A stretch of 64,000 nucleotides of DNA, from assembly GCA_039586365.1 (NCBI GenBank), contig JBDHKN010000017.1:20735-84734 (forward strand), written 5' to 3'. The notes under the pieces are model-generated. The model saw only the letters and a list, made by a program, of their open reading frames with translations. It made no database searches and was not told the DNA's origin. This document shows positions 1 to 64,000 of the stretch, piece after piece (position 1 is the stretch's first letter; every line of letters starts with the position of its first letter). This stretch comes from Gemmatimonadota bacterium (GTDB lineage Bacteria; Gemmatimonadota; Gemmatimonadetes; Gemmatimonadales; GWC2-71-9). Made by a program: the position numbers and the translations under genes.

Positions 1-8
1 TATCCGGC

Positions 9-1028
9 ATGCCGGTGTATTTGACTGCCCCTCCCAGCGACCCCCGCCTCTTCATCGTCGAGCGGGCTGGCCGAATCCGCGTCGTCGAAGACGGGCAATT
101 GCTTGCAGCGCCGTTTCTCGACATCACTGATTCGGTGAGCGGTGGTGGGGAGCAGGGACTGCTGTCCCTGGCTTTTCACCCCGACTACGCAACGACCGGC
201 TACTTGTACGTGTACTATACGGATGTGGCGGGCGACAGCCGTATAGTGCGTTACCAGGTCTCCGCTGATCGCAATGTTGCTGCCCCTGGTTCTGCCAAGG
301 TCATCCTCACCGTCAGTCAGCCGTACCCCAATCACAACGGTGGGCTTTTGGTCTTCGGACCTGGCGACATGCTCTTCATCGGCTTGGGAGATGGTGGGAG
401 TGGAGGGGACCCTCAAAACAACGGGCAAGACCCCAGTACTCTTCTCGGTTCACTACTCAGGATCGACGTAGACAGAGGGGATCCGTATGCTATTCCTCAG
501 GACAATCCCTTCGTGGGTGGTGCTGATTGGCGCGAGGAGACTTGGGCCTATGGCCTACGCAACCCGTGGCGGTTCTCATTCGATGATACCGCGGGCATGC
601 TCTACGTTGCGGATGTAGGTCAGAACAGTCGGGAGGAAGTGAACGCGACTTCGGCTGCAACCGGTGGACTCAACTATGGCTGGCGGATCATGGAGGGCAG
701 TAGCTGTTTCAATTCTCAGGACTGCACCAGCAACGGCCTGGTCCTGCCAGTTCTGGAATACGTCAACGGAGTGGATGGGTGCGCCGTAGTGGGCGGCTAT
801 GTATATCGTGGAGTCGAGCTCAGCAGCCTAGGCGGGACATACTTCTACTCTGACAACTGCGCAGGATGGATCCGCAGTTTCAGGTTGGAGTCTGGGACGG
901 CGACGGAGCAGAAGGAGTGGGATGTGGGTGACATAGGCAATGTACTCTCATTTGGAGTAGATGGTTTTGGAGAGTTGTATGTGCTGTCGGCGAACCGGAG
1001 GGTCTATCGTTTCGATAGCGTCAGGTGA
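9..1028 (+). CDS. PQQ-dependent glucose/sorbosone dehydrogenase family beta-propeller protein (probably 5'-truncated by the window edge)
   Basis: Motifs GEQGLLSLAFHP, NHNGG, GDGGSGGDP, YGLRNPWRFSFD, ADVGQ; frame is open back to position 3. Confidence 0.85.
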   Translation: MPVYLTAPPSDPRLFIVERAGRIRVVEDGQLLAAPFLDITDSVSGGGEQGLLSLAFHPDYATTGYLYVYYTDVAGDSRIVRYQVSADRNVAAPGSAKVILTVSQPYPNHNGGLLVFGPGDMLFIGLGDGGSGGDPQNNGQDPSTLLGSLLRIDVDRGDPYAIPQDNPFVGGADWREETWAYGLRNPWRFSFDDTAGMLYVADVGQNSREEVNATSAATGGLNYGWRIMEGSSCFNSQDCTSNGLVLPVLEYVNGVDGCAVVGGYVYRGVELSSLGGTYFYSDNCAGWIRSFRLESGTATEQKEWDVGDIGNVLSFGVDGFGELYVLSANRRVYRFDSVR

Positions 1029-1222
1029 GCCTGCCTCCACTCGACTCTTGTTGGTCTTCTCAACGCAAATGCTGTATTGTTTCACATTCAGATCATGAGG
1101 TTGGCACGCCGGAGGGAGCGGCCCGGTGTGCCCATGCTGTTGGGTCGGGGAAGCGGTCATCACGGTTGTTCCATTCCTCCGGAAACGTCTGTCCTTCTTT
1201 ATTCACGTCTTCAGAGGGCGTT

Positions 1223-1753
1223 ATGCTGAAATGGGTCCTGGCTTTGGTCGGCAGCTTGATTGCTCTTGTGGTACTACCGCTGATCCTCGGGATGTTCCTG
1301 CCGAAACAGCATGTCGCAATCAGTAGTGTAACGCTGCGCCAGCCACCCGACTCCCTGTGGATCGTGATGTTCAATCTCGCAGACTATCCTGCTTGGTGGC
1401 CGGATGTCAGGAGCATGGAGCGCCGACAGGATGATGCGGGAGGCGAGATCTGGGTACAAACCGACACGCAGGGGAGGGAGTTGCCGCTCGAGATGGTCAA
1501 GTCAGACCCCCCAGCCAGGTTGGTCATGCAGATCGCGGATGAGAGGCTGCCGTTCAGGGGCAGCTGGACCTATTTGATCGAGCCGGCTGCATTTGGGAGC
1601 ATGGTGACCGTGACTGAGGAGGGCGAGATATTCAATCCGGTCTTTCGCCTAGTAGCCCGAGTCTTTCTAGGCTATCACGGCACGATCGACAGATACCTGC
1701 AGGCACTTGGCTCGCGGTTTGGCGAGGACGTAACGCCGGCGCACCTCAACTGA
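1223..1753 (+). CDS. SRPBCC (START/polyketide cyclase-like) family protein with N-terminal membrane anchor
   Basis: ATG at 1223 after GAGG; hydrophobic N-terminus, then YPAWWPDV...PPARLV...GSWTYLIEP...VTVTEEG pattern. Confidence 0.7.
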   Translation: MLKWVLALVGSLIALVVLPLILGMFLPKQHVAISSVTLRQPPDSLWIVMFNLADYPAWWPDVRSMERRQDDAGGEIWVQTDTQGRELPLEMVKSDPPARLVMQIADERLPFRGSWTYLIEPAAFGSMVTVTEEGEIFNPVFRLVARVFLGYHGTIDRYLQALGSRFGEDVTPAHLN

Positions 1754-1761
1754 GATGTGAT

Positions 1762-2970
1762 ATGACGCGTTCGGGAGGACAAACCGAGCACATTCGGAAC
1801 CTTCTGCTGGATAGCAACCTGCACGTCATCTTCAGTGTCACCCTCATGGCCGTGCTAGGAGTGTCGACCATAACGCCGGTACTTCCCAGTGTTGCCGACG
1901 TCTTTCATCGTACGCCTCAATCGGTAGCACTGCTGATTGTCGCATTTACTCTGCCAGGAGCATTCTTCACACCCGTGGTAGGTGTAATGGGCGACAGGAT
2001 CGGTCGGAAAAAGGTGTTGGTGCCATCGTTAGTTGTCTTTGCTTTGGCCGGTGCTGCCTGCGGCTTTGCGCGGGATTTCCCGTTGCTAATTGCACTCAGG
2101 TTCCTGCAGGGGACCGGTGCTGCGGCACTCGGCGCTATCAATGTGACACTACTCGGTGATCTCTACGACGGCCCCAGGCGGGCCGCCGCAATGGGGTACA
2201 ATGCAAGTGTTCTTAGTGTTGGCACCGGGATTTACCCAGCATTGGGTGGTGGCTTGGCGGTTCTTGGGTGGTATTTCCCATTTTTTTTGCCAATAGTAGC
2301 TCTTCCGGTCGCCATGTTGGTCGTGGTGGTGCTGGACAATCCGGAGCCCACGGCCGAAGGCAGCCTACGCGAATACTTTGCAGTTACACTGCAAGCCGTG
2401 TGGAATCACCAAGTTCTCACTTTGTTTGCTGCGTCCATTGTCACGTTTGTGCTGATCTATGGCTCGTTCCTAGCCTACTTTCCGTTTCTCTTGCAGCGTT
2501 CGTTCGGTGCCTCTGCTGTGTCAATCGGCCTCGTGATGTCGGCAACCTCGGTAGCGACGGCCGTCGCATCGTTCAAGGTAGGGGCACTGTCACGTCGATA
2601 TGGATCCCAGGCGCTCGTGAAGACCGGCTTCCTCCTCTACGTGCTGTCAATGGCCGCCATACCGTTGGCGGCGGAGCCCTGGCTGCTCACCATGCCTCTC
2701 CTCCTTTTCGGTATCGCCAATGGACTCGTCATACCCAGTATTTTGACGATTCTGAATGGACATGCTCCGACGGAATACCGTGCCGCTTTTATGTCCTTGA
2801 ACGGCACTCTGTTGCGGTTGGGTCAGACCTTGGGGCCGCTTCTCGTCGGACTGGCGGCGGATCTAGTGGGGATGAGTGGCTCGTTCCTGATCAGTGCTGG
2901 ATTGGCTCTGCTGATGTTGCTGGTACTGATACGGGCATTGCCACGAGAGTCTGGGGCGGTAGTAACCTGA
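1762..2970 (+). CDS. MFS transporter (DHA1-like)
   Basis: About 12 hydrophobic segments; MFS motif A (GVMGDRIGRKKV) and LRFLQG. Confidence 0.9.
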   Translation: MTRSGGQTEHIRNLLLDSNLHVIFSVTLMAVLGVSTITPVLPSVADVFHRTPQSVALLIVAFTLPGAFFTPVVGVMGDRIGRKKVLVPSLVVFALAGAACGFARDFPLLIALRFLQGTGAAALGAINVTLLGDLYDGPRRAAAMGYNASVLSVGTGIYPALGGGLAVLGWYFPFFLPIVALPVAMLVVVVLDNPEPTAEGSLREYFAVTLQAVWNHQVLTLFAASIVTFVLIYGSFLAYFPFLLQRSFGASAVSIGLVMSATSVATAVASFKVGALSRRYGSQALVKTGFLLYVLSMAAIPLAAEPWLLTMPLLLFGIANGLVIPSILTILNGHAPTEYRAAFMSLNGTLLRLGQTLGPLLVGLAADLVGMSGSFLISAGLALLMLLVLIRALPRESGAVVT

Positions 2971-3013
2971 GCCGATACCCGAGCCTGCTTTGGGTCCGGT
3001 GCTGGCGCTCGCC

Positions 3014-4240
3014 CTAGCCACGTTCCTGGGGCTTCTCAAGTCGGTACACTCGTATGTGGTAGGCACCTTCCTCGTCCCGATAGCTCCCGATCACGAAGTC
3101 TCTCCCTATTTGGTGGACTGCCAAACCTCTTGGCGTCTCTACCGTTCCCAACATTCGGTGGTCTGAATCAAACACCGTCCAAGTGGGTGTTCCATCTCCA
3201 AATGGGAGATATTCGGCTACCCAGAGGTTGTCGTCAGAGTCGATCAACATGGCACCGTACGCGGGCATCGTATCAGGGTACGGTAGTGCCGCGAGTTGTC
3301 GCTCCCTTTGAGCCCGCTCTCTCTCGTGTACCCCGGTCAGTCTGCCCCGGACATAACGCTCGATGATCTCTGCTGTCACAGGACGTGGCTCTCGCACAAC
3401 GCGTGCGATGTCCGTGAGCCTTCCGTGCATGTCGTAGCTCTCGATTTGGTACGTGTCCTGGGTCCCGACGTACACTCTGTCGTCACTCACTGCAAACACA
3501 GTCGCACGGCCAAACGGTCGGCTGGTTACTCGCACTATCCGTGAGCTACCCTTCGTAAAGATGCGTTCCGCTCCTCTGAAGGTACCAACTTCATTCAAGT
3601 ACTCCCCAGTCGCTGAGTAGCGGGAAACCCTGGCAGGTCCGCGGACAAGACCCTCCGGAGTACTCGCCTGCTGTGTCATCGAACGTGCCCAGTGTCGCGC
3701 ATCTCGGATCGCCGCCAGCGAGCTGTCTGCGAAAACCCCCCTGACCGATCCGGGCTCCGCCTGGAAAGTGACTATCAAGGATATCGATTGTTCGAAGTTG
3801 CCGGCTGGGTCAAACAGCGATAGCCGCAGCCTGCCGAAATCGAACGCCACAACATCTCCGGAGCTGGTAGTCCCGAGCCACTCCAGCGCGGCGAAATGTA
3901 TCGATCCTTCGCCTCGGCTTCCTCCGCTCAGGAGATATCTACCAGTGGGATCGACCCAACGGAGTTCCTGCGTCCCCGCGTTGGCAACGACGATCGTGCC
4001 ATCCTCCAGCCTAAGGGAGCCCACAGGGCGAGAAATCCTGTGTAGCGAGTCCGCGTCAGCCCCACCAATATCGACCACGGAGGTGTCGGCCAGTCGCCAG
4101 GAATCGGCTCTACCCCATTGGGGCTCGAAGTTCTCGATGATTGTAACGCCGGCGCTATCGCGGACCACGGGCGGAGTTGGGGCACCACCGCCACAGGCGG
4201 CAAGCAGCACGAGGCCCAGGAGTAGTATGCATCTCTTCAT
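3014..4240 (-). CDS. Secreted lipoprotein, 6-bladed beta-propeller (NHL-like)
   Basis: Lipobox LAAC; RDSAGVTIIEN, DGTIVVANAG and NLWV..Y propeller-type motifs; paralogous to the adjacent gene. Confidence 0.7.
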   Translation of the reverse strand: MKRCILLLGLVLLAACGGGAPTPPVVRDSAGVTIIENFEPQWGRADSWRLADTSVVDIGGADADSLHRISRPVGSLRLEDGTIVVANAGTQELRWVDPTGRYLLSGGSRGEGSIHFAALEWLGTTSSGDVVAFDFGRLRLSLFDPAGNFEQSISLIVTFQAEPGSVRGVFADSSLAAIRDARHWARSMTQQASTPEGLVRGPARVSRYSATGEYLNEVGTFRGAERIFTKGSSRIVRVTSRPFGRATVFAVSDDRVYVGTQDTYQIESYDMHGRLTDIARVVREPRPVTAEIIERYVRGRLTGVHERERAQRERQLAALPYPDTMPAYGAMLIDSDDNLWVAEYLPFGDGTPTWTVFDSDHRMLGTVETPRGLAVHQIGRDFVIGSYRDEEGAYHIRVYRLEKPQERG

Positions 4241-4243
4241 GGC

Positions 4244-5410
4244 TCAAGTCTTCTCGAGTTCGTAGAGGTGGATGTGCTCGACGTCAAAATCGTCAGTCCA
4301 CCGTCCGAGTACGAAGTCCGACCCTATTTGGTGGATGGTGAAGTTGACGGGTGTTGCAACGGTACCCAGCATCCGGTGTTGCGAGTCAAAGACGGTCCAG
4401 CGTGGCCTCTGGTCCCCGGGAGCGCAGGACTCCTCCACCCAGAGATTGCCGTCTGTGTCGACACGGATTCTCCCGTAGGCCGGCATTGACTCAGGGTAAG
4501 GCAAGTAACTCAGCCGGGCTCTCGAGCGTCTTCTCTCGACGTCATCGGTTGCTTCTGTGAGCGATTGCTCGATAAATGCCTCGATGTGTGCAGGGGTGAC
4601 AGTGAGGTTGTCCTGCTGTCGACGAACACTGCCGATGAGTCCACCATCGGGATTGTGAACCGTAATCGCATAACGGTCTTGCGTTCCGACATAGAACGCG
4701 CTGTCTGTCACCGCATAGACCGTGCTGTCTACGCTGGAGCCGGTTCCGGTCCGCTGGATTTCTAGGATCCGTTCGGTTCCTGGGAACAAACCCAACGAGT
4801 CCAGAAACTCACCGGTATTCGCGTACCGGTATAGACCATCAGACCGTCGTCTCAATCCCTCAGAGAGGTCATCTGCACCCATCGCTCTGCTAGTCAGCAA
4901 CAGAGATCCGTCGGCGAACATGCCGAGCACCAAACCACGCTGGCCCAGCGTTTGCGCGCGTCCGAACTCACCTTCTGTGTCGAAAACAGAAACTCGAGAG
5001 TGCCGCTGATCATAGGCGATTATCGAGTCCTCTCCCAATTGAGCCACCCAACCCAGGCCCTCAAATTCACCCGGCCCCCCACCACGACCGCCTGCCGTCC
5101 TCACGTATGTCCCCTGGGGATCAAACCAGCGGAGTTCTTGCGTGCCCGCGTTGGCCACTACGATGGTGCCATCGGGCAACCGAAGGGAACTGTTGGCACG
5201 AAACAACTGATAGTGTGTGTCGCCCTCGACTACACCTATTTCCACAGCCGGATTGGCCGATAACCGCCATGCGTCACGGGTGTTCCATGCAGCATGTTGG
5301 CTTTCCACAATGGTTATGCCGCCACTGTCGCGAACAACAGTGTAGCGATCACCGTTGTCTGCAGCCGTGCACGCAGTGACGGCTAGCGTAATGATCGATG
5401 CCCATCTCAT
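4244..5410 (-). CDS. Secreted lipoprotein, 6-bladed beta-propeller (NHL-like)
   Basis: Lipobox VTAC; GGRGGGPGEF NHL-like motif; shares many blocks with 3014..4240. Confidence 0.7.
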   Translation of the reverse strand: MRWASIITLAVTACTAADNGDRYTVVRDSGGITIVESQHAAWNTRDAWRLSANPAVEIGVVEGDTHYQLFRANSSLRLPDGTIVVANAGTQELRWFDPQGTYVRTAGGRGGGPGEFEGLGWVAQLGEDSIIAYDQRHSRVSVFDTEGEFGRAQTLGQRGLVLGMFADGSLLLTSRAMGADDLSEGLRRRSDGLYRYANTGEFLDSLGLFPGTERILEIQRTGTGSSVDSTVYAVTDSAFYVGTQDRYAITVHNPDGGLIGSVRRQQDNLTVTPAHIEAFIEQSLTEATDDVERRRSRARLSYLPYPESMPAYGRIRVDTDGNLWVEESCAPGDQRPRWTVFDSQHRMLGTVATPVNFTIHQIGSDFVLGRWTDDFDVEHIHLYELEKT

Positions 5411-5523
5411 ACTCGCACCCCGTTGTTGGAAGCTACTCTTCGATCAGGTGACCGACTAGCTGTGGCCGCCCTGACTGGCACAATCGTCCGATGCTAAATT
5501 CAATGGCCATTTCCAAGTGCGAC

Positions 5524-7548
5524 ATGATCATGAACCAAAAGCAGGCTGAACGGCGGGTCCGAGAGCTACGGTCTCTCATTCGGCACCATGACTATCTCTA
5601 CCATGTTGCGGACCAGCCGGAGATTGCAGACTCTGCGTATGACGCGCTGTTCGCGGAACTGCGTGAACTCGAGGCTCGATACCCGGAGCTGGTGAGCCCG
5701 GATTCCCCCACGCAGCGAGTCGGAGGCTTGGCGCTTGACGAGTTCCCCAAGGTGGAGCATACCGCGCCCATGTTGAGCCTCGATTCGGCTCAAGCGGAAA
5801 GCGCATTGCGACGTTTTGACGAGAGGGTCCGCAAGGGCCTCGGCCGGACCGATGTCGAATACGTAGTAGAACCGAAACTGGACGGGGCCTCGGTGGAGCT
5901 GGTGTACCAGGGAGGATTGCTGGTGCGGGCCTCTACCAGAGGCGACGGTGTGGTTGGAGAGGGGATCACTGAGAACGTACGGACAATCGCTGCCGTCCCA
6001 CTGCGGCTACGCGAGGGCAACGTCACTCCTCCGACCCTCCTGGCGCTCCGCGGTGAAGTGATTATGCGGGTAGACGCATTTGAGCAACTGAACGAGAAGT
6101 TGCTGTCCGAGGGAAAGAGCCCGTTTGCAAATCCAAGGAATGCGGCTGCCGGAGCCCTGCGGCAGCTAGATGCGCGGGTTACCGCATCACGGCCGCTGGA
6201 CATCTACCTGTATGACGTGCTTGCCTCTGAAGACACACGATTCGACACGCAATGGGGTGTTTTCAAGGCGCTTAGGGCTTGGGGACTGCAGGTCAACGAT
6301 CTGCCGAGACTCGTCCGATCGGTGGATGAGATCGTCGAATACCACAGAGCACTACACGAACGTCGTGACGACCTGGATTATGAAATAGACGGGGTGGTGG
6401 TGAAACTCAATGATCTCGCGGCACGAGATGGCCTGGGTACTACCTCTCACCACCCCCGTTGGGCCTTTGCCTTCAAGTTCCCACCCCGCAAAGAGGTAAC
6501 GCGGGTGGTCAAGATCGTATCGAGTGTTGGTAGGACGGGCGTCATAACCCCTGGTGCGATGCTTCGTCCCGTAGAAATCGGCGGAGTGACGGTTAGTCGT
6601 GCCAACCTCCACAACCGAGAGGAAGTGGCCCGCAAAGACATCCGGGAGGGCGATCTGGTCCGAGTTCAACGAGCGGGCGACGTGATTCCTCAGGTGGTGG
6701 AACGAGTGGACGAACCCGGTCGCAAGAGAGCAGTGGCGTACAGGATGCCGGCCGAATGCCCTTCCTGCAGCACGCCAGTCGCAGAGCGAGGCCCCTTCAC
6801 GGTATGCCCCAACAGCTTCGAGTGCCCTGCCCAACTGGCGGCCCGGCTGGAGCACTTCGCATCTCGGATGGCACTCGACATAGCGGGACTCGGTGAGGAA
6901 ACCGCTAGGCTTTTCGTGAATCAAGGGCTAGTTAAGCGATTGCCTGACCTCTTCCATTTGAGGCCGCATGACTTGACCAAACTCGAAGGGTTCGCCGACA
7001 AATCTGCCAACAACCTGATTGATGCAATAGCGCGTGCGTCCCCCGTGCCGTTTCACCGCTTCCTGTACGGTCTCGGCGTGCCAGAAGTAGGCACCACGGT
7101 CGCCAAAGATCTGGCAAGGCATTTTGGTTCGCTTCGCAAGCTCTGGGAGGCGTCAGTGGAGGAGCTTGAAATGGTGGACGGAGTCGGGACCAAGATGGCT
7201 GAGCAGATCAGGGCCTTCTTTGCGGATGAACGGAACGCAGCCATCCTAGACGACCTGCTGGATGGCAAGGTGCAGATCGAGGAGACGACACCTGCTGCCG
7301 CTGGACCTCTCGCTGGTCTCAGCATCGTTTTCACCGGTGGTCTGAGTCGCCTCTCACGGCGTGAGGCGGAACAACTGATCGAGTCACTCGGGGCAAGGGC
7401 GTCTTCCTCTGTGAGTAAGGATACTGACATCGTCGTGGCCGGGGTCGATCCGGGTAGCAAGTATGACAAAGCGGCTAAGCTAGGTGTCAGGATTCTGGAC
7501 GAAGACGGTTTCATCCAGTTCCTGGTGTCTAGGGGCGTCGAGGTCTGA
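5524..7548 (+). CDS. ligA: NAD-dependent DNA ligase
   Basis: EPKLDG active-site motif, STRGDG, ANPRNAAAG, C4 zinc finger, HhH motifs, C-terminal BRCT; start could be 5491, 5524 or 5530. Confidence 0.97.
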   Translation: MIMNQKQAERRVRELRSLIRHHDYLYHVADQPEIADSAYDALFAELRELEARYPELVSPDSPTQRVGGLALDEFPKVEHTAPMLSLDSAQAESALRRFDERVRKGLGRTDVEYVVEPKLDGASVELVYQGGLLVRASTRGDGVVGEGITENVRTIAAVPLRLREGNVTPPTLLALRGEVIMRVDAFEQLNEKLLSEGKSPFANPRNAAAGALRQLDARVTASRPLDIYLYDVLASEDTRFDTQWGVFKALRAWGLQVNDLPRLVRSVDEIVEYHRALHERRDDLDYEIDGVVVKLNDLAARDGLGTTSHHPRWAFAFKFPPRKEVTRVVKIVSSVGRTGVITPGAMLRPVEIGGVTVSRANLHNREEVARKDIREGDLVRVQRAGDVIPQVVERVDEPGRKRAVAYRMPAECPSCSTPVAERGPFTVCPNSFECPAQLAARLEHFASRMALDIAGLGEETARLFVNQGLVKRLPDLFHLRPHDLTKLEGFADKSANNLIDAIARASPVPFHRFLYGLGVPEVGTTVAKDLARHFGSLRKLWEASVEELEMVDGVGTKMAEQIRAFFADERNAAILDDLLDGKVQIEETTPAAAGPLAGLSIVFTGGLSRLSRREAEQLIESLGARASSSVSKDTDIVVAGVDPGSKYDKAAKLGVRILDEDGFIQFLVSRGVEV

Positions 7549-9303
7549 ATGGAGAACATCGAGATAGCAGGTGTCCTGACGGACGTTGCGGACCTGCTCG
7601 AAATACAGGGAGCAAACCCGTTCCGAGTTCGTGCCTACCGCAACGCCGCCCAAACCGTTGAGGAGCACGGTACCCCACTCCGCAAGCTCGTTGACGAAGG
7701 GGTAGATCTCACCGAGTTGCCCGGTATCGGCAAAGACATAGCGCAGCATATTGGGGAGTTGGTGAAGGTGGGGAAACTCACGCTGCTATCCCACCTGGCC
7801 GAGGAAATCCCAGTGTCTCTCATCGAGCTGACGCGGTTACCGGGGCTTGGTGCGAGACGGACAAGAAAGCTGTGGGAGGAGTTGGGTATCGAAACCCTAA
7901 CCGAATTGGAGGATGCCGCAAGGGCATGTCGAGTCGAGGGGCTCGCTGGTTTCGGTAAGAAGACGCAATCCAAGATCCTAGTTGCGATCGAGCGGTACCG
8001 CCACCGTCAGGGCCGCATGAAGCTGGGCGACGCCGATCAACATGTGCACCCTTTGGTTGAGTACATGCGCGGCAATGAAGCTGTCAGGGAGATCGAGGTG
8101 GCAGGCAGCTATCGCCGGCGGAAGGAGACGGTCAGAGACATCGACCTTTTGGTCGTCGCGGTAGAGCCCGGCGCGGTAACGGAACACTTCGTGGCATATC
8201 CGGATGTCAGGAAGGTGCAGAGTTCCGGCGACACCCGCAGCAGCGTGGTACTCAGTTCCGGCCTGCAGGTCGACCTCAGGGTTGTCCGCCCAGAGAGCTA
8301 TGGGGCCGCATTGGTCTATTTCACGGGATCCAAGGAACACAACGTGAAGCTCCGCACGCGGGCGGTTCGGCAGGGCTTGAGGGTGTCAGAGTACGGTGTC
8401 TTTCGTGGCGGAGACGAAGCTGCTGACAGTGGTGATCCGTGGGCGGGAGAGTTCGTAGCCGGTGGAGAGGAAGCAGAGGTCTACAGTGTTGTGGAGTTGG
8501 ACTGGATACCGCCTGAGCTGAGAGAGAATCGCGGTGAGATAGAGGCTGCGGAGCGGCACGCACTACCCCAGCTACTGGTTCTGGGCGACATCAGGGGTGA
8601 TCTGCAGATGCACTCCACCTGGTCCGACGGGAAAGAGTCCATTGAGACCATGCTCGAAGCCTGTGCGGCCCGTGGCTATGAGTACTTCGCCATCACCGAC
8701 CACAGCAAGGCCCTGGCCATGACAGGAGGTCTTGATGCAGCGAAGCTACGTGAGCAGTGGGTCGAGATCGTTGAGGTGACAGATAGGCACAGTGAGATCC
8801 GTCTGCTGCGGGGCATGGAGGTCGACATCCTTGTTGATGGCCGGCTTGACCTCGAGGACGAGATGCTAGCCGAACTGGATATCGTTCTGGCGTCGATCCA
8901 CTCACGCTTCGACTTGGAACCAGCGGAGCAGACGGAGCGCATTTTGAGGGCGGTTCAACACCCCCAAGTGAACATTCTCGCGCATCCTACCGGGCGTCAG
9001 ATCAATAGACGTGATCCGATGCAGTTTGATCTCGACGCTGTCCTGCAATGTGCCACGGAGAACAGTGTGGCCATCGAGATCAACGCCCATCCTGACCGCC
9101 TGGATTTGAACGACGTGCATGTCATACAGGCACGGGAGCACGGCTGTAGCTTCGTTATCAGTACAGACGCTCACAGAGTGTCAGATCTCGACCTGATGCG
9201 ATACGGTGTTGAACAGGCGAGGAGGGGGTGGTTAGAAAAAAGACACGTGTTGAATGCTCTCTCCTACGAAAGGCTGGTGAAACTGTTGGACAAGAGACGG
9301 TAG
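7549..9303 (+). CDS. polX: DNA polymerase X with PHP 3'-5' exonuclease domain
   Basis: NPFRVRAY, AGSYRR, DIDLL and VDLR catalytic Asp residues, YFTGSKEHN, PHP motifs DLQMHSTWSDG, TDHS, STDAH. Confidence 0.95.
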   Translation: MENIEIAGVLTDVADLLEIQGANPFRVRAYRNAAQTVEEHGTPLRKLVDEGVDLTELPGIGKDIAQHIGELVKVGKLTLLSHLAEEIPVSLIELTRLPGLGARRTRKLWEELGIETLTELEDAARACRVEGLAGFGKKTQSKILVAIERYRHRQGRMKLGDADQHVHPLVEYMRGNEAVREIEVAGSYRRRKETVRDIDLLVVAVEPGAVTEHFVAYPDVRKVQSSGDTRSSVVLSSGLQVDLRVVRPESYGAALVYFTGSKEHNVKLRTRAVRQGLRVSEYGVFRGGDEAADSGDPWAGEFVAGGEEAEVYSVVELDWIPPELRENRGEIEAAERHALPQLLVLGDIRGDLQMHSTWSDGKESIETMLEACAARGYEYFAITDHSKALAMTGGLDAAKLREQWVEIVEVTDRHSEIRLLRGMEVDILVDGRLDLEDEMLAELDIVLASIHSRFDLEPAEQTERILRAVQHPQVNILAHPTGRQINRRDPMQFDLDAVLQCATENSVAIEINAHPDRLDLNDVHVIQAREHGCSFVISTDAHRVSDLDLMRYGVEQARRGWLEKRHVLNALSYERLVKLLDKRR

Positions 9304-9412
9304 GAGCGGAAGGTCTAGCGGTTGAGCGACTGCGATCTCAGTTTGGATCCGCCCTCCGTGTACTGTGCTCGTCACGGCGTGCGCAACGGATCTCATCGAA
9401 GGGAGCAATGGA

Positions 9413-9598
9413 ATGGGTGATATCACCGTGATCAAAGATGGTCCCTACCACATCACCGGTGTATCGGACCTCAAGGACTCAGACGGCAACGCTTTTGAGG
9501 CGGGTGACGAAGTCTGGTTGTGCCGCTGTGGTCGATCGGGCAGGAAACCGTTTTGCGATGGCACCCACAAGAAGGTTGGCTTTAAGGATGAGCCGTAG
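9413..9598 (+). CDS. CDGSH iron-sulfur domain protein
   Basis: DGPY and LCRCGRSGRKPFCDGTH motif; GGGAG RBS before ATG 9413. Confidence 0.9.
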   Translation: MGDITVIKDGPYHITGVSDLKDSDGNAFEAGDEVWLCRCGRSGRKPFCDGTHKKVGFKDEP

Positions 9599-9665
9599 GT
9601 ACTTTCTCTCAACCTTTGGTACTGATCAGTATTCTCTGTGTCACTGACATGAAGACGAGGTAACC

Positions 9666-10415
9666 GTGAAGATAGCTGTCTGCGTGAAGCGGGTCCCGGA
9701 CACGGAAACCCGCATCAAGGTTGGCGCCGATGGGAAATCTATCGACGAGAGCGGAGTGAAGTTCGTATTGAATCCGTTCGATGAGTATGCCGTCGAAGAG
9801 GCACTCAAGCTCAAAGAGCAGTCGAGTGGCGAAGTCGTAGTCGTGAGTGTTGGCAGCGATGCGTCGCAGGAGACGATCCGAACGGCCCTCGCGATGGGGG
9901 CGGACCGCGGTGTGTTGCTCAAAGCAGAAACACGGCCGCTGGATCCGCTCGCCACGGCTCAGGTACTCGCTGCAGAGCTCCGACAGGGTGGCTACGACAT
10001 CATCCTGTTCGGAAAGCAGGCAATAGACGACTACAGCCACGCGGTCGGCACGATGGTCGCGGAGCTAATGGGATTGCCTTCAGTCAGTGCTATCACGACC
10101 CTTGAAATTGGCGATCTGAAGGGGACCGCGGAGCGAGAGGTGGAAGGTGCAGTAGAAGTGGTCGAGTTCTCTCTCCCAGTTGTCCTGACGGCGGAAAAGG
10201 GCTTGAACGAACCCCGATATCCTGCGTTGCGCGGAATCATGCTCGCCAAGAAGAAACCGTTGGAAGTCAAAGAAGTCGAGTTGGATCTTGGGGGGATCGA
10301 GGTGCTGGAGCTGGCGCTGCCGGCCTCACGCAAGGAGGGTCGGATAGTCGGCGAAGGTGCCGAAGCCGTACCGGCCCTGGTTGATGCACTCAAGAACGAA
10401 GCGAAGGTGCTCTGA
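9666..10415 (+). CDS. etfB: Electron transfer flavoprotein beta subunit
   Basis: KIAVCVKRVPD, NPFDEYAVEEA, ALAMGADRG, GKQAID, NEPRY. Confidence 0.95.
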   Translation: MKIAVCVKRVPDTETRIKVGADGKSIDESGVKFVLNPFDEYAVEEALKLKEQSSGEVVVVSVGSDASQETIRTALAMGADRGVLLKAETRPLDPLATAQVLAAELRQGGYDIILFGKQAIDDYSHAVGTMVAELMGLPSVSAITTLEIGDLKGTAEREVEGAVEVVEFSLPVVLTAEKGLNEPRYPALRGIMLAKKKPLEVKEVELDLGGIEVLELALPASRKEGRIVGEGAEAVPALVDALKNEAKVL

Positions 10416-11383
10416 TGGGTGATGTCATAGCGATACTAGAGCAGCGCAACGGTACTCTCAAGCGGGTCTGCAATGAGACGCTCACCGCAGCGCGAGCGCT
10501 AGCTGACGAGTTGAGCGGTGAAGTATATGCGCTTGTCATCGGACCACCCGGGGTGAGTGTAGACGGCCTCGGTGAATACGGAGCTGATAGAGTCCTGGTT
10601 TGCGCGGATAGCGCGCTTGAGCTCTACCAGGGCACGAGGTACGCTCAGATAGCAGCCGCGTTGGCTGGGAAGCACGAGTCTGAGGCGGTCGTGCTTGCCG
10701 CCACGGCTTTCGGCAAGGATCTGGGACCACGTATAGCTGCTAAGCTGGGTTGTCCGTTTGCTGGTGATGTCACGAGTATTTCGGCAGGCGACGGAATCGT
10801 CGTCACGCGTCCGGCCTTCTCCGGCAAGGCAACGTTCAGACTCAAGATCGTGGCCCAGCGATGTGTGATTTCGATCCGGCCCAACGCCGTAACGCCTGTT
10901 GCGGTCGCTAAGGGAGGTGTGGTCGAACAAGTGACCCCTGGTGAAGGCGATGTGGTAGGAGCAACCACCGTTGCGGTCAAGGAGCCGGAGAGAATGGCGC
11001 TGGACGTCGCGGAAGCCTCGGTTGTCGTTGCCGGGGGTCGTGGGCTCAAAGAGCCAGAGCACTTTCGTCTGATCGAAGAGCTAGCTGCGGTTCTTGACGG
11101 CGCTGTAGGAGCGTCTCGGGCGGTTGTCGATGCTGGGTGGCGGCCTCACTCGGAGCAGGTTGGTCAGACTGGAAAGACGGTGAGCCCGAACCTCTATATC
11201 GCTATCGGCCTCTCGGGAGCGATTCAGCACCTCGCCGGAATGCGGACCTCGAAGGTGATAGTAGCAATCAATCGTGACAAGGACGCCCCGATATTCAAAG
11301 TCGCTGACTACGGCTTAGTGGGTGATCTGTTCGAGATTGTGCCTCGACTCACTGAGGAAGTCAAGAAGGTTCGCGGGAGCTGA
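10415..11383 (+). CDS. etfA: Electron transfer flavoprotein alpha subunit
   Basis: GGRG, GASRAVVDAGW, QVGQTGKTV, SGAIQHLAGM. Confidence 0.95.
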   Translation: MGDVIAILEQRNGTLKRVCNETLTAARALADELSGEVYALVIGPPGVSVDGLGEYGADRVLVCADSALELYQGTRYAQIAAALAGKHESEAVVLAATAFGKDLGPRIAAKLGCPFAGDVTSISAGDGIVVTRPAFSGKATFRLKIVAQRCVISIRPNAVTPVAVAKGGVVEQVTPGEGDVVGATTVAVKEPERMALDVAEASVVVAGGRGLKEPEHFRLIEELAAVLDGAVGASRAVVDAGWRPHSEQVGQTGKTVSPNLYIAIGLSGAIQHLAGMRTSKVIVAINRDKDAPIFKVADYGLVGDLFEIVPRLTEEVKKVRGS

Positions 11384-11387
11384 CGCC

Positions 11388-13049
11388 GTGAGCAAACAGG
11401 TTGTGGTCCCAGCGATATTCCAGGAGGCACTACCACGCGACCAGCTCATCTTGGACGGAGAACTCGATGAAGAGCGCATCGACGTGGATGTGCTCTTCGT
11501 GGGCGGAGGCCCTGCCGGTCTGGCGGGAGCAGTCGCCCTCGCCCAGCTGGTCAGGCAAGGCAACGAAGCGGGTGAAGGACTGGGAGATGTAACCATCGGG
11601 GTGTTGGAGAAGGCTGGGGCGCTGGGCGAACACTCTCTGTCTGGAGCCGTTCTAAACCCAGGCCCGTTTCGAGAGCTGTTCCCTGATCTGGCAGATTCTG
11701 ATTTCCCGTTTCGCACCCCGGTTGCCAAGGAAACGATCCATCTCCTCTCGGCGAAGGGGTCCACCCGTCTACCAACGCCACCTACGATGCGTAACCATGG
11801 GAACTTCGTGGTTTCGATATGCGAGGTGGTTAGGTGGTTGGGTGATAAGGCAGAAGAACTTGGTGTGGACATCTTCGCCGGGTTCCCAGCCGGTGCGCTG
11901 CGCGTCGCCGGAACGCGAGTCGTCGGAGTACGGACCGTTGCGTCCGGACTGGAGAGAGACGGGAACCCCGGGCCCAATTACATGCCCCCGACGGACATAG
12001 CGGCCAAGGTTACTGCCCTTGCAGAAGGATCTAGGGGACTTCTGTCGCAAGTCTACGCGGAGTGGCAGGGGATTGGATCGGCGAATCCCCAGGTCTTCGC
12101 GCTCGGCGTAAAGGAACTTTGGGAAACAAGGCAGCCGCTGGACAGGGTAATTCATACCATGGGATGGCCGCTGCAGAAGGACGCGTTCGGCGGAAGCTTC
12201 ATGTATCCGCTGGAGCCGAATCTGATCGCCCTGGGGCTGGTGGTTGGACTCGACTACCGCAGTGCCGAGCTCGACGTGCACGAACTGCTCCAAATCATGA
12301 AACTGCATCCATCCTTCAGGCCATACCTGGAGGGGGGTGAGATGGTCGAGTGGGGCGCTAAGACCATCCCTGAAGGTGGCTACCACGCAATCCCGGCGCG
12401 AAGGTGTGGGGATGGAGTCGTGATTCTCGGTGACTCGGCGGGCTTCGTGGACGTACCGTCACTCAAAGGGATCCACTACGCCATGCAGTCAGGCATTCTG
12501 GCTGCACGTGCGATCTATAAGGCGCTCAAGAACGGCGATGTGTCGCAGGGTGCGCTGGCGGAGTACGATCGGTTGGTGGACGAGTCATATATCCTGCGCG
12601 ACCTATACCGAACCCGCAACATGCGGCCTGCATTCAAGCACGGTTTCTACTCGGGGGCTGTTCGAGCGGGCCTTATGGCGCTAACGAAGGGTCGGTTTCC
12701 AGGCCGCAGAATCGAGATGGAGGCAGATGCACGGGTGCCGCGGCGGGTTGAGACTCCCAAGGGCTTCACCCCCGACGGAGAACTGACTTTCAGCAAGGTT
12801 GATGCGGTGTTCAAATCGGGCAACGTGACTCGCGACACGATACCCTCCCATCTTGTCGTGGGCGGCGACGTGAGCGCGGATGTGGCCGAGTTCTACGCTC
12901 GCATGTGCCCGGCCGGCGTTTACGAGCGGCTGGCCGATGAGTTGCAGGTCAACGCACCGAACTGCGTCGATTGCAAGGCTACAGACGTGCTGGGCCCTCG
13001 CTGGCAGCCAAGGGAGGGTGGATCCGGACCGGTTTACAGGAGGATGTGA
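11388..13049 (+). CDS. ETF:quinone oxidoreductase (FixC/ETF-QO family)
   Basis: VGGGPAGL FAD motif, LSGAVL, GAKTIPEGG, KGIHYAMQSG, C-terminal CPAGVY/CVDC; follows etfBA. Confidence 0.9.
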   Translation: MSKQVVVPAIFQEALPRDQLILDGELDEERIDVDVLFVGGGPAGLAGAVALAQLVRQGNEAGEGLGDVTIGVLEKAGALGEHSLSGAVLNPGPFRELFPDLADSDFPFRTPVAKETIHLLSAKGSTRLPTPPTMRNHGNFVVSICEVVRWLGDKAEELGVDIFAGFPAGALRVAGTRVVGVRTVASGLERDGNPGPNYMPPTDIAAKVTALAEGSRGLLSQVYAEWQGIGSANPQVFALGVKELWETRQPLDRVIHTMGWPLQKDAFGGSFMYPLEPNLIALGLVVGLDYRSAELDVHELLQIMKLHPSFRPYLEGGEMVEWGAKTIPEGGYHAIPARRCGDGVVILGDSAGFVDVPSLKGIHYAMQSGILAARAIYKALKNGDVSQGALAEYDRLVDESYILRDLYRTRNMRPAFKHGFYSGAVRAGLMALTKGRFPGRRIEMEADARVPRRVETPKGFTPDGELTFSKVDAVFKSGNVTRDTIPSHLVVGGDVSADVAEFYARMCPAGVYERLADELQVNAPNCVDCKATDVLGPRWQPREGGSGPVYRRM

Positions 13050-13099
13050 GAGGACCCTCGGTTCGCTTCAGTGCGAGGTCTGCAGGGTAGAGGGAAGTG

Positions 13100-14770
13100 C
13101 TACCTCCTCCGCTCGTCCATCAGAATCTGGTCGAATGGGTCGATGGTTGGCTCCAGGTGCGCAGGGACACTCAGAGTGCCGCGCGCACCGGGCATCGGCA
13201 CGCGGTGGATTTGCCGGCCAACCAGCACGTCCACCGGCAGGGGAAACTCAAGCCCACCCGGGATTTGCCAAGCTAGTTCCAGAGTATTCCCACGTCTGCT
13301 GCTCCTCAGGCGAGGCAATTGTGGCTGACGGACATAGACCTCGAAGAACCAGTCTAGCTCCAGGCCAGATATCTTCTCGGCCATAGCCAGGAAATCATCA
13401 GTCGTTGCGAACCGCGTTTGCCCACCGTCCGTCACGCTCTCCATCGCAGGATCTGGATAGGCCATCCGTCGCAGTATGTACCGGAAGTCCTCGTCGCCAA
13501 CGAGATAGCGCAGGGTATGGAGTACCCAGGCACCTTTGAAGTAGATGTCGCCGCCGTAGATTTGCTTGGCTGACCTGGATTGGCGCGGCGCTAGTGCAGA
13601 GCGGTTCGAGATATTGTGCCGCAAGTTTGCGAGGTACTCTCGAGCAGCATCCACTCCTTGCGATTGCTCCAGGTACAGTGGCTGCATGTAGGACCCAAAA
13701 CCCTCGTGGAGCCACATGTCGCTCCAATCTGAGTTGGTCACTAGGTTTCCCCACCACTCGTGCGACAGTTCGTGGTGGTGCAGAGCATCAAACCCCCAGT
13801 CGACTCCATCAGTCATAGCCCCATTCATGAACTTGCCACCGTAGGCTATGATAGTCTGGTGCTCCATCCCGAGATGCGGAGTCTCGACAACGCCGTACTT
13901 GTCAGCCCGAAACGGATATGGACCTGCCACGTCCTCGAAAAACCGTAAGTGGTCGAGAATCTCGGGGAGAAGGCGTGCTGCCTTCTCATAGCTCTGCGGC
14001 AGGGTCCAGAATACAACCGGGAACACTTCGCCGGTGATGCTTGTGAAGCTGTCCTCGACCGCGCGGTAAGGTGCGATATTCAGAGCGACGTTGTAGCTGT
14101 TGATCGGAGTTGAGACAAACCAGTGGTAGGTACTGGTGTGGTCCGGGTGATGGTCCACCCCCGTCAACCTCCCGTTGCTCGCGACCACCAACGGGTCAGG
14201 GACAGTGACGTGAAGCGCCATCGAGTCGGGCTCATCTGAGGGATGATCCTTGCTGGGCCACCAGATGTCCGGCCCCTCCTGTTGGCAGGTTGTTGCGATC
14301 CAAGGTTCTCCGCTGGGGGTCCTCGACCAAGTGAATCCCCCGCTCCATGGCGGATTCGGCGCAATGCGCGGCTTGCCACCGTAGGTCACTTGAACGGTGA
14401 TCCGGTCACCGATGGTCCTGGTCCCAGGCAGTTCGATCCAGGTCTTCCCGCGACGCCGCTCGAAAGTCAGAGAGGTTCCCGATGCGGTGGGGGCCTGCAA
14501 AACGACCTCCCCGATGCCGAGCCGCTCATCGAGATCGAGTACCAGCTGATCCAACCGGGCGATTACGTCGGCCACGACTGTGAGGGTCCCGGCAATGGTG
14601 CTGTCCGAGGGTGTCACTCGCAGCCTGAGGTCGTAGAACGTGACGTCATAAGCAGCCTGTTCCGGTATTAGGGGCCCACCCGAATCGTAGGTGCCAACCT
14701 GAGAAACCGGGCTACGAGGCGCTATGGCCGCGACTAGTATCGACAGAAGAACGACTGACATTGATCTCAT
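13100..14770 (-). CDS. Secreted M1 family aminopeptidase
   Basis: Signal peptide, GMEH, HELSHEWWG...WLHEG zinc motif, IYFKGAWVLHTLR. Confidence 0.9.
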   Translation of the reverse strand: MRSMSVVLLSILVAAIAPRSPVSQVGTYDSGGPLIPEQAAYDVTFYDLRLRVTPSDSTIAGTLTVVADVIARLDQLVLDLDERLGIGEVVLQAPTASGTSLTFERRRGKTWIELPGTRTIGDRITVQVTYGGKPRIAPNPPWSGGFTWSRTPSGEPWIATTCQQEGPDIWWPSKDHPSDEPDSMALHVTVPDPLVVASNGRLTGVDHHPDHTSTYHWFVSTPINSYNVALNIAPYRAVEDSFTSITGEVFPVVFWTLPQSYEKAARLLPEILDHLRFFEDVAGPYPFRADKYGVVETPHLGMEHQTIIAYGGKFMNGAMTDGVDWGFDALHHHELSHEWWGNLVTNSDWSDMWLHEGFGSYMQPLYLEQSQGVDAAREYLANLRHNISNRSALAPRQSRSAKQIYGGDIYFKGAWVLHTLRYLVGDEDFRYILRRMAYPDPAMESVTDGGQTRFATTDDFLAMAEKISGLELDWFFEVYVRQPQLPRLRSSRRGNTLELAWQIPGGLEFPLPVDVLVGRQIHRVPMPGARGTLSVPAHLEPTIDPFDQILMDERRR

Positions 14771-14792
14771 CGTGCTCGCCCGCCGTGTTCAA

Positions 14793-16277
14793 TCACTCAG
14801 ACTTGCAGGTGCGCGTGATCCTACTGACCGCAAGCATCACAATCAGACATAGAAAGATGGGCAATATGCTCGGGTAGCGTGGCCCGAGCACCTGACCCAG
14901 AAGAGCGTTTCCACTACTGCCTAACAGGGTTCTGAGCAGACTGCCACCGTGCATCTCACCGAGTATGGCGGTAGTACCACCCACCACGACGGCCCACATT
15001 GCACCAGTAGACGTGATACCGAGCCGGCCTCGGTAGAGGCTTGCCAGGGTTGGGAACACTACTCCTCCCACAAATACGGTGTAACCCAGTAGTAGGGACG
15101 CAATGATCTCTTGTTGGAAGCCAGCAATCAACCACGCAACCAATCCAACTCCGATCAGTGCAACCTTGGTGAGCATCAGTTGCCGTGGTCGTGACATGGG
15201 CTTGCACGCACCAGCAACGTTGAGAGACAGGATGGTTGACGCAGAAATAAGCGTCGTGTCTGCCGAGGACATGATGGCGGCCAGGAATCCGGCTGTGATC
15301 AGACCGGTGAGTCCCACTGGTACTAGTTCCCGCAGAGCTGTGGGCAAGGCAGCCTCCGGGGCTAGGCTTGGGTACTGTGCGCGAATCAAGACCCCGAGTA
15401 GCGCTAAGAAGAAGGAAATGGGAATGACAACGGCGGCGGCAAGTAGCGCGGACCGTTTGGCAGCGGCATCATCCCGAGCGCAGAATATTCGGGAGTAGAT
15501 GTCGGGTCCCACTAGGTAAGGCAACCCCACAACGAGCGGATAGAAGACCACCAGATCGTACCACCCAAATTGCTCCGAAATCGGAAATCGTAGGTGCTCG
15601 CTCGGCGCAGATGCGAAGCTGGACAGAAGTCCGTCCTGGGCCGCGAGGGCGACAACAGCAAAACAGGTCAGCAGTCCACCCAAGAACAACGCAAGCTGCC
15701 AAGAATCGGTTCTGATGACCGATAGCTGTCCCCCCCAGAACGTGTACAGGACAAACACTGCAGCTACCACAGTGAGTACCGAACTGAAATCAAGCGGGGA
15801 AATACTGCTCAGGAGTCGAGCCGCCGCAATCATTTGGGCAGACACTATGCCGCACCAGGCTATCACGATCATGATTGCAGCCGGGACCGCCACTTGGTTG
15901 CCGAACGCCCTCTTCAGGATGTCTGGTAGCGTGTAGACATTGAGCGATCTTACACGAGCCGCGAGGACTAGCCCAAATGGAAGGAGTGCTGCCGCTCCTA
16001 TCAGCGACCACCACGCTGCAGTGAGGCCGCGCGAGTAGCCCATGCCAATGATACCGATGGTCGAAGATGCTCCGAAGATGGTGGCAACAAGGGAGATCGT
16101 GATTCGTCGGGTTCCGTATTGACGCCGTGCCACCCAATACGACTCCGCGGACTGGCCACGAGAGAGCCAGCCCACTAGAAGCATGACAAACAGGTATCCA
16201 CCTACGATGATTGCATCGACCACGGTCGGAACGCCGGCTTCTCCTAGCTGAATTCGCGCACGGAGATCATTTGACAA
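14793..16277 (-). CDS. Sodium:solute symporter (SSS family)
   Basis: About 13 TM segments, YWVARR, YTLPDIL, YTFWGG, AAIMSSADT; start may be GTG at 16223. Confidence 0.9.
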   Translation of the reverse strand: MSNDLRARIQLGEAGVPTVVDAIIVGGYLFVMLLVGWLSRGQSAESYWVARRQYGTRRITISLVATIFGASSTIGIIGMGYSRGLTAAWWSLIGAAALLPFGLVLAARVRSLNVYTLPDILKRAFGNQVAVPAAIMIVIAWCGIVSAQMIAAARLLSSISPLDFSSVLTVVAAVFVLYTFWGGQLSVIRTDSWQLALFLGGLLTCFAVVALAAQDGLLSSFASAPSEHLRFPISEQFGWYDLVVFYPLVVGLPYLVGPDIYSRIFCARDDAAAKRSALLAAAVVIPISFFLALLGVLIRAQYPSLAPEAALPTALRELVPVGLTGLITAGFLAAIMSSADTTLISASTILSLNVAGACKPMSRPRQLMLTKVALIGVGLVAWLIAGFQQEIIASLLLGYTVFVGGVVFPTLASLYRGRLGITSTGAMWAVVVGGTTAILGEMHGGSLLRTLLGSSGNALLGQVLGPRYPSILPIFLCLIVMLAVSRITRTCKSE

Positions 16278-16347
16278 ACGCCCTTTGTGTCTCCACCCTC
16301 ATGGGGACCATCACGATTCTCATGGAACACAACCTGCTATAAAGGCA

Positions 16348-17316
16348 ATGGTAAGCTTCACCGACAGCATCGGCTTTGCTGAGCGTGTCACCGGAGTGGC
16401 AGCTAGTCGTTGGTCGGCGCCCAGTCCAACGCTGGTCTCGGAAGTCCTGCGGCTCAGTGAGAGCATCTATGGCGGCGCCGCGTTCCATGAATCTACATTC
16501 GAAATCGGACCGTTGTGGAACTACCTGTTCCTCGTCGAGGCGGCGTCCCATTCACATTTCGACCGCCTCGTGGAGCTCGGTCGCCGAGGGTCAGTCCTTC
16601 CTTCAGGGATCCTGTGCTTGGCTGGCTCGGGGAAACAATTCCACGGCTTCAATGGTCGGCCCTGGTCCGCTCCGCCAGGCAACATCTATTTGGCAGTATA
16701 TCTAGCTCCGCACCAGCCGATCGACCACGCAGGTACAGCCTTCACAGTTCTGGCCGCAGTCTCGGTATTGGACGCGATAGACGATGTGCCCGCACTGCAT
16801 GGCCGAGCAGGAATCAAGTGGGTTAATGACGTCTTGATAGACAACGCCAAGGTGGCGGGTGTGCTCGCTTACACGCAAAGTGAAGGAGATGCCATTACGG
16901 GAGTGGTGTTGGGTATTGGATTGAACGTGGAGACGACGCCACTTGTCGAATCCACACCTTTCGTGCCACGAGTTGGTTCTCTCCGTGAGTTTGTCCCCGA
17001 GGCCGAGCGCTGCGACCAACACATGGTATTCCAGCGACTCATTATCGCCCTGGAGTCGAACTACAGCACTCTGGTGGGTGGCGACTACGCGGTTCTCTTG
17101 GATCGATATCGGCAACGTTCCGTGGCAGTAGATCGCCATGTGACGCTCTGTTCTGAAGCGTCTGCTGGTGATGAAGGAGTGGTTGCAAGGGGTCGAGTCA
17201 TAGGCTTGAGCGATGATTTGGCGCTGGAAATCGAGGGCCATGACAAACCGTTTTCGAAAGGTAGGTTGATACTAGATCCGGGCCTGCGAAGCCAATCCGA
17301 ACTGGGGCGGCAGTGA
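16348..17316 (+). CDS. Divergent biotin-[carboxylase] ligase (BPL/BirA catalytic domain, no HTH)
   Basis: GRPWSAPPGNIY, IKWVNDVL, KVAGVL, LGIGLNV motifs; GRGR loop is non-canonical. Confidence 0.8.
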   Translation: MVSFTDSIGFAERVTGVAASRWSAPSPTLVSEVLRLSESIYGGAAFHESTFEIGPLWNYLFLVEAASHSHFDRLVELGRRGSVLPSGILCLAGSGKQFHGFNGRPWSAPPGNIYLAVYLAPHQPIDHAGTAFTVLAAVSVLDAIDDVPALHGRAGIKWVNDVLIDNAKVAGVLAYTQSEGDAITGVVLGIGLNVETTPLVESTPFVPRVGSLREFVPEAERCDQHMVFQRLIIALESNYSTLVGGDYAVLLDRYRQRSVAVDRHVTLCSEASAGDEGVVARGRVIGLSDDLALEIEGHDKPFSKGRLILDPGLRSQSELGRQ

Positions 17317-17527
17317 CCTCTTGGCAGGACCCCAACCGGAGATTAGATAACGTGGGGAACAGCGGCATCTCATAGTGCCTACCGAGCGTTTCGGTCGGTC
17401 GGGCAGCGAATCTAGTGTTGAAGGCCTGTCGGAGCTTCCGACCGAATGCTCCCTTTAGAGGATTCGACGGCTCCGCGTGACTCGTTATGAGACGCTGTGG
17501 AGTTCCACAGACAAGGGAGAGACGATA

Positions 17528-17740
17528 ATGGGGCCCCCTAATATGCTGTTGATTTGTGTCTCGGCATTCACTGCCGTATTTGTGCTGCTAACATTGCTGG
17601 CCCTGGCAATGCGCAGTCTCATCGCTGTCTTCCCGGAGAGATTGGCAAAGGTCGATCCGGCCCTGCTAGCCGCCGTGAGCGCTACTGTCTCGGCCGTATT
17701 CCCGGGAACCAAGATCACGAGAGTCGAGGAGGAAAAATGA
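17528..17740 (+). CDS. oadG: Na+-translocating decarboxylase gamma subunit
   Basis: Small protein with one TM helix (VFVLLTLLAL) and AAVSA motif; ATGA overlap with the alpha subunit; AGGGAG RBS. Confidence 0.75.
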   Translation: MGPPNMLLICVSAFTAVFVLLTLLALAMRSLIAVFPERLAKVDPALLAAVSATVSAVFPGTKITRVEEEK

Positions 17741-19590
17741 TATTCACCGCATCCGGCAAGAAGATCCGGGTGATGTTCACCCCGTTTCGGGACGGCTTGC
17801 AGAGTTCGTTTGGTGGTAAAGTCCGGATACAGGACATCCTTCCTGCGATGGAGGCATCCGCGGCGGCAGGCATACGGCACTTCGAGTTCGGTGGTGGCGC
17901 TCGCTACCAAGCACCCTATTTCTACCTCGGTGAGAACCCGTTCGACGACATGCGCAAGATGCGGCAGGCGGTCGGACCGGACGTCGACTTGCAGATTCTC
18001 ACCCGCTCGGTTTCTGGAGTAACTCTCACTACTCAGAGTATTGATGGCCTGCAGCTACAGGCTAGGCTGATGAAGGCGGCGGGCACGACGTGGGATCGCA
18101 ACTTCGATTACATGAACGACGTAGAGAATCTGGTAAAAACCGGTAAGCCCATTATTGACGTGGGCATGCACCACCAGGTCTGCATTGCTCTCATGGGGTT
18201 GCCATTTCACTCGGACCGGGTACACACGCCGGAGTTCTACATCAACATCGGACGGCGGTTGCTCGAGAGTGGAATGCACATCGGCAGTATCTGCATGAAG
18301 GATGCTAGTGGCACTACTGATCCCAAGACGATCTACGATACTGCGGTCGGTCTGAAGAAGATCATGCCGCCCGAAATGCCGCTCTGGATGCACACGCACG
18401 ACACGGCGAGCACAGCGGTTGCCTGCTACATGGCCGCTATCGCAGGTGGGGCTGATGGTGTGGACTTGTCGGTGCGACCGTTTGCCAGCGGTACCGTGCA
18501 ACCAGACGCTCGGTCGCTGGCACATGGACTGAAAGGTACCGGATACCAACTCGAGATCGACGTATCGAAACTGTCGGACATCGAGGGCATGCTGAACGAC
18601 CTATTGAAGGACTATGACTTCAACCCTACTACCACCACTCCGGACGCCCGGGTACTGGGTTTCCCGATGCCTGGTGGAGCCATCGGGCCGAACGTGCACA
18701 TGATGGCCAAGGCTGGGATCCTTGAGAAGTACGGCGACGTGTTGGCCGAGTTTCCCGTTGTGGTGGAGGCTGGCGGGGCTTGGACGAGTGTTACGCCCGG
18801 CAGTCAACAGTACTGGCTGCAGGCATTCAACAACGTCCTCTACGGGCGCTGGAAGAAGATCGATCCTGGTTATGGCAAGGCGGTTTTGGGCTACTTCGGT
18901 AAGACGCCACTGCCTCCGGATGCAGAAGTAGTCAAGTATGCCTCACAGCAGCTCAACATGCCGGTGTTCGATGGGGATCCGTTGGAGGCCGCTCCGAAGA
19001 ACATCGACCCTGCGAAGCAGGCGCTCGAGGAACGTAACCTCCCCGTAACGGATGAGAACATCTTTTTGGTGATGGCAGCGATGGTTCCGGGCAAGAAGTT
19101 GGAAACCAACGAGGGCATCCGCCTGCTGGCCGGAAACCCGAAGATCGATGTACCACTGAAGAAGAAGCAAGAGGTCGCGGCTCCCGCAGCCGTGACAGCA
19201 GCGCCGGTAGTGGCTGCGCCAAGCCTCACGGGGCCTATTACCACGACGTGCACGGTAGAGGAAAACGGTGCCAAACGGAGATTCGTGGTTACGCTTGAAC
19301 CGACCGGAGTCGGGGGCGTGAGTCCGGCGGCTGGTGCCCCAGAGCCTATCGCTGCGGCGGCCGCGACAGACGGAACACCGGTGTTCTCGACGTTCGCCGG
19401 TTTCGTGGAGGTCGTCGACATCCTGGTGCAAGTCGGAGACAGTGTCAGCAAGGGGACTGCGGTTGCCGCCGTGGAAGCCATGAAGGCGAAGCACGATATC
19501 AAAGCCCCGCGAGATGGCAGGGTCAGCGCCATACACGCGAAGATCGGCGATGAGATCGATTCTTCCAAGCCGATCCTGACGATCGCCTGA
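17737..19590 (+). CDS. oadA: Oxaloacetate decarboxylase alpha / pyruvate carboxylase B-type carboxyltransferase with biotin carrier domain
   Basis: FRDGLQS, GGGAR, CMKDASG, HTH metal motif, MPGG, VTPGSQ, Ala/Pro linker, C-terminal EAMK. Confidence 0.88.
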   Translation: MIFTASGKKIRVMFTPFRDGLQSSFGGKVRIQDILPAMEASAAAGIRHFEFGGGARYQAPYFYLGENPFDDMRKMRQAVGPDVDLQILTRSVSGVTLTTQSIDGLQLQARLMKAAGTTWDRNFDYMNDVENLVKTGKPIIDVGMHHQVCIALMGLPFHSDRVHTPEFYINIGRRLLESGMHIGSICMKDASGTTDPKTIYDTAVGLKKIMPPEMPLWMHTHDTASTAVACYMAAIAGGADGVDLSVRPFASGTVQPDARSLAHGLKGTGYQLEIDVSKLSDIEGMLNDLLKDYDFNPTTTTPDARVLGFPMPGGAIGPNVHMMAKAGILEKYGDVLAEFPVVVEAGGAWTSVTPGSQQYWLQAFNNVLYGRWKKIDPGYGKAVLGYFGKTPLPPDAEVVKYASQQLNMPVFDGDPLEAAPKNIDPAKQALEERNLPVTDENIFLVMAAMVPGKKLETNEGIRLLAGNPKIDVPLKKKQEVAAPAAVTAAPVVAAPSLTGPITTTCTVEENGAKRRFVVTLEPTGVGGVSPAAGAPEPIAAAAATDGTPVFSTFAGFVEVVDILVQVGDSVSKGTAVAAVEAMKAKHDIKAPRDGRVSAIHAKIGDEIDSSKPILTIA

Positions 19591-19602
19591 AGAGGCTAGT
19601 CA

Positions 19603-20724
19603 ATGGACACAGTAGCTGAACTGCTGCGGCAGTCGGGCTTTGCTAACCTGGGCCTCGGTAACCTGGCGATGTTTGTGATCGCTGGGGTCCTCATCTACCT
19701 GGCCATCACAAAACACTACGAACCCCTTCTTCTGATCCCCATCGGATTTGGCGCCATTTTGGCCAACCTGCCGTTGGCGGAAATGGGATCGTACGGAGAA
19801 GGCATTATCAGCCTGATCTATGAGCAGGGGATCAGTACAGAGCTTTTGCCTCCTCTGATCTTTCTCGGGGTAGGCGTCCTTACCGACTTTCGCCCACTAC
19901 TCGGTCGCCCGCTCACATTTCTGCTTGGTGCTGCGGCGCAGCTCGGGATATTCGTAGCCGCACTAGGGGCGGGTTACCTGCTGAACTTCAGTCCTCAGGA
20001 AGCGGCATCAATAGGGATCATCGGAGGAGCAGACGGACCAACCTCAATCTTTCTCACGGCCCAACTTGCACCTCACCTATTGGGACCGGTGGCGGTGGCA
20101 GCCTATAGCTACATGTCGCTGGTACCGATCATTCAGCCACCCATCATGCGGTTGCTCACGACGTCGGAAGAACGAGCGATTGACATGCCTCAGGCGATAC
20201 CGGTGTCGCGGACGGCAGTGATACTGTTTCCGATCGTGACCGGTACTCTGGCTTCACTCGCCATTCCTTCGAGTGCTCCCCTCATCGGAATGCTCATGTT
20301 TGGCAATCTTCTTCGTGAGTGCGGAGTGACTGATCGACTACGCAAGACAGCCGGTGGATCGATGATTGACATAGTAACCATCTTTCTGGGTCTTGCAGTG
20401 GGTGCGACCATGGACGCGGAGCACTTCTTGAGCCACCGCACCATTCTGATTCTCGCTCTCGGGGCTGTAGCCTTCGCATTCAGTACCGCCGGTGGCGTTG
20501 TATTTGCCAAGGTGATGAACCTGTTTCTGAAACGGAAGATCAATCCCTGCATCGGTGCTGCAGGCGTGTCTGCAGTTCCCATGGCGGCACGTGTGGTGCA
20601 GAAGTTCGTGTCCGACTCGACCGACGGTCGCGTGAATCCCTTGATGCCCGCCATGGGACCGAACGTGGCTGGCGTAATTGGCTCGGCAGTGGCCGCTGGA
20701 GTGTTCCTAACCCTGCTCAGTTAG
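19603..20724 (+). CDS. oadB: Na+-translocating decarboxylase beta subunit
   Basis: EPLLLIPIGFG, GIIGGADGPTSIF, AAYSYMSLVP, GVSAVPMAARV, AMGPNVAG. Confidence 0.95.
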   Translation: MDTVAELLRQSGFANLGLGNLAMFVIAGVLIYLAITKHYEPLLLIPIGFGAILANLPLAEMGSYGEGIISLIYEQGISTELLPPLIFLGVGVLTDFRPLLGRPLTFLLGAAAQLGIFVAALGAGYLLNFSPQEAASIGIIGGADGPTSIFLTAQLAPHLLGPVAVAAYSYMSLVPIIQPPIMRLLTTSEERAIDMPQAIPVSRTAVILFPIVTGTLASLAIPSSAPLIGMLMFGNLLRECGVTDRLRKTAGGSMIDIVTIFLGLAVGATMDAEHFLSHRTILILALGAVAFAFSTAGGVVFAKVMNLFLKRKINPCIGAAGVSAVPMAARVVQKFVSDSTDGRVNPLMPAMGPNVAGVIGSAVAAGVFLTLLS

Positions 20725-20953
20725 GGCTCCCACAGCCGAAGGTGCCACTCCCCTTCCGACGGTAATGGGGGTCGGTATACTGGGGAGTAGGTCATTCCTG
20801 CCAACCTCCAACGCATCTCCACGCACGTTGGCAACGTTTGCGGTGTGACGCTAAACCCTCCGGTGACCTTTGAGGCGACGCTGGTAGTAGCCAAGCGAGA
20901 TCCCGACGGTTACGTAGTTGGATCCGCCAGCCTACGAGCCGTAGTGGCCAGTA

Positions 20954-22681
20954 ATGGAGGCAGAAATGTGGTCCGTGAAGATAGATCCCCGCAATTCGAA
21001 GGAGTACATCGCGGTATCTGAGAAGGGCCGCCCAGTGCTCCTCAATCCGTTTACGAACAAGAGCACAGCCTTTACTCAGGAAGAGAGAGACGCTCTTGGC
21101 ATCGCAGGATTGGTGCCACCCGCAGTCTCCACCATCGAGCAGCAGCTGAAGCGGACGTACGAGAACTTCAGGGCATATGCAACCAACCTAGAGAAGTTCA
21201 TGTTCCTGACCAGCCTGCAAGACCGTAACGAGACTCTGTTCTTTCGCCTTGTGCATGAGCACATCGATGAGATGATGCCGATCGTCTATACGCCGGTTGT
21301 AGGAGAAGCCTGTCAGAAGTTCTCCCACATCTATAGAAGGGCCCGCGGACTATACATCAACTATGAGCAGCGGGACTTCATAGAGAGCATCCTTCCCAAT
21401 CACCCCAGACCACCTGGGGTGATTGTGGTAACAGACGGGGAGCGCATCCTGGGCCTAGGTGACCAGGGCGCCGGTGGTATGGGCATCCCGATCGGGAAGC
21501 TCTGTCTCTACACTCTGTGTGCTGGGATTCCACCACACCTTACTCTGCCAATCATGCTCGACGTAGGAACAGACAACGAAGAACGCCTGAAAGATCCGCT
21601 GTACTTGGGCTTGCGCCAGAAACGGATACGGGGGCAGGAGTACCAGGACTTCATCGACAAGTTCGTCAATGCTGTCCGGAAGGTCTATCCGGAGGCCTTG
21701 CTGCAGTGGGAAGACTTCCTCAAGGGTAATGCGATCTACCAGCTCAAGCGGTTCCGCAATGAGTTCTGCACCTTCAACGACGACATTCAAGGGACTGCCG
21801 GTGTGGTATTGGCGGGCGTGTATAGCGGCCTTAGGATAACGGGTGCAGCGATGAAGGACCAACGCATCCTCTTTGCGGGGGCGGGAGCGTCTGCGCAAGG
21901 GATCTCTGACCTGCTCGTTTCGGCGATGCTGGAAGAAGGTCTGGCCCTGGAGGAGGCCAGGAAGCGGATTTGGACAGTCGACAGCCGTGGACTCGTAACG
22001 GAAGATCGCGCTGGTCTTGAAGACTTTAAGGCAACGTACGCACGGGGTGTGGAAGAAGTGGCGGCGTACAAGTGCCAAGATTCTTTACGGATTACGCTAG
22101 AGGAATCCGTGCTAAATGCGAAACCGACCATACTGATTGGCACGTCCGGAACGTCCGGAATGTTCACCGAATCCGTCGTGCGCGCGATGACCGATATCAA
22201 CGGGAGGCCCATGATCTTCCCGCTATCCAATCCCACAAGCAAGAGCGAATGCACTGCGGAGCAAGCGGTGCACTGGTCTGATGGGAAGGCAATAGTGGCC
22301 ACCGGGAGCCCATTCGAGCCGGTCGAGTACAATGGGAAGCGGTACCGTATCGGTCAGGGGAACAATGCATTCATCTTCCCTGGCGTCGGTCTCGGCGTAT
22401 GGGTGGGACAGGTCAAGCGTATCACTGACGGGATGTTCCTGGATGCAGCCAAGGCTCTGGCGAGCCAAGTAAAGGACGAGGACCTGGCTGCGATGGCAGT
22501 GTACCCGGAACTGACGCGAATCCGCGAATGCTCCCACTCAGTGGCGTGTGCCGTTATTCGCCGCGCCGTGGCAGAGGGACATGCTAGGGAGGAGGTCTTG
22601 GAAGATCTCGAGAGCACGGTCGAGAAGGCAATGTGGTTCCCAGCGTACCGTCCGGTGCGGTACGAACCTCGCTCCTGGTAG
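20954..22681 (+). CDS. maeA: NAD-dependent malic enzyme (large-subunit type)
   Basis: YTPVVG, VTDGERILGLGDQG, QWEDF, FNDDIQGT, GAGASA, PLSNPT, QGNNAFIFPG. Confidence 0.93.
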   Translation: MEAEMWSVKIDPRNSKEYIAVSEKGRPVLLNPFTNKSTAFTQEERDALGIAGLVPPAVSTIEQQLKRTYENFRAYATNLEKFMFLTSLQDRNETLFFRLVHEHIDEMMPIVYTPVVGEACQKFSHIYRRARGLYINYEQRDFIESILPNHPRPPGVIVVTDGERILGLGDQGAGGMGIPIGKLCLYTLCAGIPPHLTLPIMLDVGTDNEERLKDPLYLGLRQKRIRGQEYQDFIDKFVNAVRKVYPEALLQWEDFLKGNAIYQLKRFRNEFCTFNDDIQGTAGVVLAGVYSGLRITGAAMKDQRILFAGAGASAQGISDLLVSAMLEEGLALEEARKRIWTVDSRGLVTEDRAGLEDFKATYARGVEEVAAYKCQDSLRITLEESVLNAKPTILIGTSGTSGMFTESVVRAMTDINGRPMIFPLSNPTSKSECTAEQAVHWSDGKAIVATGSPFEPVEYNGKRYRIGQGNNAFIFPGVGLGVWVGQVKRITDGMFLDAAKALASQVKDEDLAAMAVYPELTRIRECSHSVACAVIRRAVAEGHAREEVLEDLESTVEKAMWFPAYRPVRYEPRSW

Positions 22682-22703
22682 AGCCGGGTAGGGGTGATTT
22701 CTT

Positions 22704-22737
22704 GGGGGGCGCTTTTGTCCTGCCCCCTCCTTTCTTT
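22704..22737 (+). terminator. Probable intrinsic terminator after the malic enzyme gene
   Basis: GGGGGC...GCCCCC stem followed by a T-rich tract, between convergent genes. Confidence 0.5.
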
Positions 22738-22752
22738 CCGCGCAGAGTATTC

Positions 22753-23445
22753 TCAGGATATAGCCCACAGTGCTGCCCTGCGAGCGTGGATCTCAGTGGT
22801 GTCAAACAGTGGCACGGGACTGTCCTCTTGCTTCACTAGCAGCGAAAGCTCGGTGCAACCCAAGATAGTTCCCTCGGCGCCCCTGCTAGCCAAATCCCTG
22901 ATGATCTCTGCGAACTGGGTCCGGGACTCGTTGTTGATGTTCCCAGCACAGAGTTCCTCATAGATGACTCGATGTATCATCTCGCGTTGGTGCTTGTCAG
23001 GTATCAAGACTTTCAAGCCGTGCATGTCGCTCAGCCGATCCCTGTAGAACGCCTGCTCCATGGTGAACTTCGTGCCCAGCAGCCCGATTCCATGAATACC
23101 AGATTCCCTCACACTGCTCGCAACCGCATCAGCAATGTGGAGTACAGGGATCTCGATGGCTCTCTGAATTGCGTCGGCCACTCGATGCATGGTGTTTGTG
23201 CACAGAACGAGGCAGTCAGCACCTGCTGCCTGGAGGGATCGGGCGGCTTGGGCGAGAATGCTCCCGGTCTTGTCCCACGCACCTGCGTGCTGCAGTTGCT
23301 CTATCTCATGGAAATCAACGCTGTGCAGCACGATCTTGGCCGAGTGTAGACCTCCCAATTGGCCATTGATCGTGCGGTTTATGATCTGGTAGTAAGAGAC
23401 CGTCGATTCCCAACTCATGCCGCCGAGTAGGCCAATTGTCTTCAC
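22753..23445 (-). CDS. Aspartate/glutamate racemase family (YgeA/RacX-like)
   Basis: IGLLGGMSWEST; both catalytic Cys present (CTNTMH, GCTE). Confidence 0.92.
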   Translation of the reverse strand: MKTIGLLGGMSWESTVSYYQIINRTINGQLGGLHSAKIVLHSVDFHEIEQLQHAGAWDKTGSILAQAARSLQAAGADCLVLCTNTMHRVADAIQRAIEIPVLHIADAVASSVRESGIHGIGLLGTKFTMEQAFYRDRLSDMHGLKVLIPDKHQREMIHRVIYEELCAGNINNESRTQFAEIIRDLASRGAEGTILGCTELSLLVKQEDSPVPLFDTTEIHARRAALWAIS

Positions 23446-23520
23446 CGGACTGCTCCTGTGGTCTGTGACTGTGACGAGGATCCGACCGCCGCTCGGTTGC
23501 GCTGGTCAGGTCCCAGTGGA

Positions 23521-24771
23521 CTACTCGCCAGGGAATCTCGTGACGTGAACGGGCTCCTCCAAAAACATCGCGTGGAGCGTGTCACCCTCACGTACGTCCA
23601 GGTGATCTTCTGGCACGAGGATCAGCGCGTTCGCCTTTGCCATCGAGGTGAGGATGCCGGATCCTTGCCCTCCGGTTAGTCTCGCGACCAGATGCCCGTT
23701 GACCTGTTCGACGACAGCCCGTAGAAAATGATGCAGCGGTGCTCGCAGACTTGTGCGCTCACCCATTCGAACGGGGACTGTCCTACGAAACGGGTGATCG
23801 TGACCCAGCATTGTGCGAATCACGGGACGAACGAATAGCTCGAAGGTGACCATTGTGCTCACTGGATTGCCTGGGAGCCCGATCCACGGTTTCCCTCGCA
23901 GCAGGCCAAAGGCTATCGGGCCGCCCGGCCTCATTCGGACACGCCAGAATCGCATTTCGCCACCTTGTTCCTCGACCACCTGTCGGAGGTAGTCGTGTTC
24001 ACCGACGCTTACTCCACCGGAAGTAACCAGCAGATCCACTTCCCTCACCGCGTCCAGCCTGTCCCTCAGATCCTGGGGTTCGTCCTGCCCGATGCCGAGG
24101 TCGACAGCTACCCCTCCCGTCGCTTTGACCATCGCAGCCAAGGTGTAGGAATTGGATGAGGCGATCTTTCGCCCGTCCAGTATCGCCTGTCGCTCGCTCA
24201 GGTCAGCAAGCTCGTTCCCTGTTGCGAGGATACCCACCAGTGGTTTTCGGTGGACCCGCACTTGTTCCGTTGCGAAGGACGCCAAAACCCCGATCTGGGC
24301 AGCCCCCAATTGGGTACCGGCTACCAGCACGAGGGAGCCGCGCTGGATGTCTTCACCGCGCTGTCTGACGTTCTGTTTGGCGTCGCGATCGTCATCGATC
24401 TGTATGGCCCCGGCCTCAAGTTCGCTGGTGTCTTCCTGGCGAATGACCGAATCGGACCCCTCGGGGATGGGAGCCCCAGTGAAGATCCTGGAACACTGAC
24501 CGAACCCCACCACCTTCGTGGGGACAGCGCCGGCTGCGATTCGATCCACCACCACCAACTTCACCGGGCAACAGCCCAGGACATCGCTACTTCGAACGGC
24601 ATAGCCGTCCATGGCGGCGTTGTCCCAATGCGGTAGGTCAATAGGGCTGGTGATTGCGTCTGCGAGAACCCGACCCAAGGCGTCGGCCAGGGGTACAGCC
24701 TCTGGCGGCAGAACTCGTACAGTGCTGAGGATGTTGTGGGCGGCTTCAGCTGGCGTCAGCTTATAGAGCAT
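23521..24771 (-). CDS. moeA: Molybdopterin molybdotransferase
   Basis: AMDGYA, IFTGAP, TGNEL, SGGVSVG, GLPGNPVS. Confidence 0.95.
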   Translation of the reverse strand: MLYKLTPAEAAHNILSTVRVLPPEAVPLADALGRVLADAITSPIDLPHWDNAAMDGYAVRSSDVLGCCPVKLVVVDRIAAGAVPTKVVGFGQCSRIFTGAPIPEGSDSVIRQEDTSELEAGAIQIDDDRDAKQNVRQRGEDIQRGSLVLVAGTQLGAAQIGVLASFATEQVRVHRKPLVGILATGNELADLSERQAILDGRKIASSNSYTLAAMVKATGGVAVDLGIGQDEPQDLRDRLDAVREVDLLVTSGGVSVGEHDYLRQVVEEQGGEMRFWRVRMRPGGPIAFGLLRGKPWIGLPGNPVSTMVTFELFVRPVIRTMLGHDHPFRRTVPVRMGERTSLRAPLHHFLRAVVEQVNGHLVARLTGGQGSGILTSMAKANALILVPEDHLDVREGDTLHAMFLEEPVHVTRFPGE

Positions 24772-24783
24772 GGTGCCGGAACC

Positions 24784-25392
24784 CTAGTGATCGACCAGGC
24801 TACGCCACAACTCCTGTGCCTTCGTGAGATCCGTGGGTGTGTTGATGTTGAACAGAATGGTCTCAGGATCTCCGTAGCGCTCCACTTCCTCCCGTGATAG
24901 AGTGCCCAGGTTGACGGAATCAAGAAACCCTGACGCTCTGAAATCCTCGTCCGCGAGGTGCTCTCGGATCGCAACCAAGCAGCTGGGTTTGTACACGGCA
25001 CAAAGCGGTTCCAGGCGGTTCTTCGGACCGCTACTCTCAGGAAGGAACGCATCGTAGCCATCCGAGCGCTTCACCAGCTCCGCCAGTAGCTCGACTGGGA
25101 CGAAAGGCATATCCCAAGCCAACACGAGAACGGGTGCCTCGGAAGCACTCAGCGCCGTATAGATACCGCCAAGGCTGCCGCAGTTGCGGATCGCATCCCG
25201 GATCACCCTGAGATCCGGTCGCCAATCCGATGCCTCGGCTGCGTTTGCTATGAGCAGCGGTGACGTCTCAGTGACTGCTGCTAGGGCGAGTGCAACGCGG
25301 TCGAGGATTCTCTCGCCCCCCACTTGCTCCAAACCCTTCGGCCGGCCACCGAAGCGACTCGCTGTGCCGCCGGCTAGTATCGCTCCGCGCAC
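24784..25392 (-). CDS. mobA: Molybdenum cofactor guanylyltransferase
   Basis: GAILAGG.ASRFG, DMPFV, EPLCAVY, FNINTP; GTG start after GGAGG. Confidence 0.9.
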   Translation of the reverse strand: MRGAILAGGTASRFGGRPKGLEQVGGERILDRVALALAAVTETSPLLIANAAEASDWRPDLRVIRDAIRNCGSLGGIYTALSASEAPVLVLAWDMPFVPVELLAELVKRSDGYDAFLPESSGPKNRLEPLCAVYKPSCLVAIREHLADEDFRASGFLDSVNLGTLSREEVERYGDPETILFNINTPTDLTKAQELWRSLVDH

Positions 25393-25447
25393 GTGCAAGC
25401 CACCTCCAGCTGAGTTGCTGATATCGTGCCAATGTGAAACGGTTGGT

Positions 25448-25873
25448 TCACGGCTCGCCGCTGTACTCCGCGTAGAGTGCAGGGTCCTCGTGAACGCGAA
25501 CTCGCGTGAGTCGGACCCCCTCCGGGAGTCTGGGTGCAATTCGCCTCCAGATGTAGACGGCTAGGGCTTCCGAGGTGGGGACCCGGGCACCAAACGCGAA
25601 CTCAGGGACGTCGTAGTTGATGTGGTGGTGATCGAGTCGTTCCATCACCTCTTCACGCAGGATACCATCTAATTCACCGAGATCCATGACCATCGACGTG
25701 TCGGCGTCCGGTTGCCCCGAAACAGTGATGTGGCATTCGTACGAGTGTCCATGCCCGTGCTCGTTAGCGCACTTGCCGAATGCCTCGACGTTTCGCTCCG
25801 AGGACCACTCCGGACGGTAGTATCGATGGGCGGCGGCAAAAGACACCACCCTTGTCAGCTGAACAGTGGCCAC
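25448..25873 (-). CDS. queD: 6-carboxytetrahydropterin / 6-pyruvoyltetrahydropterin synthase
   Basis: FAAAH, C...HGHSY, LDH, PTSE motifs. Confidence 0.85.
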   Translation of the reverse strand: MATVQLTRVVSFAAAHRYYRPEWSSERNVEAFGKCANEHGHGHSYECHITVSGQPDADTSMVMDLGELDGILREEVMERLDHHHINYDVPEFAFGARVPTSEALAVYIWRRIAPRLPEGVRLTRVRVHEDPALYAEYSGEP

Positions 25874-26003
25874 GCTACCAATTTACGAAAGAGTCTGCCG
25901 GCCTGCACCACCACAACCTGTGTTGCGCGTCAACCGGCACGGTGCGCTGGATTCATGAACTGTCGTGCCGACAGTCGGTGGTCACTGTTCCGAATGGTTG
26001 GTC

Positions 26004-26732
26004 CTATGACCCGAGGGCGAAAGCCAGCCCGAAGGTGAGTACGAGATGATGGATCCATTCAGACTCATCATGGATTTGAGGATCCAACACGGGAGCTATG
26101 TCCGAGGCTGGGGCTTCTAGAAACGAAAGGGGGTAGCTGAGACGCCATATGACGTCTCGTGCCTCCAGCTTGAGAGAGAGCCGGTCGGAGGGATGTAGCC
26201 GGATGCCGACTTGGGGCCCTGTGTGAAACTGGATGGCGAACTTGAATCCAGTGATATCCTGCTTCACGTCCGAGCCAAAGACCAACCCCAGGTTGCCGCC
26301 GACGTATGGTATCAGACCGTGCCAGGTCTTCTGACCAGTGAGAAGTAGATTGGCACCGACGCCGGCGAACAGCAGGGTCTGGTTTGCAGCACCGATTACT
26401 CGGGTTTCCGGGACCGAGTTCCGGTCGATCAACGTACGCTTCAGTCTTGCCACACTGAGGTCGAGAAACGCGTCGGCCGGACCACCCATCTTGATACTCG
26501 CCTGGAGCCCTGCGAGGGGGCCGTCCGTCGGGCCAACTCCCGCCGAACCGGCTGGGCCGCTTAGATACCCGCCGGTGAATGACAGCCATTTCGTGGCCCG
26601 CAGACTCCTATAGGGGGACGATTCGGGAGTGTGACCAACCTGTGCACACAGCTCCCCAAAACCGAAGGTGGGTGATAAGAGCATGGCAGCCATTATCATA
26701 TGTTTCAGTCTGCCACTAGCTCGGTTTGACAT
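26004..26732 (-). CDS. Hypothetical exported protein, possible small outer-membrane beta-barrel
   Basis: Signal-like N-terminus and alternating beta-strand pattern (PYVGGNLGLVF, LKLEARD, LTFGLAF); true start probably near 26702. Confidence 0.55.
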   Translation of the reverse strand: MSNRASGRLKHMIMAAMLLSPTFGFGELCAQVGHTPESSPYRSLRATKWLSFTGGYLSGPAGSAGVGPTDGPLAGLQASIKMGGPADAFLDLSVARLKRTLIDRNSVPETRVIGAANQTLLFAGVGANLLLTGQKTWHGLIPYVGGNLGLVFGSDVKQDITGFKFAIQFHTGPQVGIRLHPSDRLSLKLEARDVIWRLSYPLSFLEAPASDIAPVLDPQIHDESEWIHHLVLTFGLAFALGS

Positions 26733-26773
26733 CCGGCCCGCCTGCTCCTAGTATGCGGAATTTGAGATCAAGA

Positions 26774-27799
26774 ATGAGGCAATCTAGCCGCCTCCGCGGT
26801 TCGCAACCAGTCCGCTTCATGGCGCTCGCGTTTGGAGCAGGGGTTCTCACTGCTCCTCTGCAGGCGCAGGAGCTGTACCGGGTGGTGCGCTCGGAAAACT
26901 TTCGGCGCGCAGCTTCGGCCACCGCCCCCATTTTAGCCCGCGTGTCGCCGGGTTCCCAGGTCCAAGCCCACCCGTCGCAGATTGAGTGGCTCCAAGTCCA
27001 ACTTGAGGGTTGGGTCTGGTCGGCATCCGTGCGGTCGACTACGCGCGACGGCTATGACCTCGAAGTAATGGAAGAGGGTGGCGAGAACCTCCGCAGTACG
27101 CCCAATGGAGCAATCCTGGCCCGGTTGTCCCAAGGAACACTGTTGGAACAGACGGACCGCGAGGATAATTGGATTCGGGTCCGGCGCTCCGGCTGGATGT
27201 GGGCGGCTTCTCTCGAGCGACTCAGAGAGCAGGATACGAGGTCGACGGACGCTGGAGCGCCGCCGATTGGGGCCGATTCGGGGGCACGGCTGGACCGTGC
27301 CGTGCTGTCGCATGCCGCTCCGATGGTCAGAGTGCTGCAAGGTGAGGAATCAGCCACATTGGTCGAAGGCACTCCCGTGAAGATCTTGGCTCGCTCGGGC
27401 GAGTGGGTGCGGGTGCAACTGGAGGGGTGGGTGAGGGAGTCAGACTTGAGACCTGCTGCAGCCGGCGTGCTGGAGGGGGTCACCGGTGCCGAGGTGCGTG
27501 CAAGCCCGGCGGAGTATGAGGGTAAGCTCCTGCAGTGGACTGTGCAGTTTCTAGCCATCCAGGAAGCTGACGAACTCCGCAGCGAAATACCGTTGGGGCA
27601 GCGATACATGTTGGCGCGCGGGCCGTTGCCGGAAGCAGGCTTTGTGTATGTGATCCTTCCCCCCGACAGGATTGCTGAGGTCGAACGACTGGCACCCATT
27701 GCACAGGTTGTCATCATCGGACGCCTACGCGTAGCGCGTTCCCGGTACCTGGGCAACCCGGTGGTTGAGTTGGTGGATCTGGCGGTTCGTCAACCGTGA
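26774..27799 (+). CDS. Exported protein with tandem bacterial SH3-like domains
   Basis: Repeated ENFR/ENLR...W.QV.LEGWV motifs (three copies) after a signal peptide; start uncertain. Confidence 0.65.
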   Translation: MRQSSRLRGSQPVRFMALAFGAGVLTAPLQAQELYRVVRSENFRRAASATAPILARVSPGSQVQAHPSQIEWLQVQLEGWVWSASVRSTTRDGYDLEVMEEGGENLRSTPNGAILARLSQGTLLEQTDREDNWIRVRRSGWMWAASLERLREQDTRSTDAGAPPIGADSGARLDRAVLSHAAPMVRVLQGEESATLVEGTPVKILARSGEWVRVQLEGWVRESDLRPAAAGVLEGVTGAEVRASPAEYEGKLLQWTVQFLAIQEADELRSEIPLGQRYMLARGPLPEAGFVYVILPPDRIAEVERLAPIAQVVIIGRLRVARSRYLGNPVVELVDLAVRQP

Positions 27800-27809
27800 G
27801 GTAGTCGCC

Positions 27810-28250
27810 ATGGACGAGTTGTTGAAGGGTAGAATCGCAGAGAAGCTTGAGGGACTGTCTGATGAGAATGCACGGCAGCTCTTGGACTACATCGAGTTTC
27901 TCGAGTCCAAACAAAACCGTAGCTCCCGCGAGGCAACGCCGCTGGAACGGCTGGCCGAGAACGTCGAGGGTACCCTCAAAGGGAGCCGGATCGGCGGTGC
28001 CGCCGTAAAGGGGACCGCCCAAATCGTTGAAGCCGCCGGTAGCCTGATGCGTGGGTTTGCGGCTGCGGGTAAAGCTGTAGTCGATGAGTTCCAGAAGCTG
28101 GAGGAGGAGCTTGCCACCTCGGCCAAAGCTGAGGAGGCAGGATCGGGAACCGCAACCGGGGGGCACGACGCTGGGCCGCAGGGGGAAGAACCCGGTGAAT
28201 TGGACTCGAGTGACGAGACCAGCGCTGAGGCAGACGTCGAAGGCAAATAG
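27810..28250 (+). CDS. Hypothetical protein (DUF2281-like N-terminus, acidic tail)
   Basis: GAGG RBS; LEGLSDENARQLLDYIEFL motif. Confidence 0.55.
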   Translation: MDELLKGRIAEKLEGLSDENARQLLDYIEFLESKQNRSSREATPLERLAENVEGTLKGSRIGGAAVKGTAQIVEAAGSLMRGFAAAGKAVVDEFQKLEEELATSAKAEEAGSGTATGGHDAGPQGEEPGELDSSDETSAEADVEGK

Positions 28251-28274
28251 TGGTGAGGTAGTGCCGAAACCTGC

Positions 28275-28304
28275 TTGACCCGGGCGTGGCCGCACGGCTA
28301 CCTT
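28275..28304 (+). promoter_or_regulatory. Putative sigma70 promoter upstream of guaB
   Basis: TTGACC-N18-TACCTT. Confidence 0.5.
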
Positions 28305-28388
28305 GGGCTATGGAAGACCTCAATCGCAATGCTAGCACCCGCCCTGCGCTCGCGCGAGGCGGGTGTTCACGTTTCAATGAGGGATGGC

Positions 28389-29846
28389 ATGACTAAGCTC
28401 CGCCCTGGTAATGCTCTAACGTTCGATGACGTGCTGCTCGTTCCGAGGCACTCCACCGTACATCCCAAGAGCGTCGACCTGACAACTCGACTGACCCGAG
28501 ACATAGTTTTGAACATCCCTCTAATATCGGCCGCGATGGACACGGTAACCGAAGCCGAGATGGCCATAGCCATGGCCCGCGCCGGCGGGATCGGTGTGAT
28601 TCACAAGAACATGACGATCGATCGGCAGGCGGCGGAAGTGGATCGTGTCAAGCGGTCGGAAAGCGGGATGATTCTGGATCCGATCACCCTGGGGCCGGAA
28701 CGGCCGCTACGTGAAGCAGCAGGATTGATGGAGCGCTTCAAGATCTCGGGCGTCCCGATCGTAGACGGTGGTGGGTACCTCGTCGGCATCATTACCAACC
28801 GCGACCTCCAGTTTGAGCGCAACATGGAGCGTCCAATCAGCGAGGTGATGACCAGAGAGAATCTGGTTACCGCACCGGTGGGGACTACGCTCGAAGATGC
28901 CGAGAAGACTCTTGGTGAACACCGGATCGAGAAACTCCCGGTTGTGGACGAGAGTGGGCTTCTGAAGGGTCTAATCACCGTCAAGGATATCCACAAACGG
29001 CGTCTGTTTCCCGACGCCAACAAAGATCGCCACGGCCGTCTCCGGGTCGCCGCTGCTGTGGGAGTCGGCGAAGAGGCGAGTGCGCGTGCTGCGGCCCTGA
29101 TTGACGCCGGGGCCGATGCAATTGTTGTTGACTCCGCGCACGGTCATTCAGCAAACGTGTTGGAGACCGTCACGAAGCTAAGAAAAGGATTCCCGGATGC
29201 GCAGCTGATTGGAGGTAATGTGGCAACAGCTGCGGGTGCTAAGGCCCTCATCCAGTGCGGAGCGGATGGCGTCAAGGTCGGGATTGGACCTGGATCGATA
29301 TGCACGACACGTGTCGTAACCGGTGTTGGGGTTCCGCAAATCACCGCTATTGTTGAGGCTGCCCAGGGGGCTGGTGGCGTTCCCATCGTTGCCGATGGCG
29401 GAGTCAAATACTCTGGAGACGCGGTCAAGGCAATCGCTGCTGGGGCGTCGAGTGTGATGCTGGGTTCAATGTTGGCCGGTACCGAGGAGAGTCCCGGGGA
29501 GAGCTTTCTCCTCGAGGGTCGCAGATTCAAGACGGTCCGTGGGATGGGATCGTTGTCAGCGATGGAGGAAGGGTCAGCCGATAGATACTTCCAGGAGGGC
29601 GACGTCGGTCTGAGGAAGCTCGTGCCTGAAGGGATAGAGGGGCGAGTGCCATACCGAGGGCCCGTCGGTGACGTGATCCACCAGATCGCGGGTGGCATCC
29701 GGAGCGGGATGGGGTACTGCGGTGTGGCAACCCTCGAGGAACTTGCTCGTGACACCGAGTTCATCCAGGTGAGTGCTGCAGGGTTGCGCGAATCACATCC
29801 GCACGATGTGGTGATCACAAGGGAGGCGCCGAACTACAGTATCTAG
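28389..29846 (+). CDS. guaB: IMP dehydrogenase
   Basis: [19 protein letters not shown] pair, [11 protein letters not shown] catalytic motif, VPEGIEG. Confidence 0.97.
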
Positions 29847-29892
29847 GTCACCGAGCGGGGATAAGCTGGAGGTGGCCCGACGATCTCGACGC

Positions 29893-29920
29893 TTGACACT
29901 TCCCGGCTAGGCCGTAGTCT
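29893..29920 (+). promoter_or_regulatory. Putative sigma70 promoter for the Ala/Gly symporter
   Basis: TTGACA-N16-TAGTCT. Confidence 0.5.
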
Positions 29921-30118
29921 TCTCCGCCAGCCGTGCTTTGCTCCACACCTTGGAGGAGAGAGGCGCCAGGGCGGGAGAAGACTCTAACAATGGGCAGCCT
30001 GCCACTGCGCGAGGCCGCTTCCGGATGGCGCCGGCACGCGTTCCCGTTTGACTACATCCCTTCATGGTAAGGGGAACGGCGGTCCTCTTCGGGGGCTATC
30101 GTCTAACAGGAGATCCGC

Positions 30119-31522
30119 ATGAATTTCTTCAGCGATTTTCCCGGTAAGATCCTTGCTATTAACGACTTCGTTTGGCAGCCGGCGGTCATGCCAGTCGTGC
30201 TCATCATCGTGGGCTTGTGGCTCACGGTCCGCAGCGACTTCGTCCAGATCCGGCGGTTCCCGATGGCAGTCCGGAGGGTGCTGGGCGGCGCATTCAAGCA
30301 CACGGAGGGTGAGAAAGGCACGATCACGCCGTTTCAGGCACTGTCGACTGCGCTGGCCGCAACTGTAGGAAATGGGAACATCGGCGGAGTCGCTACGGCA
30401 ATTCTGGTTGGGGGCCCCGGTGCGATCTTCTGGATGTGGGTGACGGCGACCGTCGGGATGGCGACCAAGTACTCCGAGGCGGTGCTGGGCGTGCATTTTC
30501 GTGTGAGAAGAGAGACCGGCGAGCTCGCCAGCGGACCGATGTACTACATCGCGCGCGGCGTGCCAGGGGCTTATTTGGGCCGCATTCTCGCAATCATGTT
30601 TGCCTTCTTCGGTGCGGCCACAGCGCTGTTGGGAACCGGCAACATGGCGCAATCGAACACCATCGCTAGGACGTTTGTCGAGGCTTTTCGGGCAAACGCT
30701 GGCATCGACATGCCGCTTTGGGTCCCTGGTATTCTGATCACCGTGGCCGTCGGCCTGGTGCTACTTGGCGGGATCAGGCGTATAGCGGCGACGGCCGAGA
30801 GGCTCGTACCGACGATGATCGTGATCTACATCCTGGCCGCCGTTGTCTACATCGTGTTCAACATCGATGGCGTACCTCGGGTGTTCGCCATGATAATCAG
30901 CGAGGCGTTCACTCCATCGGCCGCTGCTGGTGGATTCATCGGAGCTACCGTGGCGCAGGGTATAGCTGCTGGAGTGAGCCGTGGTGTACTGTCTAATGAG
31001 GCCGGTCTTGGCTCGGCTCCTATCGCGCACGGCATCGCCAACGTCAAGCACCCCGTCGAACAAGGAACCGTCGGGGTATTCGAAGTGTTCGTTGATACCA
31101 TCTTGGTCTGCTCGATGACCGCGTTCGTGATCCTCGATTCAGGTTTGTGGACGGAAGGCGCGTTTCAGACTGCCAGTGGCGACCTGACCTCAGCGGCTAT
31201 GAGCACTACCGTGCCGTTCGCATCGATCGTCGTCGCCCTGTCGAGTTTCCTGTTTGGATTCTCGACGCTCATCGCATGGTGCTACTACGGGGAGAAGTGT
31301 TTTGAGTTCCTGTTTGGCTCCAAGATGATCAAGCCGTATCGGATGGTTTTCGTGGCGTTGATCATGGTCGGGTCCGTCGTGTCGGTGCCACTTGCCTGGG
31401 CGATGGGGACTCTGCTGAATGGATTCATGGCGTTCCCCAACCTGGTCGGTCTGGCCTTCCTCGGTGGCACCGTTGCGAAGCTCACTAAGGAGTACTTTTC
31501 GGGAGAGGTCGCCGTGGGTTAG
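30119..31522 (+). CDS. Alanine/glycine:cation symporter (AGCS family)
   Basis: GGPGAIFWMW, SGPMYY, SNEAGLGS, VFVDT, WCYYGEK; AGGAG RBS. Confidence 0.93.
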   Translation: MNFFSDFPGKILAINDFVWQPAVMPVVLIIVGLWLTVRSDFVQIRRFPMAVRRVLGGAFKHTEGEKGTITPFQALSTALAATVGNGNIGGVATAILVGGPGAIFWMWVTATVGMATKYSEAVLGVHFRVRRETGELASGPMYYIARGVPGAYLGRILAIMFAFFGAATALLGTGNMAQSNTIARTFVEAFRANAGIDMPLWVPGILITVAVGLVLLGGIRRIAATAERLVPTMIVIYILAAVVYIVFNIDGVPRVFAMIISEAFTPSAAAGGFIGATVAQGIAAGVSRGVLSNEAGLGSAPIAHGIANVKHPVEQGTVGVFEVFVDTILVCSMTAFVILDSGLWTEGAFQTASGDLTSAAMSTTVPFASIVVALSSFLFGFSTLIAWCYYGEKCFEFLFGSKMIKPYRMVFVALIMVGSVVSVPLAWAMGTLLNGFMAFPNLVGLAFLGGTVAKLTKEYFSGEVAVG

Positions 31523-31570
31523 TCTGCTACCGGTTTCGCAATCGTGGACCGTACAATTATGTTGCGGTCC

Positions 31571-32611
31571 ATGCCGGCCCAGCGGACTGACGGCTCATCC
31601 AGTCGAGGTGTGAGGGTACCGGCCGCGCGGCGCCGGGCTGGTGAGGCTATTGCGGCTGTCCTCAAGCCCGGTATGCGGGTTGCGTTAACCACGCACGTCA
31701 ACGCGGATGGGGATGGTGCCGGAGGAGTCGCAGCTCTTTGGCACCTCCTGACGGATAACGGAATCCGCGCAGCAATCACCAACCCAACTCCATACCCCGA
31801 CCGGTACCGTTTTCTGCTGGCAGGATCTGAGCTGGCCGATAAGTCAGCGGATGCCGTTAAGCATCTCGAACGCGCCGACCTGGTTATGGTGCTCGACATC
31901 TCGGACCTTGGCAGGCTCGGGCACTTGGGACCTGTGATCCAGAAGACCGGCGTCCCGGTGGCGTGTATCGACCACCACGCCAGTTCGGGTACGCTGCCCG
32001 CCGGCCCGCGCCTGGTGGATTCGACGGCATGCGCCACGGGAGAGTTGATCTACGATTTTGCCCAGTCAGTTGGCTGGACGGTGAGCCCTGCAGTGGCGCG
32101 CGGTCTGTACGTCGCCATAATGACAGATACCGGGGGATTTCGGTTCAGCAATACGACCCCTCGGGCGTTGCAGATCGCTGCCCACCTCCTGGCATGCGGA
32201 GTGAATCCAGAGGAGATGTACCGCCACGTCTACGCGAGCGAATCCGAGGGCAGGTTGCGACTCATTGGCAATGTACTAGATACACTGGTCGTCGAGCCAG
32301 AACACGGGTTGGCGTGGGTGACGGTGCCGGCTAGGTCCTTGGAGCTCCACGGGCTCAAACCGGATGATCTCGAAGGTGTCGTCGAGCTTCCACGGTCAAT
32401 CAAGGGTACGCGTCTTGCCTTGCTGTTTAGGCCGCTCGCAAATGGGCGGGTGAAGGTGTCGTTTCGGTCGACTGGAGACATTGATGTTGCCCGTCTGGCA
32501 GAGGGGTTTGGCGGGGGGGGGCACCGCAAGGCGGCAGGGGCGTCGCTGGCCGGGCAGATGAGTGAAGTACAGCAAGTTGTGCTCGCTGCGGCTAGGGCGG
32601 CGCTAGCTTAG
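31571..32611 (+). CDS. nrnA: DHH/DHHA1 phosphoesterase (nanoRNase/pAp phosphatase)
   Basis: HVNADGD, IDHH, TDTGGF, SFRS, GGGGH motifs. Confidence 0.88.
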   Translation: MPAQRTDGSSSRGVRVPAARRRAGEAIAAVLKPGMRVALTTHVNADGDGAGGVAALWHLLTDNGIRAAITNPTPYPDRYRFLLAGSELADKSADAVKHLERADLVMVLDISDLGRLGHLGPVIQKTGVPVACIDHHASSGTLPAGPRLVDSTACATGELIYDFAQSVGWTVSPAVARGLYVAIMTDTGGFRFSNTTPRALQIAAHLLACGVNPEEMYRHVYASESEGRLRLIGNVLDTLVVEPEHGLAWVTVPARSLELHGLKPDDLEGVVELPRSIKGTRLALLFRPLANGRVKVSFRSTGDIDVARLAEGFGGGGHRKAAGASLAGQMSEVQQVVLAAARAALA

Positions 32612-32655
32612 GGTCTTGTTGCCTCGCAATCGACGCGCCTCTATCATTCGTGACC

Positions 32656-33759
32656 ATGACAAACAGACTAGATGCTCTGGTAGCAGGTGCGCTCACGAAT
32701 GTGCGCAATCCTCGTATTGACAACGACGTAGTCTCCGCTGGAATGATCCGCGACCTCTCCAGTGATGAAACTGGTCGGATCTCGTTCACCGTGGTACTTG
32801 GGCGCGACGACCCGGCTGGGCTAGTGCGAGAGATCCGCCAAGCGGTCAAGGTCGTAGAAGGTGTCTCCGATGTTGCCATAGAGGTCGTGGAACCTGAAGC
32901 AGGACCTGCGGCGGCAAATGCTGGGGCGCCTGCTGCGGCCTCCCAGGCGTCGCATACACGGCCGACAGAAGAACTTGCCAACCTCGGGACCATACTAGCT
33001 GTGTCGAGCGGCAAAGGTGGAGTGGGAAAGTCCACCGTCGCTGCTAACCTTGCAGCCGAACTGGCTCGCAATGGCAAACGAGTGGGCGTGATGGACGCTG
33101 ATATATACGGACCCAACATTCCGCGCATCTTCGGCGTCCATGAGAAACCTCAGGTGATCGGAGGGAAGGTAGTGCCCTTGGAGCGGTACGGTGTCAAGCT
33201 GATCTCGTTGGGGTTCTTGGTAGAGCGAGATACACCGGCCATCTGGCGCGGTCCAATAGTCGTGAAGATCATAGGCCAGTTCTTGCACGACGTCGAGTGG
33301 GGTGTTCTCGATTACTTCATCGTCGACTTGCCACCAGGTACAGGTGATGCGCAGCTGTCTCTGTCGCAGACGGTCCAGATGCGAGGTGCGATCATCGTGA
33401 CCACACCGCAGGAGATGGCCGTTGGTGATGCGCTGCGCGGAGCGCAGATGTTCAAGCAGGTGGGTGTTCCGGTTCTGGGAATCGTGGAGAACATGAGCTA
33501 CTTCGCCTGCCCGCGTTGTGGTGAACGCAGTGACATTTTCCAGCAGGGCGGTGGTCAAAGGCTGGCGGACGAACTTGAGGTTCCCCTCCTGGCCCGCATA
33601 CCACTGCAGGCCCAGATGGCGAATCTGGCCGATGAGGGCAAACCTGTCGTGATCGCTCAGCCGGAGTCTCCCGCCGGAAAAGCCATCTCTGGTATGACTG
33701 AACAGATTGTCGAGCGGGCGGGTGGACGAACAGTGTCCTTACCGATCATCACAGGCTGA
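32656..33759 (+). CDS. mrp: Mrp/ApbC iron-sulfur cluster carrier ATPase
   Basis: SGKGGVGKST, DADIYGP, DLPPGTGD, ENMS..CPRC. Confidence 0.93.
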   Translation: MTNRLDALVAGALTNVRNPRIDNDVVSAGMIRDLSSDETGRISFTVVLGRDDPAGLVREIRQAVKVVEGVSDVAIEVVEPEAGPAAANAGAPAAASQASHTRPTEELANLGTILAVSSGKGGVGKSTVAANLAAELARNGKRVGVMDADIYGPNIPRIFGVHEKPQVIGGKVVPLERYGVKLISLGFLVERDTPAIWRGPIVVKIIGQFLHDVEWGVLDYFIVDLPPGTGDAQLSLSQTVQMRGAIIVTTPQEMAVGDALRGAQMFKQVGVPVLGIVENMSYFACPRCGERSDIFQQGGGQRLADELEVPLLARIPLQAQMANLADEGKPVVIAQPESPAGKAISGMTEQIVERAGGRTVSLPIITG

Positions 33760-33794
33760 GCCAACGACCTGCTGGATCCACATCATTGCGGCAA

Positions 33795-33828
33795 GCGGGA
33801 GGCTATCACAGGCCTCCCGCCCTTTCTT
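33795..33828 (+). terminator. Intrinsic terminator between convergent mrp and the ECF operon
   Basis: GCGGGAGGC/GCCTCCCGC 9-bp stem followed by CCTTTCTT. Confidence 0.6.
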
Positions 33829-33871
33829 CGATGCGTGACTGGTGGGCGAAGGAAAGCTGCGGAGACCCCGA

Positions 33872-34726
33872 TCAGGGTTCGATCCACACGACGGCGACGT
33901 CTCCCAAGACGGCCTTGAGCTTGATGTCGAGCTTGGATGTGGTGGAGTGGTAGTTAGGGGAGACATACCTCGTCCCGCTCATGGTGAAGCCAACGTTGTC
34001 GAAACTCACCAAGAAGCGATCTACATCTATCGCAACACCTAGAGTCTTAGGGAGCCGCAGGGTGAGTTGACCGAGACCCAGGCGGATGTCGGCGGTGTGT
34101 ACAGAGGTGCCGGTCCCCTGGCCCGTGAAATCCAGCGTCACGTCACCGATGCCCCCGGCAAACGCAATGTGTTGGCAGCGTGCGTTTGCCAACCGTTCAG
34201 CTCGGAACTCAGCCGCCCCGGCTTTCAGGGTCAAACGGTCACATGTCGTCCGGTTCGGTTCGCCGAAAGACACGTGCGCTTTGGCTGCACCAGAAACAAT
34301 GTCCGCGCCAACCAGATGCATCCCTCCGAGTTCCAGGTCGGCTTCAGCCGCCCCCAGCTCAAAGGACAACCGCAATGGCACTTGCGGTGTTACCGAGAGA
34401 TCGAGCCGCTGTGCTGTCTTGAATCGCCCCAGGCGAGATACATGGTCCTCCTTGGGTCGGAGTCCGATCTCCAGTCTGTTCGTGTTTGGGTAGTAATCAG
34501 TGTAGGCGAGGAAATCGTCTTCGTTGTAGTTGATCGCAGCTCGGTACAGAGATGTCCCGTCGCCAGGCGCCAGCTGTAGCCTTCCAGCCATGAACGTGAC
34601 GTCGACGTACAGAGAATCTTCACCGCGCGCCGTGCGAGCCTCAGTAATTGTCTGATATGATTGTCCTATGAGTCCGACGGTAGCGAGTGCTGTGGTTGCG
34701 GCAGTCAGAATCACTGCGCGGCGCAT
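33872..34726 (-). CDS. Exported beta-rich protein (DUF2154/LiaF-like toast-rack type)
   Basis: Signal peptide; repeated ELGAAEADL/AGGIGDVTLDF/LGLGQLTL strands; last gene of the ECF operon. Confidence 0.5.
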   Translation of the reverse strand: MRRAVILTAATTALATVGLIGQSYQTITEARTARGEDSLYVDVTFMAGRLQLAPGDGTSLYRAAINYNEDDFLAYTDYYPNTNRLEIGLRPKEDHVSRLGRFKTAQRLDLSVTPQVPLRLSFELGAAEADLELGGMHLVGADIVSGAAKAHVSFGEPNRTTCDRLTLKAGAAEFRAERLANARCQHIAFAGGIGDVTLDFTGQGTGTSVHTADIRLGLGQLTLRLPKTLGVAIDVDRFLVSFDNVGFTMSGTRYVSPNYHSTTSKLDIKLKAVLGDVAVVWIEP

Positions 34727-34746
34727 CGGGATGTACTCCATGCTCA

Positions 34747-35988
34747 CTATCGGGGCCGCTGAATCCTGTCATGCGATCCGGCGACCGGTGTTGCCGGGGG
34801 TGTCTGACACAGATACTCGTCTGATAGAGCTCGATCGAGTTGCCTGGTGAAGGTGCCTCGTATGCCGGCCCGTGAGAGCACCGCTGCACCGAATCCTGCA
34901 GTGGCCAGGATCCAAGTGAACAGGACAGCGCTCGTTGTGGCGATCTTGCCTGCAATCGGTGCCCAACTGAACAGAACTGCGGGTAGCCAAATCGCCAGTA
35001 GGGCCACCAGCCCATACACGATGTATCGGTACGCGAGCCAGCCACCTACCACGTTGCCTTGCGCCATCCTGTGTCGCATATAGGTCTCCCCAACCGAGTG
35101 CGCAACCGCCAGGTAGCCACCCAGCACACCCAACGCCGCTGCAACGACAAAGGCTGCAATGGCGAACGGGATCACCAATATGCCCACGACGGTGAGGGCG
35201 AGTCCCAGTATGAGCATGCCGAGCAGTGGGACGATCAATGGCTGTGCGAACAAACCAGCCAGAAAGGAACGCCAGAAAGATTGCCGCACGGTGTCTGCTA
35301 CTACCTCAAGCTGTCGGGGTGCGAAGAACACCAAGCCGAAGCCGAGAGCGCAGAGGGAGGCGAAGCTAGCCAGGAGGCCGATGATGTCCTCAACCACCTG
35401 GCCCGCTGCGGCACTCAATCCGGGGTTGTCGCGGCGCACAACGGTGGAGTACTGGGCATCAGTGGGCTCCCGAACCACCGCACTACTCGACTCGGAGGAG
35501 CGAGTGGCAGGCCGGGGTCGCGGTGCCCGTGCCGGCTGCTCAGTTGCTGGGACGGCTTCCAGTGCCAGGAAAGGAGCCATGATGGTCGCTAATGCCCCCG
35601 CATCGGCGCTCGCAGAGCCAGCAGCGGTCCGACGCCGAATCACCTCGAGCATTTCCGTCGGGTCGAGTCTGCCACTCTGATCCAGGAGACTCCACCACGC
35701 AGTTGCCAGGTCGCTGTCTCGATCATAGCGTGCGAGGACTCTGCTCGTGGTAGCACCGCCCACAGTTGTCTCACTTCGCACTTCGCCGCGGGTGAACGAA
35801 ACTCTGACGATTTCACCGTTGGACAGTTCGAATTCGAGAGACGCTTCGGCAGGCGAAACTGAGGCTGAATGGGCGACTATGCGCGGGGAAGCTTGCTTGG
35901 CTTGAGGTATGGTCTGACTGTATGCCTCTCCGGACTGGACGGCCCAGCCGACCACCGCGAGCGCCAAGAGTCTGTTAGCGTATCGCAT
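34747..35988 (-). CDS. Hypothetical multi-pass membrane protein with exported N-terminal domain
   Basis: Signal peptide, Pro/Arg linker, about 5 C-terminal TM helices (SFLAGLFAQ, LTVVGILVIP). Confidence 0.65.
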   Translation of the reverse strand: MRYANRLLALAVVGWAVQSGEAYSQTIPQAKQASPRIVAHSASVSPAEASLEFELSNGEIVRVSFTRGEVRSETTVGGATTSRVLARYDRDSDLATAWWSLLDQSGRLDPTEMLEVIRRRTAAGSASADAGALATIMAPFLALEAVPATEQPARAPRPRPATRSSESSSAVVREPTDAQYSTVVRRDNPGLSAAAGQVVEDIIGLLASFASLCALGFGLVFFAPRQLEVVADTVRQSFWRSFLAGLFAQPLIVPLLGMLILGLALTVVGILVIPFAIAAFVVAAALGVLGGYLAVAHSVGETYMRHRMAQGNVVGGWLAYRYIVYGLVALLAIWLPAVLFSWAPIAGKIATTSAVLFTWILATAGFGAAVLSRAGIRGTFTRQLDRALSDEYLCQTPPATPVAGSHDRIQRPR

Positions 35989-36502
35989 CTACTTCGGCCC
36001 TGGTGACGCCTGCCGGCTGCATGGTTCGGTGCAACGCCCAAGCGCACAGCATCGTCCCAACCGCAGCTACTCCCGCCACGGCAACCAAAGTGTGCTCGCG
36101 CACGGCCAGCATTTCGAACAGCGCATACGTGCTGCGTGCGATGTCAGTCGCCAATCCCAAAAGCGCCCGCCAAGAGGACAACAACACACCCGTCAGTGCT
36201 CCGCCCCAGACAGTGCGGACATCTACTGTGCGTGTAGCTATCAACGCCACCATCGCGGTGAGCGAAGCAAAGGACATGGTTGCCATTCCACCCACCAACC
36301 ACCACACTCGTCCAGTGTCGGCAAGAGAGCGCAGATACGCCTGCAGCTGACGGATCCAACGTGGTGCGGGCACCCGCACCTGTGCCATGATGCGGTCTTC
36401 AAACCCGGAGCGGGGGGAGAACTGCTCTAGCTTTGACAGATAGCTATCTAGGAGTGGATCTTCGTCAGCAGGCAACTGCGGGTTCATGTCAAGGTTCTCC
36501 AT
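35975..36502 (-). CDS. Putative membrane anti-sigma factor
   Basis: Directly downstream of the ECF sigma; P.SGFEDRIMAQV motif followed by TM helices. Confidence 0.6.
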   Translation of the reverse strand: MENLDMNPQLPADEDPLLDSYLSKLEQFSPRSGFEDRIMAQVRVPAPRWIRQLQAYLRSLADTGRVWWLVGGMATMSFASLTAMVALIATRTVDVRTVWGGALTGVLLSSWRALLGLATDIARSTYALFEMLAVREHTLVAVAGVAAVGTMLCAWALHRTMQPAGVTRAEVDAIR

Positions 36503-36513
36503 CTGTGTGACTA

Positions 36514-36539
36514 TACGTCCGGCCGGACCCGGAGTTTCA
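36514..36539 (-). promoter_or_regulatory. ECF (sigmaW-type) promoter
   Basis: Minus strand reads TGAAAC-N16-CGTA, 11 nt before the anti-sigma ATG. Confidence 0.65.
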
Positions 36540-37148
36540 TGCAGTGGACTCGCTCAACGGGTCCAACATTTCTCTGAGTTCTGCGCGTGCGCGATGGATG
36601 TAGGTTTTCACAGTCCCCAAAGGGAGATCGAGCATATCCGCTATCTCTTCATATGGTCTTCCGTCCACGTGTCGCATCATGATACACGCTCTGTATTCGG
36701 GACGTAGCTTGCCAATTGCCTGCTCGATAGTGGATCCGAGTTCGCGCGCTACCAATTCTTCGAGGGGCGATTCTGAGGTATCACCGATCTGAAGGGCCGT
36801 TGCCTCTAACCGATCCGCTGTTGTTGCGTCAGGACCGCCCTCCAGTGAGAGAGTGTCTAGCTCTCGCTTGCGGAGATGATCAATTGCCGCGTTGTTCGCG
36901 ATCTTGAAGACCCAAGATGAGAACTTGAACTCCGGCCTGTAGCGATCTAGTGCGTTCAGAACCTTGACAAAGGTCTCTTGGGCCAGGTCTTCAGCCAGCT
37001 CTCGGTCACGTACCATCCGGTAGATGAGGGAAAAAACCGGTCTTTGATAGCGCCGGATGAGCTCTCGGAAAGCAGGCTCAGCTCCTTCGCAGGCGTGCTC
37101 CACGACCTCTTGGTCAGTGGCGGTCGTGAGGTCTACAGGGCCAGCCAT
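36537..37148 (-). CDS. ECF RNA polymerase sigma factor (SigW/RpoE-like)
   Basis: AEDLAQETF, FSSWVFKIANN..IDHLRK, YEEIA..LDLPLGTVKTYIHRAR. Confidence 0.95.
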   Translation of the reverse strand: MAGPVDLTTATDQEVVEHACEGAEPAFRELIRRYQRPVFSLIYRMVRDRELAEDLAQETFVKVLNALDRYRPEFKFSSWVFKIANNAAIDHLRKRELDTLSLEGGPDATTADRLEATALQIGDTSESPLEELVARELGSTIEQAIGKLRPEYRACIMMRHVDGRPYEEIADMLDLPLGTVKTYIHRARAELREMLDPLSESTA

Positions 37149-37242
37149 TGTGCCGGAATGACGCTAGACCAAGATGACCGCGGGGGACTCAAGCTGCACA
37201 GTTCTTGCGGCACGATCAAAGGCGCCGATAAGTTTCGCGCCT

Positions 37243-37972
37243 ATGTGTGCCGCGGCTGCGAAACTCGACACCCCCGTGGGCCGCGAGAAGCGGGCGTACG
37301 TGCGTGAGATGTTCACGGCAATTGCACCACGCTACGACCTCCTCAATCATCTCCTGAGCCTAAACGTGGACAAACGTTGGCGCCGACTCACCATCGACCG
37401 CCTGGGTTGGGAGGAAGCCCTGCAGGGTCGATACCTCGACCTGTGCGCGGGCACCTGCGACCTCGGTGGGAAACTCGTAAAGCGTAGCGGCTTCAAGGGG
37501 CACGTTGTTGCCGCCGATTTCGTGTCCCCGATGCTCGCGAGAGGTAGGCAGAAGTACCCAGCCAAAGGCGCCGTCGCAACCGACGCTGCGCAACTGCGTT
37601 TTCCCGATGCGCACTTCGACGGCTGCGTCGTTGGCTTCGGTGTGAGGAACCTCGCTGACCTCGACGCTGGACTGGCTGAGATCGCTCGGGTGCTCAAACC
37701 CGGCAAAGGCGTGGTTGTGCTCGAGTTCTCGACACCCTCGTCCTGGGTGCCAAGGCAGCTGTATGCGTTCTATTTCCGGCACGTACTTCCCTTGGTCGGT
37801 TGCGTAGTGTCGAAACATATGACTGCCTACAGGTACCTGCCAGATTCGGTGCGCCAAGCCCCACAGGATGGAGCTCTCGTGGACCTTCTCGAACGGAGTG
37901 GCTTCGACGGGGTGCGTCAGCAGCGACTGACAGCAGGAATTGCATCGCTCTATTGGGGGGATTGCCACCTGA
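37243..37972 (+). CDS. ubiE: Menaquinone/ubiquinone C-methyltransferase (apparent extra base near the 3' end)
   Basis: MFTAIAPRYDLLNHLLS, LDLCAGT, FGVRN, RVLKPG, LEFS, AYRYLPDS; as sequenced the ORF runs to 38262. Confidence 0.85.
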
Positions 37973-38631
37973 GACCAATAGCATTGCGGAACCACCGCGC
38001 GATCGGAGCACTGTGGATGGGACGTCGTGATCCCCTAGTGCTCCACGACGCACAGGTAGTGCCTGACGTGAGTTCAGTTGGCGGGTTCGGGACGTGCTGG
38101 CGCCGTTATGGACGGGGCGTTTGCGAGCCCGTGCTCCCAGACCGTGAGCCGGATATGCAGCACGTTAATTTATTACATGACTTAATGTTAACTTCACGGC
38201 GTTCTACGGTTATCTGGGCAATAGTCCCCCCTCAGTCAGCGGAACACGGGCGGCGAATGTGATTGGGAGCATCGGATTCTGGAGTTGCAGTGAAGGTGGT
38301 CGAAACCGAGCCGTGCAGAGTGGATCAGGGGCTGCGAGCAGGCCTTCTGCGTCCGAGCGGAGTATCTACCAGAGCGACCGCAAGGAGTTGAGCTGTCGCG
38401 GTGTTGCAGGCGGGACGATCCTGGGGGCCAGACCCCGGCGGGAAGGCAGCAAACGGCCCAAGCGGAGGCAGGGCAAGGTGAAACCGGCAGCCGTTCCGCG
38501 GGAGCAGCCAGCTCCACCTGCGCCACAGCGCCATCCGCTCAAATCGCCGACCCCTAACCGGCGGGGCCAGTGACACGGCTGCGGGCCGATCCATGCGTGG
38601 GGAGATCGGGCACGCCGAGCCGTGGTGATGC

Positions 38632-39117
38632 ATGCGGCTCGGACTGATCTCAGATACCCATGGCAGGCTACGACCGGAGGTGTTCGCCGTGTTCGCTGGG
38701 GTCGACCGCGTTCTCCATTGCGGAGATATCGGGTCCATCGGTCTCCTCCATGAGCTGGAGACCCTCGCTCCTGTCACAGCCGTCTACGGCAATACAGATG
38801 GCTTCGAGTTGCGGGCCAGCCTTCCCCAGGTGGTCGAGCTCGAGCTTGACGGGTTGATGACGGTGGTCACACATGGAGATCAGTTTGGGTCGCCTACGCC
38901 GCTCCGTCTCAGACAGGCGTTCCCGCACGCCGAGATCATCGGATTTGGCCACACCCATAGACCGGTGCTCGAATTGGTGGACCACACAGTCACAATCGTC
39001 AATCCTGGATCGGCGGGAGCTGCTCGTTTTGGATTGGGACCTTCAGTCGCGGTAATGGAACTCGAGCCTGGGCTCCCGCCGAGAGCTCGGTTGGTTCAGC
39101 TACGCTCCCAACGTTAG
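38632..39117 (+). CDS. Metallophosphoesterase (YfcE/MJ0936 family)
   Basis: ISDTH, HCGD, GNTD, THG, GHTH, NPGS. Confidence 0.9.
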   Translation: MRLGLISDTHGRLRPEVFAVFAGVDRVLHCGDIGSIGLLHELETLAPVTAVYGNTDGFELRASLPQVVELELDGLMTVVTHGDQFGSPTPLRLRQAFPHAEIIGFGHTHRPVLELVDHTVTIVNPGSAGAARFGLGPSVAVMELEPGLPPRARLVQLRSQR

Positions 39118-40080
39118 CATGAGGTATGTGATATAGGTGGCGAAGCCGACCAACAGGATCAGCCCGTCCCATCTTCCCACTCGGCGACCCATCCACATCA
39201 GGGGGAACATCGCCGCGCAGAACGCCACCATCACCCAGTTATCCAAAGTGGCTGCCTGAGCGAGGATCGGCACGGGGTATACCAACGCCGTCGCCCCAAG
39301 AACGCCCAGTAAATTGAACAAGTTGGAGCCGATGATGTTTGCGAGAGCGATCTCAGGCTCTTTTCGCTTGGCGGCTACGAGGCTGGTCGCCAGTTCTGGT
39401 AGGCTGGTGCCCATGGCCACTACGGTCAGGCCGATTATGCGTTCGTTTACTCTCCAGATCTCAGCTAGACTGACCGCGCCGCGCACGACCTGGTCGGCGC
39501 CGAGTACGAGGGCAACTACACCTACGGTGATGAGCAGGGCGTTGCGGCTCCAAGCCCGTCCAGCACCGGCCTTCAGGTGAGCAGCGCGCTGCACGTCGCG
39601 TTCTATGGCGCTGGCTTCGTCTGGGACCACTTCTCTCCGGGCCAGCCACACTATGTACGCCGTGAACAGCGAAAGCACAGCGATTAAGAAGACGCCCTCC
39701 AACCGGTCAATCCATCTGTCGCGGCACAGCAGCAATACCAGGCCGGCGACCGTGAGCATGAACGGGTACTCGATTTGAATGGTCTGGCGCCTAACCGCGA
39801 TGGGAGCCACAAGTGCCGCCACTCCCAGAATCATACCGATATTGAAGATGGTTGAACCGATGATGTTGCCGTACGCGAGCCCGGTTACACCTCTCGCTGC
39901 AGCACCCACGCTGACGGCCAGCTCCGGCAGACTGGTGCCCATAGCCACTACAGTCAGGCCCACGACCGTGGTAGACAATCGTGCCAGCAGCGCGAGCCTG
40001 GTCGCGCCGCGAACGAGGTAGTCTCCACCGAGGAAAAGGACCACCAGTCCCACAATCAGTTGGCCGATGCCGATCACCAT
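39100..40080 (-). CDS. Calcium/sodium antiporter (YrbG-like)
   Basis: Two alpha repeats GLTVVAMGTSLPEL, each followed by NIIGS. Confidence 0.93.
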   Translation of the reverse strand: MVIGIGQLIVGLVVLFLGGDYLVRGATRLALLARLSTTVVGLTVVAMGTSLPELAVSVGAAARGVTGLAYGNIIGSTIFNIGMILGVAALVAPIAVRRQTIQIEYPFMLTVAGLVLLLCRDRWIDRLEGVFLIAVLSLFTAYIVWLARREVVPDEASAIERDVQRAAHLKAGAGRAWSRNALLITVGVVALVLGADQVVRGAVSLAEIWRVNERIIGLTVVAMGTSLPELATSLVAAKRKEPEIALANIIGSNLFNLLGVLGATALVYPVPILAQAATLDNWVMVAFCAAMFPLMWMGRRVGRWDGLILLVGFATYITYLMLTLGA

Positions 40081-40090
40081 GAGGTTCGCC

Positions 40091-41215
40091 TCATAACCTC
40101 TCGTCATCAATCGGGGAGGGAGTCTCCTCACTCAACCATTCGTCGAACGATACCGTACGGGTCAACGCGCCAGGTCGCCGGCGGAACCATTGAAGCAACA
40201 GCAGCATCTCGTCAATTGCACCCTGGGGCAAGGATGATCCTGACACTGGTTTCCACTCGGCATGTTCCGCAACCAGGGCGCGGAACGCCTCTCGCTCGAT
40301 CGGCGTTCGTGGAACCGGTGCAGCCGCGCGCACTGCCGCGTGGTTGATGACATACGCGCGATCGTCGCCGTAGGTACCCGGGTCGAGGTACACGAAACTC
40401 AGCGACGCGACCGCTGCTCGTGACCGTGCCGAGGCGCTGAGCAGCCATTCGAGGTGGTCGAATTTGTTGCGCCACCACGCCGCCAACTCGAAATCACTCC
40501 TGTCGCTCGCGGCAGTCATCTCAGTGACCACGCGGTCGAGGGGTGCAATGGCGTTGGCCTCGAGGAAATCGATCGCGGTCTGGAGTCGCTCCTGGTATTC
40601 GGACTCGCTCACCAGAGCGGCACAGGGTCCGGTGCACTGCCCCAGGTCGTACCTGAGGCAACCTGCTCTTCGCGTCGGTCCGAACAGGTCTTTTTGCTCG
40701 GGAAAACTGATCGGCATTCTCAAGGAGCAGTCGCGCAGACCCATGAGGTCGTTCAGCACACGGATCGCTTCCCGCAGGCGCGTCAGTCCGCTATAGGGAC
40801 CGTAGTGGATGGTGCCATCAGAGCCCGGCGAGGTCCCAACGTAGATCTTGGGAGCCGGTCCCTGCGAGATCTTGATGAAGCCGGCGCGCCGATTGCGATT
40901 CATTCGGACGTTGAACACTGGTCTGTAGCGCAAGATTTGCCGCAACTCCCCCAACAATGCGGCGAACTCCGAAGGCATATCGTCCCACTCGATATCGGTG
41001 GTGGAGTTGAGGATGCGAGCGCCTTTGTCTTCGGGGTAACGGGCGCGGAAATAGGAAAGCAGCCGGTTCCGCAGCCGTTTTGCCTTACCCACGTACACTA
41101 CTCGGCCGGCGGCATCGAGCATGCGGTAGACAGCAGGCCGGTTCTCCGCTAAAGCTAGGACACGGCGTCGCAACCTACGTTGGTCGGTTAACGGTAGTTC
41201 CAAGGTCGCCGTCAT
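40091..41215 (-). CDS. GIY-YIG endonuclease, UvrC N-terminal/Cho-like
   Basis: PAVYRM...YVGKAKRLRNRLLSYF, Cys cluster CLRY...CTGPC, UVR-like FELAAWWRN. Confidence 0.8.
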   Translation of the reverse strand: MTATLELPLTDQRRLRRRVLALAENRPAVYRMLDAAGRVVYVGKAKRLRNRLLSYFRARYPEDKGARILNSTTDIEWDDMPSEFAALLGELRQILRYRPVFNVRMNRNRRAGFIKISQGPAPKIYVGTSPGSDGTIHYGPYSGLTRLREAIRVLNDLMGLRDCSLRMPISFPEQKDLFGPTRRAGCLRYDLGQCTGPCAALVSESEYQERLQTAIDFLEANAIAPLDRVVTEMTAASDRSDFELAAWWRNKFDHLEWLLSASARSRAAVASLSFVYLDPGTYGDDRAYVINHAAVRAAAPVPRTPIEREAFRALVAEHAEWKPVSGSSLPQGAIDEMLLLLQWFRRRPGALTRTVSFDEWLSEETPSPIDDERL

Positions 41216-41245
41216 CGATGTTCCCCGGGCGCGTGCGGTCTCATC

Positions 41246-42082
41246 TCAAGACGGAGTACCCTGGCACCTCCAGCAGAAGTAGGTCGCCCGGCCGTCGATG
41301 GCATGTGTCGTTGCCAGGTGCGTCCCACATTCAGTACATGGTCTACCCGCGCGCCCATAGACCAGCAGAGATTCCTGAAAGGAGCCGCGCTGTCCGGTAC
41401 CGGTTCTGTAGTCTCGAAAAGTCGTTCCTTGAGCCGCAATGGCCTCCCCTAATACTGCACGCAGTTCCCGATAGAGGCGCTCGAGACTATGACGGTCGAG
41501 CTTGTCGGTCCTGCGTGACGGATCAATAGCAGCCCTGAACAGCGCCTCGTTCGCGTATATGTTGCCAACGCCGGCGATACGTGCTTGGTCCATCAGGGTT
41601 TTCTTGATTGCCTGACGAGTGCCACGCAGCCGTGCCGCGAACTTGGCAATGTCGAACGCGTCGTCCAGGGGCTCAGGGCCGATGCGAGCAGTATAGGATA
41701 GCCACGCCTTCTCCTGCAACAAGTGGATGGTTCCGAGCCGCCGGACGTCCCGATACACAAACGTCTCCCGCCGACCGACCTTCATCTCCAGTACGGCGTA
41801 GCGCTGCTCTGCTGTCCGGAGACTCCGAGGATAGACGATAAGCGTGCCCGTCATCCGGGGCTGAATAATCAGTCGTAGGCCGTTGCGGAGCAGAAGCACT
41901 GCGTGTTTGGCGCGGCGGGACACGCGTTCCACCCGCTGGCCGTCGAGGGAGCTGATGAAGCGGCGTCGACTGATCCCTCGGAGCACGTCTGTCTTGTGCA
42001 GTTGAGGGTTTCGTAGGGTTCTTCCAGTCAGGTGTGGGGCGATATCGCGGACAATCGTCTCGACTTCAGGCAGCTCCGGCAC
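41246..42082 (-). CDS. mutM: Formamidopyrimidine-DNA glycosylase
   Basis: N-terminal PELPEVE, RRAK, DVRRLG, GVGNIYANE, C4 zinc finger. Confidence 0.95.
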   Translation of the reverse strand: MPELPEVETIVRDIAPHLTGRTLRNPQLHKTDVLRGISRRRFISSLDGQRVERVSRRAKHAVLLLRNGLRLIIQPRMTGTLIVYPRSLRTAEQRYAVLEMKVGRRETFVYRDVRRLGTIHLLQEKAWLSYTARIGPEPLDDAFDIAKFAARLRGTRQAIKKTLMDQARIAGVGNIYANEALFRAAIDPSRRTDKLDRHSLERLYRELRAVLGEAIAAQGTTFRDYRTGTGQRGSFQESLLVYGRAGRPCTECGTHLATTHAIDGRATYFCWRCQGTPS

Positions 42083-43343
42083 GAGCAACCTCACGCCATG
42101 CGATGTCTCGTCGGTACACCTTTCCCTCGAAGTTGACGGCCTCGGCGAGTTCGCGACTTCGCTCGGCGGCCTCGGACACGTCTGCTCCCAGACCGGTGGC
42201 GCACAATACTCGGCCGCCGGCTGTTAGCAGATTCCCGGACCGGTCAAGGCACGTGCCGGCGTGGAACAGGAGAGTCTCTTGGTGTAGCTCGACAGGAATC
42301 GAGATCACCTTGCCCTTAGCCGGAGCATCGGGGTAGCCCGCTGAAGCCAAGACAGTTGTCACGGCCGCCTTGTCCGGTGCCCAGCTGTCCTGCGTCGGGC
42401 GCCAAGGCTCTCCTGACGCGATTTGCCACATGTGCTCCAGGAGACCGCCGTCGGCTATTGGGAGCACCGCCTGGGCTTCAGGATCACCAAAGCGACAGTT
42501 GAACTCCAGGACTTTCGGGTCTCCGGCCGCGGTGATCATGATCCCGGCATACAGTACGCCGTGGTATGGTGCTCCCAGATCTGCCAAGTGCCGCAGCACG
42601 GGTCGGATGACTTCCGCAGACACCCGCGCAAGCAACTCAGGAGTCGCCGGCGACACTGGTGTGTATGCTCCCATCCCGCCTGTGTTGGGGCCGCTGTCTC
42701 CTTCACCCAGACGCTTGTGGTCCTGGGATGACGGCAGGAGCATGATTTGCTCCCCATCAGTGAGCGCGAGCACCGAGAGCTCTTCACCCTCGAGACATTC
42801 CTCAACCAGGACGCGCTCACCAGCACTGCCAAATCTGCCCGCGAACATCTGACGGGCGGCTGTCTCGGCCGCTGCACGAGATTGGCACACGATAGCGCCT
42901 TTGCCAGCCGCCAGACCGGAAGCTTTGACCACTAGAGGCTCAGGGTGAGATTGGATGAAGCTGACCGCTTGCTGCTCATCCGTGAAGATGGTGGCTTGAG
43001 CCGTGGGAACCTCGGACTGCAGCATGATCTCTTTGGCGAAAGCCTTCGAGGCTTCGATTCTGGCTGCGTTCGCTTTGGGTCCGAACGCGGCGTAGCCGGC
43101 CTGGTCCAGACTGTCAACCAGTCCTGTGGCGAGTGGAGCCTCGGGCCCGATGACGGTGAGATCGATCTTGTGTTCACCCACTGCCGACACGATGGATGCG
43201 TGGTCGGCAGGGTCGAGCGGCAGATTCGTGCCGAGTTGGGCGGTACCCGGATTCCCCGGGGCGCAGAAGATGCGAGCGGATCGAGAGAGGGTCCAGCACA
43301 GAGCGTGCTCGCGACCCCCGCTCCCGATCACTAACACATTCAC
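42066..43343 (-). CDS. purD: Phosphoribosylamine-glycine ligase
   Basis: GSGGREHA, GLAAGKG, QDHKR, GPNTGGMG, EFNCRFGDPE. Confidence 0.97.
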   Translation of the reverse strand: MNVLVIGSGGREHALCWTLSRSARIFCAPGNPGTAQLGTNLPLDPADHASIVSAVGEHKIDLTVIGPEAPLATGLVDSLDQAGYAAFGPKANAARIEASKAFAKEIMLQSEVPTAQATIFTDEQQAVSFIQSHPEPLVVKASGLAAGKGAIVCQSRAAAETAARQMFAGRFGSAGERVLVEECLEGEELSVLALTDGEQIMLLPSSQDHKRLGEGDSGPNTGGMGAYTPVSPATPELLARVSAEVIRPVLRHLADLGAPYHGVLYAGIMITAAGDPKVLEFNCRFGDPEAQAVLPIADGGLLEHMWQIASGEPWRPTQDSWAPDKAAVTTVLASAGYPDAPAKGKVISIPVELHQETLLFHAGTCLDRSGNLLTAGGRVLCATGLGADVSEAAERSRELAEAVNFEGKVYRRDIAWREVARAGAA

Positions 43344-44347
43344 TTGTCCTTACCTTCCTTGAACGCGTCGGTAAACGCCTGAGCTGCCCGCTTCACGGCA
43401 TCGGTTACGTCACCCACTGTGTCTCTCGCACTCCTTGCATAGTGCGCTGCGGCCTCACCGATGTCTTCCGTGACAGATCGCCTTTCCTCCTCCTCGCCCC
43501 GGTGTGTGTACTGGCCCTGCACGATCGTATCGTAGGCGCCATCGGTGATCCAGCTCTGTAGCTCCGCAGCCCGTAAGGTGTGGAACGGGTGAGTCAGGCT
43601 CAGCGTGTTGAGCACCTTGTACACCCTATCCATCGGCCCACCCATGGTCTCGTACGCCCGGGCCTGCTCCATGAAGGCATCGAGATCGGTTTCCGCGGCA
43701 CTGCCCCCGCCAGCAAGCTTGAGAAACACGCGCATGGAAGCGACAGGATCCTGCGTAGCTAGCAGGCCCGCCCGATCTGACGAAAGCTCTGCCTTACGTG
43801 ACCACTCGAGCAAAGCCAACTGAATTGGCAGCAGAGCCAGACCGGCCAAGAACGGGAGATTGTTGAACCCAAACATCAACAAGATCAGCAGAACGGTACG
43901 GTAGAGCGAGTGTCCGCTCATCACATGTCCCAGCTCGTGCCCCAGGATTACGCGCAACTCGTCTTCATCCAACAACTGCAATGTCCCAGAGTTGAGTGTG
44001 ATGAACGGATGGTCCATGCCCACCGCACCCGCGTTGACGAGCGGCGTTTGGGTTACGTATAGCTCGGGTTGTTCGGGCCAATCCATGGTGACTGTCACTT
44101 CGGTCAAGAGGCCGTGCAGCTGGGGGAATTGTCTGGGTCCGACCCGCACTGCGTTGGCCTGGAATAGCAGCCGAATGCCGCGCTCTCCAAAGAAGCCGAA
44201 GATCCGTTTCACGACTTCGTCAAATCCCGGTATGGCTCTGAGAGTCTGAAGGGCGGCCCTGTCGGCTGGATGCTCCCATGCGGTTGCGGAGATGTCCTTC
44301 AGAATCACCCGTGACCGCTCCGATGGAAGACCTCTGTCCTCGCTCAT
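43340..44347 (-). CDS. M48 family zinc metallopeptidase
   Basis: WEHPADR, HELGH, ELSSDRAG, THP. Confidence 0.88.
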   Translation of the reverse strand: MSEDRGLPSERSRVILKDISATAWEHPADRAALQTLRAIPGFDEVVKRIFGFFGERGIRLLFQANAVRVGPRQFPQLHGLLTEVTVTMDWPEQPELYVTQTPLVNAGAVGMDHPFITLNSGTLQLLDEDELRVILGHELGHVMSGHSLYRTVLLILLMFGFNNLPFLAGLALLPIQLALLEWSRKAELSSDRAGLLATQDPVASMRVFLKLAGGGSAAETDLDAFMEQARAYETMGGPMDRVYKVLNTLSLTHPFHTLRAAELQSWITDGAYDTIVQGQYTHRGEEEERRSVTEDIGEAAAHYARSARDTVGDVTDAVKRAAQAFTDAFKEGKDK

Positions 44348-44423
44348 ACCTGCCTCCGCGTTGGCTTCAAATTGAGTCTGCTCTAATTCCGTACGCCCTT
44401 GCGCCCTGCGGGTTTCAGGCTCG

Positions 44424-45596
44424 TTAGGAGGTCGCTCTCAGGGCTCGGTCGAGATCTTCTATTAGGTCTGCGGTGTCCTCAATACCGACTGACAGCCTGA
44501 TCAGTCCGTCGCTGAGCCCCATCTCCTCGCGCATTGTCTGGGGCACCGATGCGTGGGTCATCGATGCCGGATGACCAATCAGACTCTCCACACCACCCAA
44601 TGACTCGGCGAGGGCGAAGATCTCAGTGTTCTCCACTACCGTCCTAGCTCGTTCCAACGATCCGAGCTCGACAGAGATCATCCCACCAAACCCGGTCATC
44701 TGTCGGCGTGCGAGTTCATATTGGGGGTGGCTGGGTAAGCCCGGGTAGAACACGCGCTGAACCGCTGCGTGTTCCTCCAGCCACTTGGCTATCGCAAGCC
44801 CCGACTTGTCGTGTTGCTGCATGCGTAGGGGAAGTGTCTTCACGCCTCGGAGCACCAACCAGCAATCCAGTGGGCCGGGCACCGCGCCAGACGCATTCTG
44901 GATGAATTCGAAACGGCGTGACAAGTCTTCCCGCTTAGTGAGCACAGCCCCTCCCACCATGTCGCTGTGACCGTTCAGATACTTGGTAGTTGAGTGAATC
45001 ACTACTTCCGCGCCCAGCTCGAGCGGGCGTTGGAAGTATGGTGTGGCAAATGTGTTGTCCACCGCAACCACCAGGCCCCGGTCGCGTGCCAAGTCAGCGA
45101 CAGCGGTCAGGTCGGTGATGTGCATCATCGGGTTGGTGGGTGTCTCTACGTAGATCATCCTGGTGCTGTGAGTGATGGCAGTCTCTATCTGAGCTATGTC
45201 GCGCGTATCAACGAAGGTGAACTGCAAGCCCAGCCCCTGGAACACCTGTGTCATCATTCGGTGTGTGCCGCCGTACACGTTGGCGCCACAGATGACGTGC
45301 TCGCCGGCCTGCAACAGCTTCAACACAGCGTCGGTCGCGGCCAATCCAGATGCGAATGCGTGTCCGAAAGTGGCTCCTTCCAATGCGGCGAGATTGCGCT
45401 CCAGGGCATCACGCGTCGGGTTGCGAGTTCGGGCATACTCAAAGCCCTTATGCTTCCCCAAGCCATCTTGCACGTAAGTCGATGTCTGATAGACCGGCGT
45501 CATGATCGCACCGGTGGATTCATCCGGCCGCTGGCCTGCATGGATTGCACGGGTGGCGAACCCGGCATCAAGGTGTTCTTCAAAGACGCGTGTCAT
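44424..45596 (-). CDS. Cystathionine gamma-synthase/lyase (trans-sulfuration PLP enzyme)
   Basis: YQTSTY, ETPTNP, VDNTF, HSTTKYLNGHSD, AESLGGVES. Confidence 0.93.
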   Translation of the reverse strand: MTRVFEEHLDAGFATRAIHAGQRPDESTGAIMTPVYQTSTYVQDGLGKHKGFEYARTRNPTRDALERNLAALEGATFGHAFASGLAATDAVLKLLQAGEHVICGANVYGGTHRMMTQVFQGLGLQFTFVDTRDIAQIETAITHSTRMIYVETPTNPMMHITDLTAVADLARDRGLVVAVDNTFATPYFQRPLELGAEVVIHSTTKYLNGHSDMVGGAVLTKREDLSRRFEFIQNASGAVPGPLDCWLVLRGVKTLPLRMQQHDKSGLAIAKWLEEHAAVQRVFYPGLPSHPQYELARRQMTGFGGMISVELGSLERARTVVENTEIFALAESLGGVESLIGHPASMTHASVPQTMREEMGLSDGLIRLSVGIEDTADLIEDLDRALRATS

Positions 45597-45701
45597 GGCG
45601 CTCCGGAAGGCCGTGTTTTGTGCGGGAACGTAACGCACTCATCACTTCTACGGCAAGCGATCGTCTTGCAGTCCGGTTCCTGGCCGAATAGGTTGGTCGC
45701 C

Positions 45702-45824
45702 ATGAACGGTGTGTCCACAAGATGCCTCATTGTGGATGATGAGCCGGAGCTCAGAGATGTCGTCCGTAGGACGCTGGGGGCAGCTGGCTATGATTGCTGC
45801 ATCGCCCAGCTTAGCAGCTGGTGA
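45702..45824 (+). pseudogene. Truncated response-regulator receiver fragment
   Basis: MNGVSTRCLIVDDEPELRDVVRRTLGAAGYDC followed by a stop after 40 aa. Confidence 0.6.
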
Positions 45825-45897
45825 AGTCACAGTTTCGTCTGTCTGAGTGGCTGCGACACTTCAAGCTCGTGCACCAACAAACAGCGTATAACCATCC

Positions 45898-47265
45898 ATG
45901 AGCGAAACCCTAATCGTAAGTGTGTCGGGTGTGCGTGGTCTGGTTGGGAAAGATCTCACTCCCGAGTTGGTCGCAGGCTACGCTGCGGCGTTGGGAGTCT
46001 TGCTGCGAGGATCCGGGGATGAAATCGTTCTGGCTCGTGATGCTCGTACATCCGGTTCGATGTTCGCGGTGGCCGCTGCAGCAGGCCTACAGTCGGTTGG
46101 GATGAATGTCGTTGATTGTGGCTTGATCCCAACTCCAACAGCCCAGCTCGCGGTGGAGCATCACCGTGCTGCCGGTGGCATCGTGATCACCGCGAGTCAC
46201 AACCCGGTCGAGTGGAACGCGTTGAAGTTCGTTGGACCGGATGGAATGTTCCTGCCGCAGGAGATGGCTGGACGTCTGTTCGATCTGGCGCAGTCCGGCG
46301 GCTTCGCCCGTGCAGGGTGGGACACAGTGGGCGGGATGACCACTGATGGTAATGCAGTGCAGCGGCACATTGAGGGTGTGCTGGGACTGAGCGTGTTGAA
46401 TGTTGCGAAGATCCGGCAACGGGCAATTGTCGTGGCGTTGGACTGCGTGCGAGGAGCCGGTGGCACGATCATGCCAGAGCTACTGGAGAGGCTTGGTTGC
46501 CAGGCAGTCACGATGGACGTAGAGCCGGACGGTCGCTTCCCTCGCTCTCCCGAACCCGTGCCGGCGAACCTAGTGAAGCTAGGCGAACTCGTACGCCGTA
46601 GCGGCGCTGTGATTGGGATGGCGGTGGATCCGGATGTGGATCGGCTCGCTTTGGTCGACGAGTCGGGTTCACCGATTGGCGAGGATTACACTCTTGCCTT
46701 TGCGGTGCGCTCAGTGTTGCAGCAGCGCGCCGGGCCGGTCGTCACAAACCTATCCACATCGTTGGTAGTTGATGATGCGGCGCGGGAGTTCGGCATTCAG
46801 GTTGCGCGCGCGCCGGTGGGTGAAGCGAACGTGGCCGCGGCAATGAAGAGTGGTAGAGCTGTGATTGGAGGTGAGGGAAATGGCGGTGTGATGTTCCCAG
46901 CCTTGCATATCGGACGTGACGCTCCACTGGCGGCCGCCTTGGTTCTGGATCTCATGGCTCGCACGGGCCTGACGGTGAGCGAGTTGGTGGCCGCGCAACC
47001 GAAATACGTCATCGTCAAAGCCAAGGGGCCGCGGAACAGAGATCTCGAACCTGTCTATGGAGACTTGGAGGATGCATTCCCAGATGCAACGGTGGATCGT
47101 CAGGACGGCTTGCGGTTGGCTTGGCCCGACCGCTGGTTGCACGTGCGGCCTTCCGGGACCGAGCCGATTGTGAGGTTCATTGCGGAGGCTCGTACGGAGG
47201 CTGCCGCGCAGCAGCTGATCGATGCGGTCAGGGTGAGACTTGCGACGCCGGGGCAATCCGGGTGA
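45898..47265 (+). CDS. glmM: Phosphohexomutase (phosphoglucosamine mutase/PMM family)
   Basis: SVSGVRG, TASHNP, DPDVDR, GEGNGG, RPSGTEP. Confidence 0.85.
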   Translation: MSETLIVSVSGVRGLVGKDLTPELVAGYAAALGVLLRGSGDEIVLARDARTSGSMFAVAAAAGLQSVGMNVVDCGLIPTPTAQLAVEHHRAAGGIVITASHNPVEWNALKFVGPDGMFLPQEMAGRLFDLAQSGGFARAGWDTVGGMTTDGNAVQRHIEGVLGLSVLNVAKIRQRAIVVALDCVRGAGGTIMPELLERLGCQAVTMDVEPDGRFPRSPEPVPANLVKLGELVRRSGAVIGMAVDPDVDRLALVDESGSPIGEDYTLAFAVRSVLQQRAGPVVTNLSTSLVVDDAAREFGIQVARAPVGEANVAAAMKSGRAVIGGEGNGGVMFPALHIGRDAPLAAALVLDLMARTGLTVSELVAAQPKYVIVKAKGPRNRDLEPVYGDLEDAFPDATVDRQDGLRLAWPDRWLHVRPSGTEPIVRFIAEARTEAAAQQLIDAVRVRLATPGQSG

Positions 47266-47699
47266 AGGTGGTCCTGCAGCGTGTCTCCCGCGCGAGCGTA
47301 CGAGTTGGGCGGCGGGTGGTTGCTGCGATAGACCACGGTTTCCTGGTGCTGGTAGGATACGCGAGCGAGGATACGGAGCTGCAGCTCCAGTGGATGGCTG
47401 ACAAGATCGTGGGACTCAGATTGTTCGCCGATGATGAGGGGAAGATGAATCGCGATATCAGGGAAGTTGGAGGAGCGATCTTGGTCGTATCGCAGTTCAC
47501 CTTGTACGCGGATGCGCGTAAGGGTCGCAGGCCTTCATTCATCGGAGCAGCTCTACCAGAGCAAGCCATGGTGAAGTACCAGCAGTTTGTGCAGGAATTG
47601 GTTGCACGCGGAGTCCATGTGGCGACTGGTGAGTTCGGAGCTATGATGGATGTGGAACTCGTCAATGACGGCCCGGTGACACTGATCCTCGAACGATGA
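47262..47699 (+). CDS. dtd: D-aminoacyl-tRNA deacylase
   Basis: VVLQRV, SQFTL, GRRPSF, NDGPVT; GTGA overlap with glmM. Confidence 0.95.
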   Translation: MKVVLQRVSRASVRVGRRVVAAIDHGFLVLVGYASEDTELQLQWMADKIVGLRLFADDEGKMNRDIREVGGAILVVSQFTLYADARKGRRPSFIGAALPEQAMVKYQQFVQELVARGVHVATGEFGAMMDVELVNDGPVTLILER

Positions 47700-48268
47700 T
47701 AATCCTAGCTTCCCGCTCGCCGCGTCGTCGCCAGCTGTTGGACATGCTGGGGATCGAGCATATCGTGGACCCGGCGGAGATAGACGAAAGCGTGCGGTCA
47801 GGTGAGACTCCAGAGGATGCGGCGCTACGCCTCGCCAGTGAGAAAGCCTGTCTCGTTGCTCGGCGTCACCCCGGGGAGCATGTGCTGGCAGCCGATACCG
47901 TCGTCGTTCTGGACCGGCAGATACTAGGCAAGCCGAGCGCACCCGAAGAAGCGCACCAGATGATAGCTCGACTAGCCGGACGGCAGCACTTGGTGATTAC
48001 GGCTGTTGCCTTGGTCAAGGACGCCGCAATTCTACGGCATCATGATGTTACACGAGTGTGGTTCAGGACGCTGGATGAGGAGTTGATCAACGCGTACGTC
48101 GCAACCGGAGAGCCACTGGACAAGGCCGGCAGCTACGGCGTCCAGGGGTATGGTGCAGTACTGGTGGAGAGAATCGAAGGGGACTTCTTCAGTGTGATGG
48201 GCCTACCGCTGCGACTCGTGATAGACCTATTGGAGTCTGCCGGAATACGCTACCGTTTCACCCGGTAG
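47696..48268 (+). CDS. maf: Maf nucleoside triphosphate pyrophosphatase
   Basis: LASRSPRR, AADTVV, GKP, DKAGSY, VMGLP. Confidence 0.95.
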   Translation: MIILASRSPRRRQLLDMLGIEHIVDPAEIDESVRSGETPEDAALRLASEKACLVARRHPGEHVLAADTVVVLDRQILGKPSAPEEAHQMIARLAGRQHLVITAVALVKDAAILRHHDVTRVWFRTLDEELINAYVATGEPLDKAGSYGVQGYGAVLVERIEGDFFSVMGLPLRLVIDLLESAGIRYRFTR

Positions 48269-49878
48269 ACTTGCACCTCTTGTGCCTTGCCCTTGAGCTC
48301 GACCGCCTCCAGTTCCTCGACAGCCGGTGGGTGCTTGAGTTCGTCGTAGAATCGCTTGGTCAGAATGATCTCACCGGGCCCCGCCTTGGAGCAGAGGCGT
48401 GCAGCGGTGTTGACTGCATCGCCGATCACAGTGTATTCCAAGCGGCGATCGCTCCCGATGTTGCCCGCAAAGACCTCGTAGAAGTCGATGCCGATTCCAA
48501 TCTCCACCCGTTGCCTACCCTGCGCAGCCCACTTCACGTTCAGCTTGGCCAGTACGCTCTGCATTTCAATGGCGGCCTGTATGGCTCGATCGGCATCTCC
48601 GTCGCCCGATATCGGCGCACCCCACAGAGCCATTATGGCATCGCCCATGAACTTGTCGAGAGTCCCACCGTTCTCGAAGACGATCTCGACCATTTCGGTG
48701 AAGTACTCGTTGAGCAGTGTGGCGATATCGTCGGGTCCCATCCGCTCCGACATCGGTGTGAAGCCACGAATATCACTGAAGAAGACAACGACTGGTTTTC
48801 GGGTGCCGCCAAGCTGAACGGCTCCTTCCTGGGAGGCGATCTGTTCCGCCAGGTTTGGTGCGAAATAGCGTTGGAAGTTGGACAGCACTACCGCCTCACG
48901 CTGAATCTGATCGAGCAACTGGCCGTTCTCGATTGCGACGGCAGCAATTCCGGAAAACGCGATTAGAAACTCGAGGTCCTCGTCATTGAAGGCCTCGGTC
49001 GCTGTCTGACTGTCGACATAGATGAGGCCGAGAACCCTGCCATCACCACCCTTCTGATTCCGACTGCCCAGCAGTGGAACGCACATGGCGCTGCGCACAC
49101 CCTGCATGACGATTGACTTGCCGTGGAAACGGTCGTCGGCAGCCGCATTGTCAGTCAGGATTGCCAGCCGCTCACTCACCGCGCGGCGCGCGATCGAATG
49201 GGGCACGTGTCGGCTTCCTCCACTGTCGCCGAGTCGGTTCTTGGATATCCGGGGTATGAGTTCTTCCTTCACACCTTCCACCATCAGTATGGACACGCGG
49301 TCGACGTTCATCACTTGGAAGGTGATGTCCACCACCTTCTCGAGTAGCTTGTCCACGTCCTGATGGCGCGACAGTGCTTGGGATATGTCCAACAACAGCG
49401 TGAGCTTGCGGGCTTGGCGCTCCTCCTCCGATTCGCCTTCCACCTTCAACTGCGATCCGCCACTTGGTCGGAGACGGACCTTTTCCTCAATGTTGCCGGT
49501 GTCGGGAACCTCGACCTGGCGGACGATGGTAGCCTCTGGTGGTGGCGCGGCGAAAGCACCTGAGTCGGGCGTGGGAGGCGCCGCCGGTGGAGCGATCTCC
49601 TCAACCTTGAATGCCACCCTCCCAAACGTGACGACGTCGCCATCGAGAGCCACACTCTCGGTCACCTGAGTGCCGTTCACGAAAGTTCCGTTGCTGGAAC
49701 CGAGGTCTTTGACCTTCACGCCGTTATCTGCGAGTGACAATTCGGCGTGCTGTCGTGAGACGGTGGGGTCGTAGATCGGTAGGTCACTAGTTACGGCACG
49801 ACCTACGATCATCGACCGACTGCGGGTGAGGTCGATGCTCTTGTCGCTTGTAGTGCTCTGCAGTTTGAAGGATCTCAA
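48250..49878 (-). CDS. FHA-GAF-class III adenylate cyclase
   Basis: FHA (VGR, VSRQHA, DLGSSNGTFVN), GAF (SAMCVPL, IYVD), catalytic FSDIRGF, DKFMGD, YTVIGDAVNTAARL; TTG start inferred. Confidence 0.9.
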   Translation of the reverse strand: MRSFKLQSTTSDKSIDLTRSRSMIVGRAVTSDLPIYDPTVSRQHAELSLADNGVKVKDLGSSNGTFVNGTQVTESVALDGDVVTFGRVAFKVEEIAPPAAPPTPDSGAFAAPPPEATIVRQVEVPDTGNIEEKVRLRPSGGSQLKVEGESEEERQARKLTLLLDISQALSRHQDVDKLLEKVVDITFQVMNVDRVSILMVEGVKEELIPRISKNRLGDSGGSRHVPHSIARRAVSERLAILTDNAAADDRFHGKSIVMQGVRSAMCVPLLGSRNQKGGDGRVLGLIYVDSQTATEAFNDEDLEFLIAFSGIAAVAIENGQLLDQIQREAVVLSNFQRYFAPNLAEQIASQEGAVQLGGTRKPVVVFFSDIRGFTPMSERMGPDDIATLLNEYFTEMVEIVFENGGTLDKFMGDAIMALWGAPISGDGDADRAIQAAIEMQSVLAKLNVKWAAQGRQRVEIGIGIDFYEVFAGNIGSDRRLEYTVIGDAVNTAARLCSKAGPGEIILTKRFYDELKHPPAVEELEAVELKGKAQEVQVYRVKR

Positions 49879-49928
49879 GTCACATGCCCTCAGATCGGCT
49901 GGAATATATGCCGTGTCGGATAGCTTCG

Positions 49929-51422
49929 CTAAGACCTCGCGGCGAGAGCAAGAGCCCGAAGCACGGCACCCGCCTTGTTCTCCGTCTCCTCGAATTCCCG
50001 CGCGGGCACGCTGTCGGCAACGATACCCGCACCCGCCTGTACATGTGCCTTGCTTCCGGTGAGAATGGCTGTGCGAATCGCAATGGCAGTGTCGAGATTG
50101 ATGCCTCCCCAACCCAGGTAGCATACAGCACCTGCGTAGGGTCCGCGGCGGGTTGGTTCCAAGCTGTCGAGAATCTCCATGGCGCGGACCTTGGGCGCTC
50201 CCGTGACGGTCCCAGCCGGAAAGCACGCTTTCAGCGCTGCGACGGCATCGAATTCCGGTCTCAGTCGTCCTCGCACCTCGCTCACGATGTGTTGCACCTG
50301 GGAGTATCGCTCGATCACTCGATCTTCTGTCACATGAACAGAGCCGTACTCAGCAACCCGGCCTACGTCGTTGCGACCCAAATCGACGAGCATGGCGTGT
50401 TCGGCCAATTCTTTTTCGTCTGCGAGCAGTTCCATTGACAAGCGGGCGTCTTCCTGCTGCGCCGAACCGCGGGGCCGCGTACCGGCTATGGGGCGCACCG
50501 TGATCTCTCCGTCTTCGATCCGAACCAGAACCTCCGGAGAACTTCCAGCGATCGCGATGTCGTCCAACTGTAGGAAATACAGGTACGGTGCTGGGTTCAG
50601 CGCCCGCAAGGCTCGGTACACCGTGAGGGGATCCGCGGTGACGGTGACATCCTGACGCCGCGAGAGGACAGCTTGAAAGACATCGCCGGCCGCTATGTAC
50701 TCCTGGATGCGGGTCACGTCCCGCTCGAAATCCTCCCGCGAATACGGGCTGTCCGTCTGTAAAGACGCTGTCGGGTCTAGCGACAGGGGCGCCAATTTGG
50801 GCGGTTGGGTCAGTCTGCCTAGTAGGACGTCGATACGCTCGAGTGCAAACTCGTAGTGTCGCCTGAGTTCGGCGTCGGTTGGGTTGGCTGGCACATTCGT
50901 GGTTGCCAGCAGGAGCGCCCGCCCGAAAGTGTTATCGATTATTACCAGAGTATCCGCCACCATGAAGACGGCGTCCGGCAACCCCAGGTCGTCCGCAGGT
51001 CCATCTGGCAAGGACTCCATCGTGCGGACGAAGTCGTAGCCGAGATACCCGACTGCTCCGCCAGTGAAGCGTGGGAGGCCAGGCATCTCAACTGTACGGT
51101 ACGAGCGGAGCTGCAGTGCGATGTGCGCCAACGGATCGCTGCATGTCTCAGCGGGTTCCCAACCTGCCGACGGTTTCCAGTGGGCTACTTTACCACGCCG
51201 ATAGCGCCACGCTTCTCTAGGTTCCGTACCGAGAAAGGTGTAGCGAGCCCAGCGCTCTCCTCCAACCAAAGACTCCAGCAGGAAACCAAAGGGGGGGCGA
51301 GCGATGGCAGCGTATGCCATGACTGGAGTGAGCGTGTCGACCGCGAATTCGCGGACTACGGGTACTAATCCTCCGGGCCGTGCCAACTTCTGGTAATTCT
51401 CGAATGTCGCAGGTACGATCAT
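49929..51422 (-). CDS. trpE: Anthranilate synthase component I (chorismate-binding family)
   Basis: LLES, NPAPY, GSSPE, PIAGTR, EHAMLVDLGRND, GTVTGAPK. Confidence 0.88.
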   Translation of the reverse strand: MIVPATFENYQKLARPGGLVPVVREFAVDTLTPVMAYAAIARPPFGFLLESLVGGERWARYTFLGTEPREAWRYRRGKVAHWKPSAGWEPAETCSDPLAHIALQLRSYRTVEMPGLPRFTGGAVGYLGYDFVRTMESLPDGPADDLGLPDAVFMVADTLVIIDNTFGRALLLATTNVPANPTDAELRRHYEFALERIDVLLGRLTQPPKLAPLSLDPTASLQTDSPYSREDFERDVTRIQEYIAAGDVFQAVLSRRQDVTVTADPLTVYRALRALNPAPYLYFLQLDDIAIAGSSPEVLVRIEDGEITVRPIAGTRPRGSAQQEDARLSMELLADEKELAEHAMLVDLGRNDVGRVAEYGSVHVTEDRVIERYSQVQHIVSEVRGRLRPEFDAVAALKACFPAGTVTGAPKVRAMEILDSLEPTRRGPYAGAVCYLGWGGINLDTAIAIRTAILTGSKAHVQAGAGIVADSVPAREFEETENKAGAVLRALALAARS

Positions 51423-52006
51423 CTAGGAGCTGCGAGGAGGTATTCGCCACTGGACTGGAGTGCGGCCGCCACCGCGTCGTTTCCGGCCGGGCCGGAAGCA
51501 GGAGCGATGCTCCACTGGTCGATGGTGATTTCGAACCAGATGTCCAGCGCCGCAACATAGTCGTTGGCACTGGCGTAGCTCGAGGAAACCTCCCCTACGG
51601 ACGCATCCCCGTATATGCCGAAAAAGAAGGTTGCCGTGGGAGAGCGGCTTTCGTCGAACAACAAGTTGGCTGGACTGAGGATGAATCCGTATTCCCCCGC
51701 CCGCGGTTGGACCGTCACCCGAACCGAGTCGTTGTCGGATAGAGGTTGTCCGTTGAGACTGACAAGTGCCTGTGCCGGGAAGCTCAGCTCGAGGTAGGGG
51801 ATGTTGAATCCGCCCGCGTGCACCAGCTGCCGCGCAGTCAGCCGGGAGTTGTATACCCAGAAGCTAACTAGGTCAACCGGTGGAGCGGCTGCCTGCTGTG
51901 GTAGGATCAGCAATTCTGCGGTCGTCAGCAGTTCGTCTTGCGGCTGCGTCAGGTCGGAACACGCTGTAGCGAACAACAGCAGTACGGTGCTTGCCGCCAG
52001 CGCCAC
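51419..52006 (-). CDS. Hypothetical lipoprotein
   Basis: Lipobox-like LLLFATAC; ATGA overlap with trpE; start uncertain. Confidence 0.55.
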   Translation of the reverse strand: MALAASTVLLLFATACSDLTQPQDELLTTAELLILPQQAAAPPVDLVSFWVYNSRLTARQLVHAGGFNIPYLELSFPAQALVSLNGQPLSDNDSVRVTVQPRAGEYGFILSPANLLFDESRSPTATFFFGIYGDASVGEVSSSYASANDYVAALDIWFEITIDQWSIAPASGPAGNDAVAAALQSSGEYLLAAPR

Positions 52007-52027
52007 ACGCCGAGATATTGCGCGACG

Positions 52028-54073
52028 ATGATCGCACAGCGAGTTGTCATCGCAGCGGCCGTTCTGGGGCTCCTTACCGTCCCTGCACGAATCACCGCTC
52101 AAGACTGGAACAGTCCGGCCGTCCTGGCGCTCGTGAACCGATCCATCGAGAGGCGCGCCGCGGCGCGGTCTGACAGCGGGCTTAGAGATTACCGCGCTCG
52201 GGCCCATGGTTTTGTCTTCTTCTTGGGTCAACTAGGTGAACTCTCAGAACCACCACGCTTGATCAAGTCGGACCAACTAGAACTGGAAGTTTACTGGAAG
52301 GCGCCGGGGAGTAGCAAGCAGCGGATCATCGGTTGGCGTGACCGAGCGGACCTACCCACCGACATCCGCTATCATCGAGACCATTTGGGGATCGTGACGA
52401 ACAACTTCAGTGACCGGATTGGCTTGGGCCACGAAGAAGAGGTTCGCAATGTGCCGCACCCGCTCTCGCCGCAGGGAGCACAGCTGTACGATTTTGCGTT
52501 GGCAGACTCCCTGACGATACGCTTGCCCCAACGTGCCGTTCGCGTGTACAGCGTACGGGTTAGGCCCAAGAACGTGGAGGCGATCGGGGTCATTGGGACG
52601 CTCTACATCGACGTGGCCGAGGCGGAGTTGGTTCAGATGCGCTTCAACTTCACGCGCAATTCGTACGTCGATGACACGCTGGAAGACATCACGATTCTGC
52701 TGGAGAACAGCCTTTGGGAGGGGCGTTACTGGCTGCCGCGGCGTCAGGAGCTAGAGATCCGGAGGCGTACATCCTGGTTCGATCTGCCCGCACGGGGGAT
52801 CATCCGGGGCCGCTGGGAGATAGACAGCTACGAGTTCAACCTCGACGCGTCGGACGCGACTTTCCTCGGCCCCGAGATCGTGGCAGCACCGAGGGCCGAA
52901 CGCGACAGCTTCCCGTGGCAAGAAACGCTCGACGCAGAGGTACGTGCCGTCAGCGACCCGCAGCTCACGCTGGACCTGGCCGCGATCCGTTCGGAAGTAA
53001 AACGACTGGCCGACGATCACGTACTTACCGGGTTGGCGACGGCCAAACTCGGTGCGAGGAATATCTCCGATCTGATGCGGTTCAACGGGGTCGAAGGACT
53101 CGCACTCGGGTTCGGTGGGATTGTAAGGCCCTTGGGTGGCGCAGCTGAGATCGCTGCTTGGGTGTCGTACGGCACCAGCGACAAGGAGTTGAAAGGGCGA
53201 CTTGAATTGCGGCGTCGGTTGGGCCGATTCACGGTGGGCGTTGACCTGATCAGACAGCTGGAGGACATCGCCGAAGAGCCGGCGATCTCGCCCGCTCTGA
53301 ACTCGATCCTGGCCCAGGAACTGGCCCAGGACTACGGTGATTATCACCTTGCGGAAGCAACCATGGTAGTCGTGGAGTATGAGCTGGGACCCCGCACGAC
53401 CTTCAGTTGGTCGTTGGGCGCGGAACGTTCGACTTCCGTAATGGCAGCAGCGGTGCCTGCTCGGGGCACGTTCGATCCCAATCCAGAGCTGGGTGCGGGC
53501 TCGTTTGGGATAGCTAGGGTCTCGTTGCAGCGGCGCAGTGGGGGGATCGCGTCGGGCAGGGGAATCGGGGCAGGTGCTTCAGTAGAGGCTGGGGTTGGTG
53601 AGGGGCAGCAGTTCCTGCGGGTAAGAGGTGATGGCAGGATGCGAGTGCCAGTGGGCAGTACCAATCTGGCCGCCCGGGTCTGGGCGGGTTGGGGTTCAGC
53701 CGACCTGCCGCTGAACCGCAGCTTTCTGTTGGGTGGGAGGGGAGATTTGGTGAGTGAGCCATTCCGCGCCTGGGGTGGCCGTCGTGGGGCGTTTGGTTCG
53801 CTCGAGTGGCGGGTGCCGGTTCCTTTCGTGTCGGTGCCGCTAGGGGCCGTTGTCTCGACGGGTGATCGGATCTTCCTGGCGCCATTCATAGCAGCCGGTG
53901 CGATCGGGGGAGACAGGGGCCCGTGGCTGGCAAGTGATGGTGTGAGAGCCGTGGCTGGTCTGGGTGTCGAGTGGTTTCACAGCTTGTTTCGAGTGGACCT
54001 TGCTGTCAGCTTGCGAGATCCGCAGTTCGGGGTGGTCGCGGACATAAACCGGGGCCTGTGGGGTATCCTGTAA
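52028..54073 (+). CDS. Exported protein, probable outer-membrane beta-barrel at the C-terminus
   Basis: Signal peptide (TAQ), amphipathic strands, LGGRG motif reminiscent of Omp85-type barrels. Confidence 0.55.
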   Translation: MIAQRVVIAAAVLGLLTVPARITAQDWNSPAVLALVNRSIERRAAARSDSGLRDYRARAHGFVFFLGQLGELSEPPRLIKSDQLELEVYWKAPGSSKQRIIGWRDRADLPTDIRYHRDHLGIVTNNFSDRIGLGHEEEVRNVPHPLSPQGAQLYDFALADSLTIRLPQRAVRVYSVRVRPKNVEAIGVIGTLYIDVAEAELVQMRFNFTRNSYVDDTLEDITILLENSLWEGRYWLPRRQELEIRRRTSWFDLPARGIIRGRWEIDSYEFNLDASDATFLGPEIVAAPRAERDSFPWQETLDAEVRAVSDPQLTLDLAAIRSEVKRLADDHVLTGLATAKLGARNISDLMRFNGVEGLALGFGGIVRPLGGAAEIAAWVSYGTSDKELKGRLELRRRLGRFTVGVDLIRQLEDIAEEPAISPALNSILAQELAQDYGDYHLAEATMVVVEYELGPRTTFSWSLGAERSTSVMAAAVPARGTFDPNPELGAGSFGIARVSLQRRSGGIASGRGIGAGASVEAGVGEGQQFLRVRGDGRMRVPVGSTNLAARVWAGWGSADLPLNRSFLLGGRGDLVSEPFRAWGGRRGAFGSLEWRVPVPFVSVPLGAVVSTGDRIFLAPFIAAGAIGGDRGPWLASDGVRAVAGLGVEWFHSLFRVDLAVSLRDPQFGVVADINRGLWGIL

Positions 54074-54163
54074 GGGTAGCCCAGCCAGCGAGGATTATGA
54101 GGTCGCGGGGCACTCGGCCTGCTGGCGTGGCAGGGAGGCGAACCCTATCTTATTAGTTCATAG

Positions 54164-56482
54164 TTGGTTAGTGAGCGTTCGGACGCTGGAGGTGGTGCCG
54201 TAAAGCAGTTCAAGGATGAGTGGCTCAGTACTACACTGGAGGAGATCACCGGAGCCGAAAGGCTGGCGGAACTCCGAGCCAGTGAAGCAGCCAGCGAATC
54301 CCTGTGGGAGACCGCGGTGGCGGCGGGAGCGGCCACTGATGAGGATCTCCTCAGTGGGTTGTCTCGCCGATTCCGCCTCAAGCTAGGGGATGTATCGCAG
54401 AGCGATCGCTTGGCGCGGGAGACCGTGCCCGAGCAGGTAGCCAGGCAGTATCATATCCTCCCACTGCGCATCACTGATTCCTATCTGGAAATCGCCTCCT
54501 CAAACCCGTTCGACCTGGATTGTGAGAAGACCCTAGCATTCGCCACAGGACGAGAGGTGAGGGTCGTACTCGCCAGCCCCTCAAAGATTGAGGAAAAGAT
54601 TGAGGAGCTGTATCGACCGGAAAACGTGCTCGAGCAGCTACTCGATGGGATGGGCGCGGGGGAGATGGATTTCGAGCAGATCGACGACGCGGCCGATCTC
54701 ACCGATGAGCTCCAGATCTCTGCAGAGGAAGCTTCGCAGCGGCCTGTGGTGCGGCTAGTCGATCTGATCTTCTCCGAAGGCATACTCGCGCGGGCAAGCG
54801 ACATCCATATCGAGCCCGAGGAAGGCGGCATCGCTGTTCGGTACCGCATCGATGGCGTGCTGCGGGAACACATGAAGATCCCGCGGGCCGCCGGACTGCC
54901 CATGATCTCGCGTATCAAGATCATATCGGGTCTCGACATCGCTGACCGGCTCAGGCCACAGGATGGCCGCGCACGGGTAGCTGTGAACGGCATACCGGTT
55001 GATCTCCGGGTATCGACGTTGCCAGCATCGTTAGGGGAGAAGGTCGTGGTCCGGGTGCTGGATACTTCCCAGACAGTCCTATCGCTCGATGCACTGGGCC
55101 TCTCCGTAACGGAGGTCGATGAGATCAGAGGACTGCTCGACAACCGGGACGGGATCATTCTGGTGACAGGGCCCACCGGTTCTGGCAAGACGACGACGCT
55201 CTATTCCGCTATACGTCACGTTCAGAGCGTAGGCGTGAACATCGTCACGGTGGAGGATCCCGTCGAATACCGGATTCCCGGCATCGTGCAGGTTCAAGTC
55301 AACGAGAAAGCTGGCTTGACGTTCGCATCTGCGCTGCGGTCGATACTGCGACAGGATCCTGACGTGGTGCTGGTGGGTGAGATTCGCGACCGCGAAACTG
55401 CGCAGATCGCGACCCAGGCGTCGCTAACCGGTCATATGGTCCTGTCGACGCTGCACACCAACGATGCTCCCAACGCGGTGACACGATTGGTGGATATCGG
55501 GCTGGAGGCGTTCAAGATCGGGTCGGCACTGCGCGGTGTGGTGGCGCAACGTCTGATGCGGACTCTCTGCGCGACCTGCAAGGAAGTCTGGATCGAGCCG
55601 GTCTCCTCCAAGCTGCGCAAGTGGATTCCGGAGGCTTCACCGCTGTACCGTGCTGTGGGGTGTCCGGAGTGTGCCATGACAGGGTACCGGGGCCGTTTCT
55701 CCATTGCGGAGATCCTGAAGATGACCCCCGAGGTGGAGCGCCGGGTCGCTGCAGGTGCCACCGCCGACAAGATTGCCGATGCGGCCCGCGCCGGCGGCAT
55801 GAGGTCTCTGTGGGATAGTGGCTTGGCACACGTGCTGCGGGGTGACTCCACCATCGACGAGTTGCTCCGCGTAGTGGATGTGCCGCAAGAGGACGAATTC
55901 GACTCCTCCAAGGCCGTGTCGGTTAGTGGCGAGCCGGCAGAATCACAGCCCGCAGCGAAAGCGGCGGTCGCGCCACCGCCTGCCACCGGTGAGTCTCATG
56001 AGGCTGCGCCGCCTCCTGGTGCCAGTCCCGCGCTCGATGGCAGCTTCGAGTTGTTGGAGTCCGAGGGTGGTGCTGGGGTACAGGTTGCGGAAGCCAAAGT
56101 CCTGCTGGTGGATGATGAAGATCAGCTGAGGCGGGTGATGCGTGATCTACTGGAGCGCGATGGCTACACGGTGACGGAAGCCCGTGATGGGGTCGAAGCG
56201 CTCGACCAAATCGATCGCCACGCCCCCGATATCATAGTGCTCGATCTAAACCTCCCCGGTTTGGATGGTTACGGGGTCCTGGCGCACCTGCGCTCCCGCC
56301 CGGCCACTGTCAGCATTCCCGTGGTCGTTCTGACAGCTCAGGGTGATGAGGACAACGAGGTGAAAGTGTTTGAGATGGGGGCTGACGACTTCCTGTCCAA
56401 GCCCTTCCGGGCCCGCGCTCTGTCGGCCTGGCTACAGGCAGTTCTCAGTCGCAGCGGTCGTCGGATCACCGGACACCACTAG
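54164..56482 (+). CDS. GspE/PulE/PilB-family secretion ATPase with C-terminal receiver domain
   Basis: ASDIHIEP, PQDGR, GPTGSGKTT, EDPVE, RQDPD, GEIRD, STLHTN, CxxC pair; then LVDD...LDLNLPGLDG...KPF. Confidence 0.92.
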   Translation: MVSERSDAGGGAVKQFKDEWLSTTLEEITGAERLAELRASEAASESLWETAVAAGAATDEDLLSGLSRRFRLKLGDVSQSDRLARETVPEQVARQYHILPLRITDSYLEIASSNPFDLDCEKTLAFATGREVRVVLASPSKIEEKIEELYRPENVLEQLLDGMGAGEMDFEQIDDAADLTDELQISAEEASQRPVVRLVDLIFSEGILARASDIHIEPEEGGIAVRYRIDGVLREHMKIPRAAGLPMISRIKIISGLDIADRLRPQDGRARVAVNGIPVDLRVSTLPASLGEKVVVRVLDTSQTVLSLDALGLSVTEVDEIRGLLDNRDGIILVTGPTGSGKTTTLYSAIRHVQSVGVNIVTVEDPVEYRIPGIVQVQVNEKAGLTFASALRSILRQDPDVVLVGEIRDRETAQIATQASLTGHMVLSTLHTNDAPNAVTRLVDIGLEAFKIGSALRGVVAQRLMRTLCATCKEVWIEPVSSKLRKWIPEASPLYRAVGCPECAMTGYRGRFSIAEILKMTPEVERRVAAGATADKIADAARAGGMRSLWDSGLAHVLRGDSTIDELLRVVDVPQEDEFDSSKAVSVSGEPAESQPAAKAAVAPPPATGESHEAAPPPGASPALDGSFELLESEGGAGVQVAEAKVLLVDDEDQLRRVMRDLLERDGYTVTEARDGVEALDQIDRHAPDIIVLDLNLPGLDGYGVLAHLRSRPATVSIPVVVLTAQGDEDNEVKVFEMGADDFLSKPFRARALSAWLQAVLSRSGRRITGHH

Positions 56483-56509
56483 CAGTCCACCCACGAGCAA
56501 CTGACCGCG

Positions 56510-56580
56510 CCGTGCTCCCGTGTCAGCACGGGAGCACGGGAACGGTGCTCCCGAACACGTTAATGCAATACGGGGAGCAC
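56510..56580. repeat. Tandem related inverted repeats between convergent genes (terminator or REP-like)
   Basis: Perfect 13-bp stem CCGTGCTCCCGTG-TCAG-CACGGGAGCACGG plus a second GTGCTCCC...GGGAGCAC pair. Confidence 0.75.
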
Positions 56581-56598
56581 GGAGTCGCCCTGGCACAC

Positions 56599-58722
56599 TC
56601 ACGAACGGCTGGCTCGCGCCTGTAGGATGGTGGTAACTGCGGTCCGGAGCGCCTGGGCGCTTACAGGCTTTCGGAGATAGGGACATTGTGATCTCGCCAG
56701 CCACTGTTCGGTCTCGAGTCTAACGTCGCCCGTTATCAGCAGTGTGCGGGAGCGAAGCTCGGGCCAGTTCTCGAACAGGTCAGCCGGCAATGATGGCAGG
56801 TCGGGAGACAACGTCCGCGGCTCCAGGATGACGATGTCGTAGGAATGCTGCCTCAGCATGGCACGAGCCTCCGTGAGGTCACCTGCGTACTGGACGTGGA
56901 ATGCGGTGCCCGCCAGCGTGAGACCGAGAGATTGCCGGACCGCAGGATCGTCATCCACCACGAGAACGCGGATATTGCCAGCATTAGCCCGGGTCGCCGG
57001 CTCCGCGCCGTGCTGTTCGCTCTCCGCTTCCATCTCTGCAGCCGGCCGGTCCTTGCCCGCGACGGGCAGCGACACCACAAACTGAGATGCCCCGTCGGTC
57101 GGTCTAGTCACCGAGAGCTGTCCTTTGTGACCCTCGACGATTCGATAGGTGATCGATAGGCCCAGCCCGGTTCCTTCGCCAGCTTGCTTAGTCGTGAAGA
57201 ACGGCAGGAAGATCTGGGGTTCCAGCTCTGCCGGAATACCGGGGCCCGAGTCGGATATCGTGATGACTATGTGCTGGTCGCGCTGCGTGGTTTCGGCGCG
57301 CACCCATCTTGCTCGGTCCGGCGGATTGTCCCCCACAGCCTGAACTGCGTTGGTCAGCAGATTGAGCACCACCTGCTGCAGTTCGTGGCGGTCCCCGCGT
57401 ACCGCATCGAGTGGCTCACTCAGGTCCAGCTCGAGCTCGATGTGCCGCAGTTTGAGCTCATGGCTAATCAGAGCCGTGGCGCTCCGGATCACCTCGTTGA
57501 GGTCAACATCGGTTAATTCCGCCGGCCCCTTGCGCGCGAACGAGAGCAGACTGCGCACGATATGTGCGGCTCGCTCAGCCTGCTCATGGATGACGTCGAT
57601 ATGGTTCAGCTCTCCTTCCGGAGTGGATCCCTTGCTGCGCAGGAAATCGGCGAGTCCCGCGATCGAGGATATGGGGTTATTCAGTTCGTGGGCAACTCCG
57701 GATACGAGCTGCCCCACTGCGGCCATCTTCTCGTTCTGAATCAGCTGGGCCTCGAGAGCTTCGCGCTCGGTCACATCTTCGATGAGTATGACCAGCCAAT
57801 CCCCGTCCGGTTGCGGCAGGGCGGACCCGGTGCAGCGCAAGGTACGGGTCCCGCCGGGCAGCGCCGCTCGGGTAGTTGTTGAGGACGGAGCCTGGCTCAA
57901 ACGAACCGATTCCAAGTAGCCACATAGTGCTGCGGATTCGCCGATCACATCGCCGGGAAACCGGCGACCTATCAAGGCGGGAATGGGTTCTCTTGCCAAG
58001 ATACCGAGCGCCCTGTTGGCCCGGCGGACTCGATTGGTATGGTCCAACAGCGCCACCGCATCGGCTAGCGCGTCGAAGGTGGTCTCCCACTGCTCTTTGC
58101 CCGACCGAATCAGTTCAAACAGCCGGGCGTTCTCCAGCACAATTGCGGCATGGGCGGCGACTGTCGCCAACTGTTTCTGGTCTTCCGCAGAAAATGGTTC
58201 GGCCTTGTGTCGAACGGTGGCGAGAGCACCCACGGTGACACCGTGAGCACAGAAAGGGGCAACGGCCGCAGCTCCGACTTGAAATCCCCGAACCAGCTCA
58301 GGCTTCTGTTGCTCGACCGCCAGGGCAACCTGTATCTGCTCCAAGCCCATCGCCAGTCCGATGAGACCGGCGTCACGCTCTTTGATTTCCTGTCCAGCAA
58401 GGGCCGAGAGACCGCCACGGGCCATGACAACCCGCAACGGCAACTCCCCACCCTTGGCCACTGCCACCAGGGTACCGTCGGCGGCGACCGAGCGAGAGAC
58501 GTGATCGGCCACGCTGTTGACGACATTCTGGACATCCAGTGATTCGGCCAGCGCGGTGGACAGTTCCTGCAGCGAGATCAACTCATTGAGGCGCTGAGCC
58601 AACTCCGAGCGGGCCAGCTCGGCTTCGGTCACCATGCGGCGGGTAGTCCGGCGACTTCCCGTGCGGAGGCCAACCCACCAGGCGACCAACGCAATCAATG
58701 CTGGTGCAATCCAATCGATCAT
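56599..58722 (-). CDS. Hybrid sensor histidine kinase (TM-GAF-PAS-HisKA-HATPase-degenerate receiver)
   Basis: VAHELNNP H-box, NLLTNA, DSGPG, FFTTK, GTGLGL; C-terminal VVDDD...ILEP...LRKP. Confidence 0.9.
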
Positions 58723-58763
58723 ACGGTCGGCGTTCCTCTGGTGACGAATCTAGGTTGCGAGCC

Positions 58764-59414
58764 TCAGGGAGGCGTCCCGGGCCTCCGCGCGGCCGCGGCC
58801 CTCGCCGCCACCGCCGTTCGCTCCCGCTCCACCTTGCGCAGATTCTGCTCCCATTGGTCTGACGAGATCCCGTTGTATGACACAGTGAACGGGTCGGCCA
58901 GCCGGATGCCGCTCTCGTACACGAAGACTGCCGTCGCGGTCTCGCGTTGATTGAGCTGCCGATCGCCGAACGACGGAGAGATCGGGAGGATACCTACCGG
59001 CCGGAATAGGCGATTCTGGCCAGTGATGGTCAGGGCCTCCGGATCGAATCTGGCCCGCGCTTCTCTGCCGTAGAACGACACCAGGAAGGCGACTGCATCC
59101 CGGGACCCGTACTTGGCTCCGGCGGCCACTATCTCTTCCTGTTTGGAATCGAGGAGCCGGTGCATTGACGCATAGGTGTCCGGCGCCAGCAATCTTATGA
59201 TGGATTCGTCCAGTGGTATCACGCCGATAGAGAAACTCTCAGTGCGGAGCGGGATTGAGATGTCATCCTGCCTCAGTGTACCGAAGCCTGTCGGCGGCAG
59301 TTCGTCTCCCCTCAGTCCTACTCCCGTATCCTGAGCGCCGGCGCACCCCACAGCGACGGCTGCTAAAAGCCCAAGGAAACCTGCAGTTACGGCCACGTGC
59401 TTCAAGGACTTCAT
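58764..59414 (-). CDS. Hypothetical lipoprotein
   Basis: MKSLK...AVAVGC lipobox; sits within the clpX-engB gene run. Confidence 0.65.
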   Translation of the reverse strand: MKSLKHVAVTAGFLGLLAAVAVGCAGAQDTGVGLRGDELPPTGFGTLRQDDISIPLRTESFSIGVIPLDESIIRLLAPDTYASMHRLLDSKQEEIVAAGAKYGSRDAVAFLVSFYGREARARFDPEALTITGQNRLFRPVGILPISPSFGDRQLNQRETATAVFVYESGIRLADPFTVSYNGISSDQWEQNLRKVERERTAVAARAAAARRPGTPP

Positions 59415-59421
59415 CGCCGTA

Positions 59422-60024
59422 TCAATCCCCAGCCGGCTCAGCATGCCGATCGTGGAGCAATGTTGCCACAGAATCTCTGAGTTCAACTATGCCTTCTTTG
59501 CTGCGCGCGCTGGTCAGCACGCACTGTTCTGATGGCACGTCGAGCGCGGCGAGGATCGTGTCAGTTCGTTGCCTTCGCTGCCCGCGGCTCATCTTGTCTA
59601 CCTTGGTGATGACCACTAGTGCCGGTACCCCCCGTTGGACTAGCAGACTCTGTAGGTCTAAGTCGTCTCGCGTGGGGTCGCGCCGTATGTCCAGTAACCA
59701 GACGACACCGGCGAGCCTCTCCCTGCGTGAAAGATAGCTCCTGATGAGCTTGGCAAAACCGTGGCGGGCGGTTTTGGCGACCTGCGCGTAGCCGTATCCG
59801 GGGAGATCAACCAAGTAGTACTCACCTGCGACATCGTACACGTTACAGGATCGCGTCTTGCCTGGCGTCTTGCTCGTGTGGGCTAGCGAGCGTCGCCCGA
59901 TCAGGCAGTTCAGAATTGACGATTTCCCGACGTTGGATCTGCCAACGAACGCCACTTCGGGAAGCGAGAACTGGGTCGGGAAATCGGCAGTGGGAAAGCT
60001 GCCGACGAACGTGACGGGTCTCAG
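59422..60024 (-). CDS. engB: Ribosome biogenesis GTPase EngB/YihA
   Basis: [25 protein letters not shown]; probable CTG start at 60024. Confidence 0.92.
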
Positions 60025-61271
60025 GCCTCTTTCTTCGTCCGCGCCCTTGCGGTGACCTGGAGGGGCGGCCGGCCCTCGGTTACGCTTTCCTTGGTGATCA
60101 CGACTTCGCGGACATCTTCGCGGTCCGGCAGCTCGAACATGATATCAGTCATCATCTCCTCGAGGATAGCGCGCAAGCCACGCGCCCCGGTGCCACGCTT
60201 GATGGCCTTGTGGGCAACCGCCTTGAGCGCGTCGGGCTCGAAGGTGAGGCCGACCTCCTCCAACTCGAACAGCTTCTTGTATTGCTTGCTGAGAGCATTC
60301 TTGGGTTCCAGCAGGATCCTCACGAGGTCTGCTTCGTCGAGCGCATCGAGCGAGACCATTACCGGGAGTCGCCCTACTAGTTCTGGGATTAGCCCGTAGC
60401 GGAGCAGATCGTCGGGTTCTACATCGTGATAGGGATTCTCTCTTAGCTGAGCCACCTTGCCGGCTTCCAGCTCCTCTTTACTGAATCCGATCTGCCGGCG
60501 ACCTGTGCGCGCTTCGATGATTCTGTCGAGTCCGTCGAATGCGCCGCCACACACAAACAGGATGTTGCGGGTATCGATCTGGATATACTCCTGCTGCGGA
60601 TGCTTGCGCCCGCCCTGCGGTGGGACCGACGCGACCGTTCCCTCCAAGATCTTCAATAGAGCTTGCTGCACACCCTCGCCGGACACGTCCCGCGTGATGC
60701 TGGGATTCTCGCTCTTGCGCGCGATTTTGTCGAGTTCGTCAATGTATACGATACCGTGCTCACACTCGCTCACATTGAAATCACCGGCTTGCAGCAACCT
60801 CACGAGAATGTTCTCTACGTCCTCTCCCACATAGCCGGCTTCGGTCAGCGTCGTCGCATCGGCGATAGTGAACGGTACGTCAAGGATGCGAGCCAGGGTC
60901 TCCGCGAGCAGGGTCTTGCCCACACCGGTAGGGCCGAGCAGCAGCATGTTGGATTTCTCCAACTCGACCTCGCTACTACGGATTGACTGGGAGTTGATGC
61001 GCTTGTAGTGGGTGTAGACAGCAACGGAGAGTGTCTTCTTGGCCTTCTCCTGCCCAATCACGTACTGGTCGAGGACTTCCTTGATCTCCGTCGGCGTGGG
61101 GACCTGGGTAATCGCCTCCGCGACCTCGCGTTCCTCGTCTTCAGCCAGGATCTCATTACATAGGGCGATGCACTCGTTGCAGATATAGACCGAGGGCCCG
61201 GAAATGAACTTCCTGACGGCATCCTTGGATTTGCCGCAGAAGGAACAGCGTAAGTGCTTGTCTTGAGGCAT
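60021..61271 (-). CDS. clpX: ATP-dependent Clp protease ATP-binding subunit
   Basis: CSFCGK zinc finger, [23 protein letters not shown] loop. Confidence 0.98.
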
Positions 61272-61319
61272 ATTATGCGTTACTGGTCGGGCCTAGTATG
61301 CGTCCGGGCGGCCTCCCCG

Positions 61320-61934
61320 TCAAGCTTCCTTTTTGGCTTCCAGCTCCGACCGATGCTGGATCACCTTGTCAATAATGCCATAATCCCGGGCTTCCTCGGC
61401 CGACATGAACGTGTCCCGGTCCATGTCGCGTTCGATGGTCTCAAGCGTTTGCCCCGTGTGGACCGCGTACAACTCGTTGAGCTTCTGGCGAGCATAGAGA
61501 ATCTCCTTCGCCACAATCGCGATGTCAGCCGCCGTGCCCGAAGCGCCGCCTGACGGCTGATGCATCATGATTCGGGCATTCGGGAGCGCCGCTCGCTTGG
61601 TCTTCTCGCCCGCTGAGAGCAGGAAAGACCCGGCAGACGCGGCCATCCCCATGCAGATCGTGTTCACGGGAGCACGCGTGTGCTGCATTGTGTCGTAGAT
61701 CGCCAAAGCACTCGAGATAACACCGCCCGGAGAGTTGATGTACAAGTAGACGTCGCGTTCCGGGTTGTCTGCTTCCAGGAAGAGCAGCTGCGCGATCACT
61801 ATGTTCGCCACGTCGTCGTCTATAGGCGTTCCCAGAAATACGATCCGGTCCATCAACAGCCGTGAGAAAATATCGTAGCTGCGCTCTCCGCGAGTGGATC
61901 TCTCTATGATGTACGGCGGATAGATTGTTGGCAT
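61320..61934 (-). CDS. clpP: ATP-dependent Clp protease proteolytic subunit
   Basis: [29 protein letters not shown]. Confidence 0.98.
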
Positions 61935-61944
61935 TGTTCCCCTG

Positions 61945-63201
61945 TCATTCCGTTTCTTCGCTGACCGTGGAGTGCTCTATCAAGTAATTGAACACCTTTT
62001 CTTCCGTAATGCTCCGCTCCAACTCGCCCAGCCGGTTGGCCTTCTGCAGCGACGCATACATCTTTGCCGGCTCGGTGTCCCGGCTCTTGGCGATCTCTTC
62101 GATCCGAGCGTCGATGTCCTCCTCGCTAGCTGAGAGGTTCTCCTGCTCGGCGACGTGATCGATGATGAGGTCGCGTTTTACCTGCCGTTCCGCGATCGGC
62201 GCGAACTCAGTGGCGAATTTCTCGAACTGATCGTCCGGTATCTGGTAGGTCTGGGCGAATGCGCTCATGACCCGCTGTACCATCGGTCGCGGGGCCTCCA
62301 CCGAATTGGCCGCTTCTATCTGCTCGATCACTTGGCGTCGGACGTCACCTTCGGCCTCCTTGCGAGCTGCGGCCTCCAGGTCGGCCCGCACGGCAGCGCG
62401 GAGTGCAGCGGCGGACTCGAAGTCACCAACCTCGCGGGCGAAGTCGTCGTTCAGTTCGGGCAACTCCTGACGCTTGATCTCATGGAGCAAAATGCGGACC
62501 GATCGCTGCGCCTGCATGCTCTCGTCGGGGACCTCTGGCAGCTTGACCGTGGCATCCAGCGTCTCACCCGGCAGTAACTCCATCACCCGGTCTTCCACCT
62601 CGGGCAGTGCCTGTCCGTCACCGAGCACTAGCTGGTACTGCTTGCCTTCCTGCGGCTCCCCATCCTCGAGCGGCGTGATGGTCACCGAGACCATCTCACC
62701 ACGCTCCGGCTTTCTATTCTCTACCGGTACCCAGGGAGCGCGTTGCCGTCTGATGTCTTCCAGCTGCATCTCGACCATCGAGTCGGTCACCCGCGGGATC
62801 TTGCGAACCAGCTGGAAGTCTCCCAGCCGATCCAACACTAGTTCCGGCTTGACGGCGACCGTCAGTTCGAAGGTTATCGGGGCTCCGTCCTCGAACTTGA
62901 GGTTGCGCACCTGAGGGTCCGCTATTGGCTGGAGGCCCTCTTGCTCGACCGCGGCCTTCCAGCTCTCCTCCACCAGCTCGCGAATCACGCTGTCACGGAT
63001 GCCGTCGCGGAACTTCTTGCGGACCACGTTGAGCGGCACTTTGCCCTTACGAAAGCCGGGCAGCTTGACCCGCTTGGCGTAGTAGGCCGCGGCCTTCCGC
63101 TCGGCGGTGTCGACTCTCTCGAGCGCTACTTCCACCTGCAGCTGTTTGGCTCCGGGCTCTTCTCTTTGCTTAGTGATTACTATGTCGGTCATCTGATCCA
63201 T
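61945..63201 (-). CDS. tig: Trigger factor
   Basis: PGFRKGKVP signature, FKBP-like middle, ELNDDFA; upstream of clpP-clpX. Confidence 0.95.
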
Positions 63202-63843
63202 CTAACGTCAGGATTCCCCCGCAACGAGGCCAGTAAATGTAACCCCCCGCGCGGTGTGAGGAGAGCCTGACATTGCAGTCAGTTCCCCGGGCCAGCTTGG
63301 TGCTTCCCGTTGTAAGCCGTCTCCACCTGGAAGGGTGCTGGTCCTGTCCGTTCGGCGCCGCCGGCTGCGGCCTCATCGCGAGAACTGGCGATGCCAAGGC
63401 TGGCTGCGGTGCTGCTGCAACGAGGGCAAGACGCTGGCTTCGGAGCTTCAATGGCTGCCATCGGCTCTTGTCTCGCCAAGGAAATCTCTGGGCGCGGCAT
63501 GCGCAGCAGCGGAACGATCATTGACAGGCGCGCGGCCCACCAGTGGGCGCTCTGCGAATTCCGCAATCGCGGCGGCCTCGGTCGCTCGGCTAGGCAAGGC
63601 AGAGTGCCGGAGTTCTGCCAGCGTGGCAGTGGAGAAGTCCTGTGCAGAATCCACTGAAATCGGACGCATTTGCCGACATTCTGTGGCTCCTCCGGTACGG
63701 CTCGCCCGCCAGCACAGATCCCCGGAGCACGAACCACAGGCAGAGCTGGCCACAGTAGGGGGTCTCAGCAACGATATGGCGGCCTAGGTCGTGGGACGGC
63801 AAGAGTCGCAACCGACTGAAGGACTATCGGTTAGCTGGTATAG

Positions 63844-63925
63844 TGCGACCGGGGGGAGTCGAACCCCCACGAGTTTCCCCACAGGATCCTAAATCCTGCG
63901 CGTCTGCCAATTCCGCCACGGTCGC
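63844..63925 (-). tRNA. tRNA-Leu(TAG)
   Basis: Minus strand GCGACCG acceptor stem, TGGCGGAATTGGCAGACGC D arm, CAGGA-TTTAGGA-TCCTG anticodon arm, long variable arm, GTTCGAC T loop; CCA not encoded. Confidence 0.95.
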
Positions 63926-64000
63926 GCGTGGGTCCAATAATAACCGCTATCCCGTTGCGGTGTAAGCTCTTCCGACCGGGAAGGAAGCTCTGGCGAGGCA

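Follow-up and report, generated by a model that had tools for sequence, protein, structure and literature searches.

Can a biotin protein ligase (BPL) function without the hallmark residues of its biotin pocket, and what would such an enzyme modify? The question is raised by an open reading frame of 322 codons in a stretch of 64,000 nucleotides from a Gemmatimonadota bacterium, hereafter called the window. The original prediction described its product as a biotin ligase homologue with a rewritten biotin-binding loop, lacking an HTH domain, and proposed a specialised ligase dedicated to the adjacent OadA, possibly with altered cofactor or acceptor specificity. The reading frame, its coordinates and the motifs AGSGKQFHGFNGRPW, SHF, KWVND and KVAGVL were exactly as that prediction gave them (Table 1).

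Table 1. Features of the ligase gene and its surroundings in the window.
Feature	Position	Strand	Basis
Sodium:solute symporter, divergent from the ligase, optional cassette member, candidate biotin importer	14793..16277	-	PF00474
Promoter-like TTGACA-N17-CACCCT upstream of the ligase	16271..16299	+	Conserved in close relatives
FHG-type biotin protein ligase, 322 aa	16348..17316	+	ORF, Pfam/TIGRFAM profiles, alignments, model, tree
Family-specific N-terminal extension (residues 1-55), predicted strand-helix-helix-strand, not HTH	16348..16512	+	Prediction, pLDDT 89
S-H-F-D motif (family S-[QH]-[YF]-D; SHF, residues 69-71) replacing S-T-N, Ser kept	16552..16563	+	Family alignments
Rewritten biotin-binding loop AGSGKQFHGFNGRPW (residues 92-106): Q112 to G95, G115 to F98, R116 to H99, R118 to F101; R121 (R104) and W123 (W106) kept	16621..16665	+	Alignments
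KWVND (residues 157-161)...KVAGVLAYT (KVAGVL, residues 168-173): K157, D161 and catalytic K168 kept; Glu of KxxGxLxE replaced by Y175 (family H/Y/Q/R)	16816..16875	+	Alignments
OadG-like membrane subunit, 70 aa from the ATG at 17528	17528..17740	+	Conserved place before oadA; PF04277 9.9 bits, below cut-off
OadA-type carboxyltransferase with C-terminal carrier; RDGxQS, KDASG, HTH and VTPGSQ present	17737..19590	+	Profiles, motifs
Non-canonical biotin carrier STFAG...EAMKAKHDI, acceptor Lys at 19483-19485	19366..19587	+	Carrier comparisons
OadB, sodium-translocating decarboxylase beta subunit	19603..20724	+	PF03977 494.7 bits; TIGR01109 over cut-off
Malic enzyme, optional cassette member	20954..22681	+	Profile matches, neighbourhood comparison

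Profile and fold comparisons place the protein among the BPLs. It scored 34.5 bits against PF03099 (Pfam cut-off, 21) and 87.2 bits against the TIGR00121 birA_ligase model (cut-off, 83.1). Both cut-offs were passed narrowly, and other FHG-type members scored between 62 and 104 bits against TIGR00121, some of them below the cut-off. The AlphaFold model (pLDDT 92.9) contains the BPL catalytic fold and the C-terminal cap, as seen by superposition on 1wnl, and its best structural matches are biotin ligases, namely, 1wnl (Z 27.4, rmsd 2.0, 229 residues aligned, covering model residues 49-310) and 3rux (Z 27.0). We rejected a lipoate ligase or octanoyltransferase (LplA, LipB, or LipM), as the RRxxGGG motif of these enzymes is absent from the window ligase sequence and lipoate ligases matched the model with a Z of 12.4 or less. 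Pfam and TIGRFAM profile searches of the ligase matched no HTH family, in line with the original prediction; we do not file the enzyme under class II BirA, the repressor type. The prediction had overlooked residues 1-55, an extension that is conserved in the family and predicted to fold alone. Searches with this extension gave no match exceeding Z 2.9 (Foldseek, VIA), a best value of 0.85 in the Atlas, and no Pfam match of weight; it is thus without a convincing structural match, which does not by itself establish a new fold.

Upstream of the gene, TTGACA is found in all eight close relatives, followed after 17 nucleotides by xAxxxT in seven of them. This promoter-like element was missed by a consensus promoter scan and was not seen in the four distant loci inspected. 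The only Rfam match over positions 14500 to 23000 was at chance level, and a search of the plasmid collection at 1e-20 returned no match.

The register of the rewritten loop was fixed by alignment to the P. horikoshii and S. aureus chains. It aligns G95 with the conserved Gln, F98 with the first Gly, H99 with the first Arg and F101 with S. aureus R122. The E. coli BirA numbers used here for the loop positions are presumably right, being taken over from the original prediction, except for R118, which was reached through S. aureus R122. The equivalence of those two residues is given in PMC5039522.

A word-index search identified 939 homologous proteins among 8,000 candidates. In the 120 of these that are listed (45 to 88% identity), many of which are named "hypothetical" or plain BirA in databases, residues S69, D72, H99, G100, R104 and W106 are invariant. 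From 1.84 billion representatives, a profile search yielded 414 clusters (50% identity) at E <= 1e-30, and columns were counted in the best 150 of these 414. Among those 150, position 69 is Ser in 144, with six gaps, while position 70 (T90) is Gln in 120 and His in 18. Position 95 (Q112) is Gly in 138 and Ser in 9, position 98 (G115) is Phe in 131, Leu in 9 and Cys in 5, and position 101 (R118) is Phe in 73, Gln in 36, His in 13, Tyr in 11, Leu in 8 and Trp in 3, with no Arg listed. At position 175, His, Tyr, Gln or Arg stands instead of Glu. The same columns in 80 ordinary ligases, taken from 82 loci of the same sets, hold Gln in 79 (Q112), Gly in 76 and Ala in 3 (G115), Arg in 78 (R118) and Glu in 78 (KxxGxLxE). 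The window ligase thus has FHGF instead of a GRGRxG loop with Gly115 and Arg118, and in the ureido-binding set of its family the Ser is kept, the Thr has become Gln or His, and the Gln has become Gly or Ser. The catalytic K168 is retained, as originally predicted, in all 150 of the best clusters, together with W158, N160 and D161; R104 and W106 are present in 148, the other two being gaps. Judged from these alignments, the pocket substitutions are far beyond chance, and the adenylation core is kept in the family.

Not every change listed in the original prediction withstood this comparison. Those at T90, Q112, G115 and R118 are conserved, but His at R116 also occurs in the P. horikoshii BPL (GHGRLNRKW) and in 3 of the 80 ordinary ligases, and KWVND is found in 35 of the 80, a count that is inflated because the scan pattern itself contained KWVND. 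Both were discarded as diagnostic marks. KWPND takes the place of KWVND in two FHG-type ligases, L242 (G160) and L008 (G005), and in each of these genomes canonical birA is reduced to a fragment. The ordinary ligases of the family to which genome G020 belongs (L161-L190) mostly read KYPND, with an insert before the catalytic Lys and, in many of them, Tyr, Phe or Leu in place of the second loop Trp.

Taken together, the comparisons make the window ligase a member of a clade of BPLs of about 310 residues without four hallmark pocket residues. The alignment and tree proposed with the original prediction bear this out: in a quick tree of 72 rows, from which L041, L042 and L045 were left out, 61 members form one clade (SH-aLRT 99), apart from the window genome's own birA. 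The tree supports a single clade and a scattering of the stand-alone members; it does not reveal in which order events took place. The 44 listed loci come from Gemmatimonadota, Zixiibacteriota, Calditrichia, KSB1, Aminicenantes, Ignavibacteria, Bacteroidetes, Marinimicrobia, Kiritimatiellae and others, and the closest named homologues of the window ligase among the matches listed are from Gemmatimonadota.

The ligase gene usually lies just upstream of oadGAB. This oadA follows it in 32 of the 44 listed loci and is absent from 8, and 4 loci end within 820 bases, giving 32 of 40 informative loci. Within the window's phylum, for which 201 genomes including the unpublished G254 were counted, the ligase and this OadA are found together in 8, and none of the 193 others holds either. 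A metagenome scan that started from the carrier found 80 loci, 47 of which reach far enough upstream; the ligase stands directly before oadG in 32 of these 47. Distances between ligases and OadAs are correlated (Mantel rho 0.60 for 24 pairs, reached by 0 of 999 permutations), but we rejected this as proof of coevolution, as it fits joint inheritance and equally a shared host phylogeny.

The OadA itself is divergent, scoring 254 bits against the TIGR01108 equivalog model (cut-off, 756.5). Its catalytic motifs, found in 24 of 24 full-length copies, and the adjacency of oadB indicate that it works like an OadA. The carrier of this OadA follows the pattern S-x-F-x-G...EAMKA-x-[HFY]-[DE]-[IV], whereas the other biotin carriers in the same genomes read EAMK[MLI] or EVMKC, and it gives weak GcvH matches below the cut-off. 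A further non-canonical carrier motif, EVMKCF, was observed in L160 (G000:C107) and L144 (G039:C80). A sister group of OadAs with 44 to 50% identity (L225, L226, L227-L239) occurs in genomes with the canonical ligase only; those of G051 and G100 have a canonical EAMKMENEI carrier, and none was seen for the rest within the loci retrieved. Across the cassettes the OadG-like protein is strongly conserved, although its score falls short of the Pfam OAD_gamma cut-off and it lacks a His-rich C terminus. Close orthologues of the symporter (58 to 66% identity) are present in 3 of the 201 genomes, the window's and two others (G146 and G213), in each beside the ligase; it is a candidate importer of biotin, or of dicarboxylate for the pump. 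Malic enzymes of two types are found repeatedly next to the ligase or oadGAB, the long NAD type of the window and, elsewhere, one that we take to be MaeB-like from sequence likeness (L010:9200-11560, L007:1646-3898, L035, L041). Their presence suggests a malate-pyruvate-oxaloacetate route tied to sodium pumping.

We asked whether the FHG-type enzyme occurs as the only biotin ligase of a genome. The window genome (86% complete) is not such a case: besides the FHG ligase it has an LplA/LipM-type gene (L002) and a canonical birA (L001), the second copy that the original prediction had proposed to look for. Most of the genomes compared are incomplete metagenome-assembled genomes and related ones are not independent, so that Fisher test values for the associations are too strong. 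Of the 43 genomes behind the listed loci, 25 show no second ligase, 16 have a second full match, 1 has a fragment and 1 a split match. In G067, a single contig of 5,458,198 bases, the sole TIGR00121 match is of the FHG type, and the only other PF03099 match is an LplA-type protein. This genome encodes AccB and AccC, both over the cut-offs, further canonical carriers and BioY, and its single contig holds no match to this OadA. The FHG ligase therefore stands alone in G067, contrary to the expectation that such homologues always co-occur with oadGAB. In G020's family, the FHG type is present in 20 of 61 genomes, of which 16 show no other ligase and 13 have no match to this OadA; the remaining 41 genomes have an ordinary ligase in 37 cases and none in 4.

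The same pattern is visible in the window's phylum, where an intact birA is missing from 3 of the 8 FHG genomes and from 2 of the 193 others. A birA match of any kind was found in 191 of those 193 (two of them split) and in 5 of the 8. The gene precedes coaX in all seven genomes inspected that keep it (G000, G002, G010, G158, G168, G210 and G246). Five genomes were chosen for lack of an intact birA, and in all five it is deleted or a remnant: it is gone from between contiguous neighbours in G021, G022, G146 and G213, and 91 codons of it are left at the usual site in G160. As the flanking genes are contiguous, the objection of an assembly gap is removed. In three genomes (G031, which is a single contig, G043 and G089) both ligases are present although no such OadA was found, a combination that redundancy alone does not account for.

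The reverse situation, the odd OadA without the ligase, was observed as well. Among 151 genomes of Zixiibacteriota, the phylum of G016, the carrier is present in 29. Four of these were known to have the adjacent ligase, and 12 of the other 25 have it adjacent too. Ten of the remaining 13 were searched: 1 has an FHG ligase elsewhere, and 9 have only a canonical GRGR-type BirA. In these nine Zixibacteria genomes, two of which are single contigs (G434 and G335), oadA and oadB are open. In one metagenome locus (L296:1717-2253), a decayed FHG ligase with stops and deletions lies between an intact symporter gene and intact oadG-oadA. Strict co-occurrence of ligase and OadA is thus broken in both directions, by FHG genomes without the OadA, by L296, and by the nine Zixibacteria genomes.

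A model of the ligase in complex with the OadA carrier scored 0.79, against 0.03 for the best control; the mark for this score is reached by 116 of 157 solved pairs and 2 of 215 mismatched pairs. The runs agree in at least 93% of contacts, with partner pLDDT of at least 88. In the predicted interface, residues 101-102, 127-133, 159-160 and 173-184 of the ligase meet residues 7-15 and 38-48 of the carrier, including the changed motifs of both proteins, and the ligase strand 173-181 is a predicted carrier contact. Because a similar complex has already been solved (2ejf/2ejg), this result shows likeness, not binding. No clear interface differences were seen between 36 oad-adjacent and 17 stand-alone ligases.

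How far do these data support a ligase dedicated to its neighbour? In hosts like the window's, the FHG enzyme might use biotin and serve a STFAG/EAMKA carrier that the resident BirA cannot modify. The link is strong: the genomes of the phylum that hold either gene hold both, and this association, 8 of 8 against 0 of 193, suggests local dependence. In G020's family, the ligase accompanies this OadA in seven of eight genomes and no ligase of any kind was seen in the eighth, metagenome loci mostly place the ligase directly upstream, and the predicted interface unites the altered residues. There is a precedent in the AMKS carrier of S. tokodaii, which E. coli BirA does not biotinylate according to PMC3048393, and local dependence is allowed because ligase-carrier selectivity varies by species (PMC3048393). 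Yet in the nine Zixibacteria genomes this carrier occurs with canonical BirA alone, the ligase of L296 has decayed beside intact oadG, oadA and symporter genes, and the ligase of G067 stands alone with ordinary acceptors. We therefore regard a lineage-limited dedicated ligase as doubtful; dedication to the adjacent OadA, as originally claimed, is partly supported by the strong genomic link and the unusual carrier, but not as a rule. Decay or inactivity of a birA paralogue, which would have left the substitutions unconserved, is hardly credible. L296 is one decayed copy, but the family comprises 414 clusters with the new residues invariant, differences between the ligase gene and a close relative number 26/25/77 by codon position, a third-position excess, the promoter is conserved, and the enzyme is the sole ligase of G067.

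The other readings concern the cofactor. An obligatory different one (lipoate or an analogue of biotin, with this OadA as its sole acceptor) could be imagined from the Lys-Ala pair, which resembles lipoyl sites (DKA; PMC2753649), and from the weak GcvH matches of the carrier. This is very unlikely: the two ligases are lost reciprocally, the carrier keeps Met before the Lys, both OadB and the catalytic motifs of OadA belong to the biotin-dependent decarboxylase type, and the model resembles BPLs far more than LplA/LipB. The altered cofactor of the original prediction is disfavoured on the same ground of reciprocal loss, whereas a broader acceptor or vitamer range may apply. A broadened cofactor range would mean that the enzyme takes, besides biotin, a vitamer (desthiobiotin or biotin sulfoxide, for example), or binds biotin with another affinity, with the symporter supplying the cofactor. 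The changes do hit ring-binding residues, symporter orthologues occur only beside the ligase, no BioY match was found in G146, G213 and G002, and some genomes (G031, G043, G089) keep both ligases. We rejected the lack of bioB, which is over the cut-off in 0 of 29 FHG genomes, as a sign of another cofactor; it is uninformative because relatives that lack the ligase seldom have bioB either (4 of 77). The presence of BioY in G067 and G000 speaks against this reading, which too is improbable. Equally a long shot is a bolder version in which the family forms a fourth structural class, whose rebuilt pocket, aromatic lid and new N-terminal domain activate scavenged vitamers that BirA handles badly, delivered by the symporter and loaded on every carboxylase of biotin-auxotrophic sediment bacteria. 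If true, it would explain the repeated eviction of birA and the genomes that keep both ligases.

We favour the explanation that the FHG-type enzyme is a true biotin ligase with a rebuilt pocket, interchangeable with ordinary BirA, and consider this likely from the sequence data. Each ligase is the only one in some genomes, beside the other's supposed acceptor type, and therefore the two are probably interchangeable, both using biotin. That they attach the same cofactor with overlapping acceptor ranges seems probable to a similar degree. The FHG ligase would make biotinyl-5'-AMP from biotin and ATP and transfer biotin to the EAMKA lysine of OadA as well as to ordinary carriers of the AccB/PccA type. 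The paired exchange of Thr for Gln or His and of Gln for Gly looks like a swap of the ureido contact, with Gln/His70 taking over that of the lost Gln112. Closure of the pocket, in place of the Arg118 network, would fall to Phe98, residue 101 (aromatic or polar) and perhaps the N-terminal extension. Against this explanation stands the fact that three of the four ureido-binding residues and R118 differ in the window ligase; the Ser, Thr, Gln and Arg of this set are described as highly conserved in all species, and dissociation was 100- and 400-fold faster in the E. coli R118 mutant (PMC5039522). The R69A variant of the M. tuberculosis BPL is reported to keep its affinity for biotin (PMC3048393), so at least one class I enzyme can do without this Arg. 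As to history, the gene may travel inside a sodium-pump cassette (symporter, ligase, oadG, oadA, oadB and malic enzyme) and equip it with a ligase of its own; the host birA would thereby become redundant, and either copy, or the pump, could later be lost.

Like the ureido-binding residues, the GRGRxG loop has been described as conserved across all species, and the removal of R118 is what created BioID. A natural family that lacks the GRGRxG motif and serves as sole ligase would imply another way to bind biotin or hold the adenylate, or a tolerance of leakiness, and its members could offer scaffolds for proximity labelling or ligase-acceptor pairs of different specificity. It also provides a clear example of an essential, almost universal gene giving way to a homologue carried on a cassette. 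Our literature search, with few subscription papers within its reach, found no description of an FHG ligase family. The likely novelty, as read from sequence, lies in a naturally occurring ligase that functions although it lacks the GRGRxG motif.

Among known systems, the profile, fold and catalytic features indicate that the enzyme works like a class I BPL, though not a canonical one, as it has neither the GRGRxG loop nor the Ser-Thr/Gln set. Three biotin ligase classes with a highly conserved pocket are distinguished (PMC5039522). With the class I enzymes of P. horikoshii (1wnl), M. tuberculosis (3rux) and A. aeolicus (2eay) the window ligase has in common the catalytic and C-terminal domains (Z 21-27), the lack of an HTH, the Ser, KWxND, the catalytic Lys and the R121/W123 equivalents, as well as, for P. 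horikoshii, the His at R116. It differs from them, at 24 to 25% identity, by replacement of T90, Q112, G115, R118 and the Glu of KxxGxLxE and by the 55-residue extension. The BPL-like protein 3bfm (PF16917 type, function unassigned) is a divergent form of the same fold (Z 19.3, rmsd 3.1, 218 residues aligned, 13% identity) that was not among the sequence matches of the window ligase, which matches PF03099 and TIGR00121. The cassette shares with the OadGAB sodium pump its gene order, carboxyltransferase motifs and beta subunit, but the OadA score lies far below the equivalog cut-off, OadG is under the Pfam cut-off, and the carrier motif differs. Prokaryotic genomes have one ligase with rare exceptions (PMC3199775), and the second birA/bpl copies of C. 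acetobutylicum, L. lactis, Halobacterium and Pyrococcus resemble the present case in giving two ligase genes per genome; a rewritten loop is not part of their description in PMC3199775, and it is by this description that we set them apart. S. tokodaii likewise has a small residue after the Lys and a carrier matched to its own ligase (PMC3048393), but there it is a single housekeeping pair, whereas the FHG enzyme is a cassette-borne second ligase whose odd carrier also occurs with canonical BirA alone. Engineered enzymes, E. coli R118G (BirA*/BioID), S. aureus R122G and M. tuberculosis R69A, also lack the Arg that holds biotinyl-AMP (PMC5039522, PMC3048393). Compared with these, the FHG family is natural and lacks the Arg family-wide, and it has a bulky residue rather than Gly or Ala at this position, together with further changes in the pocket.
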